Shown here one piece after another: positions 1-64,000 of a DNA stretch of 64,000 nt (position 1 is its first letter; each line of letters opens with the position of its first letter). The position numbers were made by a program, and so were the translations under genes. The notes below the pieces were generated by a model. That model saw nothing but the letters and a program-made list of their open reading frames with translations, had not been told where the DNA came from and did not search any database. Source of the stretch: Nitrospinota bacterium (GTDB lineage Bacteria > Nitrospinota > Nitrospinia > Nitrospinales > VA-1); assembly GCA_038108555.1 (NCBI GenBank), contig JAYNIA010000005.1, positions 1-64,000 on the forward strand, read 5' to 3'.

Positions 1-334
1 GTCTCACCATAAAAGGACCCACCCGAAATCGACTTTAATTAAAATTTTTATTTGGGAAACAAAAAGCTTATACCGAAAAATTTTTTCTTCTAAAAAAAGT
101 TTACCGAAGTTTTAGCTTTTTACTTCTAAACTCTTCCCCTAAATGAGGGGGTTGTTAAATGTAAACCAGTAAATTTAATATTTTATTTGAGGTCTCTATT
201 ATTCAGGCTATCCTATGGATGATACCCTGAAATTATTTTTGAACGTCTCATAAAGGCAAATTCAAGGAAGCAAATAAAGCGGTACAGCAAACACAACGGC
301 AATCACATAAAGCCCTCTAAGAAAGATTTATTTA

Positions 335-2299
335 ATGGATATCTCGGCAATTTTCTCGACCAAGGATTTAATGCCTCATGGACAGTGTTTCTTGTGGAAG
401 CCTGATCTTCTGGGACTGCACGTATTATCAGACGCGATTACAGCGCTATCATATTATGTCATGCCTATAGGGTTCTATTACTATATGCAGAGAAAAGAGG
501 AAACGCATTTTAGGGAAATTTTTTATTTCTTCATTACTTTTTTTGTACTCTGTGGAACGAGTCACTTATTTGGAATTATAACGATTTGGAATCCTCAATA
601 TTGGATTGAAGGTTTCATCAAAGCAGGAACAGCAATAACCTCAATTATATCTGCAATACTCATATGGAAAATAATGCCGCAAGCCCTCGCCTTTCCCAGT
701 CCCAAGAAGTTGATTGGAATTAATGAGACGCTTAAAAAAGAAATAAATGAAAAGCAAAGTCTGGCTGATAAATTTAGAATTTTATCTGATCGAAATGAAT
801 TGATTTTAAAATCTGCCGGAGAAGGTATTTATGGGCTAGATATAAATGGAAACACTACTTTTGCAAACCCTGCAGCCGAGCAAATGCTGGGCTACAAATT
901 GAGTGAAATGTTAAATCATACTCAGCACGATTTAATTCATCATACTAAAAAAGAGGGAACTCCTTATGATCGTGAGGATTGCAAAATTTATGCTGCCCTA
1001 AAAGACGGAGTAATTCATCATGTTTCCGATGAGGTCTTTTGGCGAAAAGATGGTACCAGCTTTTCTGTTGAATATTTTTCTACTCCCCAAATAAAGAATG
1101 GGGAAATTAAGGGTGCCGTTGTAACCTTCCAAGATATTACTGAGCGAAAAGTTTCGGAAGAAAAATTAAGATTAAGCGAAGAGAGGTTCCGAACTATATT
1201 TCAGGAGGCTCCTCTCGGCGTTGCATTGATCGACTCCATTACAGGCCACATCTATGAAGTGAACAATCGGTTTGCTGAAATTGAAGGAAGAACAAGAGAG
1301 GAAATGGCGACAATTGACTGGATGAGCATAACTCACCCAGATGATGTTCAGGAAGATTTAGATAATATGGCAGATTTAAATGCCGGAAAAATATCTGGTT
1401 TTAATATGAGTAAGAGGTACATTAAACCTGAGGGTTCCTATGTATGGATCAATTTGACCGTCGCTCCTATTAAAATAAAAGATAAGGGCAATCCGCGTCA
1501 CCTGGCCATGATTGAAGATATAACTGACAAAGTAAAAACCGAATTAGAATTAAAGAAACATAAAAATCATCTTGAAGAATTGGTTGAAGAGAGAACAAAA
1601 GAACTTAAAGAATCACAGGACAAACTTCATCATTCTGACAAACTGGCGAGTCTGGGAAAACTAGTAGGGTCTGTCGCGCATGAGTTTAACAATCCGCTTT
1701 TTGGGGTTACAGGGATAGTTGACCAACTGGGAGGTGAACTTTCCAAAGAGCAGCGAGAGAAGCTATCATCGATAGGAAAAAAAGAATGCTGGCGGATGGC
1801 TGGGATGATCAAAAACCTCCAGAGCTTCTATAAACCTTCAGAAGGAGTTGAGTCTGCCATTCAAATGAGTAAGTTGGTTGAAGATGTTCTTTTGATTATA
1901 GGTAAAGATATCAACCGAAAGGGAATTAATATTCTCCGTAATTTTTCTGATGATGAGGTCCCTATTAAAGCGGTAGAGGACCAGATCAAACAGGTTGTGA
2001 TCAACCTTCTGCAAAACGCCGCTGATGCCATCTCTGGACCTGATGGCGAAATTTATTTGACCCTTCAGCCTGACAGCTCAAACATGACTCTTAAAGTTCA
2101 GGATAATGGTGAAGGTATTCCTGAAGAGAGTATTGGTAAATTATTTGATCCTTTTTTCACTACAAAGGGAATAAAGGGTACAGGCTTAGGGCTTTCTGTC
2201 AGTTACGGAATTGTCAAAAAACATGGTGGGGAAATTTCCGTAGAAAGCGAACCTGGCAAAGGCTCAACTTTTAATTTAACCTTACCCGCCCACAATTAA
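335..2299 (+). CDS. Membrane sensor histidine kinase: ETR1-like ethylene-binding domain, two PAS/PAC domains, HisKA and HATPase
   Basis: N-terminal 3-TM region SDAITALSYYVMP...FVLCGTSH...KAGTAITS; PAS motifs (EGIYGLD..G.TTFANPAAEQMLGY; THPDD); H-box AHEFNNPL; N/G boxes NLLQNA, DNGEGI, FDPFFTTK, GTGLGL. Confidence 0.92.
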   Translation: MDISAIFSTKDLMPHGQCFLWKPDLLGLHVLSDAITALSYYVMPIGFYYYMQRKEETHFREIFYFFITFFVLCGTSHLFGIITIWNPQYWIEGFIKAGTAITSIISAILIWKIMPQALAFPSPKKLIGINETLKKEINEKQSLADKFRILSDRNELILKSAGEGIYGLDINGNTTFANPAAEQMLGYKLSEMLNHTQHDLIHHTKKEGTPYDREDCKIYAALKDGVIHHVSDEVFWRKDGTSFSVEYFSTPQIKNGEIKGAVVTFQDITERKVSEEKLRLSEERFRTIFQEAPLGVALIDSITGHIYEVNNRFAEIEGRTREEMATIDWMSITHPDDVQEDLDNMADLNAGKISGFNMSKRYIKPEGSYVWINLTVAPIKIKDKGNPRHLAMIEDITDKVKTELELKKHKNHLEELVEERTKELKESQDKLHHSDKLASLGKLVGSVAHEFNNPLFGVTGIVDQLGGELSKEQREKLSSIGKKECWRMAGMIKNLQSFYKPSEGVESAIQMSKLVEDVLLIIGKDINRKGINILRNFSDDEVPIKAVEDQIKQVVINLLQNAADAISGPDGEIYLTLQPDSSNMTLKVQDNGEGIPEESIGKLFDPFFTTKGIKGTGLGLSVSYGIVKKHGGEISVESEPGKGSTFNLTLPAHN

Positions 2300-2304
2300 A
2301 TCAA

Positions 2305-2928
2305 ATGAAAAAATATTCCATATTGCTGGTTGATGATGAAGAATCAATTCTTCTAGTACTCAAAGGCTACTTAGAAAAAGAGGGCTATAAAACCACCATT
2401 GCTGAAAGTGGCAATAAAGCTGTTGAAATGATCGAGAAGGGTTATCATTTTGATCTAATTTTTACCGATTTGGTGATGGATGGGATAGATGGAATGGGTG
2501 TATTGAAAGAGGCAAAGAAAGCACATCCTGAAACAATAGTGATGATCCTCACAGGGTATGGTTCTTTGGATACAGCGGTGGAGGCAATGCGATTAGGGGC
2601 TTTTGATTATTTGCAAAAGCCTTGTGAAAAAAGTGAGTTGTTGATGAGAACCCAAAGAGGTATTGACCACCTGGTTCTGAATAGAAAAGTCAAAGCTTAT
2701 GAGAAGATTCTTCCGGTCTGCTGCGTCTGCAAAAAAATTAGGGATGATGATGGCAAAGAACCAGGAACCGGGACATGGAAAGACCCTGATGTTTATCTTG
2801 ATGAAAAAACAGAAATTGATACAAGCCACACCTATTGTGATGAGCACATGGAAGAGCTAAGGAAAGAAATTAAATTAGCCAAAGAAAAACATAAAAAAGA
2901 AAAAGAACATTCGGAGGCGGGCAAGTAA
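2305..2928 (+). CDS. Response regulator with C-terminal Cys/His motif
   Basis: Receiver domain (LLVDDE, FTDLVM, LTGYG, YLQKP), then LPVCCVCKKIRDD...SHTYC; starts 5 nt after the kinase stop. Confidence 0.9.
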   Translation: MKKYSILLVDDEESILLVLKGYLEKEGYKTTIAESGNKAVEMIEKGYHFDLIFTDLVMDGIDGMGVLKEAKKAHPETIVMILTGYGSLDTAVEAMRLGAFDYLQKPCEKSELLMRTQRGIDHLVLNRKVKAYEKILPVCCVCKKIRDDDGKEPGTGTWKDPDVYLDEKTEIDTSHTYCDEHMEELRKEIKLAKEKHKKEKEHSEAGK

Positions 2929-3152
2929 GATAAACAAAGTTGAATTTAAGAAAAAAAAATCACTTTCCTTTTCGAAAGAATTCAATGATAGTGAACTCTC
3001 AACAAACCTACCTTTGAGCCTTTAAAAATCTACGATCGATTTGGGCACGATCACGCCATCTGCTTTTGATTGAAGGAGCAGAATAAAGAAATCCGCCCGA
3101 AATCAAAAACTCCCTGAAAAAGTTAATTAAACACTTTTTATCCGCAGGTCGC

Positions 3153-3167
3153 AGGCGCGGATTTTGC
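3153..3167 (+). promoter_or_regulatory. Possible sigma54 (-24/-12) promoter upstream of the HD-GYP gene
   Basis: AGGCGCGGATTTTGC: GG-N10-GC spacing with TTGC, close to the TGGCACG-N4-TTGC consensus. Confidence 0.3.
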
Positions 3168-3362
3168 CAGGCGTGCTTTTTCTGCACAATCATTTCCTTT
3201 ACATTTTAATCCGATCATTTAGCAAAATACCTTGAGTTTTCGCTATTTATCGGTCTTTCGAACTGATGGAGTCCTTTGTGGTAAATGTAACTGTTTCTAT
3301 GGTAGGGTGAAATGCTATCCCACAAACAGGGGATATATTTTCGCTAATTCCACGGGAATTCA

Positions 3363-4309
3363 ATGAGCACCACTGCCGAACAGTTCCGCAAAATTGATAT
3401 CGAATCGCTCAGTGAAACGGACGACCAAAAGTTCAATTTGTATGTAAAATCCAACGAGGGATTCGTCAAATTCACCGGTACGGAAAAATCGCATCAGGAT
3501 AAAGTCAAACGTATGCTCAAAGCCGGTGAGTTAACTGAAGAACTCTATATCGATGTTAAGGAGCAGGAAGACTATTTCAAACAAATCACAGGAGGCCTCG
3601 CCTCGATCGCATCGGACGATGCCCTGACCCCGCCATCCGGGCCGAGAAAATTTACAATGTGTCCATGGCAATTATGAAGGAGTTTTTTGAAAACAGCTCC
3701 TCAACGAAAATATTAAGATCTGCCGACGAAATTATGGATGCCATGCAGACCTGCCTGGAGGTGACCAATCAGGGATTCGCCCTGCTGGCAAAAACCATGG
3801 TGAAAAACTATCCCGCTTACCTTCATTCGATCAACGTGGGTCTCTACTGCCTGAGTTATGCCGCCAAGAATAAAATGGGGAAAGAAGAAACACAGATTCT
3901 GGCCATTGGAGGTCTATTCCACGATTTGGGATTGACGGCCATCTCTGACGACATCCTCTACAAAAAAGAAAAACTGGATATGGACGAGGTCCAGTGGATG
4001 CGTTCACACACTCAGGAGGGAAGTGAGATCATTAAAGAATTGAAACTTTATAATGATGAAGTGGTTAAAATGGCGGAACAACATCATGAAAGTTTTGATG
4101 GCAAGGGTTATCCCTATGCGCTTGCCAAAGACCAGATTTCCTATTTCTCCCGGATCTACAAGGTGGCCGATGTTTACGAAAGCCTGACTTCGCCCGTGGT
4201 TTACCGCAAAGCCATGAAGCCTTTGGATGCCTTAACCATTATGACCCGCGATATGAAAAGTATGTTTGACCCCAAAGTTTTGCGAAATTTTATCACCCTC
4301 CTGGCCTGA
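3363..4309 (+). pseudogene. HD-GYP cyclic dinucleotide phosphodiesterase, frameshifted near 3628-3631
   Basis: ORFs 3363..3677 and 3659..4309 join if one C is added to CCCC at 3628-3631 (...LTPAIRAEKIYNVSMAIMK...); motifs HSINV, FHDLG, HHE..DGKGYP. Confidence 0.8.
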
Positions 4310-4550
4310 ACTTTCACCACCCCTGCAGGTCATTGATAACATTTGCATTGGATGGATTTGCCCCGGCATTTGCACGCTTATTCTGCCTCGAATCCCCCGA
4401 TTTTAAAATTGGTTTATTGATAATAACTTGGGATTTACACTGCCTTGTGCTAATATGTCCTATAATCCTAAGACAACTCGGGAAGTAATTTACTAAGTAT
4501 TTGGTACATCATTTGTGGTATGGGCAAAACAATCGAAAAATAAATAATTG

Positions 4551-4580
4551 AACCATCCTGATTTTCGGGTGGTTTTTTTT
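4551..4580 (+). terminator. Intrinsic terminator-like hairpin upstream of cspA
   Basis: AACCATCC...GGGTGGTT stem running into a T8 tract. Confidence 0.5.
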
Positions 4581-4687
4581 ATGCCCTAAAATGGTGATTT
4601 CCAGATAAGTCTTATTTTTTTAATTGGGGACTGTGTTTATTTAGCTGAATTCAAGTCGTCCCACAAATTTTTGGGAGTAAAAGTACA

Positions 4688-4888
4688 ATGGCTCAAGGTA
4701 AAGTAAAGTGGTTCAATGAAAGCAAAGGTTACGGTTTTATTGAATCCGATGACGGGGAAGATTGCTTCGTGCATTTTTCAGAAATCCAGGCAGAAGGCTT
4801 CAAAACCCTTCACGAAGGCCAGGCTGTGGAATTTGAAAAAACCATGGGCCAGAAAGGACCGCAAGCTTCAAAAGTAATACCTAAATAA
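4688..4888 (+). CDS. cspA: Cold-shock protein
   Basis: [15 protein letters not shown] and FVHFS RNP motifs; 66 aa; SD GGGAG. Confidence 0.96.
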
Positions 4889-4992
4889 ATACAATCGGAT
4901 GTCTTTCCCCGATAAGGCTTTATTTTATCGGCCATTTGACACGTTAGATTGAAATAACGACTTAGTAGAATTTTTGATAGAAAGGGAAGACA

Positions 4993-5151
4993 ATGCATGA
5001 AGTTAAAGTTTTCGATGCTTCGGGAAACCTTAAAAAGGTAATTTCCGTAAAAACTTTGAATAAAAGAACTGACAAGCAAATCAATTCACCTTCTTTCTAC
5101 AATAAGAAAGGTCGAAAGGTGAAACCGCTTGCTGATGAAGACATTAAATAA
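4993..5151 (+). CDS. Small basic hypothetical protein, 52 aa, not in the ORF track
   Basis: ATG at 4993 after AAGGGAAG; MHEVKVFDASGNLKKVISVKTLNKRTDKQINSPSFYNKKGRKVKPLADEDIK*; stop directly precedes a terminator. Confidence 0.7.
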   Translation: MHEVKVFDASGNLKKVISVKTLNKRTDKQINSPSFYNKKGRKVKPLADEDIK

Positions 5152-5152
5152 G

Positions 5153-5187
5153 AAAAGCCAGTGCTGAAAAGCACTGGCTTTTTTTTT
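5153..5187. terminator. Intrinsic terminator, probably bidirectional
   Basis: AAAAGCCAGTGCT-GAAA-AGCACTGGCTTTT perfect stem plus T run, between convergent genes. Confidence 0.9.
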
Positions 5188-5224
5188 ATTCCCTCAGATA
5201 AAACCGATTAATACCAATCCCACC

Positions 5225-6577
5225 CTACCCCTTGGGCTCATAATAATCCAAACCGGAATGGTCGATCACCTTCTCACCCATCAGAATTCTTAATGTGTTT
5301 CTCAGTTTGTCGTCCTGGTCAAACAGGGAATTGACAGGCTTGAGGTCGGGTCGGCATTGGGGTGATTTGAAATAAAAAGACAGCCACTCCTGAATTCCGC
5401 GCATTCCTGCACGGCTGGCCAGATCCAGGAATAACACCAGGTCCAACACCACCGGCGCGGCAAGAATCGAATCTCGGCAAAGGAAATTCACCTTCAATTG
5501 CATTTTCTGTCCCAGCCAGCCCTGGATATCGATATTGTCCCAGCCCTCTTTCGCGTCTCCACGGGGAGGATAATATTCGATGCGGATTTTATGGTAGTAA
5601 TCTCCATACAACTCCGGATAAAGATCGTCCTGGAAAATGCTATCCAGAACCGACCCTTTACTCACTTCTTTGGATCGGAATGAATCCGGATCATCAAGAA
5701 CTTCTCCATCGCGATTACCCAAAATATTGCTGGAGAACCAGCCTTCCATTCCCAGCATTCTCGCTTTTAATCCGGGAGCGATGATCGTTTTCATCAAGGT
5801 CTGGCCGGTTTTGAAATCCTTACCCGCTATTGCGACATTATGTTTTAAAGCCAGCTCCACCATAGCCGGGGTATCGACGGTAAGACTGGGAGACCCATTG
5901 GCAAAGGGGACCCCCATTTTGATTCCTGCATATGCATAGATCATGGACGGCGGGATAATGGCCAGGTTATCTTTGAGTGCCTTTTCAAAACCTTCTATCG
6001 TCTTAAAGGCTTCGTGGTCCATATCTTCCAGATAAACTTCTGTGGACCCGCACCAGCACATGACCAGTCGGTCCAGATTGTGCTGTTTTTTGAAATTTTC
6101 CATATCCTGCATCAACATTTCCGCCAGCTCCATTTTATTGGCGGCTTTTTTCACATTGGGTCCCGACAGGTTTTTTACAAAGGCAGGATCAAAAACAGCA
6201 GACCAGGGTTTGATTTCTTCCAACTGTGTTCGGATCGGCTCCAGTTCCTGTTTATCAATGACTCCACAAGCCAGGGCGGCCTGATAGCAATTGTCGTCAT
6301 AGATATCCCAGCCACCAAAAACAAGATCCTTCAAGGGAGTGAGAGGAACGAAATCCTTTATATAAGGGTATCGGGGATTGTCTCTTTTCCCCAGGCGAAT
6401 ACGAGACATTTGAGTGACCGAGCCAATGGGTTGGCTGAACCCTCCATTGACCAATTGCACCCCGGCTATGAGGGTAGAACTGACGGCACCCATTCCGGGA
6501 AGCAAAACACCCAGTTTCCCCTTTGGGGCTTCAATATCTCGAGCCATTCCATTATATGCATCTGTACTTTCATTCAT
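5225..6577 (-). CDS. ino1: myo-inositol-1-phosphate synthase
   Basis: GMGAVSST, FGGWDI, GSTE, NGSP, GKDFKTGQT, NILGNRDG, DSILAAP motifs. Confidence 0.95.
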   Translation of the reverse strand: MNESTDAYNGMARDIEAPKGKLGVLLPGMGAVSSTLIAGVQLVNGGFSQPIGSVTQMSRIRLGKRDNPRYPYIKDFVPLTPLKDLVFGGWDIYDDNCYQAALACGVIDKQELEPIRTQLEEIKPWSAVFDPAFVKNLSGPNVKKAANKMELAEMLMQDMENFKKQHNLDRLVMCWCGSTEVYLEDMDHEAFKTIEGFEKALKDNLAIIPPSMIYAYAGIKMGVPFANGSPSLTVDTPAMVELALKHNVAIAGKDFKTGQTLMKTIIAPGLKARMLGMEGWFSSNILGNRDGEVLDDPDSFRSKEVSKGSVLDSIFQDDLYPELYGDYYHKIRIEYYPPRGDAKEGWDNIDIQGWLGQKMQLKVNFLCRDSILAAPVVLDLVLFLDLASRAGMRGIQEWLSFYFKSPQCRPDLKPVNSLFDQDDKLRNTLRILMGEKVIDHSGLDYYEPKG

Positions 6578-6806
6578 AATTTGCTGCCTTTACCCTTGAA
6601 ATGTTTTTATTAAAAATTATATTTGTTAAAATGTTTATTTGAGATTGATTGTCAAAAAACAGGCTGGACATAAACAATATATATTACAACACACCAAATA
6701 TTAATAGTAAGTAAATAAATTTATAATAAAAATTACTTTCTTTTTTCCATTTTGAGCCATAGAGGTGTATTGTTTCACCTAATAGACAGTTTTTTTTCAA
6801 ATTTAT

Positions 6807-8030
6807 ATGACCTCAAGCACTGAAAAATCCCTTCCTGTCGCAACGGAAAGAAACTCCTGCGGAGTCCTTTTCCTCAAAAATCCGGGAAAATATGAAAACC
6901 CTGCAGAATGGTACTCTTCAAAAATTGCGGGGGTTCCTTTTATCCTCAGAAACCTCATAACGCTGCAAAGGGCTGATATAAAACCCCTTGCAGTTTTTAT
7001 GGAGGACCCTAATGGAGATTTTAAGCAATCCTTTGAAAAAACCCTACAAGATTCACGGTTACAACAAGCGGTTACCTGGATTGGGAAGATTTCCCAGCTA
7101 AAAGAATGGATTCAAAATAACTCCAACCCGGTTTTTATCTTTAATGGATCTATTCTCCACGACAAAAAACAATTGCACCAACTCATCCATTCAGAAACGC
7201 AAAACAGGAATGAATACATCGCCCCTATTGACCCGGAAAACCTTCAGGATTTACTTTTAGAGGGCCCTGTAAAATCGGCTGCAAGTTCATCTGAATTAAA
7301 AAATTTACCGGTTTATGTTTCGGGTCCCAAAGAAAGGGAAATTTTAACCCCCCAAGATTTTAAAAGTGTCCACGAAGCACAGGTTAAAGGCTCGGGACTG
7401 CATCATGACAGCCCCATCACTCGAATTCTTTCGCGGCCCGCATCCCGTGTGTTAACCCGCTTGTTTTTGAATACACCCATCAGTCCCAACCAGATCACTA
7501 TTATCAGTTTCTTTTTTGGATTGATGTCTGCCTTTCTCTTTTTTCAAGGGTTGTACGAATGCGGAGTCATTGCCTCCATGTTATTGGTTTTATCCACCTG
7601 GATAGATGGGGCTGATGGTGAAATCGCCCGTCTAAAGTTTATGGAATCTGACATTGGAAAAAAACTGGATATCTATTGCGACAACATCATCCATTTTCTG
7701 GTCTTCACTGCCATCGGGTGTGGTGCCTATTTTAAATCAGGTGAAAGCCTGTTTTTATTTCTGGGAGGATTAGCCGGTTTTGGAGGTTTACTATCCTTCT
7801 TCCTGCTCAGCCCCATCCTCCTTGAAAAAAGATCACCGGCTAAACAATTGTTCCATGTCAGCGAACCCGAGCTCGTGGAAAAATTCGCGAATCGGGATTT
7901 TATTCATTTCCTGTTATTGGTTTCTTTAATCGACCAGCTTGAAATATTTATAGCGGTTGCTGCTGTAGGGTCAAATATATTTGCCGGGTATCTGGTCTAT
8001 TCCAGGTTCAATAAACTGAAAACCGTTTGA
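6807..8030 (+). CDS. CDP-alcohol phosphotransferase (DIPPS-like) with degenerate N-terminal nucleotidyltransferase-like domain
   Basis: ISPNQIT; DGADGEIAR...GKKLDIYCD signature; several TM helices; N-terminal KIAGVPFILRNL. Confidence 0.85.
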   Translation: MTSSTEKSLPVATERNSCGVLFLKNPGKYENPAEWYSSKIAGVPFILRNLITLQRADIKPLAVFMEDPNGDFKQSFEKTLQDSRLQQAVTWIGKISQLKEWIQNNSNPVFIFNGSILHDKKQLHQLIHSETQNRNEYIAPIDPENLQDLLLEGPVKSAASSSELKNLPVYVSGPKEREILTPQDFKSVHEAQVKGSGLHHDSPITRILSRPASRVLTRLFLNTPISPNQITIISFFFGLMSAFLFFQGLYECGVIASMLLVLSTWIDGADGEIARLKFMESDIGKKLDIYCDNIIHFLVFTAIGCGAYFKSGESLFLFLGGLAGFGGLLSFFLLSPILLEKRSPAKQLFHVSEPELVEKFANRDFIHFLLLVSLIDQLEIFIAVAAVGSNIFAGYLVYSRFNKLKTV

Positions 8031-8052
8031 GAATTTTTATAGGTTGGATTTT

Positions 8053-8784
8053 TCAGGCGCAGTTTTCAACCAAGCTGGACAGGTACTCCTCAGCCTGCTT
8101 GAAGTTGTTCGGGTCGTCAATGTCACACCAGAAGAGGCCGTTTATGGAAACCGCCCTGGCCTTTCCTTCCTTTGCCAAATAACGGACCCCTCCTGAAAGT
8201 GAGTCATCCCCATCTTTTGCTGAATGTTCAATGGCAGTAAACAGCTCCGGGTTACAAAGGAAAATCCCGGTATCAAAACAATTGTAAGACTCCATGCCTT
8301 TACCAATTTGCTTGATTTGATTTTTTTCCGCCAAAACCCGGGTTACATCATCCATATCTACAAAGGAGTTTTTAAGGTCTTCATCTACAGCCAGTGAAAT
8401 CCCTTTATTTTGGGCAGATTGACGAATCAAAAGACGGGCAATCTCAGGGTCAAAAATATGATCTGCCATCATCAGCAGAAAAGGCTCATTTAAATAAGGT
8501 TTGGCTTTTAATACCGAAATGCCATTTGCCAAAGCCCAATCTTTATTTTCAATGGTCGTAATAGGAATCCCTTTTGTCCGACTCACTTTCTCCAAATGAG
8601 CACGGACACTATCCCCCTTATATCCCACAACCACATAAATATCATCCGCACCCGCTTCCGTAGCCGAATCAATTACTCTCTCAATAAGCGGAGTATTTTT
8701 TAAAGGGATCAATGGTTTCGCTTCAGCAAGGGATCGCAATCGACTGCCTTGCCCAGCTGCAATGATTAGACATTTCATAATCAT
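8053..8784 (-). CDS. NTP transferase, likely CTP:inositol-1-phosphate cytidylyltransferase (IPCT)
   Basis: IIAAGQGSRL..KPL, LLMMADH, VDMDDVTRV, DTGIF, WCDIDD; clustered with ino1. Confidence 0.8.
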   Translation of the reverse strand: MIMKCLIIAAGQGSRLRSLAEAKPLIPLKNTPLIERVIDSATEAGADDIYVVVGYKGDSVRAHLEKVSRTKGIPITTIENKDWALANGISVLKAKPYLNEPFLLMMADHIFDPEIARLLIRQSAQNKGISLAVDEDLKNSFVDMDDVTRVLAEKNQIKQIGKGMESYNCFDTGIFLCNPELFTAIEHSAKDGDDSLSGGVRYLAKEGKARAVSINGLFWCDIDDPNNFKQAEEYLSSLVENCA

Positions 8785-8995
8785 CAGGGATAAAAAGGTT
8801 GGTAAAATCAGGACATATTGTTACATATAGAGAGAACCTCTTCAACTCTTTGTTTTATTGAAATTAGCCCGTATCTTTTCATCGCTCATTTTCTTCGCAG
8901 CCATTTTGGTGGACCCAGAAAATTTTGCCAACCCAGGCGAATTAGGGTATTTAATTCTGCTATTTACCATTCAGTCCTGGTTATTTGAAGTGTTG

Positions 8996-9625
8996 TCAAG
9001 GATGCCAGCGGCGGGCACTTCGAGTAAATTGGAGCCCCCAATAGACCTGAGCCCCAATAGCAGAAGGAGGGAGGATGTACCAAAGCACACCCCCCAGACT
9101 TAACATCAAGACGATGAAGCAAAAATCACTGCGAATCACTCGGGCGTTTAGAACAAAGCGATCCATTTTCGAATCATCTTCCTTCATTGAAGTTTCTTCT
9201 TCAGTCAACTGGCTCGAGTGCGGTTTGGTCCTGTTTTGGTATAGTTCGAGACCATAGTTTATCGTCCCACCAATGCCTGCCAGCAAACCTGACCACCACC
9301 AGATCTGTTGACCCGTAACCGAAGTGGCACCCCAGCCCAGACAAATAAAAAATTCAGCATGAACAATCCAATCCACGAAGGTATCGTAGCGCATCCCGAA
9401 AATACTTCGCATATCCTTGATCCGGGCTATTTCTCCATCACAATTGTCCAGCACATAACAAATCAAAAATAAAATCGACCCCGTAAGAATAGCCAGGTAA
9501 TCACCTCGAAGGCAAACCAACCCTGCCGACAAACCAAAAATCAAACTCAATGTAGTTATTTGATTTGGTGTAATCGGAGTCTCCTTCAAAACCATTGTCA
9601 CGTGATAAGACAAATGCCTGATCAA
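8996..9625 (-). CDS. CDP-alcohol phosphotransferase family protein; true start may lie upstream, near 9697
   Basis: ITPNQIT; DNCDGEIAR...GMRYDTFVD signature; frame stays open upstream of the TTG with no ATG. Confidence 0.85.
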   Translation of the reverse strand: MIRHLSYHVTMVLKETPITPNQITTLSLIFGLSAGLVCLRGDYLAILTGSILFLICYVLDNCDGEIARIKDMRSIFGMRYDTFVDWIVHAEFFICLGWGATSVTGQQIWWWSGLLAGIGGTINYGLELYQNRTKPHSSQLTEEETSMKEDDSKMDRFVLNARVIRSDFCFIVLMLSLGGVLWYILPPSAIGAQVYWGLQFTRSARRWHP

Positions 9626-9853
9626 AGGTTGAATTTTTTTAGGAGGCTCCAGGGGTAACCCTGCCTTGGTTTTAAACGTTGGGTCTGTAGTATTTATGAT
9701 TTTATTGCCGATTAAAAAGTGGAAGGATTTTGACTAAACACACAATAATTAATATTGAACACCCTAAACCTTACTGTCGCATTCCTATTTATGCAATAGA
9801 ATTCAACTTTCTCCCCCTCTACATGGTCATTTTTTACATTTAGCTTCGAGAGT

Positions 9854-10333
9854 TTAAAAATCCTCTTCAGTTAATACCGCCTCTTCTACCTTTACGAGAC
9901 ACCCTTTTACATCCAGATACACAATTCCCTTATTATTAATTTGATAAGATTTTGAACTACCCTGATGCTTTGCCTTAACCAAAAATTGCTGTTCCATTCC
10001 ATTAACAACAACGATCTGGATTTTCTTTTCTTTGGCACCAAAAAATGTATCAACTATCGCCTGTGAGCAAATCTTACCGGGGCCTTGTTTTAGCCAGAAT
10101 ACCTTGCATCCCATATAGACTTTATCCAAAGCCCAAATGGGAGCGGAATCGATGTCTTTTCGACCTTTTACATTCTGTTCATTCATTACCACCCAGGTGA
10201 TCCCTATAATTACTAATAGAAATAAAAATCTAATAAACCCGGAGTGATTCTTTTTCCGTACATGCCGAATCTTTTTCTCAGGCTTTTTTTTAATCCTACG
10301 TCTGGTTATATGCTTGACTACATGTTTAGTCAT
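9854..10333 (-). CDS. Single-TM hypothetical protein, possibly pilin-like
   Basis: Basic N-terminus, G|F followed by a hydrophobic helix, Cys pair in the soluble domain. Confidence 0.6.
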   Translation of the reverse strand: MTKHVVKHITRRRIKKKPEKKIRHVRKKNHSGFIRFLFLLVIIGITWVVMNEQNVKGRKDIDSAPIWALDKVYMGCKVFWLKQGPGKICSQAIVDTFFGAKEKKIQIVVVNGMEQQFLVKAKHQGSSKSYQINNKGIVYLDVKGCLVKVEEAVLTEEDF

Positions 10334-10502
10334 AACGGAATCTCTCTGGCTCCACTGGTTTCTTCCATTATATCCGTGCCGATGCTAACTACCCACCTTT
10401 CCTTTAGATGCCTATATATATTAGGAACTTTTAAGGGAAGAATTATTCCAAATACAATTGATTTTGTTGGGCACACGCACTTGAAATTGCTACAATTAAT
10501 TC

Positions 10503-12332
10503 ATGCCATTAAGAATTGCACTTGTAAATATGCCCTTTGGGTTCCATATATATCCCTCAATCCAATTGGGCACCCTTACCACTTTGTTTAAAGCAAAAGG
10601 ATGTGCGGTAAAGAGCCATTATCTAAACCTTTATTTTGCGCATCAACTAGGGTTGCCTGTTTACAACCAACTCTGTGAGAAAAGATTCCTGGTGGGAGAG
10701 TGGCTTTTTTCGCACATCCTTTTTGGGGATAACCCAAAAAACCTGGACTATCCAAATCATTTTGCCCCTCATATAGATGAAATTTGCCAATCCATTGACA
10801 GGCCTAAAGAATTTTTATTGGATGTAAAAACCAAAATGGTCCCGGAATTCCTTGAATGGTGCCGGGATGCGGGCAAATGGGAAGACTTCGATGTCGTGGG
10901 TTTTTCTTCCACCTTCAATCAAAACATTGCCAGTTTGACCCTGGCAAAAATGATCAAAGAAAAATTTCCACATATTAAAATACTTTTTGGCGGTTCCAAT
11001 TTTGAATCCGAGATGGGCCTTGAATATTTTCGAGTCTCCCCCTGGGTGGATTACGTTGTTCCGGGAGAAGCAGAAGATATTTTACCCAACCTGGTCGATT
11101 ATCTGGAAAAAGGGGGCCCGGTTCCCAAAGGGGTTATTCATCGTTGTGAAGGGAAAGTCCTTTATGAAGAACCGGAAGCCATGTTCGGGAATTTTACCGA
11201 ATATAAAGCGCCTGACTATCAGGACTTTTTCGATCAACTCAGGGAAATCGATCCTGGCTCTTCTCTGTTGGAAAATCCAGTCATTCTATATGAAACCGCA
11301 AGAGGTTGCTGGTGGGGAGAAAAGCATCATTGCACATTTTGTGGATTGAACGCCAACACGATGAAGTTCAGGGCCAAGCCGATGGAACAGGTTCACACCG
11401 ATCTGGCTGAACTCTCACAAAAACATGACTCGTTTCGGTTTCGTCTTGTCGACAATATTCTGGAAATGAAATACATCGATGGGGTTTTTGGAAATCTGGC
11501 AGAAAAAAATTTTGATTTACAGTTTTTCATCGAAGTAAAAAGCAACCTGACCAAGAAACAAATTAAAACATTGGCTCATGGCGGAGCAAAAGTTATTCAA
11601 CCGGGAATTGAAAGCTTCAGCACAAATCAACTCCAGGAAATGGATAAAGGAGTTCGACCGATTCAAAACATCCTCTGCATGAAATGGTCAATGTATTACG
11701 GCATCGAAGTCAACTGGAACATTCTCATTGGGTTCCCCGGTGAAACCAACGAAGACTATCGACAACAAATCGACTTGATTAAACTTTTGTTCCATCTGCC
11801 ACCCCCGGAATGTGTGGGAGACCTATGGCTCGAAAGGTTCAGTCCTTACCATATGCGACCTGAAGATTATGGGGTGACGATCACGGCACCTGGCGAAGCG
11901 TATCCCTATGTTTATGACGATCCCAAAATAGATCATATGAAAATCGCCTACGATTTTGAATTCGAAACTTCAAATCAAATTGATCCTGCACTCAAGCAGG
12001 AGTTGTACCAAGTGGCAGCGGAATGGAAAAGGCGGCACCAGTCAGAACAGCTCCCTTTCCTGATTTTCACCAAGTCTATGGATTTCGTAAAAGTCTATGA
12101 TGACCGGACCCTGCAATCGACACAGATTCGACTTGAAGGTGCGGCAGCCAGTGCATTTGTTTTTTGCAACGAAGCTGCAAAAACCATCGATCAAATTAAA
12201 GAACATTTGGCGGAACAGAACATTGAGGGCTCTGCTGAAGAGGCGATTGCTTTCCTTGAAGGAAAAGGACTTGTATATGGCGAACGTGGCAAATACCTGA
12301 ACCTCGCTTTACCCCATAATTCAAATTTATAA
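10503..12332 (+). CDS. B12-binding radical SAM C-methyltransferase, RiPP-maturation (TIGR03975-like) family
   Basis: LVNMPF..PSIQLGTL; VVGFSSTFNQ; GGSN; ETARGCWWGEKHHCTFCGLN (CX7CX2C); IQPGIES; WNILIGFPGE; LERFSPY. Confidence 0.88.
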   Translation: MPLRIALVNMPFGFHIYPSIQLGTLTTLFKAKGCAVKSHYLNLYFAHQLGLPVYNQLCEKRFLVGEWLFSHILFGDNPKNLDYPNHFAPHIDEICQSIDRPKEFLLDVKTKMVPEFLEWCRDAGKWEDFDVVGFSSTFNQNIASLTLAKMIKEKFPHIKILFGGSNFESEMGLEYFRVSPWVDYVVPGEAEDILPNLVDYLEKGGPVPKGVIHRCEGKVLYEEPEAMFGNFTEYKAPDYQDFFDQLREIDPGSSLLENPVILYETARGCWWGEKHHCTFCGLNANTMKFRAKPMEQVHTDLAELSQKHDSFRFRLVDNILEMKYIDGVFGNLAEKNFDLQFFIEVKSNLTKKQIKTLAHGGAKVIQPGIESFSTNQLQEMDKGVRPIQNILCMKWSMYYGIEVNWNILIGFPGETNEDYRQQIDLIKLLFHLPPPECVGDLWLERFSPYHMRPEDYGVTITAPGEAYPYVYDDPKIDHMKIAYDFEFETSNQIDPALKQELYQVAAEWKRRHQSEQLPFLIFTKSMDFVKVYDDRTLQSTQIRLEGAAASAFVFCNEAAKTIDQIKEHLAEQNIEGSAEEAIAFLEGKGLVYGERGKYLNLALPHNSNL

Positions 12333-12340
12333 AAAAGTTC

Positions 12341-12946
12341 ATGGTCGAACGAAGGATAAAAGGCGAGCGTAAGCTGCAAAAAAAATACAACACCCGGAAA
12401 AGTGCAAATTCGTTTTATCAAACCCAGGTGCTGGATTTTTTAAATAGGGAAATGCAGGATTTTATTTCAGAGCAGGAAATGGTCTTCCTGTCCACTGCAG
12501 ATTCAAAGGGGGAATGCGATGCCTCTTTTCGTGCGGGACCAAAAAGTTTCGTAAAGGTTATAGATGATAAAACACTGATGTTCCCCGAATTTAAAGGAAA
12601 TGGTGTGATGGCAAGCATGGGGAACATTTTAGAAAATCCACGAATCGGATTGATGTTTATCGACTTCTATCGCTCTTCCATTGGACTGCACGTAAACGGA
12701 AAAGCAGAAATAATTACCGAATTTCAGGCAGGAAAACTGGTCAACCCCATCGATAAAGCCAAAGCCGAAAAAGAGGGAAAACACAAAACAAAAGTCTGGA
12801 TTAAGGTGAAAGTGGAAGAAGCCTTTATCCACTGCTCCAAGCATATTCCAAAACTAAAAAAGCTGGATAAAGTCATCCACTGGGGAACGGACGATGAAAA
12901 ACTAAAAGGGGGAGACTTTTTTAATACCAACGAGTGCAAACCTTAA
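12341..12946 (+). CDS. Pyridoxamine 5'-phosphate oxidase-like FMN-binding protein
   Basis: FLSTADSKGECDASFRAG; PEFKGNG..ASMGNILENPRIGLMFIDF; EEAFIHCSK. Confidence 0.88.
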   Translation: MVERRIKGERKLQKKYNTRKSANSFYQTQVLDFLNREMQDFISEQEMVFLSTADSKGECDASFRAGPKSFVKVIDDKTLMFPEFKGNGVMASMGNILENPRIGLMFIDFYRSSIGLHVNGKAEIITEFQAGKLVNPIDKAKAEKEGKHKTKVWIKVKVEEAFIHCSKHIPKLKKLDKVIHWGTDDEKLKGGDFFNTNECKP

Positions 12947-14556
12947 CCCATTCCCACTCCTGCAAAAGGAACACCTGCAAGTTCCGCCATTTCTTTTTTC
13001 CACGTCGTCAAATCGTTTAAATTGAACTCATTTAAATGCGTATGGCCACACGCCCGGTTCAATACTTTCATCAGCTCTACCGAAGCATTAAAAAATTTTG
13101 CCAGCCTCGCCGCAGATTCATCGACAAGCAACCTTTTTCTCAAGTTCTCTTTCTGAGTAGCTATTCCAACAGGACAGTTGTTGGTATGGCAGGCCCGCAT
13201 GCCGAGGCATCCTATAGCCTGAAGGGCGGAGTTGGAAACCGCAATTGCATCTGCACCCAGGGCCATTGCCTTTGCAAAATCTGCGGGGACTCTTAATCCA
13301 CCGGTGATAATGAGGGAAACATCCTGCCTTCCTGCCTTATCCAGATATTTTCTGGCGCGGGCGAGTGCAGGAATGGTGGGAACTGAAATATGATCGCGAA
13401 AAATCAAGGGGGCTGCACCTGTTCCTCCTCCGCGACCGTCCAGAATGATATAGTTCACTCCGATTTTCAAAGCCGCTTCAATATCATCTTCAATTTGCTG
13501 GGCCGAAAGTTTGTATCCGATAGGAATCCCCCCCGTCTCCTCTTTCACCTGATCCGCAAAATCTTTTATCTGACTCACATCCGTCCAATCAGGAAAACGG
13601 GCGGGGGAAATGGCAGGCTCTCCTTCTTTCAGTCCCCGGACTTCGGTAATTTTTCCTTTCACCTTGTCTCCCGGCAAATGTCCTCCGGTTCCGGTTTTCG
13701 CTCCCTGCCCCCCTTTAAAATGGAAGGCTTGGCATTTTTTCACCTTATCCATGGAAAAACCAAACCGGCCCGATGCTAACTCATAAAAATATTTTGAATT
13801 CGCCTCCTGCTCTTCTGGAAGCATGCCCCCTTCTCCGGAACAAATTCCCGTTCCCGCGAGCTGCGCCCCTTTCGCAAGCGATAATTTGGCTTCTTCCGAA
13901 AGCGCCCCAAAACTCATGTCGGAAACAAACAAAGGGATTTTTAATTTCAGAGGCTTTTTTGTAGAGGGACCAATAATAGTTTCTGTACCAATTTCAACTT
14001 CATCGAGTTGGGGAAACTTTGATATTTGTGCGGTCACAATTTGGATATCATCCCATTGGGGCAGTTCATCTCGAGGAACTCCCATTGCCGATGCGGGCCC
14101 ATGATGTCCCGTCTTTTCCAAACCATCTTTCGCCAGGGATTGAATGAAAGAAACATGCGGCTCATTTGAAGTACCTTCGGTATCTGCGTAAAGCCCCAGA
14201 TATTGATCTCTATTATAAGGTTGGGGGTTATCCTTTTCCCATTCACTGATTTCAACCTCATCCACCCAGACTTTTCCCTCTTCAATCCATGTAGTGAATT
14301 TGACCAAACGCTCATCATTATCATATTCGCTGATTCCCGTGTCGTAGCGAAAATCCCAACGGTGAACCCCACAAATAATATTATTCCCTTCAATAAAACC
14401 ATCCGCTAATAGAGCTCCTCGGTGCAGGCATCTTCCATAAAAAACAGAAACCTGATCATCGTATTTAATGACCACAAGGTCCACATTTGCGATCAACGCA
14501 TAGGCGGGGTCACGATCCGCAAGTTTATCCCAATCGGCAATGGCAACTTTATTCAT
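12943..14556 (-). CDS. Rieske [2Fe-2S] domain fused to glutamate synthase FMN-binding domain
   Basis: CLHRG...CGVH Rieske motif; MSFGALS, SGEGG, GQGAKTGTGGHLP, DGRGGGTGA; CLGMRACHTNNCPVG [3Fe-4S] motif. Confidence 0.9.
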   Translation of the reverse strand: MNKVAIADWDKLADRDPAYALIANVDLVVIKYDDQVSVFYGRCLHRGALLADGFIEGNNIICGVHRWDFRYDTGISEYDNDERLVKFTTWIEEGKVWVDEVEISEWEKDNPQPYNRDQYLGLYADTEGTSNEPHVSFIQSLAKDGLEKTGHHGPASAMGVPRDELPQWDDIQIVTAQISKFPQLDEVEIGTETIIGPSTKKPLKLKIPLFVSDMSFGALSEEAKLSLAKGAQLAGTGICSGEGGMLPEEQEANSKYFYELASGRFGFSMDKVKKCQAFHFKGGQGAKTGTGGHLPGDKVKGKITEVRGLKEGEPAISPARFPDWTDVSQIKDFADQVKEETGGIPIGYKLSAQQIEDDIEAALKIGVNYIILDGRGGGTGAAPLIFRDHISVPTIPALARARKYLDKAGRQDVSLIITGGLRVPADFAKAMALGADAIAVSNSALQAIGCLGMRACHTNNCPVGIATQKENLRKRLLVDESAARLAKFFNASVELMKVLNRACGHTHLNEFNLNDLTTWKKEMAELAGVPFAGVGMG

Positions 14557-14681
14557 GATGAGTATCCAAAAATTTAGTTAGGTTTTATAAAGTAATGACA
14601 AAATCAATGTACCTAATCTTTGTAAAAGAAATTTTAAATTCCTTACAAATTATTATTTTTCCTCCAGGTGAAAGGAAAAGC

Positions 14682-15251
14682 TCATTTATTAGAGGACGGT
14701 TTTTTGAGGGTTTCTTTTTTGGACTTCTTATCTTTGTCTATAGGTTTTTTGGCAATACCCCGGCGGTCTTCTTCAGTTCTTCTTTCAGCACTTTTTCTGC
14801 GGTTTCCCCAAATCCTTGACTTGTCTTTGAACCTTCTATCCTTTTTCCTTCTTTCTTTTTTTTCTCTTGTTATTATTTCTTTGCAAGAGTACTCCCGCTC
14901 TGACTTCCATTTAATTTGAATATAGGGAGGGAATACGGTTTCTTTATCTATATAGGATGATTCAATATCGATTGCGGAAAGATTGGTGGCAAAACTCAAA
15001 TTCGCGCCACGGAGGTTGGCGTCTCTTAAAAAAGCTCCTTGCATATTGGCTTTTCGCAAGTCGGCACGTTGCAAATCTGCCTCTCTCAAATCTGCTTCGG
15101 TAAGATCGGTTTCGCTTAAGTTGGCTTCAACAAGGATTGTGCCTCGAAAATCTGCAAAGCGAAGATTCTTCCCCTGCATTTCAGCTTTGGTCAGGTCTTG
15201 TTTAGAAAATTTCAGATTTCCCGGTTGATCGCTAGACATCTTTTCTCCCAA
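14682..15251 (-). CDS. Pentapeptide repeat protein with Arg/Lys-rich tail
   Basis: Tandem A[DN]Lxx repeats (ANLSE TDLTE ADLRE ADLQR ADLRK). Confidence 0.88.
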   Translation of the reverse strand: MGEKMSSDQPGNLKFSKQDLTKAEMQGKNLRFADFRGTILVEANLSETDLTEADLREADLQRADLRKANMQGAFLRDANLRGANLSFATNLSAIDIESSYIDKETVFPPYIQIKWKSEREYSCKEIITREKKERRKKDRRFKDKSRIWGNRRKSAERRTEEDRRGIAKKPIDKDKKSKKETLKKPSSNK

Positions 15252-15329
15252 TCTGCCTCATTTAATAAAGAAAGACAATTTTGGCTTAAACTTATTTCAC
15301 AAGGATAATGTTGTCAAGGTTTCAGGCAC

Positions 15330-16166
15330 CTATAAAAACACTGAAAGGGCGGTGTAGTATTGATCTTCAATATCCTTTTTCAACAAATCCACAGGTAGTT
15401 CTCTATATTCGAGGTTTTTAAGAGTCTCTTTTTTAACGGGATTGGGAATGGTTTCCCCACTCGACCCCAATTTGAGTTCGTCGACGATACAATCGGCAAT
15501 GTGAACCACTTGTGTGATCAATGGAAACTCTTTCGATTTTTTGGGCCGATGGTGAAAATAAACGGGTTCGAATAACGATTGTGGAAGCCCCCAGCCTTTT
15601 AACAATCTTCCACCGAACTTGGCATGGCTTGAGCCCAACACCTCCCTCTCCACTTCAAATAAATTTTCTCTGTTGGTCTTGCATCGCTTGACAATTTCCT
15701 CAGCTTTGGAGGGAAACTTCTTATAAATGACCAGACTTCCAATGTCATGCAACATTCCAACAAGGTAAAAGCTTTCCAGGTTTCTTTGTCCCTGACGGTC
15801 TGCAATAACTTTGGCCGCCACCCCACAGGCAATGGAGTGTTTCCAAAACGAATCCATATTAACGATTCGTTTGGGAATATCGCCAAACTTATCGATCACT
15901 GAAGTTGCCAGAACCAATTCCGTCAACTGTTTCGTACCAATTATCCGCAGAGCATGGCTGATAGTTTCTACTTTCGATTCCAATCCATAAAAAGGACTGT
16001 TTACAATTTTCAAAACCCGAGCGGCCAGGGAGGGATCGTGCCCAATGATACCAGAGAATTCCTTGAATGAACTTCTCGGATCATCCAATGCTTTTTTTAA
16101 CTTGAGATAAACGTGAGGTGGAGACGCCACCCAGTCTTTTACCGCTTCATCTACATCAGCAGACAT
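15330..16166 (-). CDS. HDOD domain protein
   Basis: DPSLAARVLKIVNSPFYG, FWKHSIACG, GMLHDIG, HHRP; ATG at 16166 follows GGAAAGG (ORF track starts at TTG 16181). Confidence 0.9.
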   Translation of the reverse strand: MSADVDEAVKDWVASPPHVYLKLKKALDDPRSSFKEFSGIIGHDPSLAARVLKIVNSPFYGLESKVETISHALRIIGTKQLTELVLATSVIDKFGDIPKRIVNMDSFWKHSIACGVAAKVIADRQGQRNLESFYLVGMLHDIGSLVIYKKFPSKAEEIVKRCKTNRENLFEVEREVLGSSHAKFGGRLLKGWGLPQSLFEPVYFHHRPKKSKEFPLITQVVHIADCIVDELKLGSSGETIPNPVKKETLKNLEYRELPVDLLKKDIEDQYYTALSVFL

Positions 16167-16187
16167 AACCTTTCCTATCAAAAACCT

Positions 16188-16526
16188 TTATTTCTTTTCC
16201 ACTACGATTATGGCACCACGCATGGTGGCATTATGAATTGCACAAAAATAATCAATCACACCAGGAGTCTCATCGATTTTCACTTCATATTCTTTAACAA
16301 GAAAACTTGCGTTGAACTTGTCATCATGGATTGGCGATTTTCCGCTGGTAACGGTATGCAACACCTCTTCTTTATTCACCCACTTTACCGTATCCCCTTT
16401 TTTGACTTCTACTACTGCTGGAAAAAATGCTGATTTGAAAATTTCCACTTCAACAGTTTCTGAATTTGCCGAAATTGCAAAAGGAAAAATAAGAAAAATT
16501 TGAAATATAAAGATACGAATACACAT
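16188..16526 (-). CDS. Exported cupredoxin (plastocyanin/amicyanin-like type-1 copper protein)
   Basis: Signal peptide; GDTVKWVN..HTVTSG; YFCAIH...MRG supply His/Cys/His/Met ligands. Confidence 0.88.
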   Translation of the reverse strand: MCIRIFIFQIFLIFPFAISANSETVEVEIFKSAFFPAVVEVKKGDTVKWVNKEEVLHTVTSGKSPIHDDKFNASFLVKEYEVKIDETPGVIDYFCAIHNATMRGAIIVVEKK

Positions 16527-16530
16527 ATTT

Positions 16531-17295
16531 TTATTTCACTTTTTCAGGGTCCGCAGCACAGCGAAAACCTAAATCACCTGCCTTGACTATGGGCTCATAC
16601 CAAAAACGGGCTGCAGATCTAAGGAAGAAAGGATCATTCTTATAGGACCCTCCTCGAATAATTAAAAACTGGCCTGCAGGAGGACCCTGTGGGTTAGTAT
16701 CTGGATCGGTCTTTGCGCTCATTTCATAAAAATCTTCCTGATACCAGTCGGCAACCCACTCCCAAACATTCCCATTCATGTCGTGGAACCCCCATGGATT
16801 TGACTTTTTTTCTCCAACCGGATGGATATCTCCTGAGGAATTCTCCTTAAACCACGCGTAATCACCTTCCATAGTTTCACCCCAGAAATAGGGGGAATTG
16901 GTTCCTGCGCGATTGGCATATTCCCATTCAGCTTCGGACGGAAGTCTTCCACCTTTTTTTCGACAATATTGTTCCGCTTCTATCCATGAAACATTAGAAA
17001 CGGGAAAGTTCAAACCTTTTTGGGTGGAAGGATTGAACCCCATGACGGAATCAAATTCTTTTTGTGTTACTTCAAATTTATCCATATAAAAGGAAGAAAC
17101 ACAAACTTTATGGATGGGCTCCTCAGAAACAAATTCTTCGCTGCCCATTTGAAAACAACCCGTTTCCAATAAAATCATCTCTGAGCGGCCCATCATTTCA
17201 GAATGAGCCTTTGAACCTGGGTAAATCACTGCCAACCCAATAATTACTATTTGGATAAGGACTCCTCTGAAAAATTTTTCTTTGAATGAAAAGAT
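16531..17295 (-). CDS. Formylglycine-generating enzyme (SUMF1/NirV-like) family protein without catalytic cysteines
   Basis: FQMGS, EVTQ, PVSNVSW, RLPSEAEWEYA, NPWGFHDMNGNVWEW, RGGS, GFRC; start proposed at ATC 17295 (ORF track gives TTG 17235). Confidence 0.85.
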   Translation of the reverse strand: MFSFKEKFFRGVLIQIVIIGLAVIYPGSKAHSEMMGRSEMILLETGCFQMGSEEFVSEEPIHKVCVSSFYMDKFEVTQKEFDSVMGFNPSTQKGLNFPVSNVSWIEAEQYCRKKGGRLPSEAEWEYANRAGTNSPYFWGETMEGDYAWFKENSSGDIHPVGEKKSNPWGFHDMNGNVWEWVADWYQEDFYEMSAKTDPDTNPQGPPAGQFLIIRGGSYKNDPFFLRSAARFWYEPIVKAGDLGFRCAADPEKVK

Positions 17296-17296
17296 A

Positions 17297-17794
17297 TTAT
17301 CCTCCTCCCAACTCGGGAAAAGCCCATTTTTTTATTACTACTGGCAATTCAGCAGGGTCTTCATAACCTTCTGCAATCAATTGATTGTTTTCATTGTCTG
17401 CAATAATTACCACCTGTCTTCCTCTTTCCATTTCCGGTTCATTTGGGATCAGCAAAAGATTTTTCGGTATGAAAGGAATACCTGTTTTTTTAACCATGGC
17501 TTCTTCTTCAGGGCTAAACTCCATTCCCCCTTCATAGGGAGGCCATTCCGCCGCGCCCATTTCAGAAAACATCCAGTTCAAAAAATCTTCAGGAGTCCCT
17601 TCAGGGTAGCCCGCAATGAAGCTCGATCGTTTTAACTGGCCCTCCGAAGACATGTACCTCAAAACATCAATCCCTTTTCTAAGTTCAATATTTTCTGTGG
17701 GTGCCGAGCAATTACTCAGATAGAAAAGGGGCAAGACCAAGATAAAACCAATGCCATACCAAAAATATAGCTTGTTTATTCTCTCCAGCATCAT
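17297..17794 (-). CDS. Membrane-anchored or lipoprotein hypothetical protein
   Basis: N-terminal TM followed by LSNC; in operon with neighbours. Confidence 0.75.
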   Translation of the reverse strand: MMLERINKLYFWYGIGFILVLPLFYLSNCSAPTENIELRKGIDVLRYMSSEGQLKRSSFIAGYPEGTPEDFLNWMFSEMGAAEWPPYEGGMEFSPEEEAMVKKTGIPFIPKNLLLIPNEPEMERGRQVVIIADNENNQLIAEGYEDPAELPVVIKKWAFPELGGG

Positions 17795-17813
17795 AGGAGA
17801 AACCTTTCAAAAA

Positions 17814-18197
17814 TTATTTTTCAAAGTCTTCCCTTTTGTAACCAAAAAGAACATAGTATTCCTCGATCCGTTTACGTGAGCGTTCTTTCCAATATTCCCT
17901 GCCTTCCATTTCAAAATACTTTTCCGCCTTCAGCATATGCTTTAAAGCCTTGAAGTTATTGCCCTTCACTTCATAAACAAGGGCAAGATAGAAATGGGTA
18001 TTTGCATGTTCCTTGTCATAACGCAGTGATTTTTTGAATTCGGCAATGGCCTTGTCATTGTTTCCATTTAAATGATGCATGGCCCCACGCTCAAAATGTT
18101 TATGCGCCAAATCAGCCTGCGCCTCTACATTGGATGAGAAACAAAATCCGGCCAAAAAGATACCAGCACAAACCTTCAGCAAACCGTTTGCATTCAC
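17814..18197 (-). CDS. Exported TPR protein
   Basis: Signal peptide ending VEA; TPR-like HFERG..KAIAEFKKSL, THFYLALVY. Confidence 0.82.
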   Translation of the reverse strand: MNANGLLKVCAGIFLAGFCFSSNVEAQADLAHKHFERGAMHHLNGNNDKAIAEFKKSLRYDKEHANTHFYLALVYEVKGNNFKALKHMLKAEKYFEMEGREYWKERSRKRIEEYYVLFGYKREDFEK

Positions 18198-18311
18198 CTT
18201 TCCTCCTTTTACAAGGCGCTTCAGTTTTAACAGTACTTTTATTTTAGCAATATTTTTTTCAACACAATAATCTATAATAGGATTCTTGAGAAATTTTTAA
18301 ATATCTGCCAA

Positions 18312-19265
18312 ATGAATAATAAAACCTTACCTGTAACATTGCTGTCAGGGTTCCTCGGCTCCGGGAAAACGACCCTTCTCAATTATATCTTAAAGCAAAA
18401 TCACGGTAAGCGGATCGCAGTTATTGAAAACGAGTTTGGGGAAATAGGAATAGATTCGGAATTCGTTATTGGAGCGGACCGGGATATTTTTGAAATGAGT
18501 AATGGCTGTATCTGCTGTTCCATACGCGGCGATCTGATTGAAACCTTGAACCGTTTACTGGAAAAGCAACAAGCTTTTGACCACATCATTATTGAAAGCA
18601 CCGGACTGGCCAGCTCCGGCCCGGTCGCTCAGGCATTTCTTGTTGAAGATGAGCTATCACGCTCACTGGTTTTGGACGGCATTATTACACTCGTTGACTC
18701 AAAGCATATATTGGAAACTCTCAAAGAACAGGAAGTAGCCACGGAGCAAATCGCTTTTTCAAACGTTATTTTGATTAACAAAACTGACCTGGTAACTGAA
18801 GCCGATTTGGCGAATCTTGAAAAAAAAATAAAAGAAATAAATCCGACAGCAAACATTTACCGGACTTGTTATGGTGAAATGGATTTGGATAAAATTTTAG
18901 GAATCGGAGGTTTTGATTTAAATAAAGTACCCGATGAAATGGCCTCTTCCTCACATCACCATGATTTGGAAGATGGCATCTCGTCGGTGTCTTTGACTTT
19001 TCCGGGCTTTGTTGATCCCGCTCGACTGAACTATTGGCTGCAAATGTTATTTTTAGCTGAGGGCATGAATGTCTTCCGTGGAAAAGGAATACTGAATGTT
19101 GAAAACTCCACCAATCGCTACGTGTTTCAATCGGTTTTCATGATGTTTGATGGGCGATTTGACAAACCCTGGGGTGAAGAAAAGCAAGAAAATAAAATGG
19201 TCTTTATCGGACAGAATCTGGACCCGCAAAGGCTTGAAACCAGCCTGAAAAATGCAATAACCTAG
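18312..19265 (+). CDS. CobW/COG0523 family metallochaperone GTPase
   Basis: GFLGSGKTT, NEFGE, GCICC, ESTG, NKTD, short His stretch, CobW_C-like C-terminus. Confidence 0.93.
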   Translation: MNNKTLPVTLLSGFLGSGKTTLLNYILKQNHGKRIAVIENEFGEIGIDSEFVIGADRDIFEMSNGCICCSIRGDLIETLNRLLEKQQAFDHIIIESTGLASSGPVAQAFLVEDELSRSLVLDGIITLVDSKHILETLKEQEVATEQIAFSNVILINKTDLVTEADLANLEKKIKEINPTANIYRTCYGEMDLDKILGIGGFDLNKVPDEMASSSHHHDLEDGISSVSLTFPGFVDPARLNYWLQMLFLAEGMNVFRGKGILNVENSTNRYVFQSVFMMFDGRFDKPWGEEKQENKMVFIGQNLDPQRLETSLKNAIT

Positions 19266-19302
19266 ACATGGAAAATAAAATTCTCTAACACTGAAATTTC
19301 TT

Positions 19303-20013
19303 ATGTCTGAAGATTCCCGAGGAAAAAAAGACGATTCGAATGAAGTCGAATTAAGTGAAGAGGAACTGAAGGAGGTTCAACGACTCAAGGCCAAGGCTCA
19401 GGCTGAAAAAAAGAAGGTTTTGGATTCGAAAGATAATCTTTATGGCGCGATCCTGGCCGATTTGGATTTGACAGAGCTGAATCTTGAAAATGCAAATATG
19501 GCTAAAGCAAATCTCAGCAATGCAAACCTGAGCCAAACCAACCTCAGTAATGCGAACCTCATAGAAGCAGATTTAACTGGGGCCGATTTATCCAATGCGG
19601 ATCTCCACGATGCCTACTCCCCGGATGCGGAATGGGTTGCGGCCAATCTTACTGGAGCCGATTTAAGATGGGCGGATTTCAGCTGGTCAACCCTCAGCGA
19701 AGCTAATTTTACAGACGCCGATCTGGAGCAAGCAGACTTCTCGGAAACAACCCTAGTAGCATCAAATTTCACCAAAGCCAATCTTTCCGGTGTCAATTTT
19801 GAAAATGCAAATTTAATGGATGCGAGACTCAATGGGACCGACCTGTCAGAATCATTGAACCTGAGTCCTGAGCAAATTGAATCAGCCGAGTTGGATCGTG
19901 CGACTCAATTGCCCCCCTATCTTGAAATAAACTGGAAAGGCAAAGGGGAATACGAGGTAACCAAAAAAATTCAGAAGAAAACCAAACGAAAAAAGGCAAA
20001 GAAAAAATCCTAA
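19303..20013 (+). CDS. Pentapeptide repeat protein
   Basis: Long A[DN][LF]xx tandem array; Lys-rich tail. Confidence 0.92.
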   Translation: MSEDSRGKKDDSNEVELSEEELKEVQRLKAKAQAEKKKVLDSKDNLYGAILADLDLTELNLENANMAKANLSNANLSQTNLSNANLIEADLTGADLSNADLHDAYSPDAEWVAANLTGADLRWADFSWSTLSEANFTDADLEQADFSETTLVASNFTKANLSGVNFENANLMDARLNGTDLSESLNLSPEQIESAELDRATQLPPYLEINWKGKGEYEVTKKIQKKTKRKKAKKKS

Positions 20014-20022
20014 AAAATATCC

Positions 20023-20205
20023 TCAGGAAGGATTGGCTTCGAAGCGGATCACTTCATATTCAGATGCTTCATAACTTATTTCGATAGGCCGACAACAAAT
20101 TTCGCAATCTTCGATGTAGTTTTGCGTGGGGACAGACAAGTCTATCAAAACAGAAATCTTTTGCGCACAATACGGACAAACAAAAAACTGCTCATGCTGA
20201 TCCAA
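20023..20205 (-). CDS. CPXCG-motif cysteine-rich protein
   Basis: CPYCAQ...YIEDCEICCRPI; SD GGAGG before TTG. Confidence 0.85.
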   Translation of the reverse strand: MDQHEQFFVCPYCAQKISVLIDLSVPTQNYIEDCEICCRPIEISYEASEYEVIRFEANPS

Positions 20206-20240
20206 TTTCTTCCTCCACCTTTAACCGAAATCTCCGCTTT

Positions 20241-20708
20241 ATGCCCCACAATTTAAATATCGTTTTGGTTGAGCCTGAAATTCCCATGAATACGGGAACC
20301 ATTGGCAGGCTTTGCCTTGCAACAGAAGCTACCCTCCATCTTGTAGAACCTCTTGGTTTCGAAATGGACGATTCAAGATTAAAACGGGCGGGCCTGGATT
20401 ATTGGAAACATGTAAAGGTAGAAACTTACCCCAGCCTTGAAAAATTTTTTCAACAAATTCCACCCGATGCATCGAAAATATTTTTTTCAACCAAGGGGAA
20501 AAAGGAATTTTTCGAACACTCCTTCCAGAAAAATTCCTATCTGTTTTTTGGCAGCGAGACGCGGGGCCTGCCGAAAAGCTTGTTGCACGCCCATCCAAAT
20601 ATTACCTACCGGATACCCCAGTATGACGACCGGATTCGTTCCATTAATCTTGCAAATGCCGTAGGAATTGCCGTTTACGAAGCCATCCGCCAATTGGGTT
20701 ATAAGTAG
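20241..20708 (+). CDS. trmL: tRNA (cytidine/uridine-34 2'-O)-methyltransferase
   Basis: PEIPMNTGTIGRLC, RAGLDYW, FGSETRGLP, RSINLA. Confidence 0.95.
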   Translation: MPHNLNIVLVEPEIPMNTGTIGRLCLATEATLHLVEPLGFEMDDSRLKRAGLDYWKHVKVETYPSLEKFFQQIPPDASKIFFSTKGKKEFFEHSFQKNSYLFFGSETRGLPKSLLHAHPNITYRIPQYDDRIRSINLANAVGIAVYEAIRQLGYK

Positions 20709-20731
20709 CTCCCGCGCAAGCGGCCAAAAAA

Positions 20732-21094
20732 TTACTCAAACTCTTTTTCCCCGGGTTTGAATCCAAATTTCCTGTAGAAATCTTTTAGTAACCTGCGGGA
20801 TTCCATTTTATTTACCGAGTCATCCCTTTCACCAAAAAGGTTTCCGGCTTTAAGGATATGCCGGATTGCTTTTTCTCCTTCTCCGAGGCTTTCGTAAAGA
20901 ACCCCCAGGTTAAAATGGGCCTCTGCCGAGTTGGAATGAATTTTAATTGTTTCCTCAAACTCTTTAACTGCTTCGCGGGTTTTTCCAGCTTTGTCATAGG
21001 CAGCGCCAAGATTGAAATGTGCAGCTGGATCGTTGGGATTTAAACTCAGCTCTGCTTTTCTTTGTTTTACTTCCTTACTTTCAAAAAATCCCAT
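20732..21094 (-). CDS. TPR protein
   Basis: PNDPAAHFNLGAAY; NSAEAHFNLGVLY. Confidence 0.88.
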   Translation of the reverse strand: MGFFESKEVKQRKAELSLNPNDPAAHFNLGAAYDKAGKTREAVKEFEETIKIHSNSAEAHFNLGVLYESLGEGEKAIRHILKAGNLFGERDDSVNKMESRRLLKDFYRKFGFKPGEKEFE

Positions 21095-21096
21095 TT

Positions 21097-21453
21097 TTAT
21101 AAGCCCATATCCCCCAACTCATCTTCCTCAAACAACTCCATTAATGATTCTCTTGAGTCACTTTGAATTTGTTGTTGTTCGGTCCGATCGATATAATTGT
21201 TGACCCGCTTCAATTGCTCCTGGGAAATATTACAAAAGTTCAACCTTTCCATGACCGATTCTTTGCCAAGATAATCTAATAGCTTGCCAATGGAATTATG
21301 CAGAAAAGGTGTCAGGACCGATTCAACTCCTTCAAAATCCACTTCGACAGATCTTCCTTCTTTAAGCTCTGGATAAATCTGCTCGAAAAATTCCCGTCCA
21401 TCATCAATGGAGGAGCAGTTAACGCCAATGGTTGAAACCAGTTTAATTCTCAT
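21097..21453 (-). CDS. STAS-like domain protein (DUF4325-like)
   Basis: DDG..FFEQI...VEVDFEGVESVLTPFLHNSIGKL pattern. Confidence 0.75.
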   Translation of the reverse strand: MRIKLVSTIGVNCSSIDDGREFFEQIYPELKEGRSVEVDFEGVESVLTPFLHNSIGKLLDYLGKESVMERLNFCNISQEQLKRVNNYIDRTEQQQIQSDSRESLMELFEEDELGDMGL

Positions 21454-21648
21454 AAATTATAATTTTTCTTAAGGTTACGAATGTACTGCCTATAATACCC
21501 CGACCCCTGCCAATAAAATCTGATTTATTCCAATTTCATGGCTTTTTTCCAGATATCCATGCAGGTTCCGTGCAATTACCATTTAATTCCCCTAAAATCT
21601 TCCGATAAGTTGTTATAATTTAGGGATATATAACAACCAATTTTTCAA

Positions 21649-23280
21649 ATGCCAATTTCTGCGAATTTCTTTAGATTGCACACCGCAAATCTTCGGTCCC
21701 ATTTAATCCGAAGTTCTTTTCTTTTAGCCTGTCTATTTCTTCAAATATTTTGCTTTCCCCATAATATTGCGGCACAAATTGCTGATTCTTTCCAATTTGA
21801 TGCATCAGTTAACGAAGAAGTTTTACGCGACCAGGAAATTCTTCGCGAACAAATGCGGTTGAACCAGGAAATCCTCCGTGAAGAGATGGAGAAAATCCGG
21901 GTCGAGACGCAAAAAATCATGAAAGATATTTCCCTCGCAATGAAAGAGGAAGCCGTCAAACTAAAAGAGTAATTGGAAAAACTGCAGGAAGAGACAAGTC
22001 GGATAAACAAGGAAATAGTCGAAAGCCTGGAAGAGGCAAAAGCTGACTTTTCTGAGGGTCGTGAAGATATGCGCAAAGAACTCGAAAATATGCGGAAGGA
22101 AGCAAAAAGCCTGGGCAAAGAAATTTCTGTTGTACTTGAGGACCAGAAAGAAATATGGAAAGAGGAAACCGTCAATCTTCAGGATTCCTTAATGGAAGCA
22201 AAAGCCGAACTTGCAGCTGCTCAGGCGGATTCCGGTGAAATTCTTGAATCCAGCCGTGCCGCCTATCGGGAATTTCAGGTCGACAAAGTTGTAACCATGA
22301 ATGATTCAAAGGACAAATCTGGAAAGGCTATGGCTCAGGCCGAAGATACTCTTCAAAGAAGCACCAAGGATTACAAAAAAGCATCTGAAAGAACCGCCGC
22401 TGAAATTCTGGCTCAGATGAAAAATGCAAAAGACTCGTTGAAAAGACGGCAAGCTATTTCCCGGCAAGAGGCTGCTAATACCAATAGAGAACTCCTGGCA
22501 TCGGTACAAAAAGACAAACTCAGTCGAAATGCCGAATTGCGGACCAGCAGATTACAAACCGGTGCAGACCTTAAAAAAGCAAGGCAATTTGGTCAGGCAG
22601 CTTCCGCAGAATCCCGCCAGGCAGCGCTTCGAAGAGCAGATACCCAAGCCTCACAGAAAAGCAGGCTCGGGAAAACAGCTGAGGTGGGTGGTGATGAAGG
22701 AACCGGAGAATTTGGTGACAGAGCCCTTGATGCCCGCGGTGCCTTGGAATCTTTTGAAGATCAGTCCGATCCCAACAGAAGGAGAAGAGGCGGCGGATTT
22801 GCAGGTGAAGAGGACGGAACTAATGCGCCATTATCTTTGGAGGAACAAAAGAAAAGGCTGTTTGAGTTTGGCAACCGAATCAAAATACTAAAAAAACAAA
22901 TTGAAGCAAAAAGCGGTAATGCCGCACCCGAGCTCATCGAATTAGGGAATGAATACCTGGGGGCCCAGCGCTTCATAGATTCACGTGACGACATTGAAAA
23001 ACTGGCTCTCCTAAAATTTGCAAACGAAGAAGCCCTGCCCCTGGGCAGTTATGAGCAGGCAGCCTGGGCATTCAAAATTGCCTTGAGGTTCAACAATAAG
23101 GGTGACACTCATTTAACCATTGGCAAAATCTATGATGAAATTAATGACGGGAAAAACGCAATTATGTACGCAAAATTAGCGCATTTGGTGTTCAGGCAAA
23201 AGAGAAATTCAGCTAAAATTAAAGAAGCTGAAAGTTTTATTGAGTCCTTATCAAAAAAATATGGAGACAAGACCTCCTGA
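21649..23280 (+). pseudogene. Exported coiled-coil protein with C-terminal TPR, interrupted by in-frame TAA at 21970-21972
   Basis: ORFs 21649..21972 and 21973..23280 share a frame; helical E/K pattern continues across ...AVKLKE*LEKLQEE... Confidence 0.7.
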
Positions 23281-23352
23281 ATAAGGTTAAATGAATAAAT
23301 AGCTTTCGTTAAAAAGATTTTTTGACCAATTCAAATGCAATAGAGGTGGTTC

Positions 23353-23856
23353 TTGGAAAAAAACCCGATCGAAGAATTTATTGAGCGTCTTCCTTTTTTT
23401 AGAGAATTTTCAGATTCTGAAAGGCTCAAACTGGTCAACACTCCGGGTATATTTGAAAAATTCAAAACGGATGAAACGATAATTGCCGAAGGCGACATGG
23501 ATGCTGCTGTTTATGTCATCCTTACAGGGACCATAAAAATCAAAAAAAAACCAAAGGTTAATGTGAAAGAGAATCACATTTCCTTACATGACCCTGAAGA
23601 AATCACCATCGCAGAATTAAAAGCCGGGTCCATATTTGGTGAAATTTCCCTGATTAGCAAGCACCCTAGAAATACGAGTGCCATTGCCTCTTCCCCGCAG
23701 GTCGTGGTTATGAAGATTACCAATGAAGTCATTGAAAAATTTCATTTGGCCATCCAAAAGAAATTTTAATCACAACTGGTACATATACTGGTTCAACGGC
23801 TTGATGACATGAACGAAAAATTTATCAAACTGAAATCCAGCATGCCCAAAGTTTAA
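23353..23856 (+). pseudogene. Cyclic nucleotide-binding domain protein interrupted by in-frame TAA at 23767-23769
   Basis: LPFFREFS, IIAEGD, FGEISL...PRNTSA; reading through the stop gives the expected C-helix SQLVHILVQRLDDMNEKF, ending at TAA 23856. Confidence 0.75.
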
Positions 23857-23906
23857 AAAATGAAACTATCCCTTTCCTTTAATCTTAATTTTTTCCTTCT
23901 AGATTT

Positions 23907-25205
23907 GTGAAACAAGATCCGGGCCCCTTCACTTATTCTCAATCTTCCTCCAAAAAAGCAATTCTGGTCGGAGTGAATCTGCCTGACGAACCAACCTCAT
24001 CCAAAATTTCATTAGACGAACTCAAGGGTCTTTCTGTCACGGCAGAATATGAACCGGTCGCAGAATTGACCCAACGACTGGTGGAAATAAATCCTAAAAC
24101 ATTTTTGGGGAGCGGAAAAGTAGAGGAACTCAAGCAAGCCGTGCTCCAACACTCCCCTGAGGTGGTGGTGTTTGATGAAGAGTTGACACCGCGGCAAAAC
24201 AGGGAATTAGAAAAAATTATGAAATGCCGTGTGATAGACCGGCCCTGGCTGATTCTTGAAATTTTCAGCCACCATGCCCGCACCCGCGAAGCAAAAACCC
24301 AGGTAGAGCTTGCCCGGTTGAAATATGCCCTTCCGAGACTGACCAAAATGTGGGGCCATCTTTCCAGACAAAGAGGGGGTATAGGAATGAAAGATGTGGG
24401 CGAAACCCAGATTCAGTTGGACAAAAGAATGATCCGCAATGACATACACAAACTGGAAAAAAAGCTAAAACAAATTGATCGGGAAAAAAAGACACAGAGA
24501 AAAAGTCGTAGAGGAATATTCAAAGTCGCATTGGTGGGCTACACCAATGTTGGCAAGTCGAGCCTAATGAACAAACTTACCGGTGCGGAAACACTGGTCG
24601 AAAATAAATTGTTTGCAACCCTTGATGCCACAGTAAGAAAGATCAAAAAGAATTTCCCCTATCCCGTTTTACTGTCTGACACGGTAGGTTTGATCAACAA
24701 ATTACCGCACGATCTGGTTGCATCCTTCAAAAGTACTTTGGACGAGGTTCGCGATGCCGACTTGCTGATCCATGTTGTAGACATAAGCCACCCCGAGTAT
24801 CGCGATCAAATTCAAACCACGGATGACCTTTTGGTTCAAATGGGAATGGATGAAATAGAAGTAATTCTTGTTTTCAACAAAACAGATTCGGTGGAGGACA
24901 TTGAAGATTTAGAGAGGGCTCAGGAAAAATTCCCCTCTGCAATATGCATTTCCTGTAAAAAAGATGAAGGGATAGATTCCTTAAGAAAAAAAATAGTTTA
25001 TCAATACGAAAAAAAGCTGGCTCCTTTTCAATTGATTCTGGAACATTCCCAAGCGGGCCTTGTTTCCCAAATAAGAAAGTTTGCCCTGGTCGTCAAAGAA
25101 GATTACAAAGCGGATCGGTTGTGCCTCAGCCTGAGACTACCCCCCGGCGGCAAAGCTAAATTGGATCATTTGTTATCCGAACAAAAAATCCTCGCAAACG
25201 GCTAA
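23907..25205 (+). CDS. hflX: GTPase HflX
   Basis: GETQIQLDKR, GYTNVGKSS, LFATLD, DTVG, NKTD. Confidence 0.96.
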   Translation: MKQDPGPFTYSQSSSKKAILVGVNLPDEPTSSKISLDELKGLSVTAEYEPVAELTQRLVEINPKTFLGSGKVEELKQAVLQHSPEVVVFDEELTPRQNRELEKIMKCRVIDRPWLILEIFSHHARTREAKTQVELARLKYALPRLTKMWGHLSRQRGGIGMKDVGETQIQLDKRMIRNDIHKLEKKLKQIDREKKTQRKSRRGIFKVALVGYTNVGKSSLMNKLTGAETLVENKLFATLDATVRKIKKNFPYPVLLSDTVGLINKLPHDLVASFKSTLDEVRDADLLIHVVDISHPEYRDQIQTTDDLLVQMGMDEIEVILVFNKTDSVEDIEDLERAQEKFPSAICISCKKDEGIDSLRKKIVYQYEKKLAPFQLILEHSQAGLVSQIRKFALVVKEDYKADRLCLSLRLPPGGKAKLDHLLSEQKILANG

Positions 25206-25207
25206 AT

Positions 25208-25519
25208 CTATTTTTTTACGAGCTCAAGTGCGATATACAAACCCTTGTCAGTGACGGTATATTTTCCGTTAACCCCGTCTTTCTTCTTCAGTTTTTCAAG
25301 CGTATTCAATCCATCAGGTTGTGTCTCGTCGGTGATAACAACGGTGAAGCGTTTTTTAGTTGCAGGGTCTTTAATTGCCACCTTGTTTTTCTTTTTGATT
25401 ATTTTTTTCACCACGCCGGAAAATAGAACCTCATCTCCCGCAGATGCAACGGTGACCGAAAGAAAAAAACACAAAACAACCATTGTAATGGCAAATCTTA
25501 ATCGGCTAACCATTTCCAT
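25208..25519 (-). CDS. Small exported beta-rich hypothetical protein
   Basis: Signal peptide ending ASA; basic beta-strand pattern; SD GGAGG. Confidence 0.75.
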   Translation of the reverse strand: MEMVSRLRFAITMVVLCFFLSVTVASAGDEVLFSGVVKKIIKKKNKVAIKDPATKKRFTVVITDETQPDGLNTLEKLKKKDGVNGKYTVTDKGLYIALELVKK

Positions 25520-25560
25520 TTTACCCTCCTGTTGAATTCAACCTTTGCCATAAGATGGTA

Positions 25561-27729
25561 TTATAGGATGATAAGATTTGCCATATTCGCCGCCAGCTTC
25601 TTTTTCCCATGCGGACCCTTGAAAAACACCTCCAGTTTCAGGTCTTCTTCACTGCCGGATCGATTGATCACAATTCCCGAACCAAATTTTGGATGCAATA
25701 CTTTGGTCCCAATTGAATATTCCACCGCAGATTCAGCCTCAACAGCAAAAGAGGAGTTCGAACTGCCCGAAAACGGCAAAGACGTATCGGTTTGAAATTC
25801 CTGAAAACCAGATTCTCTAACGATCACCTCATCCGGAATGGAATGCAAGAATTCTGATGGAGGGTAGTTGAAGGTATTTCCATATATCCTTCGCCGTCTG
25901 GCGTGGGAAACAAACAATCTTTTTTTTGCGCGCGTAAAGCCCACATAGCAGAGCCTTCTTTCTTCTTCATATTCCGCAGAATCTGACATGGAACTGGCAT
26001 GAGGCAAAAGCCCATTTTCCATCCCCACCACAAACACCACAGCAAACTCCAGACCTTTACATGTATGCAATGTCATTAAAGGCAGAACCCCTCTTTCATC
26101 ATCCAGGTTGTCCAGATCCGCAACCAAGGCGGTGGAGTCTAAAAACTCGCGCAACGAACTATTTTCGTTTTCCACCAACTGTTCAACAGCCGAATACAAT
26201 TCGTTCAAGTTTTCAAGTCTTCCCTTACTTTCACGTGTATCCTCATTTTTCAGCATGGTGGCATAACCTGAACAATCGATCACTTCCGTCAACAGTTCCA
26301 ATGCATTGGATTGTCGACAAACCGAATCCAAATGGTCCATGATCCCAATGAAGTTCTCAATTTTTTTGGTAGCTGCGGCACCCAGCAATCCCCCTTTACC
26401 GGCTCGACGAAGACCTTCGAAAAAAGAAATTTCATTTTGCTGGCAAAACACATCCACTTTCTCCAGGGAAGTTTTTCCTATTCCCCGCGCAGGAACATTA
26501 ACAATGCGCTTTAGTGAAACCGAGTCATCCGGGTTCAGCAAAACCCGCATATAGGCAAGTACATCTTTTATCTCTTTTCTTTCATAGAACCGGAGTCCCC
26601 CAATGACCTGATAAGGTATTTCTGCCCTGCGCAAAACATCTTCCATAACCCGGGACTGGGCATTGGTTCTGTATAACACCGCCATTTCATTCAAAGAGTA
26701 TCCCTCTTCCTGGCATAAGGATTGGATGCGCCTACAAACAAACTCCGCTTCGCGGGTCTCATCTTCCGCCTTGTGGCAAAGTACCGGCTCGCCTTTTTCG
26801 TTTTGGGTCCACAACGTCTTTTCGTTACGGTTCATGTTTTCTCGAACCACATTCCCGGCTGCACTCAATATACTTTGAGTAGAGCGATAGTTTTCTTCTA
26901 GTTTAATAACGGTGGTACCGGGATAATCATTTTCAAATTTTAGAATATTTTCAATATTGGCACCTCTCCATCGGTAAATGCTTTGGTCGTCATCACCCAC
27001 CACACACACATTATTTAAATCTCTGGAAAGCAATCGCACCAACTCGTACTGAACTTCATTCGTATCCTGAAATTCATCCACTAAAATATATTGAAATTTT
27101 TTATCATAATGTTCACGGAGTGAAGGAACCTGCTGCAACAATTTTGCGGTAGACGTTAATAGATCGTCAAAATCCAATGCATTATTGGACTTCAGCGTTC
27201 CCTGATAAACAGGATAAAGTTCTGCCGCCTTCATTTGGTTACCGTAGGACAATGTGTCCAAATCAATTTGTTCTGGAAGAATGAAATCATTTTTAAATCC
27301 GCTAATGTGATTCAATATCGATTTCGGCGGAAATGCATCTTTACTTATTTGAGCTGCTTTCATACATTGTTTGATCAGGGTCAATTGATCTTGTGCGTCA
27401 TAAACCGCAAAATCATTTGTAAACCCCAATTCCGAGATATGCCTTCGCAACATCCTCAAACAAAAAGAATGAAAAGTACTGACCCATGGAGTGCCTTCAT
27501 CCGGACCCAACATATTCCGGATTCGGTCTTTCATTTCTCCTGCCGCCTTGTTGGTAAAGGTGATGGCTAAAACTCCTTCGGGATCGACTCCCACTTCACG
27601 TATCAAATGGGCAATGCGGTAGGTAATTACACGCGTTTTTCCAGAACCCGCACCGGCCACGACCATTAGGGGGCCTTCCCTATGGACCACGGCTTGATGT
27701 TGTTGAGGATTTAAAGATTCAAGATTCAT
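25561..27729 (-). CDS. pcrA: ATP-dependent DNA helicase UvrD/PcrA
   Basis: AGAGSGKT, TFTNKAA, VDEFQD, GDDDQSIY, NYRST, EERRLCYVGFTRA, C-terminal HPKFG domain. Confidence 0.95.
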   Translation of the reverse strand: MNLESLNPQQHQAVVHREGPLMVVAGAGSGKTRVITYRIAHLIREVGVDPEGVLAITFTNKAAGEMKDRIRNMLGPDEGTPWVSTFHSFCLRMLRRHISELGFTNDFAVYDAQDQLTLIKQCMKAAQISKDAFPPKSILNHISGFKNDFILPEQIDLDTLSYGNQMKAAELYPVYQGTLKSNNALDFDDLLTSTAKLLQQVPSLREHYDKKFQYILVDEFQDTNEVQYELVRLLSRDLNNVCVVGDDDQSIYRWRGANIENILKFENDYPGTTVIKLEENYRSTQSILSAAGNVVRENMNRNEKTLWTQNEKGEPVLCHKAEDETREAEFVCRRIQSLCQEEGYSLNEMAVLYRTNAQSRVMEDVLRRAEIPYQVIGGLRFYERKEIKDVLAYMRVLLNPDDSVSLKRIVNVPARGIGKTSLEKVDVFCQQNEISFFEGLRRAGKGGLLGAAATKKIENFIGIMDHLDSVCRQSNALELLTEVIDCSGYATMLKNEDTRESKGRLENLNELYSAVEQLVENENSSLREFLDSTALVADLDNLDDERGVLPLMTLHTCKGLEFAVVFVVGMENGLLPHASSMSDSAEYEEERRLCYVGFTRAKKRLFVSHARRRRIYGNTFNYPPSEFLHSIPDEVIVRESGFQEFQTDTSLPFSGSSNSSFAVEAESAVEYSIGTKVLHPKFGSGIVINRSGSEEDLKLEVFFKGPHGKKKLAANMANLIIL

Positions 27730-27773
27730 AAATTATCAGGAAGGAAAACCGGAGTGGATACTTAAATTGATCT

Positions 27774-28706
27774 TTATACCATGGCTTCCCATGCAATTGA
27801 AGCCAGCGCTTCAATATACGTTGGGGAAAAATTCAAGGACTCTGTTCTATAAAGCTTGAGCTTCCTCTCTTCAGCGTATTGTTTGAATTCTATATCAATG
27901 TCAAAAAGAATTTCCACATGGTCACAAACAAAACCTACAGGGACGATCAATACTGTTTTCGATCCCACCCGGGAAATTTTATCTAATACCGATTCAACGG
28001 TGGGTCCCAACCAGGGAACCGGAATCATGCCCTGACTCTGATAAGCCTTATACCAATGTTTGGGTTTTACACGATCCACAAGTAGTTGGACTGTCTTGTT
28101 AAATTCCTGATCATATGGATCGCCGAATTCAAGGGACTCTGATGGAATACTATGTGCAGTGAATACGGTGTAAATAGAATCAGGTTTTTCCGGCTCCAGT
28201 CTCTTCAGAGCTTCATTGTATTTTTCAGCAAAGACATCGATTAACAACGGATGGTTGGCCCAACTCCCGACGAAATGCACATCTATATTTTCGCCCCCAC
28301 AACTTTTCAGACCTTCCTTAAAAGCTTTGAAATAGAGTCTGGTGCTCCAGGTACTGAATTGCGGGGCGAGGCAAAGGGCGACAACTTTTTTAATTCCATC
28401 TTCCTTCATTCGCTTTACTTCATCAGCGATAAAGGGGCTCCAGTTCCGCATACCCACATATACTTTGAATTGAGGTCCTTCCTGGTTGAGGAATTTTTCT
28501 AATCGGCTCGCGAGTTCGGCAGTGATCTCTCTTAAAGGAGACTTACCCCCGATCTGCTCGTATCTGTCACGAATAATCCCAATGACTTCGGGGGTAGATT
28601 CCGTACCCCCACGGATTTTTTTTAAATATTCAGGAATATCATCGGTGGACTCTGGCGCTCCATGCGCCATAAGAAATATCCCGATTTGGGGCTTGGCATT
28701 ATTCAT
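27774..28706 (-). CDS. hemH: Ferrochelatase
   Basis: GMRNWSPF, FTAHSIP, YQS...WLGP, GFVCDHVEILFDID. Confidence 0.95.
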   Translation of the reverse strand: MNNAKPQIGIFLMAHGAPESTDDIPEYLKKIRGGTESTPEVIGIIRDRYEQIGGKSPLREITAELASRLEKFLNQEGPQFKVYVGMRNWSPFIADEVKRMKEDGIKKVVALCLAPQFSTWSTRLYFKAFKEGLKSCGGENIDVHFVGSWANHPLLIDVFAEKYNEALKRLEPEKPDSIYTVFTAHSIPSESLEFGDPYDQEFNKTVQLLVDRVKPKHWYKAYQSQGMIPVPWLGPTVESVLDKISRVGSKTVLIVPVGFVCDHVEILFDIDIEFKQYAEERKLKLYRTESLNFSPTYIEALASIAWEAMV

Positions 28707-29736
28707 ATTTAAAATCGTGAACCATTTCGGCTACTGCTTTTACATGGTCCACCGGGGTGTGCTGTAAAATGCCATGACCTAAATTAAAAATATGCCCCTG
28801 CGGTCCGGCACGGCGAAGAATATCATGAACTCTTTCTTTAATAACAGGAATGGGAGCAAAAAGGGTTACCGGGTCGAGGTTCCCTTGCACCGGTTGATTG
28901 GGTCCTAAAATTTTCCGGGCCTCATCAATTTCAATACGCCAGTCAAAGCTGACCACATCTCCACCGGCCTGCTGTACCAAGTCGAGCATCGTGGAAGTTC
29001 CTGTACTAAAATTAATGATCGGGACTCCAAATTCTTTCAGTCCATCAAACACCCTTTTTAAATGGGGCAAGATATATTTTTGATAATCGTGAGGACTCAG
29101 GCATCCCACCCAGCTATCAAATATTTGCAAGGCCTGCGCACCGGCATTCACCTGCATTTTCAAATAATCCACAAGCATGGTGCACACCTTGTCCATCAAT
29201 TGATCCCAAACATCCGTGGCCTCATACATCATCAATTTTGTCGTAGTAAAATCGCGAGATTTTCCGCCTTCTATCATATAGCTGCACAAGGTAAACGGAG
29301 CGCCTGCAAATCCAATCAGAGGAATTTTACCGTCGATCTCTTTACGTACCAGCCGGATAGCATCTCCCACAAAACCGAGTTGTTCTTCTGCATTGACTGG
29401 CAGCAGTTTTTCGACCGCCTTTTTATCCTTAACAGGTCGCGGAATAACAGGACCGTCCCCGGCGGAAAACTCCAGACCAGTTCCCATGGGCTCGAGAGGG
29501 AGAAGAATATCAGCAAAAATAATTGCAGCATCGATATCCAGAACCCCCACCGGCTGCATGGTTACTTCGCAAGCTAGTTCCGGGGTTTTACACATTTCCA
29601 GAAATGTATATTTTTCTTTCAGGTCGCGATAGACCTTCATATATCGCCCTGCTTGCCGCATGAACCAAACCGGGGTTTTGTCGACCGGCTCACCCCGGCA
29701 TGCTTTTATAAATCGAAATTCACTAGAATCGTTCAT
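28699..29736 (-). CDS. hemE: Uroporphyrinogen decarboxylase
   Basis: PVWFMRQAGRY, GFAGAPFTL, QIFDSW, FNLGHG. Confidence 0.97.
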   Translation of the reverse strand: MNDSSEFRFIKACRGEPVDKTPVWFMRQAGRYMKVYRDLKEKYTFLEMCKTPELACEVTMQPVGVLDIDAAIIFADILLPLEPMGTGLEFSAGDGPVIPRPVKDKKAVEKLLPVNAEEQLGFVGDAIRLVRKEIDGKIPLIGFAGAPFTLCSYMIEGGKSRDFTTTKLMMYEATDVWDQLMDKVCTMLVDYLKMQVNAGAQALQIFDSWVGCLSPHDYQKYILPHLKRVFDGLKEFGVPIINFSTGTSTMLDLVQQAGGDVVSFDWRIEIDEARKILGPNQPVQGNLDPVTLFAPIPVIKERVHDILRRAGPQGHIFNLGHGILQHTPVDHVKAVAEMVHDFKYE

Positions 29737-29829
29737 AGACCTCTTTATAGAAATGGATTAAAATTTACTGATTATAGGACGGGACCCCAGTATGTTCAAT
29801 GGTTTGTTTGAGCACAGACGGAAAATTAA

Positions 29830-30978
29830 TTATCCTCCGGAAACCCCTGAAAATCGGCCTAGAACGGCCTCAATTTCCTTTAAAACCATTGGCTCCTCTT
29901 CCCCAGCAAGCTTTTCATCAAAAACGGGTACACTACGGGACAATAAAAGCTCTCCCAATGCCCAGACCACATGAGCCCGGATAAGTGGCTCCTCATCATC
30001 CAGAGCTTTAATCAAAAATGGCACCGCCTTGGGGTTTTTGGAATTTCCTAAAGCAACGGCAACATTTCTTAAAAGTCCGCGTCGTTTAATTCTTTTTATT
30101 GGACTTCCCTTGAACCTTTTTCGAAATCCCTTATCATCCAAAGAAATTAAATCCGTCAATAAAAAATTACTATCCACCGACTTAAATGCAGGTTCTTCTG
30201 TCTTTACTGCATACGAGTTCCAGGGGCATACAATCTGGCAATCGTCACACCCGTAGATTCTATTCCCAATCGCTTTCCTGAACTCAACGGGTATGACTCC
30301 TTTGAGCTCAATTGTAAGATAGGAAATGCATTTTTTTGAATCCAGCACATAAGGGGAAACAATTGCCTGAGTGGGGCATATATCGATACAACTACGGCAG
30401 GTTCCACAATGGTTTTCTGCAAATGTCGATTCAGGAAGAGCCACATCGACTAATATTTCTGAAAGGAAATACCAGGAACCGATCCCTTCACTGAGTAAAT
30501 TTGTATGCTTTCCTATCCAACCAAGACCTGCCTGTTGCGCCAGAGGTTTTTCCAGAATGGGACCTGTATCCACATATATTTTTGCATTACACTCCGGGAA
30601 CTCCTTACGAATGGTTTCTTCAAGCTCTTTCAAGCGGGGAGTGATTATATCGTGGTAGTCCTTATTCAAAGCATATAGGGAAACATCTCCCAGATCGGGG
30701 AAGTCCAAAAACTCCATTCCTTTTTCTGCCGTAAAATAATTGGTTCTCAAACAAATGACACTTTTAACATTCTCCAACACCAGATCCGGATCGCAGCGTT
30801 TTTCCCCACCTCGTCCCATATAGCCCATCTCACCTGCATAACCCAATTCCAACCATTGACGGAATTTCTCACCTGCTTCTTTTAAAAAAGGATTGGCAAT
30901 TCCAAAGCCATCAAAACCCAGAGCGAAGGCCTGTTCTTCGATATTTTTTATTTTGTCTTCCAATTCTGAAATAGGCAT
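29830..30978 (-). CDS. queG: tRNA epoxyqueuosine reductase
   Basis: DYH, VDTGPILEK, GWIGK, CGTCRSCIDICPT, CISYLTIE, YGCDDCQIVCPWN, HEAT repeat. Confidence 0.95.
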   Translation of the reverse strand: MPISELEDKIKNIEEQAFALGFDGFGIANPFLKEAGEKFRQWLELGYAGEMGYMGRGGEKRCDPDLVLENVKSVICLRTNYFTAEKGMEFLDFPDLGDVSLYALNKDYHDIITPRLKELEETIRKEFPECNAKIYVDTGPILEKPLAQQAGLGWIGKHTNLLSEGIGSWYFLSEILVDVALPESTFAENHCGTCRSCIDICPTQAIVSPYVLDSKKCISYLTIELKGVIPVEFRKAIGNRIYGCDDCQIVCPWNSYAVKTEEPAFKSVDSNFLLTDLISLDDKGFRKRFKGSPIKRIKRRGLLRNVAVALGNSKNPKAVPFLIKALDDEEPLIRAHVVWALGELLLSRSVPVFDEKLAGEEEPMVLKEIEAVLGRFSGVSGG

Positions 30979-31073
30979 TTCCAGATAAGTTGAAGGTAAT
31001 GGGTTATTTTGATATTCTCGGAAAAGTTGATTGCTTCAAGAACAGTTTAGAATCCTAAATAAGGAATAACCAA

Positions 31074-32024
31074 GTGAATAAAACGGGCTATATATCAGAT
31101 CCCTTTTATTTGAAACACGAGAACGAACCTCACCCGGAAAATCCCGGGCGCTTGAACGCCATTAAAAGTAAAATTGAATCCTCAAATTATTACAACAACC
31201 TCACATTAATTCAACCCCGCAAAGCAACAGTAGACGATATTGCCCGCGTCCATGACAAGGGATACATAGAAAGTGTCGAACAGAGTTGTAAAAATGGGGT
31301 ACGGAATCTGGATATGGATACGGTAATTTCACCGGACTCTTACGAGGCTGCTTTGTTAAGTGCGGGTGCCGGATTGGAAGCTGTTGATAATATTCTGGAT
31401 GGCACAGTGAACAATGCCTTTTGCGCAGTACGTCCTCCCGGCCATCATGCGGAACAAGATCGGGCCATGGGTTTTTGCCTGTTTAATAATGTAGCGGTCG
31501 TCGCACGTTATGCCCAGGAGGCAAAACAACTGGACAAAATTTTAATCTTTGATTGGGATGTTCACCATGGCAATGGGACACAACATTCCTTTTATAATAA
31601 TTCTTCCATTTTTTATAGCAGCACCCACCAATACCCCTTCTATCCGGGAACAGGAGGAAACGATGAAACAGGTTCCGGCGATGGACTGGGGTCGAATTTG
31701 AACATGCCCATGCGAGCATACTCGGAAGACTCTGATTATCTGGAGGCCATAGAGAATCGGCTGGTTCCTGCAATTCAAAAATTCAATCCAGATCTGATAA
31801 TCATCTCGGCAGGATTCGATGCCCATGTCAATGATCCGCTTGCCCAAATCGAATTGAGCACAGAATGCTACGGGAAAATGACACAACAGCTTTTAAAAGT
31901 GGCCCAAGATGTCTGTGGAGGAAAGATACTCTCCATGCTCGAGGGGGGATATGATTATTCCGCCTTATCCGATTCCGTCCAACTCCATGTTGAAACACTC
32001 CTAAACCCTAACTCAGAAAATTAA
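31074..32024 (+). CDS. Histone deacetylase family protein
   Basis: HPENPGRL, RPPGHHA, GFCLFNN, DWDVHHGNGT, SAGFDAH, LEGGY. Confidence 0.95.
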   Translation: MNKTGYISDPFYLKHENEPHPENPGRLNAIKSKIESSNYYNNLTLIQPRKATVDDIARVHDKGYIESVEQSCKNGVRNLDMDTVISPDSYEAALLSAGAGLEAVDNILDGTVNNAFCAVRPPGHHAEQDRAMGFCLFNNVAVVARYAQEAKQLDKILIFDWDVHHGNGTQHSFYNNSSIFYSSTHQYPFYPGTGGNDETGSGDGLGSNLNMPMRAYSEDSDYLEAIENRLVPAIQKFNPDLIIISAGFDAHVNDPLAQIELSTECYGKMTQQLLKVAQDVCGGKILSMLEGGYDYSALSDSVQLHVETLLNPNSEN

Positions 32025-32132
32025 ATTTGCAAATCCCTTGGCGGATTCAAAAAAAAGGGTTCCGATTATTAATCGTTTTAGATATTATAGGGGCGTTGTT
32101 TTTTAAATATTTTCAAGGAAAAAAAATTTTAA

Positions 32133-32312
32133 ATGCCCCACCCCACTGAGCCTAACGATAAAATTGGAATCTTTTCCGAGTTTGTAGATTTTTTAAAAAC
32201 ACGAAAAAAATGGTGGTTAGGTCCTATTGTTCTCATCATGTTATTAATGGGCTTGTTGATTGTGCTCACTGAAGGGAGCGCCGTAGCCCCATTCATATAC
32301 ACTCTTTTTTAA
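32133..32312 (+). CDS. Small membrane protein (DUF5989-like), 59 aa, not in the ORF track
   Basis: MPHPTEPNDKIGIFSEFVDFLKTRKKWWLGPIVLIMLLMGLLIVLTEGSAVAPFIYTLF*; RKKWWL.P...APFIYTLF signature. Confidence 0.88.
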   Translation: MPHPTEPNDKIGIFSEFVDFLKTRKKWWLGPIVLIMLLMGLLIVLTEGSAVAPFIYTLF

Positions 32313-32321
32313 AAAACTCCC

Positions 32322-33008
32322 TTGCTAAAACTGTCAATAGTTATTCCCATTTATAATGAGCGGGATACTCTGGAGACTCTAGTCGCCAAAGTCAATGCTG
32401 TTGATTATGAAAAAGAGATTATATTAGTTGATGATTTTTCGACCGATGGTACCCGTGAAATTTTAAAAAAATACGAAAACCAGGACGGCTTCCAGGTTCT
32501 TTATCATAAACGCAATCAAGGAAAAGGAGCGGCATTAAGGACCGGATTCTCCCAGGTAAACGGGGATATCATAATCATTCAAGATGCGGATCTGGAATAC
32601 AACCCGGCGGATTACGGAGTATTGATCGAACCGATTCTGGATGGCCGCGCAGACGTCGTTTACGGTTCCCGGTTTTTGGGAGGACCTCATCGCGTTTTGT
32701 TTTACTGGCACTCGGTAGGGAATATGGTGTTAACAACCCTTTCCAATATGTTCACCAACGTCAACCTTACAGATATGGAAACCGGTTATAAGGTATTCAC
32801 CAAAGAAGTCAACGACGCTCTCACCTTTAAATGCAATCGTTTCGGATTCGAACCCGAATTCACAGCAAAGGTCGCAAAAAAGAATTTCAGGATTTATGAA
32901 GTGCCCATTACCTATAATGGCCGGGACTATTCAGAAGGAAAGAAAATTACCTGGAAAGATGGTGTCGCTGCTATTTGGTATATTTTCAAGTTCCGCTTTA
33001 CAGACTGA
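32322..33008 (+). CDS. Glycosyltransferase family 2 (polyprenol-phosphate glycosyltransferase-like)
   Basis: [46 protein letters not shown]. Confidence 0.93.
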
Positions 33009-33026
33009 GCAGAAAAAGCCCTCTTT

Positions 33027-33416
33027 CTAATTCAACATTTCGCCACAATGGCTGCAGAAATCATCCTTAAATCCCACCTCATTTTCACAGGATGAACAAA
33101 TTTGAAAATCCTCTACCTCTTCCAGTAGTTTTCTAGCGCGGGATACATCTTCTTTTTTGGACCAAACCCGAACCTTCATTAAGTCGGCTACAGGAGCGGG
33201 TCCGGCATGAAACGAAATATTTTCCAACTGGCATGGAATATCTTCACTTTCCAGAAAACCTCTAACAATGTGAGCTTTAGCTTCATTTAAAATAGTACAT
33301 ACGACCGCCAGTTCGGGAATGTCTTTTTCCAGGGAAGGAACAAGTTGGACATTACAATCCCAACAGGTTGAGATGGAATTAGGATATTCGTCTTCACATT
33401 CCGGACAAATCTTCAT
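33027..33416 (-). CDS. DUF2007-like protein with terminal zinc ribbons
   Basis: CPEC..CWDC; AHIVRGFLESEDIP; CSSC..CSHCG. Confidence 0.8.
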   Translation of the reverse strand: MKICPECEDEYPNSISTCWDCNVQLVPSLEKDIPELAVVCTILNEAKAHIVRGFLESEDIPCQLENISFHAGPAPVADLMKVRVWSKKEDVSRARKLLEEVEDFQICSSCENEVGFKDDFCSHCGEMLN

Positions 33417-33526
33417 TCAATAAATTTAAATCACTTGCCTGGCATGTGCAAACAAAATTCTTCCACCCGCCAAACGCCGGTCAAAGTTTACTCTCTTTGA
33501 TATAATGTTTTATTCAAAAATATCCT

Positions 33527-33904
33527 TTGGATTGGGAGATGTATATTTACGTTACTGAAAACACTTTCCATTTGGCAAAAAAAGATCAGATCGTGGGTTC
33601 TTATATTTACGATAAATTTAATGAGGCCATCGCAAAAGTCGAAGCACTGTTGGTAGAGCCCGAAACTCATTGTTGTCGTTATTTAATAATCCGTCTGGGA
33701 GGTTTTTTAAAAATCAGAGGAAAAATACTCGCCATCCCTCACGAAATTTGTGAGGTGGAAGACCTGGGAAAAATAAAAATCACCTGGAGAAAAGAGTCCC
33801 TACTGGCAGCTCCCAGCCCAATCAATATCCGCCAACTTACACCCAACGAAGATGAACTTATACAGGATTACTTCCAAAATCAACCAAAATTGGTTACAAG
33901 TTAA
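33527..33904 (+). CDS. PRC-barrel domain protein
   Basis: IVGSYIYD...IAKVEALLVE...RYLIIRLGGFL...LAIP. Confidence 0.72.
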   Translation: MDWEMYIYVTENTFHLAKKDQIVGSYIYDKFNEAIAKVEALLVEPETHCCRYLIIRLGGFLKIRGKILAIPHEICEVEDLGKIKITWRKESLLAAPSPINIRQLTPNEDELIQDYFQNQPKLVTS

Positions 33905-34980
33905 ACTCTTTGCAACAGCCGGTGAATTGCATCATGAACATTTTTTACGGTGATATCTTCCAGGCAATAGGGCTTGTTATGTGGAGAGGGCTTGCATTCC
34001 CTGAAAAAACGTTGCCGGCAAGGGGAACAGGGATAATTTTGAGTTAAAATTTCACAACGCTCCGGAGCCATGAAAGGACCGGTTGTATTGGGGTTTCCGG
34101 GGCCAAAAATGCCTACAATCGGAGTGCCCACCATCGCGGCCAGATGCATCATGCCACTGTCGTTTCCAATAAAAATCCGGCTTTTCTTTAAGACTCCTGC
34201 AAGAACTCTTAAATTCATGGGCGGAGTGACTTTGACCTTACCGGGTGGGCAATAATCTTTGATCCTGTTCAACATATCTTCTTCAGATTTCGTCCCCAGC
34301 AAAATCAGTTTTTTTCCATCCGCTTTGAATATTTTTTGGCATAAAATACCAAACCGCTCCACGTGCCAGCTTCTTTCCTCTTTCGAGGTTCCGGGATGAA
34401 GGGTGATAAACTCTTCATCCTCATCAAGCCCAATATTCAGCAAAGCTTCCCGGACGGGCAAATCTCCCTCCTGCTTTACAACCGGACTGAATATGGTGTC
34501 GGGAATATCCAGGCTTAGAGGAGAAAAAATTTTAAAATAATAATCCACACGATACTGGCTTTTCTTCAGATGATTGGTGGTGACAATGGGGTGTGTCAGA
34601 AAAATATCCCTTCCATCCGTGTTATATCCCAATCTGTTTTTGGTTCCCGTCAAGCTCAGTAAAAATGCGGAACCGAAGGAGTTGGGAAACACAATGCCTA
34701 CATCGAACTGATATTTTTTCAAGCTGCGTGCAAATTTAACGCGGTTCCAAAAACCGGAATCTTTACCGGAAGGAAGTGAAAGCACCGTATTAATTGCAGG
34801 ATGTCCCAGAAGGAGTTCATCGGAGGGAGGTTTTACCACCGCCGTTATTCTGGCTTTCGGATAAGCCCGTCGTAAGGCCTGCAAAGAGGGCAAAGTCAAT
34901 ACCACATCGCCAATCCAATTTGGCATCCACAAAACTATGCTGTGAATATCCTGATTGTATAGGGGGCGGGATTCATCCAT
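33901..34980 (-). CDS. waaF: Lipopolysaccharide heptosyltransferase II (GT9)
   Basis: PNWIGDVV, PNSFGSA, GNDSGMMHLAA, IFGP, CSPC. Confidence 0.88.
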   Translation of the reverse strand: MDESRPLYNQDIHSIVLWMPNWIGDVVLTLPSLQALRRAYPKARITAVVKPPSDELLLGHPAINTVLSLPSGKDSGFWNRVKFARSLKKYQFDVGIVFPNSFGSAFLLSLTGTKNRLGYNTDGRDIFLTHPIVTTNHLKKSQYRVDYYFKIFSPLSLDIPDTIFSPVVKQEGDLPVREALLNIGLDEDEEFITLHPGTSKEERSWHVERFGILCQKIFKADGKKLILLGTKSEEDMLNRIKDYCPPGKVKVTPPMNLRVLAGVLKKSRIFIGNDSGMMHLAAMVGTPIVGIFGPGNPNTTGPFMAPERCEILTQNYPCSPCRQRFFRECKPSPHNKPYCLEDITVKNVHDAIHRLLQRV

Positions 34981-35064
34981 TACTTTACCCTTTGCCAGAA
35001 CTCTTAAATAAAGTGTGCCACTAAAATTTAATTTTGTTCAACCTTGCTGGAGCAAATGAGGATT

Positions 35065-36318
35065 CTATTTTATACGACGTATTTGCGCACCCAGCTTGGA
35101 TAATTTTTTTTCAATACTTACATAGCCACGATCAATATGATAAACCCGTGAGATTATAGACTGCCCTTTTGCTGCCAACGCAGCGAGAACCAGCGAAGCA
35201 CTTGCCCGTAAATCCGTGGCCATCAAGGGAGCGCCTGAAAGACCCTGCACTCCATTAATAATAGCCGTATGACCATCCAATGAAATATCGGCCCCCATCC
35301 TTTTTAATTCTGCAACATGCATGAACCGATTTTCGAAAACGGTCTCAACGATAATACTCTGTCCTTGCGCCAATGTCATCAACGCCATAAATTGCGCCTG
35401 GATATCGGTTGGAAAACCCGGATAGGGATGGGTTTTAGCGTTAACGGAACCAATTGGCCCATTTCCCCTTACCCGGATTTTGTCTTCACCCACCTCAACA
35501 TCCACCCGGGCTTCCTGAAGTTTCAAGGTAATAGGTTCTACATGTTTAGGCATGCAATTTTCTATCGTCACATCACCCTGTGTGATTGCAGCAGCAATCA
35601 TGAATGTACCCGTTTCAATTCGGTCCGGGAAAATGGTGCATTCGATGGGATTGATCGAAGTGGTTCCCTGAATGGTAATGATATCCGTACCATGACCTGA
35701 AATTTTTGCTCCTGCCTGATTTAAAATTTCAGCAAGGAAAACCACTTCAGGTTCTTTAGCAGCATTTTCAAGGACGGTTTCCCCCTCTGCCAATACCGCT
35801 GCCATCATTAAATTTGCAGTGCCTGTCACGGAAACAGTGTCAAAGTAAAATTGCATTCCCTTGAGGCGATCAGTTTTACCCTGAACATAGCCTTGTTCAA
35901 GTGAAATCTTTGCCCCCATTGCCTCGAGTCCCTTGATATGAAGATCAATAGGCCGTGCCCCAATCGCACAACCTCCTGGCAAGGAAACCCGTGCCTGTCC
36001 CAGTTTGGCCAGCAAAGGTCCCAGCACAAGACACGAAGCCCGCATGGTAGACACCAGGTCGTAGGGTGCTTCCGGATTATCTGCATTTGATGTATCGAGA
36101 ATGATTTTTTCGTTGCGGTAACTTTCTACCTTGGCACCTAAATCTTCCAGAAGTTTAATCATCGTGGCTACATCGCGAACTTTTGGGACTCCATCAATAA
36201 TATTTCGTCCCCGGGTCAGCAATGTCGCAGCAAGAACAGGCAAGACCGCGTTCTTGGCACCGCTCATTTTCACCACTCCTTCAAGCGGCGTTCCTCCTTC
36301 AATAGCAATTTTATCCAT
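35065..36318 (-). CDS. murA: UDP-N-acetylglucosamine 1-carboxyvinyltransferase
   Basis: GAKNA, MRAS, LPGGCAIGARP, PDRIETGT, PGFPTD, DLRA. Confidence 0.98.
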   Translation of the reverse strand: MDKIAIEGGTPLEGVVKMSGAKNAVLPVLAATLLTRGRNIIDGVPKVRDVATMIKLLEDLGAKVESYRNEKIILDTSNADNPEAPYDLVSTMRASCLVLGPLLAKLGQARVSLPGGCAIGARPIDLHIKGLEAMGAKISLEQGYVQGKTDRLKGMQFYFDTVSVTGTANLMMAAVLAEGETVLENAAKEPEVVFLAEILNQAGAKISGHGTDIITIQGTTSINPIECTIFPDRIETGTFMIAAAITQGDVTIENCMPKHVEPITLKLQEARVDVEVGEDKIRVRGNGPIGSVNAKTHPYPGFPTDIQAQFMALMTLAQGQSIIVETVFENRFMHVAELKRMGADISLDGHTAIINGVQGLSGAPLMATDLRASASLVLAALAAKGQSIISRVYHIDRGYVSIEKKLSKLGAQIRRIK

Positions 36319-37174
36319 TTGCGCTTTCTTTTTGAGCCTTGATCACGCGGTCATATCCCGAATAATCTTTTATTACCTCAATATTTTTATAACAGGAAAA
36401 CTTTTCTAAAAGGTCCGTCACTTTTTTCGCCTGGGAATGACCGATTTCTAAAATCAAAAATCCATTCTCTTCAAGCTTATCCACTGCTTTAGGAATAATA
36501 TTCTTATAAAAATCCAATCCATCGTTCCCACCGTCCAATGCTTTAATGGGTTCATAATTTTGAACCTCGGGCATAATTTTTTGGATGTCTTCAGAAGGAA
36601 TGTAAGGTGGATTCGATAAAATCATAGAATATAGTCCCGGCCAACTGCCGTTTTTCATATCACTACAAATAAATTCGATCTTTCCTGCAACCCCATTGCG
36701 TAATGAGTTTTCTTTTGCGACACTCAACGCTTGGGGATCAATATCTATCGCAATAACTTTGCAGTCTTCAATCTCTTTGGCCATAACAACAGAAAGAATT
36801 CCCGTCCCTGTTCCCAGATCCAAAATTCGGGCGGGAGCGGGTGGCATATATTTTAAAGCTGTTTCCACCAGGACTTCAGTTTCAGGCCTGGGACTTAATA
36901 CATTCTCATTCACAATAAAATTGAGCGACCAGAACTCCTGATACCCAATGATTTGAGAAACAGGCTCACGTCTTCGCCGACGTTCTATATTTTGTTTTGC
37001 CAGAATTTTTTCGAGATCGTTTAGAACCCTTTCCGACTGGGTCCTGAGGTCTGTCCTGGAAAGTTTTAAGGTATGGGCAAGAATGATCTCGGAATCTAAT
37101 CTCGGGGAGAGAACTCCCGCCTGAGCCAATTGATTTTGAGACCAATTAAGAAAAGAATCTATATTTGCATCCAT
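36311..37174 (-). CDS. prmC: Release factor glutamine methyltransferase
   Basis: PRPETE, DLGTGTG, SNPPY, ALDGG.DGL. Confidence 0.96.
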   Translation of the reverse strand: MDANIDSFLNWSQNQLAQAGVLSPRLDSEIILAHTLKLSRTDLRTQSERVLNDLEKILAKQNIERRRRREPVSQIIGYQEFWSLNFIVNENVLSPRPETEVLVETALKYMPPAPARILDLGTGTGILSVVMAKEIEDCKVIAIDIDPQALSVAKENSLRNGVAGKIEFICSDMKNGSWPGLYSMILSNPPYIPSEDIQKIMPEVQNYEPIKALDGGNDGLDFYKNIIPKAVDKLEENGFLILEIGHSQAKKVTDLLEKFSCYKNIEVIKDYSGYDRVIKAQKESANG

Positions 37175-37180
37175 CCTTTT

Positions 37181-38248
37181 TTAGACGTCGCCTTTTAAAG
37201 CTTCGGATTGAAAATGGAGACTCAGTGCATCGATGATCTCGTCAAGCCCCCCCTCCATTATGGAGGTCAATTTATGCAAGGTAAGCCCTATTCGGTGATC
37301 GGTTACACGCTCTTGCGGGAAATTATAGGTACGAATTCGTTCGCTGCGATCCCCTGACCCGACCTGTTGTTTTCTTTTGCTGGCCTGTTCATCGTGCATC
37401 TTTTTTTGTTCTTCATCATATAATCGGGCTCTCAAAACTTTCATCGCCTTATCCCGGTTTTTATGTTGCGACTTTTCATCCTGACAGGTAACGATCATTC
37501 CCGTGGGAACGTAGGTGAGTCGAACTGCCGAGTCTGTGGTATTTACACTTTGTCCACCCGGACCCGATGCGCGATACACATCAATTTTAATATCTGAAGG
37601 GTTGATCTTTATATCCACATCCTCCACTTCAGGGAGAATGGCTACCGTTACCGCAGATGTGTGAATTCGCCCCTGGCTTTCCGTATCAGGAACCCGTTGT
37701 ACACGATGGGTGCCGCCTTCATATTTCAATTTACTGTAGACTCCCTTCCCGGTGATACTAAAAATCACTTCCTTGAATCCCCCTTTGCCGGTCAGGTTGG
37801 AGCTTAGTATTTCTACCTGCCACCTTTTTTCTTCTGCAAACCGGGAATACATTCTAAACAGGTCATTCGAAAACAACGCTGCCTCTTCCCCGCCTGTCCC
37901 TGCGCGAATTTCAACAATGACGTTTCTTTCATCACGAGGGTCTTTGGGTAAAAGGAGAATTTTTAAATCTTCTTCGGCTTTCTTTTTTTGGGTTTCTACT
38001 TGAGCAAGATCTTCTTCTGCCATCTCAAGAAGTTCCGGATCGCTTTCTTCTTCCAGGATTTTTTTACTGTCCTCAAGCTGTTTGACATAATTTTGCAAGT
38101 CCTGAAACCGGTTGACTATAGGTGCCAGTTCAGATTGCTCTTTCGCGTATTTCTGGAATTCAGATTGCTGTGCAATGATTTTAGGATCACTGAGCAGATC
38201 ATTGAGATCGTTGTAACGTTTTTCAACCGTTTTCAACTTATCAAACAT
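37181..38248 (-). CDS. prfA: Peptide chain release factor 1
   Basis: [19 protein letters not shown] (PxT), GGQ, RIRTYNF. Confidence 0.98.
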
Positions 38249-38299
38249 GGGAGATTCCGTACCTGGCGGAAAAATCAGGGGAAAGGGAAGAGGGAGAAG

Positions 38300-38527
38300 C
38301 TATTGGGGACTTGCAGATTCCTGTGGTTTTGCTTTGGCGTATTTGCGCTTGAATTTTTCAATGCGTCCCGCCGTATCCAGAAGTTTTTGTTTCCCTGTAA
38401 AAAAAGGATGGCAAGCTGAACAAATTTCCACATGCAAATCTTTAAGGGTCGTTCGTGTTTCCACTTCAGCCCCACAAGCACAACGGACTTTTGTTTCGAA
38501 ATATTCTGGATGAATGCTTTCTTTCAT
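38300..38527 (-). CDS. rpmE: 50S ribosomal protein L31, zinc-binding type
   Basis: [19 protein letters not shown]. Confidence 0.97.
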
Positions 38528-38537
38528 TGTTTCACCG

Positions 38538-39809
38538 TCAAGAGTTCATAGTCGACAGAAATTCTGCGTTCGTTTTTGATTCCTTAATTTTCTGCAAGAG
38601 AAGGTCCATCGTATCATGAATGCCCATGGGTAGCAAAACTTTTCTCAATAGCCAGACGCGCTGGAGATCCGCCTCGGGAAGAAGAAGCTCCTCTTTTCGA
38701 GTGCCTGAGCGGTTGATATCGATGGAGGGGAAGGTTCTCTTATCCGCCAGTTTGCGGTCGAGAACGATTTCCATGTTACCCGTACCTTTAAATTCTTCAA
38801 AAATAACATCGTCCATTCGGCTGCCTGTGTCAACCAGGGCAGTGGCTATAATGGTAAGGCTTCCACCCTCTTCCAGGTTTCTGGCCGCACCAAAGAATCT
38901 CTTCGGTCGTTGCAAGGCATTGGAATCGACACCGCCTGACAATACTTTTCCGCTGGGAGGAACTATGGCGTTATAAGCTCGAGCCAGCCGGGTAATACTG
39001 TCGAGTAAAATTACGACGTCGCGCTTGTGTTCTACCAACCTTTTAGCCTTTTCAATGACCATTTCCGCCACCTGTACATGTCGCTGGGCCGGTTCATCAA
39101 AGGTGGAGCTGATTACCTCGCCCCGAACCGAGCGCTCCATATCTGTCACTTCCTCCGGCCTTTCATCAATCAGAAGAACGATCAAGGCGATTTCCGGATA
39201 ATTGGTACTGATGCTGTTTGCAACCGATTGCAGCAACATGGTTTTACCCGTACGGGGAGGAGCAACAATAAGTCCGCGTTGTCCTTTTCCAATTGGCGTC
39301 ATCAGGTCCATGACCCGGGCGCTGTAATCCTTCCCACCGGGCGTTTCCAAACGAATGCGCTCTTCAGGATAAAGTGGAGTGAGATTATCGAATAATATTT
39401 TGTCTTTGGTCTTGTCGGGATTCTCAAAGTTGATGGCCTCTACCTTCAACAAAGCAAAGTAGCGCTCACTGTCTTTCGGAGGCCGAATCTGACCGGAGAT
39501 GGTGTCTCCGGTTCGCATGTCAAATTTTCTGATTTGCGAAGGAGAAACATATATATCATCGGGACCCGGCAGATAATTATAAGTCGGTGCCCTTAGGAAA
39601 CCGAACCCATCCGGTAGTATCTCCAATACCCCCTGGCCAAACATCAAACCATCTTTTTCGGTCTTGGCCTCCAGGATTCTGAAAATCAGGTCCTGCTTTC
39701 TGAGACCACTGTGGCCCTGGATTTTCAAATCTTTGGCAATATTAGTGAGCTCGGATATGGTTTTAGACTTGAGTTCTTCGATGTTCATTTGTGTCATGGC
39801 TTGTGGCAT
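38538..39809 (-). CDS. rho: Transcription termination factor Rho
   Basis: [39 protein letters not shown]. Confidence 0.98.
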
Positions 39810-39983
39810 CTTTGAGGTGAGAGTAAGACCGATCTGGTTTTGTTTTTGGTGGATTTTAAATCAGGTAGCGTAAATCAATTTAAAATGGTTTCTAAAATAA
39901 CTAACGGCGAAAGCTAGAAAAAATTTAGCTGATATGTGATTGGATTTTTTAGGGATATGTCAGGGAGCTTTCGGAGCTTACTC

Positions 39984-40012
39984 ACTCTATCCAGTTCTTT
40001 CCCATTTGTCAA
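39984..40012 (-). promoter_or_regulatory. sigma70 promoter of rho
   Basis: TTGACA-17 nt-TAGAGT on the minus strand, about 170 nt upstream of rho. Confidence 0.7.
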
Positions 40013-40190
40013 CCCCTTTCTACCATTTCAACCGAACCGCATTAATCTTCTGATCACTTTTCCATTGGAATTGTTTTTAAAAACGGAGGATCGCAAAAGA
40101 CCCATCCCCCGGGTTGACTCATCAAAGTTTGGCAGGCAAAATAGCCCCCGATATTCAAAACCATTACCCTGAACATTTAAGGATAGCTTC

Positions 40191-40607
40191 ATGGCTAATA
40201 CAAAAAGCAAAAGAGATGACACTCATCAATGTGAAAAATGCCTTCCGGCTTATTGCTGTAATTATTTTGCATTTGGAATAGATGAACCTGAAGACCGGCG
40301 CGACTATGAAAGCCTTTTATGGAAAATTGCCCATGAAAATGTTTCCATTTATATTTACCGTCAAGACTGGTTCATCATGATCCATAATCGATGCAATTTT
40401 TTAATGCCTGACAACAAATGTGCCATTTATGAGCACCGTCCCTATATGTGCCGTGAACACAGCACCGAGTCCTGCGAATATACCGGGGATGACTATGGCT
40501 TTACAGAGCACTTCAAAAGCTATGATGATTTGTTGATGTATATTAAGGAAAACACCAATTTCAGGTTTAAGCACGGACCAACGGGGGTGGGACCCAACTG
40601 CCTTTAG
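40191..40607 (+). CDS. YkgJ-family (CxxCxxCC-like) cysteine cluster protein
   Basis: CEKC..AYCC; CNFL..DNKCAIYEHRPYMCR. Confidence 0.88.
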   Translation: MANTKSKRDDTHQCEKCLPAYCCNYFAFGIDEPEDRRDYESLLWKIAHENVSIYIYRQDWFIMIHNRCNFLMPDNKCAIYEHRPYMCREHSTESCEYTGDDYGFTEHFKSYDDLLMYIKENTNFRFKHGPTGVGPNCL

Positions 40608-40619
40608 GAGTACCTTTTA

Positions 40620-41192
40620 CTATTTATCTTCTTTTTTCTTTGCGGCAGGTTTTTTGGGCTCAGCTTTCTTTTTGGTCTCTTTTTTTGGTTTTTCTTCGGC
40701 TTCTTTTTTTGTTTCTTTTTTATCCGCAGCTTTTTTCTCGGTCGCCTTCGGCTTTGTTTCTTTTTTAGCTGCGGCTTTCTTAGGAGCCTCTTTTTTTGCG
40801 GCTTCCTTTGTTTTTTGCGGAGCGGGGGCTTCCCCTTCCCGGTCTACCAGTTCGATGAAGGCCATTGGAGCATTGTCACCGCGTCGAGGCCCTATCTTGA
40901 TAATACGGGTATACCCTCCCGGACGGTTGGCATAACGTTCTGCAAGATCTCCGAATACTTTATGCACCGCTTCTTTTTGCGGTGCCAATTTGAAAGCCAG
41001 TCTCCTCGCATGGAGTGTTCCTTTTTTACCCAAAGTAATCGTCTTCTCTACTTTTCCGCGAAGCTCTTTGGCTTTAGCCAGAGTAGTTCTGATTCTTTCT
41101 CTCTGGATCAAGGCTCCGACCAGATTGCGAAAAAGCGCTTTCCTGTGGGCGGAAGTTCTCCCGAATTTTCTACCTGCTTTCAAATGCCGCAT
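40620..41192 (-). CDS. rplQ: 50S ribosomal protein L17 with K/E/A-rich C-terminal extension
   Basis: [28 protein letters not shown]. Confidence 0.97.
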
Positions 41193-41218
41193 TGGGGGTT
41201 TTGCTCCTTAAAAAATAC

Positions 41219-42247
41219 TTATTGTTCAGGTTCAGCTTCTACTTCTTTTTTCTTCTGAGCCTGACTGATTTGTTTTAAATCTTCTTCTTCAACCTTCATA
41301 CCCAGATGGAGGCCCATCTCTTCGAGAATTTCTTTGATTTCATTCAAAGATTTTCTACCAAAGTTTCTCGTTTTGAGCATTTCACCATCTGTTTTGGTCA
41401 CCAATTCTGCAATGGTCTGGATGTTGGCATTCTTCAAACAATTGTAGGAGCGAACGGAAAGCTCAAGCTCTTCTACACATTTAGCCATATTGCCCAGCAT
41501 CTTCTGTTTTTTCTCATCCACCTGTGGCATGACCGGTTCAGGCTCTTCATCAAAGTTGATGAAAATCTGCATATGGTCTTTTACAATTTTTGCAGCATGT
41601 GCCACCGCATCTTCGGGTGTAATACCGCCATTGGTCCACAGTTCCATGACCAGTGAATCATAGTCACTGGACTGTCCCACCCGGGTGTTTTCCACATGAT
41701 AGGAAATTTTTTCAATGGGTGAGAAGTTGGCATCAATCGGAATCATTTGCACAGATTCATTTTCGATAACATGCTTGTCGGCCGATACATATCCGCGACC
41801 TTTCCTGACAATCATTTCCATATCCACTTTGGCACTCTGGTCAATGGTCAGAATTACATGATCGGGATTCAGAATTTCAACATCCGGATCGGCAACAATA
41901 TCTTTGGCACAAACCGTCCCTGCTTCCGATGCCTTTATATAGATTCGTTTGGAATCTGCCTCACCTGTCAATTTGAGGTTAAGCTGCTTGATGTTGAGGA
42001 TGATCTCGGTAACATCTTCAACCACTCCAGGGATGGAAGAGAACTCATGGAAGATTCCCTCAAACTTAACCGCTACAACCGCCGCCCCTTCAATAGAAGA
42101 CAGAAGCATTCTGCGGAGAGAGTTTCCGATGGTTACTCCAAATCCACGTTCGAATGGACCTGCACTTAATTTTCCGTAATATTCAGACCGGTTTTTCTTA
42201 TCAAATTCTAATCGCTTAGGTTTAACGATACCCTGGGCTGTGAACAT
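41219..42247 (-). CDS. rpoA: RNA polymerase alpha subunit
   Basis: [37 protein letters not shown] 42247 follows GGAGG. Confidence 0.97.
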
Positions 42248-42306
42248 AAAGCCTCCGACCCCAAATTCGGGTCTCATCAATTGTTAATTATTTAGTGAAT
42301 GACTGC

Positions 42307-42933
42307 TTATCTTGAATAGAGTTCTACAATCAACTGTTCTTCAATCGGCAACTTAACATCGTCCCTTGTAGGCATACTTTGAACAATCCCTTGTTTGCTA
42401 TCCGAATCAAACGAAAGCCATTCGGGCAGGGTTTTTTCTTTAATATTTGCAATTGCCTCATTTACGGGTTTCTTTTTACTTTTGTTGGGATTGGGCGTGA
42501 TAACATCCCCCTGCTTAAGAATATAAGAAGGGACGTTCATTTTCTTTCCATTAACATTGAAATGTTTATGGCGCACCAACTGGCGAGCAGCATTTCTGGA
42601 AGGTGCCAGTCCCATTCGGTATATCACATTATCAAACCTTAATTCCAGGTTTTGCAGCAGATTTTCACCCGTAACCCCTTTTTTTCTATCTGCTTTAAAA
42701 AAGTAGTTTCGAAAAGGTTTTTCTAAAACACCATAAATTCGTTTTACTTTTTGCTTTTCACGAAGCTGGATGCCATATTCAGAGAACTTGGTGCGTCCCT
42801 GTCCATGTTGGCCGGGAGGATAGGCTCTTTTTTCAATAGCACATTTCGCCGTCTCACAACGGGAACCTTTTAAATATAGTTTTATTCCCTCTCGCCGACA
42901 AAGTCGACAAACAGAACCTCGATACCTGGCCAA
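42307..42933 (-). CDS. rpsD: 30S ribosomal protein S4
   Basis: [30 protein letters not shown] start. Confidence 0.98.
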
Positions 42934-42961
42934 ATTCAGCTTCTCCTTTCAGGATTAAACA

Positions 42962-43351
42962 TTAGACTCTTCTCCGTTTTCTGGGACGGCAACCATTGTG
43001 TGGAATGGGTGTCTTATCTCGAATAACGAGAATTTCCATTCCAGCAGCTTGCAGGGAACGGATCGCAGACTCACGTCCGGACCCCGGACCTTTTACATGA
43101 ACTTCAAGTTTTCTCATTCCCATATCCCGCGCTTTGACAGCCGCTTTGTCGGCAGCCACCTGGGCAGCAAAGGGAGTGCTTTTTCTCGATCCCTTAAAAC
43201 CCTGTGCTCCAGCACTTGACCAAGACACCACATTTCCAGACATATCTGAAATGGTGATGATGGTATTGTTAAAAGTTGCACGAATATGTGCGACCCCTAC
43301 CTCGGGAGCAGTTTTTTGTTTTTTCTTACCGGTTTTGGATTTTTTATCCAT
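42962..43351 (-). CDS. rpsK: 30S ribosomal protein S11
   Basis: [26 protein letters not shown]. Confidence 0.98.
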
Positions 43352-43384
43352 TAAATTTCTTTCTCCAGATTTTTAATTACGTCC

Positions 43385-43756
43385 CTATTTCTTGGCACGG
43401 GCTCCGACCGTTTTCTTCGGACCTTTTCGAGTTCGCGCATTCGTGTGAGTTCTTTGTCCATGGACGGGCAAACCCCTTCGGTGCCTGAGACCTCGATAGG
43501 CACTTATATCCATCAGTCGCTTGATGTTCAAGGTCACATTTCGTCTAAGGTCCCCTTCCACTTCATATTCTTTATCTATGATATTTCGGATTCGCGTCAC
43601 CTCTTCCTCCGTCAAGTCCTTCATCCTTATGGTTTCACCCACTTGGGCTTTTTGAAGGATCTCTTTTGAGGTGGTCCTGCCTACCCCATAAATATAGGTC
43701 AGGGCAATCCAGGCCGGTTTTTCTTTTGGAATATCAACACCTGCTATTCGTGCCAC
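43385..43756 (-). CDS. rpsM: 30S ribosomal protein S13
   Basis: [31 protein letters not shown]. Confidence 0.98.
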
Positions 43757-43766
43757 GGTTTCTCCT

Positions 43767-43880
43767 TTAGCCTTGTCGCTGTTTATGTTTCGGGTTTTCG
43801 CAAATCACCCGTACCACCCCGCGACGGCGAATTACTTTACATTTCATGCAAATAGGTTTGACAGAAGCTCTTACTTTCAT
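43767..43880 (-). CDS. rpmJ: 50S ribosomal protein L36, not in the ORF track
   Basis: Manual translation [37 protein letters not shown]. Confidence 0.98.
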
Positions 43881-43894
43881 AATCCTAATCCTTC

Positions 43895-44113
43895 TTATTT
43901 GTATCTATAAGTGATTCGACCCCGGGTCAAATCGTAGGGGGATAACTGCACTTTCACCTTGTCGCCGGAAAGTATGCGAATGAAATGCATGCGCATTTTC
44001 CCTGAAATATGCGCCAATACCTTGTGGCCATTTTCCAGCTCAACGCGGAACATTGCATTCGGCAATGGTTCCAGAATTGTACCCTCTACTTCTATCGATT
44101 CTTCTTTAGACAT
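43895..44113 (-). CDS. infA: Translation initiation factor IF-1
   Basis: [23 protein letters not shown]. Confidence 0.98.
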
Positions 44114-44116
44114 TCG

Positions 44117-44758
44117 TCATTCAATCATCCCACAGATTCGAGAAAAAATTTCTTCGACGGAACCCTTTGCAGCAACCGTTTTCAGGTTTCCCTCACCGCT
44201 ATAAAACTCTTTAAGAGGAGCGGTTTCCTCTGCGTACACTTTTAGTCTCTTCTCTATCGTCTCCCGGTTATCATCTGGCCTTTGGGCCAGAGTGCCGCCA
44301 CAGGCGTCACATATACCGGGCTTTTTGGGCGGACGTGATTTTTGATGGAACATTGCTCCACAATCAGAACAAGTGCTACGCCCTACCAACCTTTCGACAA
44401 CCTCACCCTGATCCACTTCCAGGTCAATAACGCTGTCTATCCCCAGACCCAGGCCATTCAAAGTTTCTGAAAGCATTTTTGCCTGGGCATTATTCCTGGG
44501 AAACCCATCCAGAATGAATCCGTTTTCACAATCTTCCAGGCGAATTCGTTCTTTAATCATGCCCATGACGACATCATCAGGCACTAACTGTCCTGCATCC
44601 ATAACCGATTTGGCACGGGCTCCCAATTCGGTATTATCCTTTACCGCCTGTCTTAAAATATCCCCGGTGGAAATTTGCGGGATATGAAATTTTTCTTTCA
44701 GCAATTGTGCCTGGGTACCCTTCCCGGCACCCGGGGGTCCTAAAAGAATCAATCTCAT
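44117..44758 (-). CDS. adk: Adenylate kinase with zinc lid
   Basis: GPPGAGKGTQ, ISTGD, LDGFPR, CSDC...CDAC. Confidence 0.97.
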   Translation of the reverse strand: MRLILLGPPGAGKGTQAQLLKEKFHIPQISTGDILRQAVKDNTELGARAKSVMDAGQLVPDDVVMGMIKERIRLEDCENGFILDGFPRNNAQAKMLSETLNGLGLGIDSVIDLEVDQGEVVERLVGRSTCSDCGAMFHQKSRPPKKPGICDACGGTLAQRPDDNRETIEKRLKVYAEETAPLKEFYSGEGNLKTVAAKGSVEEIFSRICGMIE

Positions 44759-44761
44759 CGA

Positions 44762-46075
44762 TTAGCCTCTTCGGCTTTTCAAACGCCCCTTTTTCACAAA
44801 ACCATCGTAATTTCTCATTACCAAGTGGGACTCTATTTGTTGCATAGTATCCAAGGAAACGCCCACCACGATCAACAAGCTGGTTCCACCGAAGTAAAAC
44901 GGAATGTTGAAGTATTTTATCAAATAATCTGGCAAAATACAGACTAAAGACAGATACAGCCCCCCATAGAACGTGAGTCTTGAGAGAATCGTGTCGATGT
45001 ACTCGGATGTTTTTGTACCCGGTCGAATTCCTGGCACATATCCACCGTGCTTTTTCATATTGTCAGCAACATCTACGGGATTGAAAATAACCGCCGTATA
45101 GAAGTAACAAAAGAAAAATATAGCACCTACAAAAATCAAACTATATATGATCGTCCCCGGGGTCAATGCGGCTGAAACCGACTGCATCCAGGGATGACTG
45201 ATAAACTGCGCAATTGTCGCCGGAAACATGATGATCGATGAGGCAAAAATCGGCGGAATAACCCCCGATGTGTTCACCTTCAATGGCAGATGCGTAGACT
45301 GCCCGCCCATCATTTTCCTCCCCACTACCCTTTTTGCATACTGGATGGGGATACGACGTTGCCCTCCTTCTGTAAAAACAATGGCCCCGACAACAACCAC
45401 CATTAAAACCAGAAGAAAAAGCATAACGAGCACTGACATTTCGCCTGTACCCATTAAATCCAAAGACTGAAATATTGCTGAAGGTGTCCCAGCAACAATC
45501 CCGGAAAAGATAATCAGGGAAATACCGTTACCAATTCCCCTTTCCGTAATTTGCTCCCCCAACCACATCAGGAACGAAGTTCCCGCAGTAAGCGTAATGA
45601 TCGTCATCAATCGGAACGACCAACCGGGTTCCGGAACAATGGGGCTGCCCCCGGGGCTTTTCATTGCTTCAAGCCCAACTGCAATACCAGATCCTTGTAT
45701 GGTACTCAATAACACCGTTCCATAACGGGTGTATTGAGTAATCTTTTTTTGCCCTTGTTCTCCCTCCTTTTTCAATCTCGCCAGGTAGGGTGAAACAATG
45801 GTCATCAGCTGCAAAATAATGGATGCGCTGATATAGGGCATGATACCCAATGCAAATATGGTCAACCGGCTCAATGCACCGCCGGAAAACATATCAAAAA
45901 AACCAAGAATGGTTCCCTGGGCTCGGGCAAACAATTCTGCCAAAGCTACAGAGTTGATCCCCGGAGTGGGTATATGCGCCCCGATCCGGTAGACCACCAG
46001 CAATCCCAGAGTAAAAAGAATTCTCTTTTTTAACTCTGGAACTCGAAATATATTACCGAAACTTTCTGCGGCCAT
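44762..46075 (-). CDS. secY: Preprotein translocase subunit SecY
   Basis: [46 protein letters not shown]. Confidence 0.98.
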
Positions 46076-46516
46076 TTAGAGGTTTACAGCCTTTCCCCCG
46101 GACTTTTCAATTTTTGCCTGGGCTGATCCGCTGAACTTGTGCGCATGCACTGTGAGCGATTCCTTCAACTCCCCTGCCCCAAGAATTTTTACGGCTCCTG
46201 TCTTTTTTATCAACCCCTTTTCCTTCATGACTTCAGGGGTTACCGGGTCAGCGCCTGCGCATTTTGCAAGTTGCTCTACATTCACAATTTCATAATACTT
46301 CTTGAAAATATTCGTGAACCCGCGCTTGGGCAGCCTTCGGTAAAGCGGCATCTGGCCTCCCTCAAACCAGGGGGGCATTTTTCCTCCAGAGCGACTATTT
46401 TGCCCCTTTTGCCCCTTGCCTGAGGTCTTTCCAGTTCCAGACCCTATTCCACGACCGATCCGCTTCCGGTTTTTCCTTCCACCCGCCGGTCCTTTTAAAT
46501 TAGATAATTGCAACAT
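46076..46516 (-). CDS. rplO: 50S ribosomal protein L15
   Basis: GRGIGSG.GKT, FEGGQMPL.RRLPKRGF. Confidence 0.97.
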   Translation of the reverse strand: MLQLSNLKGPAGGRKNRKRIGRGIGSGTGKTSGKGQKGQNSRSGGKMPPWFEGGQMPLYRRLPKRGFTNIFKKYYEIVNVEQLAKCAGADPVTPEVMKEKGLIKKTGAVKILGAGELKESLTVHAHKFSGSAQAKIEKSGGKAVNL

Positions 46517-46529
46517 ATATTTTCCTCGA

Positions 46530-47021
46530 TCAACCTACCTTTTTGCCCCTGGCCCGGGCGTAGTCCTTGGCACTTCGAAGGTCCATCAGACCCTGAATGG
46601 TAGCCTTCACCACATTGTGCGAATTATTGGTGCGCAAACATTTGGTGAGGATATCTCGAACCCCTGCCGCTTCCAATACCGCGCGTACCGCACCCCCAGC
46701 AATCAACCCTGTTCCTCTAGAGGCCGGCTTTAACATAACCCTTCCCGAACCATAAGCACCAATAACCTCATGCGGGATGGAGGAGCCATCAAGACTCACG
46801 GTAACTAGACTTTTCTTGGCCTTTTCAACTCCTTTGCGAATGGCTTCAGGAACTTCATTGGCCTTGCCCAAACCCCAACCCACTTTACCTTCACGGTTGC
46901 CAACTACAACCAGAGCGCTGAAGCTGAACCGTCGACCGCCTTTTACTACCTTGGCGACGCGGTTGATTTTTACTACCTTGTCAACAAATTCTGTTGGATT
47001 TTCCGGTTGCTTTTGTCGCAA
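46530..47021 (-). CDS. rpsE: 30S ribosomal protein S5
   Basis: [19 protein letters not shown] 47021 follows GGAGGAAGG (ORF track starts at 47036). Confidence 0.97.
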
Positions 47022-47138
47022 ACCTTCCTCCTGCAATTTTTGAGGATTTCTTTTAACTCGCTAATTCTTTTCTCAGGCAATTCGCTTCCCCTTCGGGTCT
47101 GCTCATGGCCAAAAACAAGTTTTAGAAATTCTCCTGGA

Positions 47139-47504
47139 TTAAAATTTAATACCTTTTTCCCGAACCGCATCGGCCAGGGCTTTGATTCTTCCTGAATAGT
47201 GAAAACCGTTCCTATCACAATAAACTTCTTTAATACCTTTAGCTGCTGCCTGCTCACCAATCATGGAACCGACCAACGCAGCCGCTTTTAAATTTCCACC
47301 GGTTTTCATCTGCTCTTTAAATCCTTTGGTCAAGGACGAGCTGGAGACCAGGGTTTTTCCTTCATTGTCATCCACAATCTGCGCGTAAATATGTTTGGTA
47401 CTGCGGAAAATGGTCAGCCGGGGACGATTTTTCTGCTTTTGCACCTTCAGCTTGATTCTTCTTTTTCTGCTGAGTCGTAACCGTTCACGCTCTAATGTTT
47501 TCAT
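47139..47504 (-). CDS. rplR: 50S ribosomal protein L18
   Basis: RPRLTIFRS.KHIYAQ, DRNGFHYSGRI. Confidence 0.97.
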   Translation of the reverse strand: MKTLERERLRLSRKRRIKLKVQKQKNRPRLTIFRSTKHIYAQIVDDNEGKTLVSSSSLTKGFKEQMKTGGNLKAAALVGSMIGEQAAAKGIKEVYCDRNGFHYSGRIKALADAVREKGIKF

Positions 47505-47505
47505 C

Positions 47506-48057
47506 TTACGATCCCTTTCCTACCGCAGCTTTTCCTGCCTTACGAATAATCCTTTCATCTGCGTACATCACGCCTTTTCCCTTATAAGGCTCAGGTGGAC
47601 GAAAACCGCGGATTTCGGCAGCGGTTTGACCCACAACTTCCTTATTGATTCCTTTAACAATAATGGTGTTCTTTTTGCCATCGACCTCAAACTCGATTCC
47701 TTTTGGAGCCGGGTAATTGATCGCATGCGAATGCCCCAGGTTTAACTCGAGGTCTTTTCCCTTCAAAGCAACCTTATAACCCACACCCACAACATTGAGT
47801 TGTTTTGAGTACCCATTCGAAACACCCAAAATCATATTATTGATCAGGGTTCTAGTCAGGCCGTGTAACGAACGGTCGGTCCGGCCATCCGAAGGTCGAG
47901 TGACTGTCACTACATTATCCTTCATCTCGATCTTCATATTCGGATGCATATCGCGCGACAGTTGGCCCTTGGGACCTTTGACGTCCACCTTACTGCCATT
48001 GATCTTGCATTCAACCCCTGAGGGAACCGTTATTGGTTGTTTTCCTATTCGAGACAT
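47506..48057 (-). CDS. rplF: 50S ribosomal protein L6
   Basis: MSRIGKQP, RPPEPYKGKG. Confidence 0.98.
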   Translation of the reverse strand: MSRIGKQPITVPSGVECKINGSKVDVKGPKGQLSRDMHPNMKIEMKDNVVTVTRPSDGRTDRSLHGLTRTLINNMILGVSNGYSKQLNVVGVGYKVALKGKDLELNLGHSHAINYPAPKGIEFEVDGKKNTIIVKGINKEVVGQTAAEIRGFRPPEPYKGKGVMYADERIIRKAGKAAVGKGS

Positions 48058-48126
48058 TTTAATTTTTCCATTTCACCGGGTTTCCCCGGTCATTCAAAAT
48101 TCCTCTTTTCAGAGGAAAATTCATTT

Positions 48127-48519
48127 TTACCAGATATGACCCAGAACCTCGCCACCAACACCCTTTTCACGGCATTGCTCATCTGTAAAAACACCAGATG
48201 ATGTTGAAACAATAGCCAGCCCCAACCCATTCAGAACCTTGGGAACCGTATCACGCTTCACATAATGCCTTCGGCCCGGTTTGCTGATTCTTTTAATTCC
48301 GCGAATAACAGGCTCATCATTTTGATACTTCAAATACACACGGAGAATCCCCTGCTTACCATCATCGTAGTGTCGGAAATTTTTGATATAACCTTCCTCT
48401 TTCAAAATTTCCACGATTCGTTTTTTCATTTTGGACCCGGGAACATCTATTCGCGGATGTTTCACCATTAACCCGTTACGAATTAGGGTAAACAAATCGG
48501 CTATAGGATCGGTCATCAT
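48127..48519 (-). CDS. rpsH: 30S ribosomal protein S8
   Basis: [22 protein letters not shown]. Confidence 0.97.
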
Positions 48520-48602
48520 TGTACGACGGTACTCCAAAAATTTTTCTAATTCATCCTGTCAAACAAGACAGAACATTCAGTCTTTTTTTGCCAGAAGCAA
48601 GA

Positions 48603-48788
48603 CTACCAACTTGCCTTGGTAACCCCTGGAATTTCACCACGCAATGCTCTCTCGCGGAAACAAATGCGGCACATACCAAATTTCCTGAGGTAGCCTCTGG
48701 GTCGACCACAAATGTTGCATCGGTTATATGTTCGAACAGAAAACCGAGGGGCTCTTTTTTGTTTAGCTATTAATGCTTTTCTTGCCAT
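48603..48788 (-). CDS. rpsN: 30S ribosomal protein S14, zinc (type Z) form
   Basis: 61 aa; RCNICGRP...CRICFRE; GVTKASW. Confidence 0.97.
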
Positions 48789-48792
48789 ACCT

Positions 48793-49332
48793 TTACTTTC
48801 TTAAGGGAAGTCCCATATGGGTCAGCAGGCATCTGCCCTGCTCATCATTTTTAGCAGTCGTTGTGATCGTGATATTCATCCCCTTGATCTTTTCAATTTT
48901 ATCGAAATTGATTTCAGGGAAGATCAACTGCTCTTTCAATCCAATCGTATAGTTTCCTCTTCCATCAAATGCCTTTGGCGGCAGTCCTTTAAAATCACGT
49001 ACGCGCGGTAGGGCAAAACAAACCAGCCTTTCCCAAAACTCATACATTCGATTGCCCCGCAACGTAACTTTCAGTCCAATAGGAACACCTTCACGCAACT
49101 TAAAGTTAGAGATGGATTTCTTTGCCCTGGTTACCACCGGAGCCTGGCCGGTAATAACCTTCATTTGTTCAATTCCAGATTCTATCAACTTGGAATTTTG
49201 CAACGCTTCACCCAGCCCCATATTTACAGTGATCTTTTCCATTTTGGGAACTTCCATCACGTTACCCAAACCAAGATCTTTCTGGATCTGAGCTTTATGC
49301 TTTTCTATATATGCTTTTTTAAAATTTGCCAT
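48793..49332 (-). CDS. rplE: 50S ribosomal protein L5
   Basis: [20 protein letters not shown]; start at MANFKK. Confidence 0.97.
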
Positions 49333-49333
49333 G

Positions 49334-49672
49334 CTATACCTTATCCAACACATCTCCGGTTTTGGAACACACGCGAACCCGCTTACCATCAGCCAGCTTT
49401 TTAAGCTTGGTCCGAACCCCTTTCCCAGCTTTATCGCTTACCAATAAAACATTGGAGATATGGATTGTTCCTTCTTTTTCAACAATAGACGATTGCCGGG
49501 ACTTACCATCCCCTTTGGTATGGCGCTTTAACATATTCAGTTTTTCGACGGTCACCCTTTGGGTAGAGGGAAAGATGGCAAGTATTTTTCCTTTTTTGCC
49601 CTTTTCTTTTCCGGCGATAACTTCAACGATATCGTCTTTTTTCAAATGTAATTTATAACCTGCCTTTTTCAC
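49334..49672 (-). CDS. rplX: 50S ribosomal protein L24
   Basis: [20 protein letters not shown]. Confidence 0.96.
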
Positions 49673-50040
49673 TACAGTACCTCCGGCGCAAGCGATAGAA
49701 TTTTCATATAACTTTTCGCGCGCAACTCCCTGGCCACAGGACCAAAGATACGAGTACCTACAGGATCTTTTCCATCTCCAATCAGAACCGCTGCATTGCT
49801 ATCGAATTTGATATAGGTTCCATTTGACCGTCGAATTTCCTTGCGCGTACGAACCACCACCGCTTTTTTAACTTCACCTTTTTTCAGATTACTTTGCGGA
49901 TCAACCTCTTTTACCGCCACAACGATCACATCCCCAATACTGGCGTACCTTCGACGAGATCCCCCCAGGACTTTGATACACTGGACCACCTTCGCCCCGG
50001 AATTGTCTGCAACTTCCATAACGGTTCTTAACTGAATCAT
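49672..50040 (-). CDS. rplN: 50S ribosomal protein L14
   Basis: [27 protein letters not shown]. Confidence 0.98.
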
Positions 50041-50312
50041 GACGCTGTACCTTCCTCTACCGCTTTTTCAATAATTTCTAACATCCGCCAGCGCTTGGTT
50101 TTACTCAGAGGACGCGTCTCCCGGATACTGATGAAATCTCCCGGCTTGCACTCGTTGTTTTCATCATGCGCACTGTATTTACGGCTGCTTTTCACCACCT
50201 TTTTGAACTTGGGGTGCATGTACTTTCGTTCTACCTTCACGACCACCGTCTTGTCCATTTTGTTACTTACAACGTGGCCTTGCAGGGTCTTTCTGTTTGT
50301 CGTCTTTTCCAA
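50037..50312 (-). CDS. rpsQ: 30S ribosomal protein S17
   Basis: [20 protein letters not shown]. Confidence 0.97.
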
Positions 50313-50362
50313 AAGTATTTCCTATTCCGTTTGGTTTTAAGTTTAATACCAATCCTTTTGCG

Positions 50363-50593
50363 CTATTTCTTTTCTTCTTTTTTTTCTTCTTCCGGCTTTG
50401 CTTCGTCCCCACCCGATTCCTTCTGGATGGTTTTAATTCTCGCAATATCCCGACGAAGACTTTTCAGACGGCTGGGATTTTCAATTTTTCCGGTCGCCAA
50501 CTGAAACCTCAGGTTGAAAATTTCCTGACCGAGGTCGACCACTTTCTCCTGCCGCTCTTTCTCCGAAAGATCTCTAATTTCTTGTGCTTTCAT
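50363..50593 (-). CDS. rpmC: 50S ribosomal protein L29
   Basis: FNLRFQLATG, RRDIARIKT. Confidence 0.96.
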   Translation of the reverse strand: MKAQEIRDLSEKERQEKVVDLGQEIFNLRFQLATGKIENPSRLKSLRRDIARIKTIQKESGGDEAKPEEEKKEEKK

Positions 50594-50611
50594 TTCCTAA
50601 TTACCGTCCAA

Positions 50612-51016
50612 TTATTTTGTAACGAACCGCGTTGCCACCGACAACTTATGGGCCGCAAGACGAAAAGCTTCCTTCGCTATCGGCTCAGGGACACCCTCCA
50701 TTTCATAAAGCATCCGCCCGGGCTTTACCACTGCAACCCAAAACTCCGGATTCCCCTTACCCTTACCCATTCGAGTTTCAAGCGGCTTTTTCGAAACCGG
50801 CTTGTCAGGAAAAATTCTCAACCAGATTTTTCCACCCCTCTTCACATGACGGGTCATGGCAATACGGGCTGCTTCAATCTGCCGGTTTGTAATGCGCCCA
50901 CACTCCATCGCCTGAAGGCCATACGTTCCAAAACTGATCGCTCCACCTCGGTAAGCGGTTCCACGCATCTTGCCTTTATGGCGCTTTCTATATTTAACTC
51001 TTTTAGGCATCAACAT
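50612..51016 (-). CDS. rplP: 50S ribosomal protein L16
   Basis: [18 protein letters not shown]. Confidence 0.98.
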
Positions 51017-51055
51017 GATGCGCTATCTCCCAAATAAAATTACTTTAAATTAAGC

Positions 51056-51748
51056 CTAGCCTTTGGCCTGCTCCTCAGCGGGTTTAGATCCGAATCCCTC
51101 CGGTTTTTCCATTTTCTTATCCGGGAGAATCTCTCCCTTATAAACCCAAACCTTCACCCCGATTATTCCGAAAGTGGTATTCGAAATTGCGGTTCCATAA
51201 TCAATATCCGCCCTGAGCGTATGCAGCGGAACGCGCCCCTCGCGATACCATTCACTTCGAGCAATTTCAGCCCCACCCAATCGCCCAGAAACTCGCACCT
51301 TGATTCCTTTTGCCCCAAACCGAAGCGCCGAAACAACACTCTTTTTCATGGCACGACGGAAGGAAACTCGTTTTTCCAACTGCAGAGCAATGTTTTGACC
51401 GATCAAAGTCGCATCCAATTCAGCCCGGCGAACTTCCTTGATATTCAGGTTGACCTGCTTACCAGACATTACCTTTTGCAATTCTTCCTTCAAGCGGTCA
51501 ACTTCAAGACCTTTCTTACCAATGATGATTCCCGGTCGCGCAGTATGAATGTTGATCCGCACCCGGTTGGCAGAGCGCTCGATTTCCACCCGTGAAATTC
51601 CCGCATGGGCCAGAGTTTTGAAAATATATTTCCTGAGATTGATGTCTTCAACCAACTGACCCGAATAATCTTTCCGTGCGTACCAATTGGAAATCCAGGT
51701 CTTGTTGAATCCTAATCGAAACCCATAGGGATGTACTTTTTGACCCAC
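51056..51748 (-). CDS. rpsC: 30S ribosomal protein S3
   Basis: [35 protein letters not shown]. Confidence 0.98.
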
Positions 51749-51758
51749 TTTTTTCTCC

Positions 51759-52100
51759 TTAAGATTCTTTCTCTTCCAGCACCAAGGTGATGTGGCTGGT
51801 CTTTTTCTGGATCATGGTAGAGGTACCTCGCGCCCTCGGCATATGGCGCTTCCAGGTGACACCCTCATCGACCCTGACATTTTTAATAAACAAATCTTCC
51901 ACATCAAGAACCTTATGGTTCTCTTCCGCATTGGCAATTGCAGATTTTAGTAATTTTTGAAATATATCCGCCGCCCTTTTTCGCGTGAACTGCAGAATAT
52001 TAATCGCATCATTCACGTTCTTTCCACGAATCAAATTGGCAATCAATCTCGCCTTTCGTGGCGCGGTGCGCGTATGCCTGAGCAGTGCTTTCACTTCCAT
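51759..52100 (-). CDS. rplV: 50S ribosomal protein L22
   Basis: PRKARL, SAIANA, PRARG, SHIT. Confidence 0.97.
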
Positions 52101-52116
52101 GATTCTTTAATCTCTC

Positions 52117-52398
52117 TTATTTAGTAACTGCCTTTTTCGTTTTACCCCCGTGCGACTTGAAAGTACGCGTTGGAGCAAACTCACCCAGCTTGTGACCCAC
52201 CATATTTTCCGTCACAAATACGGGGAAAAAATTTTTCCCGTTATGAACAGAAATGGTATGCCCGACAAAATCCGGGGTAATGGTGGAGCGACGCGACCAG
52301 GTTTTGAAAACCTTCTTTTCGTTCTTGCGATTCAACTCCTCGATCCTGTCCATCAGATGCGAATCAACAAACGGACCTTTTTTTAATGATCGTGCCAT
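52117..52398 (-). CDS. rpsS: 30S ribosomal protein S19
   Basis: [21 protein letters not shown]. Confidence 0.98.
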
Positions 52399-52423
52399 TC
52401 CTAACCCTCAAAAATTGACTAAA

Positions 52424-53254
52424 TTATTTTTTCTTTTTACGACTGAGAATAAACTTGTTAGATTGCTTATTCACTTTTCTCGTTTTCAATCCTTTTGCGC
52501 TTTGACCCCAGGGACTACAGGGGTGACGCCCTCCCGAGGACCGGCCTTCACCACCGCCCATCGGATGATCCACCGGGTTCATCGCTACTGCCCGCACACG
52601 GGGTCGGCGGCCCATCCAGCGAACACGCCCGGCCTTTCCGATCGATACGTTTTCATGATCCTGATTTCCAACCACACCGATGGTGGCGCGACAATTTTTA
52701 TGAATCAACCGAACCTCACCGGACCTCAGCTTCAGCGTGACATATTCCCCTTCTTTCGCCATCAACTGCACACCGTTTCCGGCACTGCGTGCGATCTGCG
52801 CACCTTTTCCCGGCCTCATCTCTATATTATGGACCAGAGTTCCCTCGGGAATATCCTTAAGCGGCAGACAATTACCATTCTTAATTTCCGCATTTTCGCC
52901 CGACATCAACACATCGCCGACATTTAATTTTGAAGGCGCAATGATGTACCGCTTCTCCCCATCCGCATAAACCAGAAGCGCAATCCGCGCGGAACGATTG
53001 GGGTCATACTCTATCCCAACAACCTTTGCCGCAATTCCATCTTTCCCACGCTTGAAATCAATAACGCGATACTTTTTACGGTGACCGCCGCCTCTACGTT
53101 TGCTGGTAACACGCCCATTATTGTTTCGCCCGCCGGATTTTGAAATGGAAACCAGCAAACTTTTTTCCGGAGCGGATTTTGTAACCTCATCGAACCCGGA
53201 AATGGTTTGAAAGCGAACCCCGGGAGATCTTGGCTTTAGTTTTCTTATTGGCAT
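52424..53254 (-). CDS. rplB: 50S ribosomal protein L2
   Basis: [21 protein letters not shown]. Confidence 0.98.
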
Positions 53255-53260
53255 TAACCC

Positions 53261-53548
53261 CTACACTCCCTCAAATATTTCAATTTTGTCCCCTTCTTTC
53301 AACTGAACCATTGCCTTTTTCCAGGCCTTAGACTGCCCCATGGTCCGGCCAAACCGTCGGCGCTTGCCACGAACAATCTGAGTATTCACTTTTAAAACAG
53401 AGACATTGAAAATTTTTTGAATCGCATCACGAATCTGAATTTTATTCGCATCCATATTGACATCGAAGGTCACCCAGTTTCCCTCCGCCAACATGGTGGT
53501 TCCCTTTTCGGTAACCAGAGGCTTGTTTACCACTCGATACAAATCCAT
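53261..53548 (-). CDS. rplW: 50S ribosomal protein L23
   Basis: PLVTEK, WKKAMV; ATG at 53548 overlaps the rplD stop. Confidence 0.96.
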   Translation of the reverse strand: MDLYRVVNKPLVTEKGTTMLAEGNWVTFDVNMDANKIQIRDAIQKIFNVSVLKVNTQIVRGKRRRFGRTMGQSKAWKKAMVQLKEGDKIEIFEGV

Positions 53549-54174
53549 CAGTTCAGCCTCTCCTCTATTTTTTGAAGCGCATCTTTCGTACAAACAATTT
53601 TTTCATGCTTCAACAAATCAAAAACATTCAGACCGTCCACCAGCAACACATTGGTGTAAGGCAGATTACGCACTGCCAACTGAAAGTTCTGATTTTTCTC
53701 GGAAATAATGAATAACGTTTTATCAGGAAGACTCAACTTCTTAAGGATCGCCGCAGCATCCCTGGTTTTTGGATTCTCAAGTGTAATAGAGTCGACCACT
53801 GAGATATTTTGATTTTTAAATCTTTCGCTAAGAACCGATTTAATCGCCTGCTTTTTGGATTTTTTGGATAGAGAGAAAGCGTAGCTTCTGGGGCTGGGAC
53901 CAAACACCGTCATACCCCCACGCCAGACCGGAGATCGGGTATTACCTGAACGAGCACGCCCCGTACCCTTCTGCCTCCAGGGTTTCGCGTTACTTCCATG
54001 CAGGTCGCCCTTGTTTTGCTTGGTGGCCGCATTGCCTCCGCGTCGAGCTGCCAATTGCATGGTCACATAGCGCTGCACCAATTCCTCACGCACCTTGGTC
54101 TCGAACACATCCGAAGAAGCCTCGACGGTTCCGACTTTTTTATTTTCTGTATCTATTACATCTAACTCAGGCAT
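53548..54174 (-). CDS. rplD: 50S ribosomal protein L4
   Basis: KPWRQKGTGRAR, SPVWRGG..FGP. Confidence 0.97.
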   Translation of the reverse strand: MPELDVIDTENKKVGTVEASSDVFETKVREELVQRYVTMQLAARRGGNAATKQNKGDLHGSNAKPWRQKGTGRARSGNTRSPVWRGGMTVFGPSPRSYAFSLSKKSKKQAIKSVLSERFKNQNISVVDSITLENPKTRDAAAILKKLSLPDKTLFIISEKNQNFQLAVRNLPYTNVLLVDGLNVFDLLKHEKIVCTKDALQKIEERLN

Positions 54175-54190
54175 GAGAAATCTTTATCCC

Positions 54191-54811
54191 TTATGATTTA
54201 AAAATACTTAACAATCCGCCATTAGCACCCGGAACAGAACCCTTGAGCAGAAGCACGTTGTTTTCAACGTCCACCCGCACGACCTGAAGATTTTTCAGGT
54301 GCTTTGTCTTTCCACCCATTCTTCCCGGCATACCCATTCCTTTTAGAACCCGGCCCGGATAAGTGTGCATTCCGATCGATCCAGTGCCGCGATAGCTTTC
54401 ATGATGCCCATGGGAAGCAGGCGCGCCTCCGTAGTTGTACCGCTTGAAAACACCGGCAAATCCACGGCCCTTGGTCACACCCACCACTTCGACTTCATCG
54501 CCTTCGCTGAAAATATCAACTTTGATGGGCTTTCCAATGGCGTCATCATCGACATCCTGATCCCTGAACTCCTTGAGAACTTTTGCAGGCTCGATTTTGT
54601 GCTTGTCGTAAAAACCCTTTAAAGGCTTGTTAGTGTGCTTTTCTTTTCGGGTGCCATAAGCCAGCATGACTGCATTATAACCATCCTTCTCAACGGTCCG
54701 CTTTAACACCGGAACACACCGTTCCACCTGCACCACTGTAACCGGCACACAATCCCCCTTGTCATTAAAGACCTGGGTCATTCCTACTTTTTTTCCCAAT
54801 AACGCGCTCAT
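54191..54811 (-). CDS. rplC: 50S ribosomal protein L3
   Basis: GKKVGMTQ, KGRGFAG, KGSVPG. Confidence 0.97.
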   Translation of the reverse strand: MSALLGKKVGMTQVFNDKGDCVPVTVVQVERCVPVLKRTVEKDGYNAVMLAYGTRKEKHTNKPLKGFYDKHKIEPAKVLKEFRDQDVDDDAIGKPIKVDIFSEGDEVEVVGVTKGRGFAGVFKRYNYGGAPASHGHHESYRGTGSIGMHTYPGRVLKGMGMPGRMGGKTKHLKNLQVVRVDVENNVLLLKGSVPGANGGLLSIFKS

Positions 54812-54823
54812 TGATTTTCCAAT

Positions 54824-55132
54824 TTAAAGCTTGATCTCGATATCCACACCGCCCGACAGATCCAGTTTCATCAATGCATCTACGGTCTGCGGTGTAGGCT
54901 CAAGAATTTCCATGATCCGCTTGTGAGTTCGAATCTCGAACTGTTCGCGAGATTTTTTATCCACATGCGGCGACCTTAATACTGTCCACCGATTCCTTAC
55001 AGTTGGCAGTGGAACCGGGCCCACAACCTTTGCTCCCGTACGCCGGGTGGTTTCAACAATTTCCGCCACCGACCAGTCCAGCAGCTTATGGTCATAAGCC
55101 TTGAGTTTGATACGTATTTTTTGGTCGTTCAT
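54824..55132 (-). CDS. rpsJ: 30S ribosomal protein S10
   Basis: [24 protein letters not shown]. Confidence 0.98.
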
Positions 55133-56322
55133 TATTCTATGATCTCGTTAACCACTCCGGCGCCAACAGTACGGCCACCTTCACGAATTGCAAAACGAAG
55201 CTCTTTAGCCATAGCAACCGGCGTAATAAGAGTGATTTCCATTGAAACATTATCTCCCGGCATAACCATTTCAACTCCAGAAGGTAATGTTGCAACACCG
55301 GTAACGTCGGTGGTTCTGAAGTAGAACTGCGGACGATATCCATTAAAGAACGGAGTATGCCGACCCCCCTCTTCCTTCGTCAAAATATAAACCTCCGCCT
55401 TAAACTTTGTATGCGGTGTAATCGATCCCGGCTTGGCAAGAACCTGACCACGCTCGATTTCCTCACGCTTGGTTCCACGAAGCAGAACACCCACGTTCTC
55501 ACCCGCGCGACCTTCATCAAGAAGCTTGCGGAACATTTCAACACCCGTCGCGGTAGTTTTTGTGGTTTCGCGGAATCCTACGATTTCAATTTCTTCACCG
55601 ACTTTAATAACGCCGGTTTCAACACGACCGGTTGCAACCGTTCCACGACCTGAAATACTGAAGATATCTTCAATAGGCATCAGGAACGGTTTATCCACAG
55701 GACGATCAGGAAGCGGGAAGTAGGTATCCAAAGCTTCCATCAACTCCCAGATACATTTGGTTTTTTCTTCGTCTTCCGGATTCTCCAAAGCCTGCAAAGC
55801 ACTACCGCGAATAACCGGAACATCATCCCCTGGGAATTCGTATTTACTCAGCAACTCACGAACTTCCAGCTCAACCAGATCAAGCAGCTCAGGATCATCA
55901 ACCATGTCACACTTGTTCATGAATACAACGATCTTGGGAACACCCACCTGACGCGCCAGCAAGATATGCTCGCGGGTTTGCGGCATTGGACCGTCATTTG
56001 CCGAGATAACCAGAACCGCACCATCCATTTGCGCCGCACCGGTGATCATGTTTTTTACATAGTCGGCATGGCCCGGGCAATCCACATGGGCGTAATGGCG
56101 ATTCTCAGTATTATATTCAACGTGAGCAATAGCGATGGTAATACCACGTTCTTTTTCCTCAGGCGCTTTATCAATTTGGTCGAAGGCGATGGTTTCTGCA
56201 TATCCCTTTTTCGACAAAACCTCAGTGATCGCAGCGGTGAGGGTGGTTTTACCATGGTCAACGTGACCCACTGTCCCAACGTTCAAATGCGGTTTATCAC
56301 GAACAAATTTTTCTTTAGCCAT
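55132..56322 (-). CDS. tuf: Elongation factor Tu
   Basis: [36 protein letters not shown]. Confidence 0.99.
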
Positions 56323-56354
56323 TCTTATTTACTCCAATATATATGTATGATTTA

Positions 56355-58457
56355 TTAAACTGCTAGTTTCTCACTGGTACCGGTGGATTTTGCAATCAAT
56401 TCCTCGGCCAAGGCTGCCGGAACAGAATCATATTTAGCAAACTCCATGGAATAACTGGCCCGCCCCTGAGTCGCGGATCGAAGATCCGTGGAATACCCAA
56501 ACATTCCCGACAAAGGAACTTCCGCCCTTACAACCTTTGCGCCAGCCCGATCTGAAAGGTCTTTGATCTTGCCGCGCTTGGAATTGAGCCGGCCTATAAC
56601 ATCACCCATAAACTCTTCAGGGGTGACCACTTCCACATCCATTACCGGCTCCAGCAACTGCGGCGCTCCCTTTTTACAAGCTTCCTGAAACGCTATCGAC
56701 GCACAAATTTTAAACGCCATTTCGGAAGAATCCACATCATGAAAAGACCCGTCCAACAGCGTTACCGAAATATCTACTGCGGGATAGCCACAAAGTATCC
56801 CTCTTGCCATCGACTCCACAACGCCCTTTTGAACAGCCGGAATATATTCTTTGGGGATGGCACCACCCACGATTTTATTAACGAACTCGAATCCCGTCCC
56901 TGCTTCCCTCGGTTCGATTTTTATAACGACATGACCATACTGACCTCGACCACCCGTCTGCTTGACGTATTTATATTCATGCTCAACCTGTTTAGTGATG
57001 GTCTCTTTATAAGCAACCTGCGGCTTAGAAACATCCACATCGAGCGAGAACTCCCGACGCATACGATCCACCAGCACTTCCAAATGCAACTCACCCATTC
57101 CCGAAATTACTGTTTGGTTGGTATCGGGATCCACACGCACCTGGAAGGTGGGGTCTTCCTGCAACAGCTTGACCAGACAATCTGAAAGTTTCTCCTGCTC
57201 TGCTTTCGTTTTTGGCTCGATCGCCACAGAAATAACCGGTTCGGGAAATTGAATCGCTTCCAAAATAATCGGATGGTCCTTATCGCAAAGCGTGTCTCCG
57301 GTGTAGGACTTTTTCAATCCAATCACCGCTGCGATATCCCCCGCCTTTACCGAATCAACCTCTTCCCGTTTATTGGCGTGCATTCTCAGGATACGGCCCA
57401 CACGTTCCTTTTCATTTTTTGTTGAGTTGTAGACATAAGAACCACTGGTCAACTCTCCAGAATAAACACGCACAAACGCCAACTGACCCACAAAAGGATC
57501 GGTCATAATTTTGAAAGCCAGGGCCGAGAAATGATCACCCACTTCCAGCTTGCGACTTTCTTCTGCTTGCGTGTTGGGATTTGTACCCGTAATGGTTTTG
57601 AGTTCCTGAGGAGAGGGGAGGTAGGCTACTACAGAATCGAGCAATTGCTGCACACCCTTATTTTTAAATGCCGCACCACATAAAATAGGAGTAAATTTGG
57701 ATTCCAGGGTTCCCACTCTCAATGCGGCATTGATTTCCTCCACCGAGACCTCTTCGCCACCGAGGAATTTTTCCATAATGGCATCATCCACATCGGAGAT
57801 GGATTCAATGAGTTTCTCGCGATACTCTTCCGCTTGATCTTTATACTCATCGGGGATGTCTTCAACATCAAAGGTCTCACCTTTATTCTTTGCATCCGAA
57901 TACACGTTGGCTTTCATATTGATAAGATCAATCACGCCAACGAAATCCGCCTCAACCCCCAAAGGAAGTTGAATAGGCACCGGATGCGCATTCAACTTTT
58001 CTTTCATTTGCTCAACACAACCGAGGAAATTAGCCCCGGCCCGATCCATTTTATTCACAAAACAGATACGCGGAACATTGTATTTACTGGCCTGACGCCA
58101 AACCGTTTCAGACTGAGGCTCAACACCACTGACCGCATCGAAAACGCCAACAGCACCATCCAAAACACGCAAGGACCGCTCCACTTCAGCAGTGAAATCC
58201 ACATGCCCCGGGGTATCAATAATATTGATTTTATGCCCCAACCAGGAACAAGTCGTTGCCGCCGATGTAATGGTAATACCCCTTTCCTGCTCCTGCTCCA
58301 TCCAGTCCATAGTGGCATTACCGTCATGCACCTCACCTATCTTATGGCTCTTTCCGGTGTAGTACAGGACTCTTTCAGTCGTCGTGGTTTTACCCGCATC
58401 AATATGCGCAATGATTCCAATATTGCGGGTCTTTTCAAGATCGATTTTTTTATTCAC
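56355..58457 (-). CDS. fusA: Elongation factor G
   Basis: [29 protein letters not shown]. Confidence 0.99.
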
Positions 58458-58477
58458 TTTTGTTCTTTAAGCTCCTA

Positions 58478-58948
58478 TTACCAACGGTAGTGGGCAAATG
58501 CTTTATTGGCTTCCGCCATTCGATGAACTTCTTCTTTTTTCTTAATCGCTCCGCCTGAATTATTAAAGGCGTCCATAATTTCTCCGGTCAACTTATCCGC
58601 CATGGTTTTTCCTGATCGCTGCCTGGCATTTTGAATCACCCAGCGAATACTGAGAGCCATCCGGCGATTTTCCCTCACTTCAACAGGCACCTGATAAGTT
58701 GCGCCCCCAACGCGACGGGACCGAACCTCCAGTAGCGGGGCAGCGTTTTCAATCGCCTTGCGAAAAACGCGCAATGGCTCTTCTTTCCCCTTCGCTTCAA
58801 TATTTTCCAGGGCTTTATAGAAAATGGTTTCCGCCAAACCCTTTTTCCCCTTATTCAAAATACAATTGATAAACCGGGCCACCAGCAAATCATTGAATTT
58901 TGGATCTGGAGTGATCTTCCTTTTTTGCGCTTCTCGTCTTCGTGCCAT
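58478..58948 (-). CDS. rpsG: 30S ribosomal protein S7
   Basis: [24 protein letters not shown]. Confidence 0.98.
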
Positions 58949-58962
58949 AGTTAGTTATCTAT

Positions 58963-59337
58963 TTATTTTTTTGGCTTTTTTGCGCCATATTTTGATCGAC
59001 TCTGCATTCGCCCCTCAACTCCCAGCGTATCAAGACTTCCTCGGACCACGTGATACCTTACCCCCGGCAAGTCCTTAACTCGACCCCCACGGATCATTAC
59101 AATGGAGTGCTCCTGCAGATTATGCCCAACACCCGGGATGTAGGTCGTAACCTCCATTCCATTGGTCAGACGCACACGCGCCACCTTTCGGAGCGCCGAA
59201 TTCGGTTTTTTTGGCGTCGAGGTATAAACCCTGACGCAAACTCCTCGCTTTTGAGGACAAGCTTTTAGAGCCGGACTATCGGTTTTCTTAACCGGCTTGG
59301 TCCTTCCGGCTTTCACTAATTGATTAATTGTTGGCAA
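58963..59337 (-). CDS. rpsL: 30S ribosomal protein S12
   Basis: [30 protein letters not shown] start. Confidence 0.99.
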
Positions 59338-59478
59338 AAAATCATCCCCCCAAATTAAAAAACACGCATGGGCATCAAAAAAACTGAGCTTACCCCATCA
59401 AATAAAACTGAACGTACCCAATGAAGTCAATAAAAACAAAGGGTTAAATCAGGTAAAATATGGCGTGAAAAAGGTGTA

Positions 59479-59506
59479 ATTGTACCATTGAATATCCGGG
59501 AGTCAA
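59479..59506 (-). promoter_or_regulatory. sigma70 promoter of the str-S10-spc-alpha superoperon
   Basis: TTGACT-16 nt-TACAAT with TGn extended -10, minus strand, between rpoC and rpsL. Confidence 0.6.
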
Positions 59507-59524
59507 GTTAAAAAAAAGGGGGAA

Positions 59525-62500
59525 TTATTCTGCCGCTACAGGCGTTTCCTCTTCCTCTTTTTCAACTGTATTTTCCATTTCCGGTTCTTCAATGCGAATT
59601 CCGCTGTATGCCCGACACCCGGTTCCAGCCGGGATCAATCGGCCCATTGTCACATTTTCTTTTAAACCCACTAAATTATCGCGTTTTCCACTGACACTCA
59701 CTTCCGTCAATACGCGGGTCGTCTCCTGAAATGATGCTGCGGAGATGAAACTTTCGGTGCTCAACGAGGACTTTGTAATTCCCAGGAGCACCGGAGCACC
59801 TTTAGCGGGTTTTTTCTTATTTTTTATTGCCTCCTGATTTGCTGCATTAAATACTTTTTTGGTGACTTGCTCACCGATCAAGAATTCAGTATCTCCTGAA
59901 TCTTCAATGATCAAGTGGCGGAGCATTTGACGAACGATAACCTCAATATGTTTATCGTTAATCGCAACACCCTGAAGTCGGTAAACCTCTTGTACTTCAT
60001 TAACAAGGTATTTACGCAACTCGTCTTCACCCAGAACACGAAGGATGTCATGCGGGTTTGAAGCACCATCCATCAGGGCTTCACCAGCCACGACCTCATC
60101 ACCTTCATGCACATTAATATGTTTTCCACGTGGGATCAGATATTCGCATTCGTCACCCGATTCACTTTCAACAATTACTTTTCGCATTCCCTTCACAAAA
60201 CCACCGAACTTAACTTTACCGGTGATCTCGGTGATGGTTGCCTGCTCATGGGGTTTCCTTGCCTCAAAAAGTTCTGCAACCCGGGGCAGACCCCCTGTGA
60301 TGTCTTTTGTCTTCGCAGACTCACGAGGAATTTTTACAATCAAGTCACCGGCGTTTACATGATCGCCTTCATTAACATTGATGTTTGCTCCCGCAGGCAG
60401 GATATACCGTCGAACGGTTTCACCGCTAGCATCTTTCAGTGAAATTCTTGGTTGTTTCTTTTCATCGCGATGACTGATGATAACCTTGGTGGAAAGACCG
60501 GTGATCTCATCAAAGTCTTCCTTCATGGTCACACCTTCAACGATATCTCCAAATGCAATCGTCCCTTCAACCTCGGTCAATATCGCATTGGTATATGGAT
60601 CCCATTCGATCAGCGTTTGCCCTTCCTGCACTTCCTGACCATCATTGACTTTAAGTTTCGCTGCATACACTACCGCGAATCTTTCTTTTTCCCTTCCAGT
60701 CTCATCTTGAATCACAAGACTTCCATTTCGATTCATTACGATGATTTCGCCCTGTTGATTTTTGAGAGTGCGGAGACCCATATATTTGACAACCCCTCCA
60801 CGCTTGGTATTCAGCGTTGTCTGCTCCACCACCCGGCTTGCGGTTCCACCAATATGGAAGGTACGCATCGTCAACTGAGTGCCCGGCTCGCCGATGGATT
60901 GCGCCGCGATAACACCTACAGGCTCACCCACCTCAACCCATTTCAAAGTTGCCATGTTGCGACCGTAACACTTGACACAGACCCCCTGCTTAGATTCACA
61001 AGTTAAACAGGAGCGGATTTTTACTTTTTCAATACCGGCATTTTCAATCGCAATTACCGTATCTTCTTCAATGAGACTATCCGCTTCCGCCAGAATATTT
61101 CCTGTAAAGGGATCGACCACATCTTCGAGAACCGTTCGCCCTAAAATCCTTTCGCCCAAAGGCTGGATTATTTCGCCGGCTTCAATCAAAGCAATGGCAT
61201 CAATGCCTTTCAACGTTCCACAGTCGTCCTCCTGAACGATCATGTCCTGAGCAACATCCACCAGACGACGCGTCAGGTAACCGGAGTTTGCAGTTTTAAG
61301 CGCGGTATCCGCCAGACCTTTTCGCGCACCATGAGTAGAAATGAAATATTGAATAACTGAAAGACCTTCACGGAAATTTGCGGTGATAGGTGTTTCAATA
61401 ATTTCACCCGAAGGTTTGGCCATCAGCCCCCTCATTCCCGCCAACTGCCTTAGCTGCTGCGCACTTCCCCTTGCACCGGAGTCAGCCATAATAAAAATGG
61501 AATTAAAATCTTTATCCGTTTTACCATTGACCGTATCCTCATCTTCACTTTCCAGTTCCTTAAACATTTCTTCGGAAACCTTTTCAGTGACGTGCGCCCA
61601 AATATCGATAACCTTGTTGTAACGCTCACCATTGGTGATCAAACCATCGCGATACTGCTTATGAACCCGAAGCACTTCATCGTTGGTTTTATCCACCAAT
61701 TTGACTTTGGTTTTCGGTATCCGCATCTGATCAATCGAAATGGTGAGGCCCGCTTCGGTTGCATATTTAAATCCGAGCCGCTTGACATCATCCAGCAGGG
61801 TCACTGTTTTTTCCCTACCCACCACCAGGAAGGATTGGAAAATAAGATCAGAAAGCGATTTCTTATCCATCAATCGGTTGACCAGTTCAAAGGGCAATCC
61901 TTTTGGAAGGATCTCACCCAAAAGAACTCGACCAGTGGTCGTTTGCGTAAGCACATTATCGATTCGCACCATAATCATCGCCTGAAGATCAAGCTCATCA
62001 TGGTCATAGGCGGCAATCACTTCTTTCTGGTCGGCAAAAACTTTCCCGCTTCCTTTCACGCCACCACGAATTTTTGTCATGTAGTAACAACCCAAAACGA
62101 TGTCCTGAGTCGGAACAGCAATAGGTCGACCATTCGCAGGAGACAGGACGTTGTTGGAGGACATCATCAACAACTTACATTCCGTTCTAGCCTCCATGGA
62201 AAGAGGAACGTGGACCGCCATCTGATCACCATCAAAGTCCGCATTAAATGCGGTACAAACCATCGGGTGAACCTGAATTGCCTTCCCTTCGATCAACAGC
62301 GGTTCAAAGGCCTGGATTCCCAATCGATGCAAAGTGGGCGCGCGGTTTAAAAGTACTGGGTGGTTTTTTACTACTTCTTCAAGAACTTCCCAAACTTCAG
62401 AGCGTTCCTGCTCAACCATTTTCTTGGCTGTTTTTATTGTGGTTGCATAACCTTTTTCTTCCAGTCGATTGAACACGAATGGCTTGAAAAGCTCCAACGC

Positions 62501-63613
62501 CATTTTCTTGGGAAGACCACATTGATGAAACTTCAAATGGGGACCTACTACGATGACCGAGCGACCGGAGTAATCGACCCGTTTCCCTAAAAGGTTCTGC
62601 CGGAACCGACCCTGCTTTCCTTTAAGCATATCGCTCAGAGATTTTAGGGGACGCTTGTTGGTTCCGCGGAGAGTGCGGCCTCGTCGACCGTTATCGAACA
62701 ATGCCGAAACGGCTTCCTGCAACATTCTTTTTTCGTTGCGAATGATAATCTGTGGCGCCTTTAATTCCTGCAAACGCTTGAGCCTGTTATTCCTGTTAAT
62801 GACCCTTCTATAGAGATCATTCAAGTCGGAAGTAGCAAATCGTCCGCCATCCAACGGAACCAGGGGACGCAACTCCGGTGGAATGACCGGAATGACCTGC
62901 AGGATCATCCATTCAGGCTTATTGCCTGATTTTCTGAAAGCCTCAATGATCTTCAACCGTTTGGCAATTTTTCTTTTATTCATTACCGACTTGGTGGTGG
63001 TCATTTCTTCTTTCAACTGCAAAGACACATCATCCAAGTTCATGGGCCTGAGAAGTTCCGCCACACCTTCCGCACCAATCATTGCACGGAAAGTATCGGG
63101 GAATTCCATTTCCATCTCACGGTATTCCTCTTCGGTCAAAATCTGACCCACTTCCATGTCTGAATCACCAGGATCGGTGACCACATAATTTTCAAAATAG
63201 ATAATTCGTTCCAGGTCTTTGAGAGGAATATCCAGCAAATGCCCGAGCCGGCTTGGAAGACCTTTGAAGTACCAGATATGAGCAACAGGTGTTGCCAGCT
63301 CAATGTGAGCCAGTCGTTCGCGTCTAACCTTGGAAAGAGTAACCTCAACTCCGCATTTTTCACAGATCACACCCTTGTGCTTCATACGTTTGTATTTACC
63401 GCAGGTGCACTCCCAGTCTTTAACTGGACCAAAAATTTTCGCACAGAACAATCCATCCCGTTCCGGCTTGAACGTCCGGTAATTAATGGTTTCGGGTTTT
63501 TTGACTTCTCCATAAGACCATGAACGGATTTTTTCTGGAGAAGCAATTCGAACCCGGATTGCATCAAATAAAATAGGATTTTTTGGCTTATCGAAATTTG
63601 TCAGGCTATCCAC
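59525..63613 (-). CDS. rpoC: RNA polymerase beta' subunit
   Basis: [12 protein letters not shown], zinc-binding Cys clusters, [13 protein letters not shown]. Confidence 0.99.
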
Positions 63614-63720
63614 TAGGGATTTCTCCTTTAATTAAGGTTTTCGCAAACCGCTATATTTTTTCTTTAAAGGTCCCACTCAAAAACTCGGAACCCAACTGGG
63701 TCAAACGGAAAATAGATTTT

Positions 63721-64000
<280 letters not shown>

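Follow-up and report, generated by a model that had tools for sequence, protein, structure and literature searches.

An apparently rebuilt ETR1-type domain with predicted copper ligands on a PAS histidine kinase of a likely Nitrospinota nitrite oxidiser

In ETR1, an Arabidopsis thaliana receptor for ethylene, residues I35, P36, I62, C65 and H69 are named as essential to ethylene binding in the available portions of the literature. D25 is also required according to the accessible text of PMC11819568, which equates D35, C75, H79 and K98 of the bacterial receptor AzoEtr1 with D25, C65, H69 and K91 of ETR1. The available excerpts also state that Y32A and I62A reduce binding, that in a model of a tomato receptor the bottom of the pocket is made by the I62 equivalent, that the Asp-His pair is 2.8 A apart in an ETR1 model and that etr1-4 plants are ethylene-insensitive. 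Natural receptors with Asn at Asp25 represent 3.67% of 1,221 sequences in the accessible sections of PMC10266040 and PMC11971883, where lower affinity and faster release are proposed for them; D25N is described there as negative in the usual binding assay, still signalling and about 100-fold lower in affinity. The ETR1 mutant data are single changes in the plant protein, the standard assay misses fast-releasing binders, and the determinants of the gas pocket are known mainly from such single mutants, no structure of an ethylene-binding domain having been found in the PDB. Further background on the family is contained in the available parts of PMC6586836, PMC8879215, PMC6913735, PMC10348052, PMC9603746 and PMC5285503. 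Literature searches found nothing on ethylene receptors in Nitrospina (papers combining Nitrospina and ethylene were not on receptors by title or start of abstract), nothing relevant on an I62F or Ile62 ethylene-binding variant, which tables or supplements of subscription papers may list, and nothing on CO and propylene.

The stretch of DNA analysed, called here the window, comprises the first 64,000 nucleotides of a contig from a 2.9 Mb genome, 92% complete, with one ETR1_N domain. The features discussed are listed below, with changes written as family consensus residue first and clade residue last.

335 to 2299, forward strand: sensor histidine kinase gene, 654 aa, formed by ETR1_N, linker, PAS, PAS, HisKA and HATPase_c
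407 to 691, forward strand: ETR1_N three-helix membrane domain, residues 25-119 (Pfam PF25487, AlphaFold2)
431 to 433, forward strand: D33, equivalent to ETR1 D25 and kept; touches K96 of the partner subunit in the dimer model
452 to 466, forward strand: Y40 and P44, kept (ETR1 Y32 and P36), with M43 (461-463) in place of ETR1 I35
461 to 544, forward strand: apparently rebuilt segment, residues 43-70, with I43M, L47F, F50Y, V51M, R54K, D56E, G67I and I70F
542 to 544, forward strand: F70 (codon TTT) at the ETR1 I62 position
551 to 565, forward strand: C73 and H77, predicted Cu(I) ligands (ETR1 C65 and H69), with S76 instead of the usual Thr
620 to 652, forward strand: helix-3 motif K96-x-x-T99-A100-x-x-S103, kept, followed by the clade-fixed S106 where Thr is usual
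794 to 1150, forward strand: PAS domain 1, about residues 154-272
1175 to 1552, forward strand: PAS domain 2, residues 281-406, also matched by TIGR00229
1652 to 2290, forward strand: kinase core, HisKA and HATPase_c (Pfam, boxes in the translation)
2305 to 2928, forward strand: response regulator, 207 aa, receiver at residues 6-115 with D55, T83 and K105; begins 5 bases past the kinase stop

The kinase ORF (translated span 335-2296) opens with a domain matched by the ETR1_N profile at E 3.2e-30 and 104.7 bits, against a curated cut-off of 27, over profile positions 2-96 of 97. This places it within the family and confirms the earlier note, made from the sequence alone, in its claim of an ETR1-type domain on a PAS kinase. 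Its two PAS domains and adjacent regulator were likewise identified, by Pfam matches and the 5-base gap. All the motifs of a two-component pair are present: the phospho-His box with H449 (1679-1681), the N, G1, F and G2 boxes of HATPase_c and the receiver Asp, Thr and Lys. A PAS cofactor was sought through PDB matches, and these were weak ones only (PA0861, DcuS). A close paralogue of PAS domain 1, with 64-78% identity, was identified at G000:C33:1053-1470 aligned in two frames, which suggests a frameshift in another kinase gene.

The register to ETR1 was set through AzoEtr1 (a 525-aa ORF from a plasmid of Azospirillum brasilense Sp7, with D35, I45, P46, I72, C75, H79 and K98). Both domains align at 42% identity over 120 residues, and since this alignment is gap-free M43 falls at ETR1 I35 and F70 at I62, as had been proposed. 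The residues D33, Y40, P44, C73 and H77 and the KxxTAxxS pattern are present in the translation as originally named, and C73 and H77 are in register with C75 and H79 of AzoEtr1. The constant +8 offset to ETR1 numbering holds for helices 1 and 2 and fails in helix 3, where K96 against K91 gives +5. The equivalents of the Cys65/His69 ligands and of the Asp25/Lys91 relay are therefore retained in the AzoEtr1 register, and S103 and P115 are kept along with K96. At codon level the motif is present a single time in the window and in none of 100 shuffled versions. From the seven binding residues (D25, Y32, I35, P36, I62, C65 and H69) five are conserved, I35 being Met and I62 being Phe, and because of these two replacements the domain is not to be filed as a functional ethylene receptor. 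The case is a warning that a Pfam match plus the Cys/His pair is insufficient to call a bacterial ethylene receptor.

Judged by sequence counts, the family is common and already characterised in bacteria, and the Met plus Phe variant is rare. The ETR1_N domain was identified in 7,227 cluster representatives at E 0.001 or better and AzoEtr1 has the same architecture, so that the phrase "undescribed gas-sensing system" had overstated the case. A homologue search by full-length alignment gave long PAS kinases, and a domain-score filter (pairwise score >120) set which rows counted; the resulting set comprises 265 distinct domain rows including the query and favours the query's residues because the rows are its nearest relatives. 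C73 and H77 are found in all 265 rows, D33 in 263, K96 in 261 and the complete set of seven residues in 241. Position 70 is occupied by Ile in 256 rows, Phe in 5 and Val in 4, position 43 by Ile in 252 and Met in 13, and the Met43 and Phe70 pair appears in 4. Met at I35 with the normal Ile62 was identified in the other nine (P0011, P0164, P0365, P0375, P0386, P0389, P0390, P0395 and P0096), and since these rows pair it with Ile62, Met at I35 alone seems tolerated.

A survey of the I62 equivalent in close homologues had been suggested, and Phe proved rare beyond these rows too. A Phe codon pattern, in which D, Y, P, F-F, C-G, H and W all had to stand in register, was found at 2 places in 185,579 species genomes (Kamptonema and an Acidobacteriota), a set from which the host's own genome may be left out, and gave 1 match in JGI metagenomes; Ile35 is retained in all three. 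With Ile in its place the pattern was identified in 95 of 401 genomes from cyanobacteria and 6 of 401 from acidobacteria. Phe62/Ile35 variants are located at L009 4001-4159, L010 292-450 and L011 1788-1946. The Kamptonema copy is one among nine ETR1_N copies in that genome, and two related high-GC Phe62 proteins (one from Acidobacteriota) also alter the Thr pair preceding the His. Within the host phylum the domain is present in 6 of 120 genomes, the other full-length copies having Ile at both sites. Two proteins of this phylum depart elsewhere: L005 has Ala at the conserved Pro36, and L007 has Glu at Asp25, Phe at Tyr32 and Ser at Pro36.

The Met plus Phe rows are P0001, P0002/P0003/P0160/P0161 (a single row), P0004 and P0012/P0162, representing four distinct domains. 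They form one branch with support 100/99 (IQ-TREE, 54 rows, 24 chosen and 30 random), and the stem of this clade is the longest inner stem, 0.47, in a FastTree tree of about 270 rows. A clade-specific profile search gave no additional members, scores dropping from 262 to 164 bits. Only P0160 carries a taxon label, Nitrospinota, and its domain is 83% identical. For an origin from canonical receptors of the same phylum p-AU was 0.34, a value by which descent is neither supported nor rejected.

Ten changes are common to all clade members but seldom found outside it: I43M, L47F, F50Y, V51M, R54K, D56E, G67I, I70F, T76S and T106S. Seven of them lie at positions at least 90% conserved in the family, and at the 34 sites with this conservation the clade members differ 7 to 10 times and the 261 other domains 0 to 6 times. 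The change had been described as a natural etr1-4-like I62F. The etr1-4 allele is reportedly I62F and is said to lose ethylene binding; Phe is indeed found at this position, but the domain is not a single-residue mimic and the ten clade-fixed changes had been missed. Because of these ten changes the plant allele predicts the behaviour of the domain poorly, and compensation is possible. The best identity to any non-clade domain is 39% over residues 42-72, against 81% over 11-41 and 64% over 73-122. Conserved sites were changed in 5 of 9 cases within residues 42-72 and in 2 of 25 outside (p 0.007, for a stretch picked post hoc).

It was considered whether the domain could be decaying, non-functional and drifting in an AT-rich accessory locus. 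The GC content of the kinase gene (38.8% versus 42.6% for the genome, within the lowest 5-7% of long ORFs) would fit with this, as would the occurrence of the domain in only 2 of 70 genomes of the host family besides the host (G105 and G078). Decay is nevertheless very improbable, given that the highly conserved sites are nearly frozen inside the clade, with variation at 3 of 34 versus 46 of 76 other sites (p 2e-7), that P0001 and P0002 are 83% identical in the domain versus 69% in PAS1, 78% in PAS2 and 76% in the ATPase domain, and that the domain is retained on four kinase architectures. One of these, P0004, has the domain joined to a kinase-receiver without PAS, and ETR1_N is therefore the sole recognisable input there. 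AT-coded residues are frequent in the clade domains (0.36-0.39 versus 0.26 +/- 0.04), so some of the changes may be drift. AT bias as the whole explanation was rejected: in the other members AT-richness does not predict deviation (rho 0.08, p 0.18), the 15 most AT-residue-rich other domains all have Ile35 and Ile62, and I35M and I62F are GC-neutral codon changes. Because ten changes are fixed and the conserved positions are nearly frozen, the domain is best described from its sequence as a rebuilt and still constrained module, neither a lone etr1-4-like mutation nor a product of decay. Such a conserved-but-different pattern is the usual sign of a shifted function, although compensation can give it too.

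The AlphaFold2 prediction, from a 136-row alignment, contains three membrane helices at residues 23-53, 60-85 and 89-119 (mean pLDDT 89.5, pTM 0.74). A two-copy model with zinc standing in for copper scored 0.79, against 0.00 for the best of 3 controls, a mark that in calibration 20 of 30 solved homodimers attained, as did 1 of 23 single chains; the dimer runs concur in at least 94% of contacts with pLDDT at least 83. In the modelled dimer helix 1 packs against helix 3 of the partner and D33 contacts K96, which agrees with the bridge between Asp and Lys that has been proposed for ETR1. The residues listed for this interface include clade sites 43, 47, 50, 54 and 106 but neither 67 nor 70. An antiparallel hairpin with D33 paired to H77 would place Y40 opposite F70, M43 opposite I67 and F47 opposite residue 63. 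From this hairpin register and the interface sites, the clade changes would touch the floor of the pocket as well as the route to helix 3. By standard residue volumes they mostly increase side-chain volume near the copper site. Met43 was also considered as a copper ligand and this was judged unlikely, the residue being about ten residues from D33 by the hairpin register. A sequence search of the PDB gave no relative and only chance GPCR matches (E at least 0.13), and Foldseek against the PDB gave nothing at E 0.001 or better.

The explanation preferred here, with moderate confidence, is a Cu(I) sensor in which the domain is still the input, the pocket floor is re-packed and gas binding is weakened or changed relative to ETR1. 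C73 and H77 would hold Cu(I) in the three-helix domain, which would still control the kinase, and the larger side chains brought in by the G-to-I, I-to-F and L-to-F changes would occupy or remodel the space beneath the copper, so that ethylene would be bound only weakly or another small Cu(I) ligand would be bound instead. Ligand binding would shift helix 3, and the signal would run through the linker and both PAS domains to H449, from which phosphate would pass to D55 of the adjoining regulator. Retuning, whether to copper or to some other ligand, is plausible and would agree with the way the sites are conserved. The more specific proposal, that in a small lineage of nitrite oxidisers the fold of the ethylene receptor now serves as a Cu(I) sensor for a smaller gas such as CO, a volatile sulfur compound or nitrile, or copper itself, is tentative and considered somewhat unlikely. 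Co-occurring changes may also restore a normal ethylene pocket, a point against the preferred explanation.

In its full form this last option is an ordinary high-affinity ethylene receptor in which F70 is compensated by M43, F47, I67 and S76 with the pocket shape kept. It would agree with the retention of 5 of 7 binding residues plus K96, S103 and P115, with the pairing of changes across the inferred hairpin as compensations would pair, and with the 4 of 10 changes directed towards AT-rich codons and none towards GC. Canonical receptors in other genomes of the host phylum also point this way, since they indicate that ethylene-type sensing exists in the lineage. It is unlikely all the same: the ten fixed changes, seven at highly conserved sites, exceed those of all 261 other domains, Phe62 is nearly absent outside the clade, and the failure of AT-richness to predict deviation, with both Ile kept in AT-rich relatives, argues against a compositional origin.

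Under the preferred reading of a Cu(I) sensor with altered gas binding, the output would be the regulator encoded next to the kinase. No DNA-binding domain was found in it by domain search, and it would probably act on a protein partner. Its C-terminal tail contains C139-x-x-C142, H175, C178 and H181 and may bind metal; the tail belongs to no Pfam family, and its Atlas matches were unnamed clusters at 0.86, a lead only. The CxxC ... HxxCxxH arrangement (window 2707-2847) is present a single time in the genome and is shared by the regulators from G093, G070, G068 and G060. The kinase-regulator pairing recurs in these same four relatives; the input is PAS only in G093 (same genus), a receiver together with PAS in G070, and a different membrane sensor in G068 and in G060. 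The cassette was identified at differing loci with differing input domains (L024, L025, L026 and L027). Taken together, the cassette data suggest frequent sensor swapping.

The upstream side of the kinase gene terminates at the contig edge. The downstream genes encode an HD-domain protein, an inositol-phosphate synthase and CDP-alcohol transferases and give no hint of the ligand. Scans for promoters and terminators gave counts no higher than chance (7 versus 8.8 and 3 versus 3.1). The HD-domain gene (window 3363-4309) is broken into two ORFs, of 104 and 216 aa, with a frame change near 3627 in a C run, where a low-depth contig of run X4 has one extra C and run X2 equals the window; strain polymorphism or error may be responsible. 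An inositol-1-phosphate synthase, two CDP-alcohol phosphatidyltransferases and a nucleotidyltransferase are clustered at window 5225-9625, resembling a di-myo-inositol-phosphate or inositol-lipid pathway, and a B12-binding radical SAM protein of 609 aa is encoded at window 10503-12332.

The neighbourhood bears on a further alternative, in which the domain is gas-blind: the pocket would be filled, and the domain would either report Cu(I) occupancy or redox state or stand in an etr1-4-like locked state with sensing left to PAS. The side-chain volume added near the copper site, the retained copper ligands, the ethylene insensitivity of etr1-4 plants and the PAS-only kinase-regulator pair of the same-genus relative would agree with it. 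A mere locked anchor is however hard to reconcile with P0004, and the ORFs as far as base 12,332 include none recognised as a gene for copper transport or resistance; M43 would also probably be too distant to add a copper ligand. A low probability is accordingly given to this alternative.

The genome encodes a 1155-aa protein matching NxrA of PDB 7b04 with 1705 bits. From this match and the Nitrospinota label of P0160, the host is likely a Nitrospinota nitrite oxidiser, and a probable nitrite oxidiser had been named as host in the earlier note. Four estuary metagenome runs of one study contain 88-98% of sampled words, and the source run may be among them, while no RNA data set was listed as containing the sequence; two small-share runs (X5 and X6) gave divergent fragments only and no habitat is named for them. 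Two further samples of that study yielded contigs covering the domain, with 2 differing letters over 2361 bases and 1 over 1059, and these, along with three other distinct domains with F70, rule out an assembly error at this residue. In the 92% complete genome no match was found for CoxL, nor for a soluble di-iron monooxygenase in a search whose control was also silent.

The clade amounts to an experiment of nature, with the two essential isoleucines replaced and the copper site preserved, and it could show how the ethylene-receptor fold switches ligand. If ethylene is still bound, the accompanying changes would be natural suppressors of an etr1-4-type change and would map the pocket. If it is not, this would be a candidate for the first ligand switch in the family, with an unknown cue for estuarine nitrite oxidisers. 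If the different-ligand reading is true, no earlier member of the ETR1 family would have had a natural ligand other than ethylene, and the domain would be carried on a kinase cassette with swappable input.

Among known systems, AzoEtr1/AzoRR-Etr1 of A. brasilense Sp7, as described in the available text of PMC11819568, resembles this locus in its N-terminal three-helix domain, PAS, histidine kinase and regulator directly downstream, and shares the D, Y, P, C, H and K positions with the window domain. AzoEtr1 keeps all seven residues, including I45 and I72, and binds ethylene according to the same text, whereas the window domain has two of them changed and eight more clade-fixed changes; it also has one PAS where the window kinase has two, and the Cys/His tail of the window regulator is unlike that system. 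Arabidopsis ETR1 shares the Cys/His copper pair, the Asp-Lys relay and a predicted homodimer, but has GAF where the window kinase has PAS with a bacterial two-component output. Phe at 62 is as reported for etr1-4, here within a co-evolved background with Met at 35 and Ile at 59. SynEtr1 (slr1212, Synechocystis PCC 6803) and GeiEtr1/2 (PMC6682694) are likewise bacterial receptors with ETR1_N on a histidine kinase; compared by description in the available text, they carry GAF or light-sensing domains, and GeiEtr1/2 are stated to keep all seven residues. The Asp25Asn variants are a natural precedent for change at a "required" residue and alter the His-polarising Asp, whereas the window domain keeps this Asp and appears rebuilt in the hydrophobic floor and cytoplasmic face. 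Finally, the canonical ETR1_N kinases that the phylum also contains (L002, L004 and L005) include the best non-clade row, L004, with 81% over residues 11-41, and unlike the window domain all three keep Ile35 and Ile62.
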